DNA from: Anolis carolinensis
Taxonomy: Eukaryota
Direction of reading: 5' to 3'
DNA: 64,000 nt
NCBI RefSeq assembly: GCF_035594765.1
Contig: NC_085845.1
Location: forward strand, 30,064,024 to 30,128,023
Both the position numbers and the translations under genes were made by a program. Position 1 is the first letter of the stretch; each line of letters begins with the position of its first letter. Positions 1-64,000 of this stretch are shown here, in pieces. The notes under the pieces were generated by a model, which saw nothing but the letters and a program-made list of their open reading frames with translations, had not been told where the DNA came from and did not search any database.

Positions 1-1469
1 CACCTGGTCAACAGTGAAAGATGATGATAGAAGGTTATTACTAGATGTAATTAATAGGTACCATGATTCTGTTCTAAGCTATTATACTGTAGCTTCCTAG
101 ACCTTCCTCAAAGACCTTAAATTGTATTATAGGAAGATGGGTTACTTTTTATGGAAAATATAATTTTCTTCCATTCATAGCTTGAAAAGTGACTTCTACG
201 AATAATCAGTAGAATGACATAACTCAAGGATGACATGATAGTGCTCTGAAATTTGGTGCTCAACATATATATTCTTCTTAAAAGTAGTTATCAAATCTCA
301 ATTTAAATCAACTTAATGTACCAAAGCTAGCCACTTTTGTTGAGAAGGGATCTTGTTTGCATAAAGCAGAACCATAAATGTACTTTTAGGTTTACAACAT
401 CCATTGGAATTCCTCAAATGTCTTGCATTGTATCAAACATCTTGGGAAGTTTCTGAATGACAAAATTGTTTCTATAGATACATATTGACTTCTCAAGTAA
501 CAAAGCTATTCACAGCTCTTTGCTGTTTAATTAAATATGATTTCAGAGTATAGAGTCCATCATTGCCTTTTGTGAAAATCATGTCATTAAGAAAGATGGA
601 GTGCGTGTGTGAGAGATAAAGTTCTGAACATCAAACCATACCCTTGAAGGGAGTATACAGCTGTAGGTTTGGTGCTTTGCTTCAACCCCTCTAAAAAAAT
701 TAATGGATCTACACTAAAGGTAAAAAATATTATTTCTTACCTAGATAAAAAAGTGCATCACATTTGAAGCAGGGAAATTTCCCCCTCCCTTCCAAACTTT
801 CCACACATCTTTGGACTGACTGAGTGGGAGTATTTACTGTAAACAAACTTAGCAGATCTCTGGAGGCTAATAGGGTTGTTGATTAGTTTTTGTTCGGCAC
901 AGCAGGATCTGGTGTGTGATATCTGGGCTTCTGTGTATGGATGAGTGTGGGCTGCTGCTGGGAGGTATTGTGTTTGAGAGCTGGAAGAAGCTTGTTAACT
1001 CCTTGCGGCTGGATGGAATGAAAGACACTTGTTTATTTGGAATTCCTTAAAACCTCCAGGACCACTGTGGAGTCTGTTAAGAGTCTCTCTTCTCTAGCAA
1101 TGTCATTGTGGAAGTGTCTGGTGATGAAAGAACTAACATGATTTATCTGTGCCATAACTTTCAGATGTAGATCTTTGTCTTCAAGGTTTCTTTTCTCCAA
1201 TCCACAAGATAGGACATACCCACCCAGAAATCTTTTTGATGACTATGAAGGTATTCTAATGAAAGTAGATTTGCTACCAGCTTACTTAAAAATGGAAGGA
1301 GAGGCTTTGATTTTTTATTGTAAAGGAATAACAGTGATAAAGAAAATCTTCCAAGTAATGAATCAGGCGCACACTTGTCCAGAGGGATAGGCAGGCAGCT
1401 GTATGTCCTAGTTGTTATTATGCAGTATTATATCAGTTCAATTCAAAAGACAGTAAAAGAAATAGGAAA

Positions 1470-1632
1470 CCCAACAAATTTCATAGGGTTTTCATATGCA
1501 AGAAATCCGCAGAATTGGCTTTTCTTATACCACATAATATTTGTTGGTGATCTCCCATCCAAGTACTAACCAGAGCTGAGCTTGTAACTTCCAAGAATGG
1601 GCTAGATCTGATGCTTTTAGAAAATTTAGGCT
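1470..1632 (-). mobile_element. 5S rRNA-derived SINE fragment (5S-Sauria-like)
   Basis: 1545-1632 (tctcccatccaagtactaaccag...) is the reverse complement of a degenerate 5S rRNA head, followed by a Sauria/BovB-like tail. Boundaries approximate. Confidence 0.6.
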
Positions 1633-1718
1633 AGTAGTTTGGGCTAGATCCAATTTTTCTATGTATGTGTTGGTCACGTTTCTATCCTACCATAAATTTG
1701 TTCAGCTCAAGGCATACA

Positions 1719-2328
1719 ATCAGATTTCCACAGTGTTCACTCTTGTGGATTTGATTATTCACAAATTTTATTAATGTGTTCTTTAGAAATCTGTTTGTCT
1801 TCCAGCATGATTCTATGGTCAATTCTACCAGAAGCTAACCATAGAGTTACTCTGCAAGACATAGAAATTCTTAGAGAGGACACTTCTCTAAGTATTTGTA
1901 GGTCTCCAGTGCAATTCTATGCTCAGCTTCTAGTGGTAGTTCACCATAAAGTTGTGCTGAAGGACCTAGTGATTCCTGGAGAAATGTTCTGTTGGATAAA
2001 AATAATGTTTTTTAATTCTTTTTTTCCCCCATTTTTGTGATGGTCCTGTGGTCCTAATCCCTGAGAATATGGAGGGCTGATTGAATACAGCAAGACACCC
2101 CTCCTTATCTATGAATTCAATATCCACAGTTTTACTTACCCATGCTCCTAAAAATATTGTAGTCTGGAAGTGTTTGCAGGCTGCCCTAGATCCTTAGCAT
2201 AATTCTTTTGGCATGCTTCCAGTTCAAGTATAATAAAAATACGTTTTGCTAGTATCTATGGTTTCAGGTACCCATGTTGGAATGTGTGTGTCTCACAACA
2301 TACCCCCTTCAGATATGTGGATTGTATT
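1719..2328. mobile_element. Two adjacent degenerate Tc1/pogo (Tigger-like) MITEs
   Basis: TA-flanked CA...TG ends (tacaatcag...ctgattgaata; tacagcaag...gattgta) with internal hairpin repeats. Old and diverged. Confidence 0.45.
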
Positions 2329-4342
2329 TCATATGTCACCTCTACCCTTTTATCTACTCAATAACCTACTGAATGTGATAGAAGGTCATCCATGAGTTCC
2401 ATGGCTCTGTATGAACTATAATCTCGACCTTGCAAGTTCCTTTCCAACTCCTGCTATTACACAATCCTTCTTCTTTTTATAAATATATCTGAATTACACA
2501 TTCTGTTATAGAAAGAAAACATTTGATCAAAATATTTTTAAAGCAAATGGAACCATTTATTCCAGTATTAATTTTCTTTTCTTCGTAATAAGTTCATTTT
2601 GAGCAAGATTTTAATCAATTGATTTAATTGTTTACATGACAAATGGCAAAGTTGGAGAAGTATGAGTTATAGATCTGATTTAAAGCAATCCATTACAATC
2701 TTACTTTGGAGGTATACCCTCAGACTATCCCATTTTAATGAAGACTAGTTGACCTTGTTGATGTAAACCAAATGTTGTCTGCAAGTCAGTTCATTCAGGC
2801 AAAAGTTTGTGACCCTTAAACACCACATTAACATGTCTAATTGTAACTGACAGGGCAATTTCCTGGTGGACATTGTTTGAGACAAGCCAAGCCTATAAGC
2901 TACCAGCAATCTGAGACCTTTGACTATCATATTAACACATCTGATTCTAACTGACATAACACCTAGGTAAAAACTATACAAACACAGAGGTGAGCATTTG
3001 TGTTTGTGGCTTTATAAAAGACCAAAATGATTGTTTATTATTGAATTAGCATTTACTCCCTAATAGCTAATAATTCAAAATTATTTGATATTAGGTCTAT
3101 AAAATATCAACCAAATGATGTGTTTTGCTATAGATTAACCATTTAAGACCAATTTAGAACAAGCAGCTTAAAGCAAACTTTCTTATGAGGTATTTTCATC
3201 TGTTTTTCTTAAGTGTTTAAAAATTGCAATTGCTGTTTTGCTTTTAATAATTTGAAATGACCGTCAAATGTGATTTTTTTTTCCTCAGTTACCCTATCAA
3301 TGCATTTATGCAATCACAATCAATGAAGTAAAATGTGCTCAGAAAAATGGAATGCTTTTTTTCAAATTAACTCTAAAATGTTTCCAACATTTCGCATAAA
3401 TGTCCATTCTGTGTATTCCATGTAAACCATAATAATAAATCCCTCATAAAAATTTCATGATCTCTACATCATGATAATGTTCATACATTACAACTTTAAT
3501 ATGATTAATTGTTTCATATTTTAATGCCTGTATTTTTAAAGCCATTCTTGAGTCCGTATGTGGGGAAAGGGGGCATGGAACTGAGACAAACAAATAAATA
3601 CGTTTTAATGAAGTTATTTTAATGTTTGCTTTATGTTGTGATAGCTGCTTAGTATGGGTCCTTATTAAATTTGTGAAGGTAATCCCAGGTGATTTGTAAA
3701 GTAAACCACAACATGGCTCCTTCAATATGGCTTCTAGTTTAGCTCCAACTTCTAGGAGGCCACATAAGTTTTGGAAAGAAGCAGTATTGATTTTTTCCAT
3801 GTCTTCCATCACAGAAAGAACTCTGGAAAAATAGTTCCTAGACAGATGGGTGGGGAAAGTCTAATAGAGAATCATCATAGTGTTATACGTAAATTGTCTT
3901 TTCCAGACATTTATACAGATACATTTTTTCCGATGTGCTGGATTATTTCTGAAGAAATCACAGTATGGCTATACTCTTAAGTAATTTGGTCCTGTGCAAG
4001 GGAAAAGACGTGATATAAAGTGAATGAATGAATTGGTCAAAAAAAGGAATGGTTACACCAGGATCTGATGAATAGATGAGATCGAGAAGCATGGCAGTTG
4101 AATTTTGGATGGTGCAGGCCAGAAAGTCTCCAGCACTGGAAACTCTATATGACCCTTGAGCTGGTATAAATAATCTTCCTGCTAGAATGGGGAGGAGAGA
4201 GAAAAAGAACTATGCATGACAGGGAAAGGAATGTACATACTGGTGGAAGTCAGCAGATTTTGAATTTGATGGTGGATGAAATGCTATTTTGCACACTCAC
4301 TTATAAACACACTTAGACTTGCATTTAAATCTACAAAACAGA

Positions 4343-4493
4343 GGACCCTTCCATACAGCCATATAACCCAGAATATCAAGGCAAAAAATTCCCACAATAT
4401 CTGCTTTGAACTGTGTTATCTGAGTCCACACTGCCATATATTCCAGTTCAAAGCAGATAATGTGGGATTTTATTCAGCTGTGTGGAAAGGGCC
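4343..4493. mobile_element. PIF/Harbinger-type MITE
   Basis: TIR ggacccttccatacagc / gctgtgtggaaagggcc with 3-bp flanks AGA/AGA. Related copy at 42198. Confidence 0.7.
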
Positions 4494-6099
4494 AGATCCA
4501 GATTAAAATACAAAGCATCATAACATGCACATTATATGCTTTCAAGGATGCCACTAAATATGATTCAACGGGTACATTGAAAAACTATGCTTAAAAAGTT
4601 ATATTTAACACAACAGAGAAATGAAAATATTAAAGAATCAATCTCACATAATTTCAACCCGCAACAAATTATTTTTCACTAGAGTCCCGTTGGCAGAGTT
4701 AATCGTGAGTATCATAAAGATGTAAGTCAGTCATGCTGTAGAACATGAATAAGATTGTATTTGAACTGTCACCCATTTGTTTGATTATTTGATTAATTGT
4801 TTTTCTTGTAATTTCCAATATGTTTCTATTTCATTTAGAATGAGAGCTCCCCTATGGCTAATGCAAACCCAGTAAACCCTTTGGTTGTAACCAAACATTG
4901 AGTAAGCTTACTAGATAAGATATCCACTTAAATTCATGGGAGGGGATGACATATTCTTCCACAGAAATTTACTCACACAAGTAGTTCCAATTATTTCAAT
5001 ATAGCACAAAAAGATTCAACATAATGATGTGAGAGAAAATAGAGCACCAGCACAGATCTTGGAAAAGGTACTTTTTTTAGTCTACAATGCCCTCCATCCT
5101 TCAGCCAACTGTTATATAAAATACAGCTATTCAGTTGCAACTAGAAAAATAATCTGTATGTGTTTTCTTATCCTCAATAAAAATAGTATCTTGGCACATT
5201 AAGATATTGATCTTAAAAAATTATTGATCTTTTCTTCAATATGAAGAGAAAAAACAACACTCTGCTTCCATTTTCCTATAAGGTCTTTTTGACATATTTT
5301 GTCTAAAAATATTTTTTGCGCAAAAGCTTTTACACAAAATACATTGCACTAACATTTGAAGATTTGCACAAAATGGTCATTAGCTTTTGCATAAACAAAA
5401 TTTTGACAAAAATCCTGAAATGCATCTGTATGTATGCATGTGTATAATAATTTAATAATGACTAAATTTAATAATTAGTTTATAATTTATGTATAACTTT
5501 ATAATAAATATTTCTCTTCATTTATATCAAATTTTCAAGGCTTTGTTGGCTTTTTTCTTCCTATATTTACATGTTTTCTGTCTTGACATTCACCTCATCA
5601 GCACAGGATAAAGGATCACCCCCTTCTTCTCCCTGGCTGCTTGGCCATCTTTGGATTTCCTATGTAATCAACTTCACAGTGAAACTACTTTCTTCAATAT
5701 TGTTTTGAAACTGAATTAAATGGTTGGTTTAGATGGAGTTATCAGTTAACAGTTGAACTCTATCCATTCAGTATCACGTACATTTTAGGCTACTTTTAAA
5801 CACTGGCCATGCATACCAACCCGCAACTTACACTGTATTAATAAAATTTACATATACAGCAGAGGTGGGAAATTCTTGTAGGCTAAGGACAGCATTAGCT
5901 CTCCAGGAGAATATGACATCATTTGGGGAGGGGATAATTTTTAATCCCAAATGCTCTTTAGGGGGTATGAATAGCATTTTGTCATCTTGTTGCTCATTTT
6001 ATGCCATTTTTGCCCCAGGAGGGTGTTTATTTCCTTGTTTTTTGTGGGGGTTTTTGTACAAAAAAGAACATTTTTTTTCAATATTTTAGAATAACAAAC

Positions 6100-6666
6100 T
6101 GTTGTAACCCTCCACAGCATCTCTCAGTATAAACAGCTACTCACTATACCTGTAATTAGTAAGTCCAGGATCCAAACCAAAGTAGATTCAAACAACAAAC
6201 TATGCAGGGATAATCCAAAAATCGTATTCAATCGTCCATTCCAAAGGTCCTCACCAAAACATCCAAAACTATACATAATCCAAAGTCCAAAGCCAAGGTC
6301 AGGCACACAAAGTCATCCAACAGAGCTCCAAGCTGTAACATTGCTCCCAGCAAAGACCAAATCCAAGCCACCACTCTTTATGGTCCATAGCACAAATGCT
6401 CTTACCTGTTGGCCCTTCTCTGTGCCAACTGGGCAGATCTATGCAGCTGAATAGCATGAGTACTCAGTTCTGGGATATCTACCTCTGCCTCATTGCTCTC
6501 CTGATCCTGAGTTAACTCAGGATTCCCACTTGCCTGAGGCACTTGGTCCTGCACTGCAGGGGTAGCTTCCTCAGTGTCAGGCATCAGCGGTTGTTGTCTG
6601 CTTTCTACTGACTCAGATGGTGGGCCTGGCAACCCTTCATCTTCATCTGTTTTGTAGTCCCTGACA
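6100..6666 (-). mobile_element. Solo LTR A (LTR retrotransposon, Ty3/Gypsy or BEL-like), 567 bp
   Basis: Minus strand TGTCAGG...TTACAACA; 5-bp TSD CAAAC at 6095-6099 and 6667-6671; acidic open frame from LTR base 2. Confidence 0.8.
6402..6665 (-). CDS. LTR A U3 open frame, 87 aa, acidic, ends HRSAQLAQRRANR (probable Pol tail remnant; no in-LTR start at the 5' end)
   Basis: Part of ORF-track 6402..6725; frame begins T|GTC at the LTR 5' end. Confidence 0.5.
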   Translation of the reverse strand, partial: VRDYKTDEDEGLPGPPSESVESRQQPLMPDTEEATPAVQDQVPQASGNPELTQDQESNEAEVDIPELSTHAIQLHRSAQLAQRRANR

Positions 6667-9600
6667 CAAACACAGAAAGCCCTGTTCAAATCAAATTCAT
6701 CATTTAAGATTTTCAAATAATACATTCATCATCCAAAGTTGTATGGAAATGGACATGTTTTTGCCTAGCACTGGGAGGCTATCATAGAGAGGATTAGATG
6801 GGCCACTTTGGTGAGGGAGTTAGAGAGGCTTGGTGGAACTACTAAGCAAGCTATACCATACTAGGCTAGGTTAAATTGGATCTACAGCTTGTTGATAATT
6901 ACTTCCTGATTGTCTACCCTGCATGTCATGAATTTTGTCTTTCTCTTATGGCTGTTTTGAAAACCTGGCAATGCCAGGTAAGCTAGAAATAATCTAGAAG
7001 CCACTAGAGCGACTGCAGGTCCAGTTGTCACCCTGACCACAAGGTCCTGTGATATCTACAATTTCCAAACCTTTCCCTCCTAGAACACATTACAATAAAC
7101 CATTCAGAATGTAATTGAAGGCATGGGTTGCTGTTAAATGGCCAGATGTGATATTCCACAACCACATAGACATCTGACTAAAAAGCATGTCCAGGAATAC
7201 AACTGGTAAGTCTTCCTTGAATTATCAAGGGAATCCTGTCCTCTAAGAAAGGTTGGGCTGCTATTCCCTCATCAGCTATTCTACTAGATGGCAGTTCTTG
7301 ACAGCTATCCTTTATTTTGTCTGGTTTAAGCTTCAATATGTTTAGAAACATCCAATCTACAGATTGTACTAACTATTTCTTTATTGTATCTCTAAATTAT
7401 GATGGCAAAAGAACCCCTTTCCATGCTTTTATGGAGATGATAAATAGCACATGGCAGGGGAAAAGAGGAGACCTGTCGAACTAAATAGAAGCCAGCACCC
7501 AATGTGTCATATATATACATCTCCTGCTTTCTCTTCTAGAATTCTTTCTCCAGAAAGCAACAGAACCTCCACAAAACTTTCTCTAAGTTTAATTGGAGCT
7601 GTTTGGTGTAATTTGTTAATGGAATCAATATCAAGGCCATTGTATGACACAAGGCTACTTTTGGCAGCGCTCCATACAGGACGCATCCTGGCAGTGTCCT
7701 AAGATTTTACCCAGAGAATATGAGATACTTTCCATGTTTTCATTAGATAGAACAGAGACAGCTTGGGGGGAAGCTGAGCGGCGGTGCTTTCCCCCATGAG
7801 ATGGGGAAAGTAGCACCGCGGGTGATGTAGGGTGTGGGGTGACTGTTTCCCCCACTCCCCACAGATTCAGCATGCTGCCTAGAGGATTCTCCCGGTGTCG
7901 TCCGGCTTCAGGACCTCAGTGTGATGAGATCCTAGGACTGGCTTTTGGAATAAGCTTGTCACCTGGACTTTATGCTTTAGCAAGACAGCTTGACTTGCTC
8001 ATGTACAATTTCAAAGCTGAATACTATAGAAACAAAATTAAATAATATAACAGACACATTGGTGGCAGTTCAATATTTGGGATGTATAAGTATGTCAGAT
8101 TAATGTCAGAAATCTTCTATGGATATTATTCTGCTATCTTGATTGAATGACCAACAATCAAATGTAGATTATATAAGACAATCAACACAATAAGGTATTA
8201 TGACATTTCCATCACAGCAGAGTGTAACAGAAAGCAAGCATTTTCAGCAGTTAGGCTCTAGTGCACAATGATGGAAGTACGCCTGCCACTTCAAACTATG
8301 CCAGCACATATATTTTTTTCGGGAATTTCCATCCCTAACACATCATCTTGTTTCTTGAACCTACAAACACTTAGAGGTCACATATTTCTAGATTTTGATG
8401 GAGTGAGCATTTTTAATTCTTTCTGCTTTATTTTTTCTCACTCAGAAATTTTACACTGACTGTTCTTTTGAAGGGCAAGATTTTCTTGCCAGGTGGGTAT
8501 TCCCAAATTCTCACAACTTTGCTCATATGGTCTTTTATCCGAATGTCTCTGAACAGTGAGAACTCATAACTCATATGAATGGGAAACAGTTGGGGGCTTG
8601 CCACACTTCATCCCACTTGATTGTTGACATTGTTAGCAGCTGCTACTGTCAATCTATCTTTCACCAACTGGGAGCATATAAAAATGTTACATGTATAGCA
8701 TTAGTTCCTCTTCTCTCTCCCTATTTTGAAACTAAGAGAATAAGAATTACCTCTTGAAATTGTAAAGTTTTCCATTCATGTTCTCTGTAAGCCAACAAAG
8801 GCTAACAGATGTATCATCTGAGTATTCAAAATGTCACATCACAATAGCGGAAAAGGTCAAAAACAAGGAAATACATATAGGAAATAGGCTCTATTAGATA
8901 TGACTTCCTTTTCTATTGAGTACTTTGAGACTTTTGACTTCTCAACTCCTTGTCATGTGAGTTGTCTTTTAGCTTGTAGGGAAGTGAGAGCTTGGAAAGT
9001 TGGATCATAACTCTCAGAATCCCCAGAAAGTGACTTTTCCGAACTTTGATGGTATCTCAACTCCTAAGACTGGTTCTGTGTAGGGTAATAACTCAGTCAT
9101 AGCAGCTGAATCATTGCTGGTGGAAGACAGAAAGGGGAAGAAATTTAACTTCTAACCGAATGGTGATCAATCAGAAAGGAAGGTAAAGCCATGCTCCTTT
9201 CCAATGTAACTTTCTGAAGAGGAGAAGAGGAAGGATGCATATTTCCTGTAGCTAACGGGAACAGGTTCTTAACTCTCAACTTCAATGAGACCCAACATAA
9301 GGGAAATTATTTCCATTCGTTTTAACAATTTAGAAATGGCCACCATTCTGTTTGAATGGGGAAATATTTACATCACCTGACTTGATGATGCTATATAAGA
9401 GGAGAGGCCAAGACAATATTTGGGTGGGTGTCTGAGAAGGGCAAAACACATCTAGTTGGTAAGGCAGGTTTTTTTTAAAAAAAAAACTATAGGAAAAAAA
9501 AGGAACTTAACAGAACTCAACTGAAAAAGAGTATTTGTTCCTTTCAGTCCAGCTAGCTCACAGTGAAAACTCAATCATTATGGATTGGTCTTCTGTGCCA

Positions 9601-11230
9601 TCCAAAGAATCTGTACTTTACTGGACTGCAAACTTTAACTCGACTTAGCACATATAGGCACAGAGAAATTAAGGATTATTCTTCCTACTGGGGGGAAAAA
9701 GAACAATATGTTATCCAACACTGTGGATAGAATCTTATAGCTGAAATTTGGACACTAGTAAATGCTCTAATTCTAGCATATTTTCCTACTGGGATGTCCC
9801 TTCCATTCTCACTCTGAGTGGTTTGTAGAAATCTCACAAGTAGAATCCCCAAACATTTAATAGAGATGGAGCTGACCCAAGACATTTTGCCATCTAAGGT
9901 AAAGAAGAAGCTGGCATCTTTTCTCTAGACTGACTAGACTGACAAACTGAATCTTTCTTCAAGCCTGGTAACCGGACAGCATTTTTCACTGAACCTGAAA
10001 ACTAGCCAAAGCAGGTTGAAGGCCAGGTCACATGGTACATAATCTCCATCCTCAAATACAATGATGCTGCCTCTCATCATCTGCTTCCTGAGGCATTCTC
10101 CTTATTCAGCCTAATGGCATCATTGGCAAATAGATAACAAAGTATTTTCAGAAAAGTAGAATCTCACACTATGCTATATGCTATCATAAAACACGTCTTG
10201 TTTGTTCTTTATTTACACATGCTTCCTTTCTCCTCCTCAGAAAGTTACATGGGAAAGAAGAATGGCTTTATCTTCCTTTCTAATGGATTGCCATTACATT
10301 GAAAGTTAAATGTCTTCCTCTTTCTTCCTATCATCAGCAATGATTCAGCTTTTGGGACAACTTTTCTTTTTCCTTCCTCCTATACCTTCTTTTCATCTCA
10401 TGACGGTAATCCATGGTTGCAACCCCACTCCCTTTCTATTTGTACTGAAAATACTATAGGCATTTCAGAAGCCCCAGGTCTGTTGGAATGCCTTACAGAA
10501 TAACAATTACCAACCAATTACATTAATTAAGAGACTAGCCCACAGGAAAAAGCCAAGCTTGAAACAATTAGCAGGAAGGGGTTATTTTTTAATAAACAGA
10601 TTCCTTTTAAAAACAACAACAACTAGGTGAAAATGTTTGTTTTCTCTCTGCAGCTGGGTGTCAGATTTTTCATCCTTTCCTAACCTATTTCAGATGTTGG
10701 CAAATGACACATTAGAGCTGCTTCTCTGAACAAAAACTCTTAGCTACAAAGTGAAGAAATATAGAGACCAATTCTTGAGTAACTGAACTATGCCAATTAA
10801 AATGCGATATTCAAAAATGTCAAACAGCTACAGCTGTTGTTGGCATCAATAAAAGGAGTGGATGTTTGACACCTTTGAAACACAGAACACTGCACTTCTT
10901 TATGAAGTTTGATCTGAACTGGGGAAGCAAAAAGAAGAGAAAGACATATTCCTTGGAAGCCAGTAACAAGAAAAGAAGACTATACCTAGATCAAAAAACA
11001 AGCATCAGTCTAAAGCAAGTAGGACACCAAAGATTAATTGGAATATTTACAGTTATTTGATCACTGTAAAGCATAACTTGCAACTTCCATGATCTTTTAT
11101 GTTTCAAGCATTCTGTGTAAATGTCTTACCTATAAAATGGTCAAATAAGATGGAGGGCTGTCAGAATGGCATAGGCAGAATGGCAATTACATAACTCAAA
11201 AAAAACAAAAAACAAAAACACATATGGCTT

Positions 11231-11454
11231 TGTATTGTCAAAAGCTTTCACGGCCAGAATCACTGAGGTATGTTGTGGTTTCCAGGCCATATGGCCATGT
11301 TTTAGCAGAATTTTCTCCTGATGTTTTACTTGCATCTGTGGCTGGCAATTTCGGAGGATCTCTCTGAAGATGCCAGCCACAGATGCAGGTAAAATGTCAG
11401 GAGAAAATGCTGCTAGAACAGGGTCATACAGCCCAGCAACCACACAACACCCCA
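11231..11454. mobile_element. Penelope-like element terminal (pLTR) fragments in inverted arrangement, with degenerate hammerhead core
   Basis: Typical lizard Penelope terminus (ttgtcaaaagctttcacggccagaatcact...); fold-back centred ~11358; CTGAAGA core at 11364-11370. Confidence 0.65.
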
Positions 11455-11504
11455 TGTGTGACTCTTACATTTATATTGGTACAAGGTCTATAAAGCATCT
11501 AAAC

Positions 11505-12712
11505 CAGGGGTCCCCAAACTAAGGCCCGGGGGCCGGATGCGGCCCTCCAGGGTCATTTACCTGGCCCCCACCCTTAGTTTTATAATATACTAGCTGTGCC
11601 CGGCCACGCGTTGCTGTGGCAAAGTATGGTGGTATGGGAAATAAAGTATTGAGGAATTGGTGGTAGTTAAGGTAAATGGTAAAGGTGTGGAGTCCAGATA
11701 ATCCAGTTAAAGCAAGATAATATAAGATTATAAATGGGTGGAAGGGCCTTGAGTCTACACTGCCATATAATCCAGTTAAAATCTGATAATTTGTATTTTC
11801 TAGGCAGTGTGGAAGAGGCCTAAGTGAGGCCTAACTCTGCCTGTCCCCTGGGTGAGTGGGTTGCTAGGAGACCAAGTGGGAGGAGCTTAGCCTTCTAACT
11901 GTCAGCAATTGGATAAAAACAATTATTCCTCTCCCTCTAATTAGGACTTTAATTTTCTTTTCTTTTTGTTGTATCAACCTAGAGGCGTGGATGATGGGTT
12001 TTGTTGTCAATTTTCAAGGTTGTGGGGTGTTTAGTTTTGTTGTTTTGGCGGTCGCCAGGATTCCATCACTCTTTTATATATATAGATTTTTATATCAGTT
12101 TTAATAATATAATATATTGTATATATATATATATAATATTGATAAAAAATTATAATGTTATACAATATAATACTAATAATAATACCACATAATAATATTA
12201 ATATGTTATATATTACATATACAGTAATATTACAGTATAGTGGTATAGTTCAATATAGTAATATATAATGCTAATATTGTGCTATGCTAATAATATAATA
12301 TATTGTATGTACATACAGCTGCTCTGAGTCCCCTTCGGGGTGAGAAGGGTGGGATATAAATGTAGCAAATAAAGGCAGTAAATAAATAAATAAATAATTT
12401 TAGACTTAGGCTCGCCCAAAGTCTGAAATAACTTGAAGGCACGCAACAACAACAATCCTAATTCACTTGACTATCTCATTGGCCAGTAGCAGGCCCACAC
12501 TTTCCATTGAAATCCTGATAGGTTTATGTTGGTTTACATTGTTTTCATTTTTAAATATTGTATTGTTCTTTCATTGTTGTATGCACTACAAATAACACAT
12601 ATGCAGTGTGCATAGGAATTTGTTTGTAATTTTATTCAAATGATAATTTGGCCCCTCAGCAGTCTGAAGTATTGTGGACCGGCCCTCTGCTTTAAAAGTT
12701 TGAGGTCCCCTG
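11505..12712 (+). mobile_element. Non-autonomous hAT (Charlie/OC1-like) transposon containing a nested Helitron
   Basis: TIR caggggtccccaaact / agtttgaggtcccctg; perfect 8-bp TSD ATCTAAAC (11497-11504, 12713-12720). Second copy at 46299. Confidence 0.9.
11590..12086 (-). mobile_element. Non-autonomous Helitron
   Basis: Minus strand 5'-TCTATATATA...GCCACAGCAACGCGTGGC hairpin...CTAG-3'; inserted between A and T with no TSD; absent from the sister hAT copy at 46299-47209. Confidence 0.85.
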
Positions 12713-26580: not shown

Positions 26581-27949
26581 AATTCACAAGTGGGAGTTAT
26601 GATCATGGCAATAGCATTCATAGTATTGTGAAGATTCAGAACAGGATAGGCTATTTCATTAAATCTACTTCATACAAAAATTAAACTGTACTAGTTTGGT
26701 ATTAAAGATTCTGATTACTTCCTCAGGAAAATATTGGAAGGTTTTAAACACTGGGCATTTCCATACAGGGCTTAAACCCACTCCAAATCAATTTAAAGAA
26801 ACCCGCTCTGAAGCAGATTTAAGTCCCCACAGCCTGCACAAAACAACTGGATAAGCAGAAGCCTAAACAGGATAATATTCTCTTGCTGATTCCTAGCATT
26901 TTTGTAACACAGAGACTAGAACACTTGTGGCCTTCCAGATATTTTGAACTCTAACTCCCATCATATACTTATTGATCATACTGAGAGGAGATGATGAGAA
27001 ATGGAGTCAGAAGATGTCTGGGGGAACGGAGGTTTCCCATTCTACCTCTGTTGTGATGTTGTTATACCATTTCTGAATGCAATTGGTTGGGGAATCATAA
27101 AATGATATCAAGGATGAAGGTAATTCAGTTTAATGTCTGAATAAGGATTATGAGCAATGATTATGGATGAATGGAATTATGCACTTTATGTTTTTAATCT
27201 GTTTATTGTCTATGTATTTTTTGTTCAACTGTTTTAAACTGTTTTTAGATGATGGGATATGTTTTATTGTGATGTTTTAAGCAGCACTGAATCTTGCTGG
27301 AGTTGCAAGCCGCCTTAAGTCCCCTACGGGATGAGAAAAGTGGAGTATCAATGAAGCAAATAAATAAATGTTGGAATCTGGATATAATTGAGTTGCTGTG
27401 TGCTTCTGTCCTAGTTTCTTGGGCAATTGCCCCTGTTGCCACATTGACAGGAAGTGAATATGAGGACCCCAGCCCGGCTATTTTACAAACAAGCATCCTC
27501 CCCCCCCCCCCCCGCTAGATTTGTATGGGCCTGCTAATGTCGATGACAATTGTTTTTAAAAAATATTGAAACATGGATTAAAAAGTTCTGCTAACCAAAT
27601 GAAGCACCTGTCCCAGGTAACAGATTCTGAAAACCCATCTATGGGGACCCTATATCCCAAAATCGGGGGCGGGGGGGGGGATCAGCTCTATGGCAGCTGC
27701 AAGTCAGTTAATATACAGTTGACTTGACCTGTGTAAATTAAAGATGCGGGATATTCTTGAGCTTCCCTGAGGTCATCTACATTTTGGGACGAGTTCTGTT
27801 ATGCCACTTCCTATTTAGGAAGTGGATGCAGCTGTTTACACTGCCATTGAAAATGAGTGTCAACAAACATTAACTTTAGCAAAAGGAGTTATCAAGCTTT
27901 CAGTCCAATTCTTAAAGCATTTTGAGTTTATTTCAAGCAGTATTATATT

Positions 27950-28258
27950 ATTAAAACTGCTGAGCTGCTGAACTTGCTAACTGAAAGGTCGACCGTTCAA
28001 ATCCAGGGAGGAGGTGAGCTCCTACTGTTAGCCCCAGCTTCTGCCAACCTAGCAGTTTGAAAACATGCAAATGTGAGTAGATCAATAGGTATTGCTCTGG
28101 CTGGAAGGCAGTGATGCTTCATGCAGTCATGCCAGCCACATGATCTTGCAGGTGTCTAGGGACAACGCTGGCTCTTCGGCCTAGAAATGGAGATGAGCAC
28201 CAACCCTCAGAGTCAGACACGACTAGACTCAATGTCAGGGGAAAACCTTTACCTTTAC
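27950..28258 (+). mobile_element. Sauria SINE
   Basis: B-box, Sauria core and (acctt)n tail. Confidence 0.85.
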
Positions 28259-28321
28259 TATTATTAAATTATTATATCATTATGAATAATATAATTATAT
28301 TGTTATGAAGGTCTGGATATA

Positions 28322-28629
28322 CAGTAGAGTCTCACTTATCCAACATTCTGGATTATCCAACGCATTTTTGTAGTCAATGTTTTCAATGCATTGTGATATT
28401 TTGGTGCTAAATTCGTAAATACAGTAATTACTACATAGCATTAATGTGTAATGAACTACTTTTTCTGTCAAATTTGTTGTATAACATGATGTTTTGGTGC
28501 TTAATTTGTAAACTCATAACCTAATTTGATGTTTAATAGGCTTCTCCTTAATCTCTCCTTATTATCCAACATATTTGCTTATCCAACGTTCTGCCGGCCC
28601 GTTTATGTTGGATAAATGAGACTCTACTG
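28322..28629. mobile_element. Tigger-like MITE
   Basis: TIR cagtagagtctcacttatccaac / gttggataaatgagactctactg; TA TSD. Confidence 0.85.
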
Positions 28630-29056
28630 TACATGCGAAATTTTGACTAAGAAACATCAGTTGCATATAAATGCAATTCTACATGTGTGAAAGTATTCAA
28701 TTGTGGCAAAGTTCTGTTCCAACAGTAATTTTTAAAAAAAATAACACCAAAGAAAACTATTGCTTATAAATTATAAAAACTATTTGTGAGTGGAAAACTA
28801 CTTACTAAAAATTCTTGCTTAAATAATGTTGGGAGTAAATTAAACAGGTCTGTTTGGAATCTTAAAAAAAATAATCAGACATAAGATTTATTAGCATTTT
28901 CCCCTTGAAACTTGAAAATTACAGTCACTGGAAAGATTTTCTGCCTATCCAAAACATATTCTCTCCTCCCCTGTTCCAAGCCTTGGCCATTTGCTCTGGA
29001 AGAGTAACACACAGTATTGCTGAAGATTGGAAAAAGAGCTTAGGGTCAGAGGTCGA

Positions 29057-30014
29057 NNNNNNNNNNNNNNNNNNNNNNNNNNNNNNNNNNNNNNNNNNNN
29101 NNNNNNNNNNNNNNNNNNNNNNNNNNNNNNNNNNNNNNNNNNNNNNNNNNNNNNNNNNNNNNNNNNNNNNNNNNNNNNNNNNNNNNNNNNNNNNNNNNNN
29201 NNNNNNNNATAGCAATATTGGGCAGTCTATGAAAGCCTCTGATGGACAAGAGCAGGGAAGATGGCTCAATTCAGAAGGCCATGACTCAGTTCACTTTAAT
29301 TATAAATTTAGCAAGCATATTCTTCTAATGGAAACAGTGCTATAGACTCCTGGTCAGGCTGCACTGTAAATGAAGACATTTGCACTGTTTATAATTATTA
29401 CAAACAACTACCCTCTTCCATTTGATCTAGAGAATCATCTTTTTCCTTCCACATGGGGATAATTTTGCATCTTTATTAACACTCCATCAGTCTCCCTGGT
29501 CTTTTCCTTTTAGCCTTTGGGTTTATCAAATTTCAAGTCCTTGTTTCCCCCCCGCATTTCCCCCATTTTCTTATTTCCCCCAAACAATGTGAAACAAACA
29601 TTCCCTATTGTTTTAGTTNNNNNNNNNNNNNNNNNNNNNNNNNNNNNNNNNNNNNNNNNNNNNNNNNNNNNNNNNNNNNNNNNNNNNNNNNNNNNNNNNN
29701 NNNNNNNNNNNNNNNNNNNNNNNNNNNNNNNNNNNNNNNNNNNNNNNNNNNNNNNNNNNNNNNNNNNNNNNNNNNNNNNNNNNNNNNNNNNNNNNNNNAA
29801 GATCAGTGTCNNNNNNNNNNNNNNNNNNNNNNNNNNNNNNNNNNNNNNNNNNNNNNNNNNNNNNNNNNNNNNNNNNNNNNNNNNNNNNNNNNNNNNNNNN
29901 NNNNNNNNNNNNNNNNNNNNNNNNNNNNNNNNNNNNNNNNNNNNNNNNNNNNNNNNNNNNNNNNNNNNNNNNNNNNNNNNNNNNNNNNNNNNNNNNNNNN
30001 NNNNNNNNNNNNNN
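29057..30014. other. Three N gaps (29057-29208, 29619-29798, 29811-30014)
   Basis: Runs of N directly visible in the sequence. Confidence 0.95.
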
Positions 30015-30485
30015 ACATGCTTAGTACCATATCACTGCAGCTGTAAGCACTTCTGCACGGCTGCAGACTGTCACACAATTGAGAGCCAGGCAGTCTACTA
30101 GTCTCGTACACTGCAGGCAGTAATATTATATGGCTCTGTAGTTTTGAATTAACATGCCTTAAAATGTAGCTGTATAAAAACGTATGACAAACAGAACAGA
30201 GACTTCTCTATAGAAAGGCTTACTCAAAGGCAATTCCTTTTCTGTAGCAAAAAATCCATTTGATGCTGACACCTGCAGACACAGGCATAAATGTAGTTTG
30301 TGTTTTCTTAATGGTCAAGGATATTTGCAAATTCAGATAAACAAGATACTAGATCCAGCCAAATGTGCTCTTTTAAGTTATTTCTTCATCATTTGCCAAA
30401 AAAAGAAATACTAATGATTTTCCCATTTGTTATGGCAATATATTAAAAAAAATTCCATACTTCATGAGTCTTTCTTTCTCTATAG

Positions 30486-30620
30486 CAGTGGTTCTCAACC
30501 TGTGGGTCCCCAGATGTTTTGGCCTTCAACTCCCAGAAACCCTTACAGCTGGTAAACTGGCTGGGATTTCTGGGAGTTGTAGGCCAAAATACCTGAGGAC
30601 TCATAGGTTGAGAACTACTG
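30486..30620. mobile_element. Palindromic hAT MITE
   Basis: TIR cagtggttctcaacct / aggttgagaactactg; TSD CTCTATAG/CTCTACAG. Relatives at 60776-60910 and ~62500-62620. Confidence 0.85.
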
Positions 30621-33239
30621 CTCTACAGGGTCTTTTTCGTTACCAAGACTCAAGGCTGCTTAATTAGAACAATTATTCCTTGGTACCTTATAGACACATT
30701 TATTGGAAATATCGGTGGGCAAAATATGTTATTACACATTTTTCAAGGTAGGCTTATCAATGGTGTGTGGATTCTGACATATATGTGACTGTAAGAATAC
30801 TAACCATGAAGATGTGTAAAAATTTAACTAAATGCGCAAAGTTCTGATCTTTGGCATGTGATCACTGTTGGAATAATTCTGTATGATGTACATAGAATTG
30901 CATTACTTATTAAGATCAATAATTTTACGGCATGATTAGCCTCTTGAAGAGCTAGATCTCTCATGTATGACTACACTTCTGAGTAATGATAAAGTCACTC
31001 TTTTACTGTGTAGTAACTGCTCTTCTATAAGCATTCAACCATTGTATAAATCCAAGCGTCTGTCTGAACCTCACATCGATATTGTGAAAAAGGTGTGATA
31101 CAAATAAATATATATGAGGAAACATTAAGAGTCTATAGATGTACAGTATATAACACTGAGAACTGGGGACATAGGTGCTAGGAAATTCCCAAGTTCAGAT
31201 TTCATCATTGCTTGGAACACATTAGCCTAGTTCTAATATTTGCATAAAATGTGATGGTCTAAATTGTTTTTTACACACACACACACACACACACAAGCTC
31301 CATCTCCAAACATCCTCACTTACATGGCAGTATCAAAGATAATTATGTTTTGAGAATAAAGGTCTAAAGGAGGAATCTATATCGAAGAATATAAAGCTCC
31401 TGTGTTTGGAATCCTGCCTTACCATGGTTTATTATTGAAGTTTTGTAACTGAGGTTTGATTACACCAGCCCACAGTCTTGTGGCAAATGTGTTGTTTAAG
31501 CAAATGGAAACATACAAGGAGCAATCATTTTCACACCTTGCTGCAATTGCGCAATGCTAATGATTTGGTGATGCAAGTGCCTATGATCAGTTTTCCACCA
31601 AGCCTTTCTTCCTATCCATTCTCATCCTGCCTAATGCATGCACACTATGCTTTTGTTCCATTTTGCCACTATTATGCAATTTCACAGCTTCAGCGTTTGC
31701 TCAAAACCTTCCTCCACTTCGCAATATCAAGACTGCATCAGAAATAAACTATTTCACAAGAAATAATGTGCAATTTCATTGATCGAATGGATACTGGATT
31801 CCATTGGATCAATGAAAAGAGAGGATCCAAGCATGATTAAGCCAACAGATATGATGTTATGCAATAAACCATAAGCAAAGGCACCTTTATTCTGCCACAA
31901 TTGTGCTTTATCAGCCTCATGTAATAAAGTCCTGAGTTCAACTGAACACAGTCACTGATGCTTCCATGTGTGTGAGATATCCAGGAAGCCATATGTGCCT
32001 CCTCATGCCTTTTTAGTTCTTTGCACATGCAATGATCTCTGCCTCAGATTCCTCCTTTGATGCTACTGACCTATCTTTTGAAATTGTTTTAAGGATTACA
32101 AAGACAATGTATTTGAATTGCTTTGAAACACCTACAGTACAATATAAATGCTAAGTATCATTAATGGGATGTGTCATTAACTGGCATTACCTTTATTTGC
32201 ATTATCCTTTATATTATTGATGCAGTCAGGAAGGAACTGAAATACTGCTAGTGCTTAGTTTTAACTAGAAAAAGTCATCCATTAGTAACTAAATATCTAT
32301 GCTGATACTACTTCTCCTTGCAAACCCACTATGTGGGACTCAAGAGGTGGGTCAATAAAAGAAATTTAATCTTTCTGACAACTTCTGACTCCTCTAGATG
32401 CTTGCCAAACATGCTCCTTTATTGTCCAAGAAATCCAGTAACAGTATGAAGTAAAATATAAACTTGCAGGGAGAAATCCTACTGCTAGCCAGACAAAATG
32501 ATCATTTAATACCCATGGACAGCTCGGAAAGAAGTAAAGACCTAAGACAACCATGAAAAAATGAACAGATTAGTCATAGTTCAAGCTATCTGGTGTCTCA
32601 GATATTTACCTTTATTTCAGAGACGATAGGCCTGGTTACAGTTCTTCATGATGCACTTCATTTTGCTGAAGGCTTTTTTTTAAAATGCCGATTTTGTGAA
32701 TGAATAGTGAGGAAATAAAATATTTATGTGATATATAGTAGCATTTCATACTTGTAAAAATAGCAAAGAAGAGAAAACTGACACTAACTCACTTTTTCAA
32801 TGCTTACAATGCTGACCAAAGTTGTAAAGGTTTTTTAATTTAGACACTTCAGTTTACAAATGCAGCACTATCATACTAGGAGCTGAATTTATGTCTGAAT
32901 GATTATTTGAAACCATCATAACAACTACATTTTTTCTGTTGTGACTCATGACAAAGGTCCAAAAGATTGTAGAAGAGTAACAAGGGTAAATTAGTTTGCA
33001 GCTGCAACAAAATCAGAAGAAACCAATCAACTGTCCCAATTTGGCAGGGACAGTCCAAATTAACCATTGGTTGCATCTCTTTTCAACTGCTTTTTAAAAT
33101 GTCCCAATTTTCTCTTTTCTCCTCCTGCTTTTTCATTCATTTTTGGCTGACTTATTTTGCTGCAAACAGAATTCAAAGTGCAAAAGTAGTGTGCACTCAA
33201 TTAAGCCAACAGGAGGGAGATGAGAGGAGAGGTCCACAA

Positions 33240-33522
33240 GACCTGATTCAGAAAATTGCATTGGATAGACCACATCATCTCTAGATTATTAAATATGGAT
33301 TTCTGTGGGCAAGCAGATGGGAACTACTGGATGGTGTTATGTTCTGTATCAGAAACTAGAACTGATGTGGTCTATCCAATGCAATTTTCTGAAACACACC
33401 CCAAATAACCAAACCGAATCTAAAGTTGATCAAAAACTTTGACCAGGGTCTCTTTTAGTCCCTGGTCAAAGTGGTCCTTGGTCAAGTGGTCCCTGGTCAA
33501 ATAAAAAGGTTGAGAACTACTG
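33240..33522. mobile_element. hAT non-autonomous element 3' part with internal perfect 31-bp inverted repeat
   Basis: IR 33247-33277 / 33363-33393; terminal aaaaaggttgagaactactg. Confidence 0.6.
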
Positions 33523-35728
33523 TAAACAAAAGCAAACTGCAGCCTCTCCTAGCTTGTGTGTTCTTCTCATTAAATACTTTTGCCATTCTGCTCACACTCT
33601 GGTGTTGTTTGCCACAGGTGTCCTGGTTTTCATATATGAAATGTCAGATGGTATGCTAGAACTTAGTGCCAAGAAACTAATTGGTTATAATTAAATGATT
33701 CACATATAACTTCCAATTGTTACATAAGGAAGGATAACTTCACTCTTTTTGCAGTCAAATTGCAACTATTTTACTACAAAGTCCTAATTCAAATATGCAC
33801 GGATAGTGAAAGGGTTAGGATCAAGCATAATCTTCCTCTATAGAAAGAAATCCTTCTCTGAACAGAGTTGGAAAAGGAGAACCACCTATACTATACTTTG
33901 GGCACCTTCATCCCACACCATTATAGCACTATTATTCTACTGCTATGGTTCTATTATGGAGAATCCTAGGGTTTGCCTGTTCGGTGAGGCACTGGAGTGT
34001 TTTGGCTCAAAATTCTCAATGCCTTTCCTTAAATGGTTAATCCTAGGTTTCCACAGATTGGAACCATGGCAAGTAAGTTGAAATAATAATGATATAATTC
34101 CACAGTGTTAATGAGCTCCTGGAAAGGAGAAACTAGCCACAGAAAAGTTAGTTCAGTTACAGTGGGGGCCCTCAAAGGTAATCAAATATGGTTATGACTC
34201 TTAACATCCTTTACTCATTTCTAAATCACATTTTATTACAGTGTACATTTCATCTTTAATGTTTGTTTGTTTTTTTGCATAGGATGACAATACCACCTAA
34301 CCCTGTTCAAAATCCTGCACTGAGCAGAGTCAATTTGGAAAAACTTCCATGAAATTTCAAGGAATATTCAACAAATCCAAGCATGAACTTCCAGGTCTTT
34401 TCTTTTTAGCTTCTTTGGAAATTCCGAATTAATAGTCTTTTGTCATGATTTAGCCTCGTTAAGACAGATTGATCTGAAGAAATAATGAGAAGTGAACTAC
34501 TAGCCAGTAATAAGTAGATTTGAGTGAAATACAGTCTAATGCAGCTTTTAGCTAAAGTAACTTATATTGCCAAATTTGACAGTAGCTTGCTTGGCAGAGA
34601 ACAGAAAATCAGATTACCTCTTTCTCTAAAGTGCCCCTCACTTATTTTTATTATTTCTTTAGCTAATGTGTAAACCACATGTACCACTTTTGACTAAAGT
34701 CGCTTTCCGCCTAATATGAAAATCAAAACCTTAGTTGGAGACAAAACATTTTAAGAAGCTGTCACATTACAGAGGTGATGACAGAACAGTCCCTAAAGTC
34801 AAAAGAACATGTGACACATCATACTTAATGTTGTGGTTTCCTTGATTCCTGTCATTTCTTTCATATGTTTCCTTGTTCTGACTCTATATTATTTTTGTTA
34901 TCAAAATAGTACTTGGTAAGCAAGACAAAACAGAAAGGGGATAGATCAGCCTAAACTGTGGGCCAGCCAAGGATGACTTCACTCAATCCACATAGTGACA
35001 TGTATTACAAATTGTACAATATTTCATTTTATGTTGCTATTGATAGGGAGGAGTGCAGTTGTCAGGAACTCCAAGCATTGAATCCAGTGGACTTGGATTT
35101 TGGTTTGGGTGAAAGGAAACCTCTCTAATACTCTTTCAAATAATATTCTAATGGTAACTGTTACTGAGAAACATTACCCCATCCCCACACACCCCAACAA
35201 TGCAATTTCAAAATATTTAATATAATATCAAAACACAATTATATGATTGAAAAACAATGGCTTACAATCTGTTGGTTACTCTTAACTAGGTCTGAAGAGA
35301 TACACTGAAAATCATAGTAGACCCATCATGTTTTTTTTTTGTCATTCCAACTGAGATGCATTTTTCATCATCCTCTTCACTAGTAAATGTGAAAGAAAGA
35401 AAACAGAGTGAACAAAATCCATTAGCATAGATGCAATCCATTAAGCACTTCCTAAAACATTCATATAATGTAGCTTTTCCTAGACAGTCTTAAGCATTTG
35501 AAAAAAAAAAATGGCGCTGAGGACGGCTGTGTAGTGAAACTCCCCAGCCTGTCTTTTAAGTTTTACTTAATGTTTTAAATATCTGTTCTATTGTTTTATT
35601 AACATTTTATCAGCTATTTTTAAACTATACTTTCCAAACCACATCTATGAAACCGGGGAGGAAGAGAAACTAATTAGGCTGTTGATAATCCTTCAGACAA
35701 ACAAAAAGAGACGCGAGGCACAGTTAAA

Positions 35729-37516
35729 ATGCCTAATAGGAAGGAAATGCCTAATAGGAAGAAAAAAGTTGCCTTACCAATTGTTCAGGGCTCTCAAGAT
35801 GATAAGAAGGATTGTAAAAGAAAGAAAACATCTCCAAAGCCAGTAGGTGAATCTATCTTACTAAAACAAAGTTACTTAGAGGACTCTGCAGCTGCACGCC
35901 AAGCTCAAGCCTCAAGGACGCCTGAAGAGACAGCTATCACTTTAACCAACAGATTTGAGCCCTTGAGGGTTGGGGAGCTGACACCACTCCCTGATCAATT
36001 CCACAAGGCTCGTGATATATACCTGAGTCCTGAGAGGGAAGATCTTCAGATTCCTCAGGTTCCCCAGTCTCCTCAAGTTTTCCAGGTTTCTCGGGCCTCA
36101 GTGGATCTCCATGAGGGGACCACAAACAGCCCCGTGCGATTCCTGGATCTGAATGCGATCTTGGATCTACCGAAACCCCTGGAAGAAAATCTGAAGGGGC
36201 CAGACCGCTCAAACTGTTCGGATGATCAGAGACCTGGTCAAGATGGTGGAAGATCAGATTCAAGATTGGTGAGTCTGCTGTTTGCAGAATTCAACCAACT
36301 GGCCGATCAGCTTAATCGGTTTGGGAGATTGCTTTGCCTACTGAACCACCCATCAGCTCAATCCCTAGATTACACACAAGGGAGAACCATATGGAATTCA
36401 TTGGATCCTGACCCTCAGAATGCCAGAGACCTAGCTTGGGCTCAAAACCGGGACCACCCCATGGAGCCTTCTTCAATTCTGCGAAGAGCTTTGCTGGAAA
36501 CTGGAGAGCCATTTGAGAGTCCCATGATGAGCCAGGATGCGCTCTCGATGCCGAAGGGGGAGATTTTAGAGTCAGCTTCCCATGGCTGCTTGTTTGGTGG
36601 TCTATGCCCTCTTGATCTTGGGCCGACCAACCCATGTCCCTGGTCTGGGCAGGGACCCCCTGGGACCACCAGACAGGAAAAGGACTGGCCCTCTCTGCCT
36701 GAAATGGACGCATTGGATGTGACAGAGATCCTTGGACGGGTGCCTGTCTCTCCTTCAGTGCCCCCCTTTTGTGGAAGCCCCCAACGACGTCGCTGCCTCT
36801 CCCTGTCAAAGAGGCAAGCACCAAAGATGGCGGCTGACCTTGGGGACGCCATCGGTGAGCTCATGCCTTCTTCTCCAAACCCCAAAAAGCTTCGGCACAG
36901 GCGTGCGGGTCACACCGACTGGAGACAGAAACGCTGCCATGATATGCGCCGGACTTCTGGTGAGAAGCCAGAACAAATTATTTTTCTAGCAGAGGGAGTT
37001 CCTGGCACTTTGCAGAGTGCTGGATTGGCAGCGGGCCAAGATGGTCTGACCACAGACTCTGGAGAACCTGAAGCCCCAGACATGGACAAATATACAATGA
37101 TGGGAACCGGTAAGCCTCCAAATCGTAGGTCTCAGAGACGTGGCTGTCATCAAAAGAAATTTAAGACTAGAATCTTCTGGGGAGTAGGATTCGGTAACCG
37201 GACAAGACCTGCAACTACTCCCTTCTCCCACAAATTGGCCAATGTTCCACCAAGTGGTTCTAGATCTGTTAATATGGAGAAGGGAGCACGCCCCCAAAAC
37301 ACTAGTACCTGGGATTCGAGTATCAGAACTGTGGACATAAAAGAGAGAGTGACCTCCCGGTGTGGTGGAGTTAAGAACTTATCCCAACACTCTCGAGGGA
37401 ACCTAGACTTGACGTCCCCTAGATCACCCCCCCCCACCCACAATGCTGGCCGGGTGTTCTGGCCTTTACACCTGCCCCTCATTACTTTGAGGGCTCTATT
37501 TATGGCCACTTGGTAA
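35729..37516 (+). CDS. L2 ORF1 protein (595 aa; no domain recognised by eye)
   Basis: Long ORF directly upstream of ORF2; NRFxxL motif common in CR1/L2 ORF1. Confidence 0.75.
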   Translation: MPNRKEMPNRKKKVALPIVQGSQDDKKDCKRKKTSPKPVGESILLKQSYLEDSAAARQAQASRTPEETAITLTNRFEPLRVGELTPLPDQFHKARDIYLSPEREDLQIPQVPQSPQVFQVSRASVDLHEGTTNSPVRFLDLNAILDLPKPLEENLKGPDRSNCSDDQRPGQDGGRSDSRLVSLLFAEFNQLADQLNRFGRLLCLLNHPSAQSLDYTQGRTIWNSLDPDPQNARDLAWAQNRDHPMEPSSILRRALLETGEPFESPMMSQDALSMPKGEILESASHGCLFGGLCPLDLGPTNPCPWSGQGPPGTTRQEKDWPSLPEMDALDVTEILGRVPVSPSVPPFCGSPQRRRCLSLSKRQAPKMAADLGDAIGELMPSSPNPKKLRHRRAGHTDWRQKRCHDMRRTSGEKPEQIIFLAEGVPGTLQSAGLAAGQDGLTTDSGEPEAPDMDKYTMMGTGKPPNRRSQRRGCHQKKFKTRIFWGVGFGNRTRPATTPFSHKLANVPPSGSRSVNMEKGARPQNTSTWDSSIRTVDIKERVTSRCGGVKNLSQHSRGNLDLTSPRSPPPTHNAGRVFWPLHLPLITLRALFMATW

Positions 37517-37607
37517 TTGGCCATGCCCCACCTCCTTTTCAGGGGGCCAGTCGAACATTGGGCACCTAGTTTCTGCTGTAGAGCCCCCAAGAGAAGTAGG
37601 TCTGTGT

Positions 37608-50022: not shown

Positions 50023-53000
50023 GAGAGGAATAGGTGTGGTAGTCTTCAGGACAGACCCCCCGGCCTTAAGGTTTTGCTTCTGAATGCCAGATCTGTCAAT
50101 GGTAAGACAGCTGTTATTCAGGATTTAATCCTGGATGAGGGGGCGGATCTGGCATGCATCACCGAGACGTGGTTGGACGAGCTGGGTGGGGTGAACCTCA
50201 CTCAGTTGTGTCCACCGGGTTTTGGGGTGCATCAGCAGGCCAGGGCTGGGGGGCGGGGAGGAGGAGTCGCGGTGATCTTTCGGCAGTCCATCGCCCTGAT
50301 CAGATGTGCCGTTCCACAAACTTCGAGGTTCGAGTGTGTCTTCCTGAGGGTGGGAGCCCGAGACAGTGTGGGGATTTTGCTGGTGTACCGTCCACCCCGC
50401 GACCCAGCAGTCTCCCTGTCCGAGCTAGCAGATGTGGTCTCTAATGTGGCCCTGGCCTCCCAACAACTTATAGTTTTGGGAGACTTTAACATTCATGCCG
50501 AGACCACATTGACAGGTGCAGCTCAGGATTTCATGGTTGCCATGACGACCATGGGGCTGTCTCAAGTTATATCTGGGCCCACACATCAGGCGGGACACAT
50601 GTTGGACCTTGTTTTTATTGTGGACGGTGGAACAGTCAGAGTGGAAGAGCAAAATATTCTTCCATTGTCATGGTCTGACCATCATCTGATCTGTGTAAGT
50701 TTCGCCGTGTCTTCTAACCTCCGCAGGGGTGGTGGACCCACTAAGATGGTCCGACCCAGGAGGCTGATGGATCCGGATGGACTCCTGAGGTCTCTTGGGG
50801 ATCTTCCTGTTCTGGAGACTGGCGATCCTGTCAATGTCCTGGCTGATCGCTATAATAGTGAGCTGGCAAGGGCATTGGACATGATCGCTCCCGAACGTCC
50901 CCTCTCGTTGCGCAGAGCCACGTCGACCCCTTGGTTCACTGAGGAGCTGGCTGTGATGAAGCGTACGAGGAGGGGACTAGAGTGCATCTGGAGGAAATCT
51001 CAGGACGTGTCAGACCAAGCACGGGCTAAAGCCGCTATTAAGGCTTACTCCGTGGCTCTGCGAGCAGCCAGGAAAGCTTTCACGACTGCTCGCATAGCGT
51101 CTGCGGCCAATAGGCCAACTGAGCTGTTCCGAGTTGTGGGAGAGTTTCTGCGGCCTCCTGAGGCCCAGGGGCTCCCCTATGACTTGGCAGCCAGGTGCAG
51201 CGATTTCGCGCACCATTTTGCAGGCAAAGTTGCTCAGATACGCCGTGACTTGGACTCCAGTTTAATTGTAGTTCCAGCGGAGGTAACCGAGGTACCTGTC
51301 TGTTCGATCTTGTGGGATTCTTTCCGGCTTGTTCTTCCTGATGACGTGAAGGGGATTCTTGGGTCTGTGAGGGCGACCACTTGCGCTCTGGATCCTTGTC
51401 CCTCTTGGCTGGTTAAGCTGGCCAAAGAGGGGCTGTTGGATTGGTTTGTGACTATAATTAATGCCTCTGTGTGCCAGGGGTCAGTTCCATCCTGCTTTAA
51501 GCAGGCGGTAGTAAAACCGCTACTTAAAAAGTCCTCGTTAGACCCATCCGTATGTAACAACTACAGACCAATTTCCAACCTCCCATTTTTGGGCAAGGTT
51601 CTGGAGCGGGTGGTTGCCTCGCAGCTCCAGGGGTTCCTCGATGACACTGATTTTCTGGACCGCTCGCAGTCTGGCTTCAGGCCTGGGCACAGTACCGAGA
51701 CGGCTTTGGTCGCCTTGGTGGATGACCTCCGCAGGGAACTGGACAGGGGGAGTGTGACCCTGCTGGTTCTCCTGGACATCTCAGCGGCTTTCGATACCAT
51801 CGACCATGGTATCCTTCTGGGACGGCTGTCTGGGATGGGGCTTGGTGGCACTGTTTTGCAGTGGCTCCGGTCCTTCCTGGAGGGCCGTTCCCAGATGGTG
51901 AAGCTGGGGGACACCTGCTCGGACCCCTGGCCTTTGACCTGTGGGGTCCCGCAAGGGTCTATTCTTTCCCCCATGCTTTTCAACATCTACATGAAACCGC
52001 TGGGAGAGGTCATCCGGAGTTTTGGAGGGCGTTGCCATCTCTACGCAGATGACACGCAAATCCACTACTCGTTCCCATCTGACTCCAAGGAAGCCCCTCG
52101 GATGCTGAACCAGTGCCTGGCCGCTGTGGCGGACTGGATGAGGAGGAACAAGCTGAGGATCAATCCCGACAAGACAGAGGCCCTCCTGGTCAGTCGCTCG
52201 TCGGATCGGGGTATTGGGTGGCAACCTGTGCTGGACGGGGTTGCACTCCCCCTGAAATCACAGGTCCGCAGTTTGGGGGTCCTCCTGGATTCAGCGTTGA
52301 CGCTTGAGGCTCAGGTGTCGGCGGTGGCCGGGAGGGCTTTTGCACAACTCAAACTTGTGCGCCAACTGCGACCATACCTCGTGAAGTCTGACTTGACCAC
52401 GGTGGTGCACGCCTTAGTTACCTCTAGACTGGACTACTGTAATGCACTCTACGTGGGGCTTCCCTTGAAGACGGCCCGGAAATTACAACTAGTCCAACGC
52501 TCGGCGGCCAGATTAATAACGGGAGCGAGTTTCAGGGAGAGATCTACTCCCTTGTTTAAGGAGCTCCACTGGCTGCCGTTCATTTTCCGGTCCCAATTCA
52601 AGGTGCAGACCATCATTTATAAAGCCCTAAACGGTTTGGGACCCGCCTACCTTCGTGACCGCATCTCCTACTATAAACCTGCCCGAGCCCTTCGTTCATC
52701 TGGGGAGGCCCTCCTGTCTCCACTGCCTTTATCACAGGCCCGCCTTGTGGGAACAAGGGAGAGGGCCTTTTCTGCTGTGGCCCCCCGTTTGTGGAACTCA
52801 CTGCCCATTGAGATCAGGCTAGCCCCCACTCTTTTAGCCTTTAGGAAAGTTTTAAAAACATGGCTCTTCCGGTGTGCTTTCGGAGAGTAATTGTATATAC
52901 CTCCTGTGTTTCTCTCCCCAACATGTATTCTGTAGACCCTGTTCCCATGGTTTTATTCTTATCTCTTCTTACCCCGAGTTTTTAACCTTGTGTCCATGCG

Positions 53001-53210
53001 GCCCGCCCTTGTTATGTTATGCTACGTTCTGCTTTTTTGTTCTGTATTGTGTAGTGTTATTGTTGCATTGTTTAATTGCATTCTGATATGTTGTTTTTAT
53101 ATTTTGTCTATTGTATTGTCTTGGGCATGGCCCCATGTGAGCCGCCCCGAGTCCCCGTTGGGGAGATGGTGGCGGGGTATAAATAAAGTTTTATTATTAT
53201 TATTATTATT
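50023..53210 (+). mobile_element. Young 5'-truncated L2 LINE (second family)
   Basis: Intact EN-RT ORF; 3' stem-loop and (TTA)n tail; TSD ATCCTG (50017-50022, 53211-53216). Confidence 0.9.
50074..52890 (+). CDS. L2 ORF2 endonuclease/reverse transcriptase, uninterrupted (native start lost to 5' truncation)
   Basis: NARS, ITETW, GGGVA, GDFN, SDH, YADD, SRLDYCN and LHWLP in one 938-codon frame. Confidence 0.93.
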   Translation: MLLNARSVNGKTAVIQDLILDEGADLACITETWLDELGGVNLTQLCPPGFGVHQQARAGGRGGGVAVIFRQSIALIRCAVPQTSRFECVFLRVGARDSVGILLVYRPPRDPAVSLSELADVVSNVALASQQLIVLGDFNIHAETTLTGAAQDFMVAMTTMGLSQVISGPTHQAGHMLDLVFIVDGGTVRVEEQNILPLSWSDHHLICVSFAVSSNLRRGGGPTKMVRPRRLMDPDGLLRSLGDLPVLETGDPVNVLADRYNSELARALDMIAPERPLSLRRATSTPWFTEELAVMKRTRRGLECIWRKSQDVSDQARAKAAIKAYSVALRAARKAFTTARIASAANRPTELFRVVGEFLRPPEAQGLPYDLAARCSDFAHHFAGKVAQIRRDLDSSLIVVPAEVTEVPVCSILWDSFRLVLPDDVKGILGSVRATTCALDPCPSWLVKLAKEGLLDWFVTIINASVCQGSVPSCFKQAVVKPLLKKSSLDPSVCNNYRPISNLPFLGKVLERVVASQLQGFLDDTDFLDRSQSGFRPGHSTETALVALVDDLRRELDRGSVTLLVLLDISAAFDTIDHGILLGRLSGMGLGGTVLQWLRSFLEGRSQMVKLGDTCSDPWPLTCGVPQGSILSPMLFNIYMKPLGEVIRSFGGRCHLYADDTQIHYSFPSDSKEAPRMLNQCLAAVADWMRRNKLRINPDKTEALLVSRSSDRGIGWQPVLDGVALPLKSQVRSLGVLLDSALTLEAQVSAVAGRAFAQLKLVRQLRPYLVKSDLTTVVHALVTSRLDYCNALYVGLPLKTARKLQLVQRSAARLITGASFRERSTPLFKELHWLPFIFRSQFKVQTIIYKALNGLGPAYLRDRISYYKPARALRSSGEALLSPLPLSQARLVGTRERAFSAVAPRLWNSLPIEIRLAPTLLAFRKVLKTWLFRCAFGE

Positions 53211-55190
53211 ATCCTGTAGTTGGGTAACTGGGACAGAAGATTCTGTTGGTGTACCGTGCACCTTGCTGATGAATAGTCTCTCTTCCTAAGCTAACCAGCA
53301 TGGTCTCGGGGTTGGTTTTGGAGTCTCATCAGCTAATAGTGCTGGGAGATTTAAACATCCATGCTGAGACTGCCCTTTTGGGAGTGGCTCAGGACTTCAT
53401 GGCCTCCATGACAACCATGGGATTGTCCCAAGTGATGTCTTGCCCTACCCATGTTGCTGGGCACACTTTGGACTTTGTTTTTTGTATGGGATGAAATAAT
53501 GGTGATTGTGGTGTGGTGGAACTTGTCACAGTTCCATTTTCATGGACCGATCACTACCTGATCAGATTTAGATTTGCTGGAACTCCAAACCTCTGCAGGA
53601 GTTGGGGACTTATTAAGATGATCTGCCCCCAGAAGGCTTATTGAGCAGGATGGATTCCTCATGGCTCTTGGGGACTTTCCTGTCATCTTGGCAGGCAATT
53701 CTGTCAAAACTCTGACTGACCTCTGAAATGAGGAAATGACTAGGGTGATGGACACAATCACCCCCTCTCATAGAGCAGAGCTAAACCAGCCCCTTGCTTT
53801 TCCAAGGAGTTGGCAGCAATGAAGCAAGTGAGACAGAAACTAGAGTAACGTTGGCAGAGAACTCGAAGCAAATCTGACCAAGCATGGCTTTCAATACTGT
53901 TGACCATGGTATCCTTCTGGGTCATCTTGCTGGGATCGGCCTGGGTGGCACTGTCTTGCAGTGGCTCCCGTTCTTCCTGGAGGGCCATACCCAGAAGATG
54001 GTGCTGGGGCACCCCTGTTCAAACCCCTGGCCATTGACCTGTGAGGTTCCTCAGGATTATATTTTGTCCCCATGCTGTTTAACATATACATGGAACCACT
54101 GGGAGAGGTCATCCAGAGTTTTGGAGTACAGTGCCACCTATATGCAGATTACACCCAACTCTACTACTCCTTTTCACCTACAGCCAAGGAAGCTGTCCTG
54201 TCATCAATAATGGACTGGATGGGGGCAATAAAATTGAAACTTGATCCAGACAAGACTGAGGTACTCCTGGTCAGTCGGAAGGCAGACCAGGGAATAAGGA
54301 TTCAGCCTTTCTGGATTGGGTTACACTCTCCCTGAAGACACAGGTTCATAGTTTAGGAGTCCTCATGGACTCAGCATTGAACCTGGAGGCTCAGGTATCT
54401 GTGGTGGCCAGGAGGTCCTTTGCACAATTAAAACTTTTGCTCTAACTACACCCGTTCCTTGAGAAGCCAGATCTGGTCATGGTGGTACATGCCTTAACTG
54501 CATACCGTCTGGAATACTGTAATGTGCTCTACATGGGCCTGCCTCTGAAGAGTGCTCCGAAACTTCAGTTGGTCCAAAGAGTTGCAGCCAGATTGCTAAC
54601 TGGGGCTGGCTACAGGGAGCGAACAACCCCTGTTGTAGCAGCTCCACTTCCTGCCAGTCTGTTTCCGGGCACATTTCTATGTGCTGGTTATGACATTTAA
54701 AGCCCTAGACAGTTCAGGTCCAGGTTATTTGGCTGACCACATCCCCTTGTACAAACCTGCCCAGGCCCTGAGATCTTCAGGAGAGGCCCTTCTCTCAGTC
54801 TCACCTCAAGTTCATTTGGGGGAAATGAGAGAGTGGGCCTTCCTTCTCGGTAGCTGCCCCTCGACTCTGGAACTCCCTGCCCAGGGAAGCCAGAATGGCC
54901 CCCTCTCTGCTGTCCTTCCAGTGGTGGGCTAAAACCTTTTTATTCAGACCAGCTTTCAAAGAAGGTTTTTAAGACCAGTTCAGGGGGTGCTGTGGTTTTA
55001 ACTTTGAATATAAATTGAATATGTTTGGATGGTTTTTAACTGTGATTTTAAAAATACTGTTTACATTTAATTCTGTTTTAATATGTGTATATTTGCATAT
55101 TTTAAATTGTGTACTAATGTTTTTATCCTAAACCACTTTGAGTCCCCTTCAGGAGAGATAAAGCAGGATCATAATACATATAATAAATAT
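53211..55190 (+). pseudogene. Older degenerate L2 copy with an internal deletion
   Basis: Collinear with 50340-52890 but with many stops and frameshifts; at ~53885 it jumps from the 51020-equivalent to the 51786-equivalent position. Confidence 0.85.
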
Positions 55191-57666
55191 AAACATAAAC
55201 TAAACATACTACTACTACCACCACTACTAATAAAAAATAGCATCATAAAATATATCTGTAATGTTTGACTTCTTTATGTTTGATAAGTCTTCAAAAGTAG
55301 TCAAGAAGCAAAGATTTAAAAAGAAGATGGTTCCTAACCATCATTCATGATATTACCAGCTTGCACCCGTAACTAGCAGGAGAGTATGTATTATATACAT
55401 TCCCATTTGGATTCATATGGATTTGTGTGTGTGTGTGTGTGTGTGTATACAGTCAGTTCAATCTGCCATCAAACCAGTTGCACATTTAAAAATATGTTCC
55501 TTCCCATGAGTTTCTCTTATGGGTGTGGTAGTTTAATGTAGCTGATGATAGAAGATAGTTTGAAACTTTTGACAGGGATTTCTGACAGGAATCTCAATTT
55601 GTGAATTCCCAAAGGTTGCAACATTTGCATTTGGGGCTGCTTTTCAACTGCACTCGTATTTCCTTGTCCTCAGCCTGAAATGAAACAAAATCACACCTTT
55701 CTTCTGCTTCCAGACCTTTCCTCTTTTGTTGTCCCTTATCTGATTTTATTTGCTGAATAAACCAGAAGGCAAGCTATGAAATCTCAGCTCCAAGGTTTGA
55801 GAATAGCAATATCCACCATGTTCCCATGTTTTTATTTCATGTTTCCCTGGATTTAATTTGTAGAGTGTTGGTGAGAAGTACAGTATAATATGACTTACAA
55901 TGTTCTTCTCATAAGTCTGACTGACTGTACATAAACATTTAATTATTATGAATTTTGAAATGTTGCATGGGAACAATGTTTGCTCTACAAATCAGCAGAG
56001 TGCTCATTTATCATGCCATTAAAATCATAAAAGAAAAACAGTCACATATTATACAATTGAAATGTATCCTTGATATGTTGTTGCAACATTTCACTTCACA
56101 TGGTGGAAGGGCAGGTTCCCTCCCTCTACCACACATTCAAAAGAACATGGGATACATAACTTGCTTATTAATGAAACAATTTGCAAGACTGGGAGATTTC
56201 TAGTCCATCTGGCTTCCATTTTAACAAGCTATGTGATCCCTTCTGGAAGGGAGATATTTTCACATCAGTCCTTTGCTTAGGACCTCTTGGTAGAGGCATT
56301 AAAAAAAAAGCTGTGTTCTGGGTGCAATGCATCCTTCCCACTTTTTCCTCACCATGTGCATGAGAACACCATTAAGGGTACTGAAGTTTGGGATAATTGA
56401 TACAAACTCTTCTAAATAAGGTCATGGGTAGCACAGCATAGTCAGATGTATTACTCTTCTCTAAAATGAACATTATTGTAACATGTATTCAATTAAAAAT
56501 AAAAGAAAGAGTCAAGTCCCCCAACCATAACCTGAGCAAGTGTATCTTATTAGCCTCTATGTTCTTCTTTCCCTCTTTCTCAGTACAAAATGATTTAATC
56601 CTTCATAGATGCAGTAAAATTATTTGCCCATCTAAGGTATAAATGGATTCTCTTGTATCTGTCCTGGATTTATATATGGAACCGAATTGTACAGCACTGA
56701 TTTATCTTTTGCATCTGGCACAGAGCTATAATGATTCACTCCGTTTCAAGACCGGTTTGGCAAGTTTATCTTGCTTGCCGTTTGCATTTTTGAAAATGAA
56801 AATATATTCCAGAGCTTTTGATGTGTCGATTGGGAAGAAGGTAAAGACAGCTGCACACACAGTCCCAAGAGAGCCAGCTCAATGGCTAAATGAAGATCTC
56901 GAGTGCTTTCTTGTTAGCCAAGATAGATCTACATCCAGATGAACCAAAATTAGTCAATAGTGAAGGCTCTTAGGAGCAGGCGATCAGAAGCCACAAATCA
57001 GTTTTCCTGGGGACTTTGTTATTGGCAGATTGTGCCTTGGGCTATGCCCTGCTGCTGCTTGCTTGGTTGTAATTTTTCCCCCAGTGAAGTTTTAAAGTCG
57101 CAGGCTGAGGCTATAACAGGAGTCTCTTGACAATGAGGCTGTCACTAGCCCATCAGATATCAATCTGTTATCAAACAAATTGTGGCTTGAAAGCATTCCC
57201 TTTCTTTGTTGTTAGCAAGTTGTGTAATCCACAAAAGCAATTTGAGTGTGTGTGTGTGTTCATTGCTATTATGGTCTGAAAGCCCAGTGCTGGGAATACT
57301 TGCTTAGAATTCAGTGTGCAACTTATTTTGTATAGATGTGACTTCATATAGTCACTTGTTTGTTCTTTTTTTCCCCCTTGGATTCATGATATTGCATGAA
57401 GAGTGCCATGATGAGGGAGATAGTTACTTTTTCCAAAATTCTATGGTCAGCATGGCCAAGAGGATTTTGATTACTCTACTCTAAAAATTAACTCCTCCCA
57501 GTTATGGGGAAAAAATAGAGGCCTCCTCTTTTCACTACATTCTTTGATATTTGGTCATCACTAGGGCTGGGAAAATCTGTAACTTTCCTAATCTCCTGCA
57601 TCTGTGTTTCTGAAACATATATTTAATTTACATTCCACCATTCTCCTTGGACAGTGCCAAGGCCAG

Positions 57667-57895
57667 TTTATTTATTTATTTACAGCATTTATATCCCGCC
57701 CTTCTCACCCCGAAGGGGACTCGGCGCAGATCACATTACACATATAGGCAAACATTCAATGCCTTTTAACATAGAACAAAGACAAGACAAACATAGGCTC
57801 TGAGTGGGCCTCGAACTCATGACCTCCTGGTCAGAGTGATTCATTGCAGCTGGTTGCAGCTGGCTTGCTCTCCCGCCTGCGCCACAGCCCGGGCC
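57667..57895 (-). mobile_element. tRNA-derived SINE with L2-type 3' tail
   Basis: Minus-strand A-box TGGCGCAGGCGG, B-box GAGTTCGAGGC, tail gagtccccttcggggtgagaagggcgggatataaat followed by (AAAT)n. Confidence 0.75.
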
Positions 57896-58168
57896 CATTC
57901 AGCTAAAACCAAAGTACAACTAAACAACAACAAAAAGCCTATTTGTACAAAAGTTTTAAAACCAATGAGACAATTTGATTAAAAATGCAATGTTAAATAA
58001 TTAAAAACTCCATTTTAAAAAAATAAAAGCACAGTCCACTTAAAAAGCTGATTCGATGTGAAGGGTAAGTATGTAACTGGCCTGCCTCAATAAAAATATC
58101 TTTCCCTGCCAGCAGAAAGAGAAAAGACCAAGGAATCTTGTAATGATATCTTATTCCTGGACTCTACC

Positions 58169-59320
58169 TGTCAAGAGTCAGATGCCAATTAGCGAACAAA
58201 AATAGTGTTTATTCAGCAGATAAGCCAAAAAGTAATGTTAACACAGAAAAAAACCTTGAAACACTTCACTATCAGTGCTTCAAGAGCAGTTCAAACAAAA
58301 ATATAATTCAGCAACACAAGCAGGTAAAAACAAAGTTAAACAAACTTAGTGCAAACTGCACTTTCTGAGTCCAAGCCCTGCCAGCCGGCTCTGTAGTTTT
58401 CAAAGGAACAGTTCCCAAAAGAAAACACCAAATTGGTCAGGAAACAAACAAACAAACAAACTAAGAATGCAGTAGACTGCTTCCACAATGTGGCTAAAGC
58501 CGAAGGCTCCAAAAGGATGGTGAAAAGACATCGTCCGGGATTCCAAGGTCAGGTCAGGAGATAACAGCGGTGTCCAAAGAGCAAGCCAGGAGTCAAAAGC
58601 CGATAGTAGTCATCAATCACAGGGCGAAGGCAGTAGCAAGGTCAAATTCCGATCCAAGGTCTGAAGAGGGTGCAATCATCCAAAACAGGTCCACGATAAG
58701 ACACAGCGAGAGCCAAGCTAGGTGATAATAGCAGATTCAAATCATAGTCCAAGTCCAGTCTTCATGGAAACACAGAGATCCCAATGGCGCCTCAGCAACA
58801 CCTTGCCACACGCAAGGTGCAGTGGCCAAACATTCCCATTTTATTCCCCTTCCTCCTGGGTGACCAAACACTCACACCCAAACACTAGGTGTCCCAAATC
58901 TACTCAGAGTCTGAGCTCCACACAGCTAGAGCTCGTGGATCTGGAGTACGTAGCAATTCGTCGGAGTCCCAATCATCCTGCCCACACTTAGCCCCATGAA
59001 CACTTAAAGAACCATCCTCCCTTCTCCAAGCATCCCAATTGGGATCAGCTCCTGCAGAAACCCCAGGTTCAGAAGTATCCATAGACCCCAAATCCCCAGA
59101 TATCTCCGGTGGCTGTGCCCATTCAGTGCCCGCTTCCCCAGCCACCACCTGTTCCTCAGCATCCATCTCCCCATCTGAATCTTCCTCAGAAGATCCCCCA
59201 TATAGCTCTCTAAGTCGCTTCCTGCGCAACTCCTCCAGTGAACCCTCATCACGAGGGTTTTTTCTTCCTCTTCGAATTCCAACCCCATCAACCATAATCC
59301 CCGAAGGCGCAGTCACAACA
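58169..59320 (-). mobile_element. Solo LTR C, 1152 bp
   Basis: Minus strand TGTTGTGACT...CTCTTGACA; TSD CTACC (58164-58168, 59321-59325); AATAAA (minus) at 58208-58213. Confidence 0.88.
58900..59319 (-). CDS. LTR C U3 open frame, 139 aa, basic NLS-like N-part and acidic remainder; homolog of the LTR D protein
   Basis: ORF-track 58900..59316; starts T|GTT at the LTR end; RRGRK.PR...SLEE..RKRLR motif shared with LTR D. Confidence 0.65.
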   Translation of the reverse strand, partial: VVTAPSGIMVDGVGIRRGRKNPRDEGSLEELRRKRLRELYGGSSEEDSDGEMDAEEQVVAGEAGTEWAQPPEISGDLGSMDTSEPGVSAGADPNWDAWRREDGSLSVHGAKCGQDDWDSDELLRTPDPRALAVWSSDSE

Positions 59321-59378
59321 CTACCTCTTCAAACTTTGGTGATCAAGTTATCATGAATCCATAAAATAATTATGTTAT

Positions 59379-60535
59379 TGTTATGGTTGAGCCTTATGGC
59401 TCCAATACTGGGAGACGTGGTCGTAAGACTCCTCGAGAGTCAGACTCTCTTGAGGAGCGAGAGAGGAAACGGCTGCGGGATATCTTTGCAGAACCATCTG
59501 ACGAAGACTCCTTTGAGGGTTTTACTGAGAGAATGGAGGAAGAGGTGGTTAGCTCAGAGGAGGATGACATGGAATGGACTCGTGTGAGGGAGGATTTGGG
59601 TGTTCTTGGTAATGATAGCATGGGAAGCGACTGGCGGGTTGCAGGATCGGACCCGTGGACGAGTTGGAGGGATGGGACGGGATCCACAGCTGGGGATGCT
59701 GTGGGGCGTAGTCAAAGATGTTTTCGTTCTGATGAGGATGATGATGATGAGGCACCTGGAATTAGGGTAACACCTGATAGTGATGAGGAGTTGTAACTGG
59801 CATAAAATGGGGTCTTGAATCCAGGGCTAATTGCGTTGGGCAAGGTAATCTGGACGGACGCTTGGGATCTTGTTTGGGAAAATCCTGAAGACGGGTGTGT
59901 TTCGTTTGCTGAATACGTAAGTTACCAAGGACACTGGGCATAGGCGGCGGGAGGAACTGTGTGGGCTTTTGTTGTGCAACCTGTGTTTAATCTTATTAGC
60001 TTGGACCTCCGTCGTCTTCTTGACGGACATTATTTACCTACTCGGAATTGACGCTGGACTGGCTGACTGACTACGACCTGGGACTACCCTTTCTTGACTA
60101 TCGTTGGAATTCGTGGAATCTAAGACGCCTGCACCTGGTAATCGACCTCGGACCGGATTGGGACCCCGCTGACGCTGCAACCCTTGATTGATGTGTTTGG
60201 ACCCGGAGTTCGCCCGCTGCACGGAGGAGTAACAACTTAGTTGCTCAACCACAGCTGTTGAGTAGCAGAGAGGAATCTGCTGCCAGTATTTATGTTCTAT
60301 TGAATCTTTGTTTACTAGCTTTTGTTTGTTTATAGTCCCAGGCTGAAGTAAGCATTTTTGGTTTAACCCGGATTAAACTCCTGTTTAATCTGGTTTATCT
60401 TTTGAACCATTTTTGAGTGACTTTTCATATTGAAGGCGAGTGTTTGCCTAGCTCTTTGTTTTTTACGAGCATTTTTGGTTCTGTATCTTTAATAAACTGT
60501 GTTGAATCTTATCTACTGGCGTTCTGTCCTTGACA
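59379..60535 (+). mobile_element. Solo LTR D, 1157 bp
   Basis: TGTTATGG...CCTTGACA; TSD GTTAT (59374-59378, 60536-60540); CATAAAA at ~59801; AATAAA at ~60491. Confidence 0.88.
59380..59796 (+). CDS. LTR D U3 open frame, 138 aa, with helix-acidic-FxGF (TIM/IBM-like) motif
   Basis: ORF-track 59383..59796; LRDIFAEPSDEDSFEGF at 59473-59523. Confidence 0.65.
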   Translation, partial: VMVEPYGSNTGRRGRKTPRESDSLEERERKRLRDIFAEPSDEDSFEGFTERMEEEVVSSEEDDMEWTRVREDLGVLGNDSMGSDWRVAGSDPWTSWRDGTGSTAGDAVGRSQRCFRSDEDDDDEAPGIRVTPDSDEEL

Positions 60536-60775
60536 GTTATACTTCACATCTTCATTATTATATGCCTTCTACTATTATGTTCCTCATGTTCAATAAAATC
60601 TGGGGAGGAAGAAAAGGGAGACAGGGGGAGCAAAACCTTTCACAGGAGGAAATTCCAGAACCTGAGAACAGCCACTGTGTCCACACCAAACATTCACAAA
60701 AACATTCACAGATCTGTCAAAATCTTCAAGCAAACAGAAATAGGTTTTCACCAACCATATGCAATAGATTAAGGC

Positions 60776-60910
60776 CAGAGTTTCTCAAACTGTGATCCTC
60801 CAGATCTTTTGGACTTCAGCTCCCACAATTTCTAATAGCTGGTAAACTGACTGGGATTTCTGGGAGCTGAAGTCCAAATCCCCTGGAGGAGCAGAGTTTG
60901 ATAAACACTG
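60776..60910. mobile_element. Palindromic hAT MITE
   Basis: cagagtttctcaaact...agtttgataaacactg; related to 30486-30620. Confidence 0.65.
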
Positions 60911-63900
60911 GTTAAACTATTCCCAGTATGCAAATGACAGTTTTGTGCCTGTCTGCTATGCAGGTATTAAAGGTAAGGAGTCTTTTATTAAGAAAAGAAT
61001 TGGCATCACTAACAAGATTGAAATCCAGGGGTTTGAACCCAGATTTTTAAGACTTCTAAGCACTTAAAGCCCTAGTAGGAGGTGGATTAATCTGTCCTTT
61101 CCACTTTTTCTAGATTCAAGTTTTTAAAAATTGAAATACTTTCTGAATGTGAAGAATTTAGCACATGTTGCAAAATTCATATAAGAATGAACTGAACTGA
61201 ACTTCACACCCATTGCTAAGAAGTACAATGCTGCAATATAACAAAAGTCATTATATGAAATGTGAACTCAAACTCTTCAAATAAACTACATGATGCATAT
61301 CATAGAATCATAAAATCCTAAAGTTTGGAAGAGACAACAAGGCCTATCCAGTCCAACCCCCTGCCATGCAAGGGGTCACAACATCGAAGATAAATTGTTT
61401 ACGAATAAAATGTAACATTTCTGTTCCCTGTTTTGTCAGGAGTACTTTGGGGAGAGAATCACCCAAATGAGTTGCATTTTGTAAAATCCCTAAATCTCTT
61501 GGAAAGGATGTGGGGCCACAGGCAAATTTAAATCTTTTATGAGATTTCTGCATGATGTTATTCAGTATATCCACAAGAATTTCTGGCTTCTTGTGGTTTA
61601 ACAATAGCAGCAAAAAAATAGTTCCCCGTCACCTTACATTATACTAGTGAAATAAAAATGTATGAGAACCAGGGGCATTATTATTTTTTTTGGGTAGAAA
61701 CTGAAAATGACTTCCTTGGATTCTTTTATTCTAAATGTAAGAGGCAACAGATGTTGTCTGGCTAATCTCTCCTCAACAGGTTGGTTGAAATAGCAGTCTA
61801 GCAGATACTCCAAGCCTGAAGTTTGTTTCTGCTTCTGTTTAGGACCATTGTGGAAAACTGTTATTGTATCTGAGCTACATATGTAGATTTGTGTATCTTA
61901 TAGATTAGTATCCTTTGGCAGGTAAAATACTTGAATGGTCACTTAACCATTTTTAGGGTTGGGAGGTACCTATTTTTATATGTCCCTGAATCCAAAACTG
62001 TCTCTAGAGTAGATATGGTTATATTTCACTAGTGTGTCATCCCTTTCCAATCTAGATAAGACATGAAAAATAGAATGATAGTGACTTAATTCTGATCGCA
62101 AATAAGAATTACAATGTCTTATTAAAATTCTTCTAAAACAATCAGTGTGGTGCAATTCTGAGAAATATGTGAAGCAGTAACTTGGATAAGTAGTCTTAAA
62201 AGGTGACATTTTAGGCCTAAGAGTGGATTTAAATTTAATTGTTGTGAAACTGCTTTCAGGCAATATTTATTCCTTCAGTTAAGGGCACATTAGTAACAGG
62301 AAGACTTCAAACCTGTGTTAATCTGCAAGAACAATTGACACAATTTTAGCATGTCAGCACAACACTTTGAATCTCCAATTGTGTTTCCTTACAGTAAGGA
62401 ATGAGGGATTGTTATACTTGTTAAAAGTGTATTCTTTTTGCTATTGGCTAATAATCAGGCCTGCAAATGGCAGTAAAAATGTGTTTGTTATGTGGAGAAA
62501 CGGTTCCAAAACTTTGGTCTTCCAGATATTTTGAGCTATAACTCCCAGGAGCTCCAGTCAGCTTGGCCAACTGTGAGGAATTCCAAAACATCAGGAGAAT
62601 CAAAGTTTGGAGACTACTGGTATAGTCCAACAGCTAACAACACATTAGAATATTAGTGTTTAATGTTCATTCTTCTTTCTTAATCCCATGCATATGAGGT
62701 GCCTTTCTTCTATTGCTTATCAATTAAGCAAAAGAATGTTCCTCTTTTAGCCTTAAGCACAGGTGCACACAAATTTCACACCCAAGAAGTGAAGACCCAA
62801 GTCAATTTCAACACCATCCTTTAGCCCTCTTCCCTAAGAGGAGACACTTTCTAAAACATTTTTTCTGGCCAGTATATTAACTGAGTCAAGTCACACTTTT
62901 TCCAGCACAGCTAGGCAAATACAGAAATTAAGTCCAGGAGAAGCAAAAGTAATTCTCTTCAGAGGGTTTGAGCACATCTAAGAAGTGATGCATAATTTTC
63001 CAGCACCCTGCAGTGACAGTGATTAGTTAAAGTAACACTACGATCCTGTTATTATTACATCTTTTAAGAAACCCTTTAAATTATACACAGATAACATAAG
63101 AAATTAATTAAAATGTTGGACAATAACATAATCAGGGATATCTGTATTTGCAGTCTTTCCCCCATGCTTGCATACATCTTTTGTCTGTCAAGTATAGCAA
63201 ATAACTAATTAGACCTCTTTTAAGTGCTCCAATGCTTACATCAGTTGAAAGGAGATGGTAGTCATACCTTAACCAAAGAACAAGATTGGGCTCCAGCAAA
63301 TAGGCATGCTTCCAGTTCATCCATGGATAAAAACAATGGAAAAGAAAAGTTTTATCTATAATTTGGAGAAATATGCCTTTTGAAAGCTTGAGATTTTGAA
63401 TGTGTCCAGTTTCTGAACTTCATATGTGTATTCAAATCTGCATGATCTGCATTCCAGTACTAATCATCAGAAAACATGCTTACCAATGGGCATGACTCAA
63501 ACACCAGGTGGGTCATCTGAAGACATTGCCCTTCTAGGGAACACTAATTTTGGAAGCTCTGTCTGTTTTCTTACACCCCATCTTCTTGTTTATGTGTTTA
63601 CATCATTTTCTATCTTACACTAGGGATGTAAATCTTTGACTATTCTACTTCAGGGTGCAAGGATCAGTAACTATGATGGCTTTGTTCCAAGTATGGTAGA
63701 AAAGGAATATTCCTTCACTGTATCAGAATATCATGAAATGTGTCGAAAAAATATATGTGGAGAAAAAAACTGTTTAAAGAACAAATTTCCCCACAAAATC
63801 TTTTGTGTTTTCTTCTTTAAATTGATTCCTCCACATCACTTTGGACATTTTAATACCAGGAGAAAACTGCACAAAATTCTTACTCATTTATTACTCTTTA

Positions 63901-64000
63901 TAACAAGGTGTCAGGAAAACTTTTTTTCAACTTGCAAATGAATAACTATAAACATTGTTTCTGTTAAGTTTGAAGTTTTGACATATATAGCCTCAAGACT

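Follow-up and report, generated by a model that had tools for sequence, protein, structure and literature searches.

The open reading frames of two solo LTRs, C and D, in a 64,000-nucleotide window of the Anolis carolinensis genome (contig NC_085845.1) extend the C-terminus of Pol/integrase in frame: in full-length elements, it is the 3′ LTR that supplies this part of the protein. We lean towards the reading that both are U3-encoded Pol tails of chromodomain-less Ty3/Gypsy elements and that the D tail tethers integration to transcribed chromatin through LEDGF/HRP2.

Identification of the solo LTRs and their reading frames

C and D are solo LTRs left by Ty3/Gypsy retrotransposons, probably of the Tf1/Sushi type, and represent separate insertions, placed back to back with 58 bp between them (Table 1). 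Forty copies were scored for each family, from 1189 first-look candidates for C and 2473 for D; all 40 C copies showed about 99% identity over the ORF, and all 40 D copies 98–100%. The initial annotation had positioned and measured both frames correctly. The 139 codons of C are counted from the LTR edge, 131 remaining from the first ATG (codon 9), and the D frame has 137 codons from an ATG at LTR position 5. The window has four LTR ORFs, none of which was assigned a Pfam family, and the ESM Atlas gave no usable match.

Table 1 Features of solo LTRs C and D (positions are those of the window)
Feature	Position	Strand	Basis
Family C solo LTR, TG...CA, 1152 bp	58169..59320	minus	
LTR C target-site duplication, 5 bp	58164-58168 + 59321-59325		
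C integrase tail, U3-encoded, 139 codons + stop	58900..59319	minus	integrase frame in full-length copies
C predicted helix and acidic linker, FxGF absent (motif degenerate or lacking FxGF)	59164..59214	minus	C/D alignment
C TATA-like AATAAA, 32 nt 5′ of predicted transcript start	58840..58845	minus	putative function
C primer-binding-site complement, 11 nt, predicted transcript start (self-priming), past ORF stop	58803..58813	minus	
C candidate poly(A) signal AATAAA, near LTR 3′ end	58208..58213	minus	putative function
Family D solo LTR, TG...CA, 1157 bp	59379..60535	plus	
LTR D target-site duplication, 5 bp	59374-59378 + 60536-60540		
D integrase tail, U3-encoded, 138 codons + stop	59380..59796	plus	
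D basic patch RRGRKTPR, common to C; possible nuclear localisation signal	59413..59436	plus	
D TIM-like motif LRDIFAEPSDEDSFEGF: predicted helix, acidic linker of 8, FxGF	59473..59523	plus	
D TATA-like ATAAAA, 31 nt 5′ of predicted transcript start	59802..59807	plus	putative function
D primer-binding-site complement, 11 nt, predicted transcript start (self-priming), 37 nt past ORF stop	59833..59843	plus	
D candidate poly(A) signal AATAAA	60491..60496	plus	putative function

The tail is the in-frame end of Pol

In full-length elements the pol frame runs from the integrase through the polypurine tract into U3 and closes with the tail, giving 1211–1212 codons that are unbroken in L067 and L068. 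Pfam domains in these two copies follow the order protease, RT, RNase H, integrase and SH3, and no chromodomain (PF00385) was detected at E ≤ 1 in either pol frame, although relatives have one after the integrase. A low-complexity linker of about 30 residues separates SH3 from the tail, with the polypurine tract and the LTR lying about 30 residues past SH3.

We counted 1446 exact junctions between the polypurine tract and the LTR, against none for a control pattern. Of 39 distinct junction copies, 37 join the HPVFH end of the integrase to the LTR without a change of frame, and in 27 the frame stays open over the whole flank of about 500 codons. For C, the SH3 end was in frame with the LTR in 4/5 junction copies and the tail was full-length in 2/5. 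The related family E lacks an ATG at the LTR edge, and its tail is read in from the integrase (L176 and L178). The tail is contiguous with the integrase frame, stop-free, in three related families. Two database models, P0001 and P0137, already fuse pol and tail. No internal-LTR junction was found for window LTR B among the 12 loci examined of 65 matches, and so the integrase-tail identity is not extended to window LTRs A and B.

In both C and D the ORF stop comes before the primer-site complement, and primer site and LTR complement co-vary between the two families. The D complement matched at 11/11 positions in 3/3 full-length copies (next-best site 8/11), and the C complement at 11/11 in L064 and 10/11 in L065. 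By sequence complementarity, the primer site pairs with the predicted transcript start, pointing to self-priming, which is known for Tf1/Sushi elements (PMC6317226, available text). As the predicted start is downstream of the ORF, transcripts from the promoter of a solo LTR itself would not include the ORF.

Homology of the C and D tails and selection on them

The homology that had been proposed for the C and D proteins is borne out by BLASTP, which aligned 125 columns at 39% identity (E 2e-12), and by a Smith-Waterman score of 164, whereas 2000 shuffles averaged 39 and reached 83 at most. The listed motifs were found in both tails, with FxGF missing from C. The LTR DNA had been called not obviously alignable, which describes the empty blastn result (best E 0.57) but not sensitive local alignment, at which weak homology appeared in the ORF (125 vs a shuffle maximum of 84) and in the remaining LTR (164 vs 115.5). 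Over 131 codons, identity at first, second and third positions was 0.54, 0.50 and 0.33, in an alignment that was protein-guided and favours positions 1 and 2; 5 of 21 fourfold sites were identical. Third positions are therefore less alike than first and second ones, contrary to the pattern that the initial annotation named as a sign of plain DNA descent.

The tail is under purifying selection between subfamilies and decays in old solo LTRs. Its dN/dS was 0.17–0.25 in 9/9 D-subfamily pairs, each bootstrap interval being below 0.5, and shared variants gave 0.22 (55 synonymous and 42 nonsynonymous). Between D subfamilies the tail had no frameshifting gaps, whereas the rest of the LTR had many gaps of 1–2 nt. 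Stops were present in 13 and frameshifts in 9 of the 27 old E solo LTRs, in which dN/dS was 0.72 for private changes and 0.40 for the variants that copies share (Fisher p 0.02). In the close families, C offered 4 variants, and the D values (0.38 private, 0.28 shared) are uninformative since sample-private changes include source lineages. Synonymous divergence was lower in the tail (0.21–0.86) than in the integrase (0.45–2.3), which suggests that the U3 DNA itself is somewhat constrained.

Both codon-position identity and dN/dS thus support the protein-level constraint put forward in the initial annotation. What it took for a real uncharacterised protein family is indeed constrained and without a Pfam family, but is not a free-standing LTR protein; and the tryptophan motifs that it named as conserved are present, but the most telling feature is the helix-acidic-FxGF module, mentioned there merely as missing from C.

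The FxGF motif and its host counterparts

Host TND-interacting motifs (TIMs), as defined in the available text of PMC9987994, require FxGF for binding to LEDGF/HRP2; such a motif has an amphipathic helix anchored by aliphatic residues or Phe, and an acidic linker with Ser/Thr that spans 8–16 residues. Compared with the motif by which JPO2/CDCA7L binds LEDGF (PDB 6emo), the D motif is identical at 9–11 of its 17 residues; its F-x8-FxGF spacing is identical to that of two host motifs, and one D subfamily reaches 11/17. In 56/56 D copies both Phe and the Gly are invariant, with two synonymous codons used for each. Sister family E has three motif repeats, each with an 8-residue linker, and all three FxGF are intact in 23 of 30 old copies. 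The linker of D and E is acidic, 8 residues long, and holds an S-D-E-D CK2-type site. Shuffling D 100,000 times gave the FxGF-type pattern 3 times, and more than one match (E has three) came up in 0 of 100,000 shuffles, by a pattern that was defined after the motif had been seen and that has one chance match in the window's six frames.

When the D tail was compared by tblastn with 80 kb of host CDCA7L/CDCA7 DNA, the best two matches were the motifs of those genes (E 0.007 and 0.022), which match JPO2 M1 in the LEDGF complex 6emo. The residue pattern of the putative D helix fits the host motifs. PDB searches with the D tail (E ≤ 10) and the E tail returned chance-level matches only, with neither 6emo nor other LEDGF complexes among them. 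Beyond the 17-residue motif, D showed no likeness to CDCA7/CDCA7L DNA or protein (13–20 of 60 nt downstream), and so capture from these genes and convergence fit alike.

Complex prediction with host LEDGF scored 0.42, against 0.01 for the best control, with a verdict of 'weak support' and no interface given; partner pLDDT was at least 54, and at least 80% of contacts agreed between runs. In the calibration, which excludes peptides, disordered chains and host-pathogen pairs, 5 of 78 solved pairs passed with a score at or below 0.60, a range that also took in every one of the 4 mismatched pairs to pass. Since similar complexes have been solved (6emo, 5yi9 and 6emr), the pass may reflect memory. 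From motif and modelling, D-type tails likely bind TFIIS-N-terminal-type domains of LEDGF/PSIP1 or HRP2.

Much of the conserved tail, namely the basic patch, the tryptophan motifs and the acidic end, is unexplained by the FxGF motif.

Lineage and genomic distribution

C and D elements have TG...CA LTRs and a target-site duplication, and their LTR pairs are 98.8–99.5% identical in six full-length copies. Ahead of pol, which has the order PR-RT-RH-IN, lies an ORF resembling gag, with a CCHC knuckle recognised by eye. In a tree of 22 rows, C, D and E formed a single clade (100/100) and every other group except one had a chromodomain; the rows cover chromodomain-bearing relatives and a single family without a tail, lacking an outgroup from outside the chromoviruses, and the tree does not fix the place of C/D/E among the chromodomain-bearing groups. 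The best SH3-region relatives carry PF00385. On these sequence features we file C/D/E as a putative chromodomain-less offshoot of Tf1/Sushi chromoviruses. A chromodomain-bearing Gypsy element of Anolis was reportedly described in a 2009 paper.

Many copies of family F are open although this family lacks both the tail and a chromodomain, and family C, lacking FxGF, yet spread to many near-identical copies; the motif is thus dispensable for transposition. A profile of 9 tails matched 3 of 1.84 billion representatives, two from Anolis carolinensis, which does not confine the tail family to this species as transposon ORFs are seldom annotated. No published report of the LTR-encoded tail was found in the available text of the open literature, a search outside Repbase, Dfam and most subscription journals.

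Microchromosomes are gene-dense. Insertion preference was probed by contig class alone, in hand-counted best-hit samples: relative to an expected 15.3%, no enrichment on microchromosomes, taken as contigs other than the six largest, was seen for D (5/40), C (1/40) or the tail-less F (22/150), and E was depleted there (10/150, p 0.002).

Proposed mechanism and alternatives

Under the tethering reading that we favour, genomic RNA would start past the ORF, so that only the 3′ LTR copy would be translated, solo LTRs such as C and D being presumed by-products. The ancestor of C/D/E would have lost its chromodomain, and the tail would be retained on the mature integrase. Helix and FxGF may each dock into one of the two pockets that the LEDGF/HRP2 domain offers, a contact that CK2-type phosphorylation of the linker might strengthen, and the PWWP domain of the reader would bring the complex to H3K36-methylated gene bodies. 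C, without FxGF, may bind another such domain or none.

Rather more tentatively, we propose that the lineage exchanged a heterochromatin-reading chromodomain for one to three LTR-encoded host-type TIMs, hijacking LEDGF/HRP2 to reach active gene bodies, with U3 acting as an exchangeable tether cassette; the cassette is suggested by other lizard families, in which this position is taken by a nucleosome-binding motif of HMGN-like type. If true, the lentiviral strategy was reached independently through linear-motif mimicry.

The host matches, the shuffles and the likeness to 6emo would be shared by a tail that, still within Pol, binds a TFIIS-N-type domain with no part in site choice, either keeping the integrase in the nucleus or bound to chromatin, or acting as a protease-released accessory factor (e.g. 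in elongation or element silencing). Such host domains serve elongation broadly (PMC9987994, available text), the low-complexity linker sets the tail apart from SH3, and there is no chromosome-scale insertion bias. We nevertheless consider this unlikely, because the tail closes the integrase frame just beyond the position of the relatives' chromodomain, and C-terminal targeting modules of integrases are documented for Ty1 (PMC7459421) and CRM (PMC3059260), in the portions available.

Still less probable is a selected yet generic integrase extension, a nuclear localisation signal plus acidic disorder with an incidental FxGF likeness. It would account for the basic patch and acidic runs being what C and D share best, for C lacking FxGF, for the weak complex prediction and for the PDB searches that missed LEDGF complexes, but not for the exact host spacing with 11/17 identities in one subfamily, the three repeats of E kept intact in most old copies, or Phe residues that stay invariant despite synonymous codon changes.

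The ATGs near the LTR edge, along with database protein P0133, which begins at the LTR ORF's own ATG, and gene model P0134, which joins the tail to a LINE fragment, could indicate mainly a free-standing LTR gene, comparable to the separate accessory ORFs known from other LTR elements and translated from its own ATG on an RNA that is spliced or starts upstream. We regard this as very improbable given the stop-free continuity with integrase in three families, the missing early ATG in E, the TATA-like box and predicted start both past the ORF stop, and the decay of old E solo LTRs. On one element, 0 of the 15 joints listed, out of 17, spliced into the tail start in contigs of four runs of guessed type, which indicate presence, not transcription. 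Neutral open frames kept by DNA descent or U3 enhancer constraint could explain the lower synonymous divergence of the tail and the weakly alignable non-coding LTR, but are contradicted by the most divergent third positions, a gap-free dN/dS far below 1 and indels that keep frame in the tail and not elsewhere in the LTR.

Should the binding hold, the D tail would be a mobile-element TIM mimic and a LEDGF tethering route independent of lentiviruses. Site choice of vertebrate Ty3/Gypsy elements has so far been mostly inferred from chromodomains, to which the 17-residue motif is a specific and testable alternative, and one genome offers the natural controls: three motifs, one motif, no FxGF, a chromodomain, or no tail. 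For annotation, this means that a long ORF in a solo LTR may be the tail of an integrase, one that the LTR's own promoter would leave untranscribed.

Comparison with known systems

Families G and H of the lizard genome are among the chromodomain-bearing chromoviruses of the Tf1/Sushi group (V-clade). These resemble C/D/E in having gag followed by pol in a different frame, PR-RT-RH-IN order, SH3/GPY-F, 5-bp duplications and predicted self-priming, but bear a chromodomain, which C/D/E lack. Family G crosses the same GDS|V junction into U3, but its tail differs and ends in an RRSxRIA motif.

Short C-terminal targeting motifs of integrase are also found in Ty5, acting with Sir4. In the available text, MLV integrase has such a motif for BET proteins (PMC4027182), and that of Ty1, near the integrase C-terminus, binds the host transcription/chromatin protein AC40 (PMC7459421), as proposed for D. 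These motifs have other partners and sequences and were proven by experiment, whereas the D motif is predicted.

The host TIMs of CDCA7L/JPO2, CDCA7, IWS1, KMT2A and POGZ combine a helix, an acidic Ser-rich linker and FxGF as in D (PMC9987994, available text; PDB 6emo, 5yi9, 6emr, 6emq and 6emp), and JPO2 M1 and the CDCA7-family motifs have the same 8-residue spacing, with the identities given above. Unlike host TIMs, the D motif sits on the integrase of a mobile element, and its binding is predicted. Lentiviral integrase contacts LEDGF/HRP2 through folded domains. The host domain and the outcome, transcribed gene bodies, would be the same as predicted for D (PMC9987994, available text), but D would rely on a linear motif of host type, borne by a tail that the LTR encodes, and belongs to a different element family.

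The closest analogue of the C/D tail is the CR motif (CHDCR) of CRM group A, plant centromeric chromoviruses at which pol likewise runs into the 3′ LTR and the LTR-encoded tail, a proposed targeting domain, replaces a lost chromodomain (available text of PMC3059260 and PMC6317226). Unlike CRM, the C/D lineage is vertebrate and putatively Tf1/Sushi-type, with a self-complementary primer site in place of tRNA-Met. The available text reports the CR partner as unidentified and CRM as centromeric, whereas for D the motif suggests gene bodies and a specific, named partner in the host. C/D/E work like CRM group A but are not members of it, a likeness drawn by description and not from the CR sequence.

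Homologous ORFs in two neighbouring solo LTRs

LTRs C and D lie back to back in the window with 58 bp between them, and the ORF frame in both begins at LTR nucleotide 2; the C frame has 139 codons and the D frame 138. Both LTR families are high-copy and young, the LTR pairs being 98.8–99.5% identical (n = 6 full-length copies). The initial annotation had considered the two proteins homologous along their length, which was borne out by 39% identity (E 2e-12) and a local score of 164 vs. a maximum of 83 among 2000 shuffles. The accompanying statement, that the LTR DNA is not obviously alignable, held for blastn, by which no match of the C LTR to the D LTR was found, but not for sensitive alignment, which detected weak homology both within and outside the ORF. 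In a protein-guided alignment, identity at codon positions 1, 2 and 3 was 0.54, 0.50 and 0.33, and 5 of 21 fourfold sites were identical; the equal conservation of third positions that plain DNA descent without coding selection would predict was thus not seen.

Solo LTRs of the window and their ORFs
Feature	Position	Strand	Description
Solo LTR	6666-6100	minus	567 bp; 5-bp duplication; acidic 87-codon ORF
Solo LTR	17072-16415	minus	658 bp; 5-bp duplication; acidic 121-codon ORF
Solo LTR C	59320-58169	minus	1152 bp; TG...CA ends; own 5-bp target-site duplication
Solo LTR D	59379-60535	plus	1157 bp; TG...CA ends; own 5-bp target-site duplication

Elsewhere in the window, inspection by eye showed long LINE-type ORFs at 35729-40566, 40982-41692, 43703-44389 and 50533-52890; among them, an 866-aa endonuclease-RT ORF is preceded upstream by one of 595 aa.

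The ORFs as the end of pol

The full-length copies belong to Ty3/Gypsy; besides gag, they have a pol frame encoding protease, RT, RNase H, integrase and a Tf2-type SH3; no chromodomain was found in their pol. In two natural copies (L067 and L068), an unbroken pol of 1212 and 1211 codons, respectively, passes the polypurine tract into the 3′ LTR and terminates with the D tail. Exact polypurine tract/LTR junctions of this kind numbered 1446 genome-wide vs. 0 for a control pattern. Among 39 distinct junction copies, the integrase end was in frame with the LTR in 37, the tail was full-length in 34 and the whole ~500-codon flank was open in 27. C-type junction copies were in frame in 4/5 and had the full tail in 2/5, with no unbroken pol among the C copies examined. 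Database models of Anolis carolinensis already fuse pol and tail, without comment. We regard it as almost certain that the C/D ORF is an integrase tail and not a free gene.

Three D-type junctions at 5205-bp spacing (L083-L085, G000:C1:26.75-26.76 Mb) represent tandem elements sharing LTRs. In one database model (P0134), a D-type LTR tail is fused to the end of a LINE ORF2, which probably reflects read-through or an annotation join.

The primer-binding site that follows the 5′ LTR is complementary in D to 59833-59843 (11/11, in 3/3 copies) and in C to 58813-58803 (11/11 and 10/11 in 2 copies); primer site and LTR site differ together between the families. Self-priming is known for Tf1/Sushi elements (PMC6317226). 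In both C and D, a TATA-like box directly past the ORF stop precedes the complementary site by 31-32 nt. Judging from these sequences, the ORF is predicted to lie upstream of the transcript start, and would fill U3 and appear in RNA only at the 3′ end of the genomic transcript. Like the Sushi LTRs described in PMC3601003, an account in which the term ORF does not occur, those of C and D have a candidate poly(A) signal close to their 3′ ends.

Selection on the tail

Tail dN/dS was 0.17-0.25 in 9/9 D-subfamily pairs (bootstrap upper limits <0.5), that of the integrase being 0.02-0.05; gaps preserve the frame in the tail, and the remaining LTR has many 1-2 nt gaps. The proposal of a real protein family under constraint therefore stands as to the constraint, but the protein is the end of pol rather than a separate LTR protein. 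Variants common to at least two 3′ LTR copies gave a dN/dS of 0.22. In the older family E, a third family found by profile search, stops occur in 13/27 copies and frameshifts in 9/27, and dN/dS was 0.72 for private changes vs. 0.40 for shared ones (Fisher p 0.02), a contrast which did not reach significance in D. It is the element that is under selection, not its solo copies. Synonymous divergence is lower in the tail than in the integrase, indicating that the U3 DNA is under some constraint of its own.

A candidate TND-interacting motif in the tail

The D tail carries LRDIF-x8-FEGF (59473-59523). TND-interacting motifs are defined as a helix plus an 8-16-residue acidic linker, with FxGF as an optional element that every known LEDGF and HRP2 partner has (PMC9987994). 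A loose pattern, searched in 80 kb upstream of two host PF10497 loci, gave four matches, of which one locus had two and the other had one; the remaining match is apparently due to chance. Matches 1 and 3 have the F-x8-FxGF spacing of D and occupy the first two places among the tblastn hits of the D tail. JPO2 M1 of the LEDGF complex 6emo is matched by one of the host motifs (E 0.00028), which identifies that locus as CDCA7L. Of 17 residues, the D copy in the window has 9 in common with the host motif and with JPO2 M1, and another D subfamily has 11. The second PF10497 locus is presumably CDCA7.

Both Phe and the Gly of the motif are invariant, with varying codons, in 56/56 D copies, which include some paired LTRs from one element. 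The family E frame has no early ATG in the LTR and reads in from the integrase at 2/3 true junctions; its tail has three motif repeats spaced as in D, with all three FxGF intact in 23/30 copies. Using a pattern selected after the motif had been seen, 3/100,000 shuffles of D matched, and more than one match in E was obtained in 0/100,000. PDB searches with the D and E tails did not find LEDGF complexes. As initially annotated, C lacks FxGF, keeping the basic helix and acidic linker only. In one D-type copy (L078), an in-frame 54-codon deletion in the tail removes linker and FxGF, and 507 upstream codons are open. A ~3 kb tandem array of 84-bp period lies upstream of one family E element (L212:110-3087).

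History of the tail and related families

An integrase tree of 22 rows, all of them retained, has no outside root and a backbone without resolution; it unites C, D and E in a single clade (100/100). As C+D is supported by only 84/80, loss of FxGF in C is likely but not firm. Chromodomains are present in families G and H of this genome and in the five database relatives; family F ends soon after SH3, without chromodomain or tail. Young family F copies (L117-L145) have single frames of 1553-1601 codons stopping shortly past SH3. Between this stop and the purine tract, and close to the latter, lie a pyrimidine tract and AG that look like a splice acceptor.

Family G combines a chromodomain with read-through into U3 over the GDS|V junction also used by C/D/E; pol enters the 3′ LTR for ~85-100 codons (L186, L190-L192, L216) and ends in RRSARIAA or RRSLRIAA, in sequence close to the acidic-patch motif RRSARLSA of HMGN, which binds nucleosomes (PMC12487698). 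We infer that the chromodomain was lost after, or in parallel with, the rise of read-through into U3. The ORFs of the two shorter solo LTRs run in the register of those of C and D, from LTR nucleotide 2, and have at their ends basic motifs of the RS/RRS-x-R type, as does the family G tail. They probably represent integrase tails of further families, although no junction copy of these LTRs was found (for LTR B, 12 of 65 matches examined).

Predicted LEDGF binding and targeting

Complex prediction for the lizard PSIP1 domain (P0014, 400-500) and the D motif (residues 18-66) scored 0.42 vs. 0.01 for the best control, classed as weak support, with partner pLDDT of at least 54 and at least 80% of contacts agreeing between runs. 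The mark used is reached by 51/78 solved and 2/108 mismatched pairs; passes at ≤0.60 comprise only 5 of the 78 solved pairs, yet all 4 mismatches that passed. Since like complexes are already solved, the pass may reflect likeness only. Binding of the tail to LEDGF/HRP2-type domains appears probable to us, and tethering of integration is slightly favoured as its job. Against the motif reading, families C and F spread without FxGF, and the tryptophan motifs of the tail are not explained by it. Insertions were not enriched off the six largest contigs, where 15.3% are expected (best-hit samples: D 5/40, C 1/40, E 10/150, F 22/150). Junctions are as dense in the first 129 Mb of C1 as across the genome on average (0.77 vs. 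0.78 per Mb).

LTR B matches showed a bias opposite to families C and E, 23/65 lying off the six largest contigs vs. 15% expected (p 8e-5), with 9 of the 23 on C14. An intronless PSIP1/LEDGF retrocopy with a stop within the integrase-binding domain was found at L100:1501-1980 (G000:C2:143.72 Mb).

Comparison with known systems

No report of such a tail or of a comparable motif borne by a transposon was found in the literature outside Repbase, Dfam and most subscription journals. The layout of C/D parallels that of plant CRM group A, in which pol runs into the 3′ LTR and a CR motif replaces the chromodomain (PMC3059260). As the primer type differs, the C/D/E lineage is an analogue of this group, not a member. 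Short C-terminal targeting motifs are also known from the Ty1 integrase (PMC7459421) and from MLV (PMC4027182). With lentiviral integrases the tail would share its predicted partner, reached here through a host-type linear motif.
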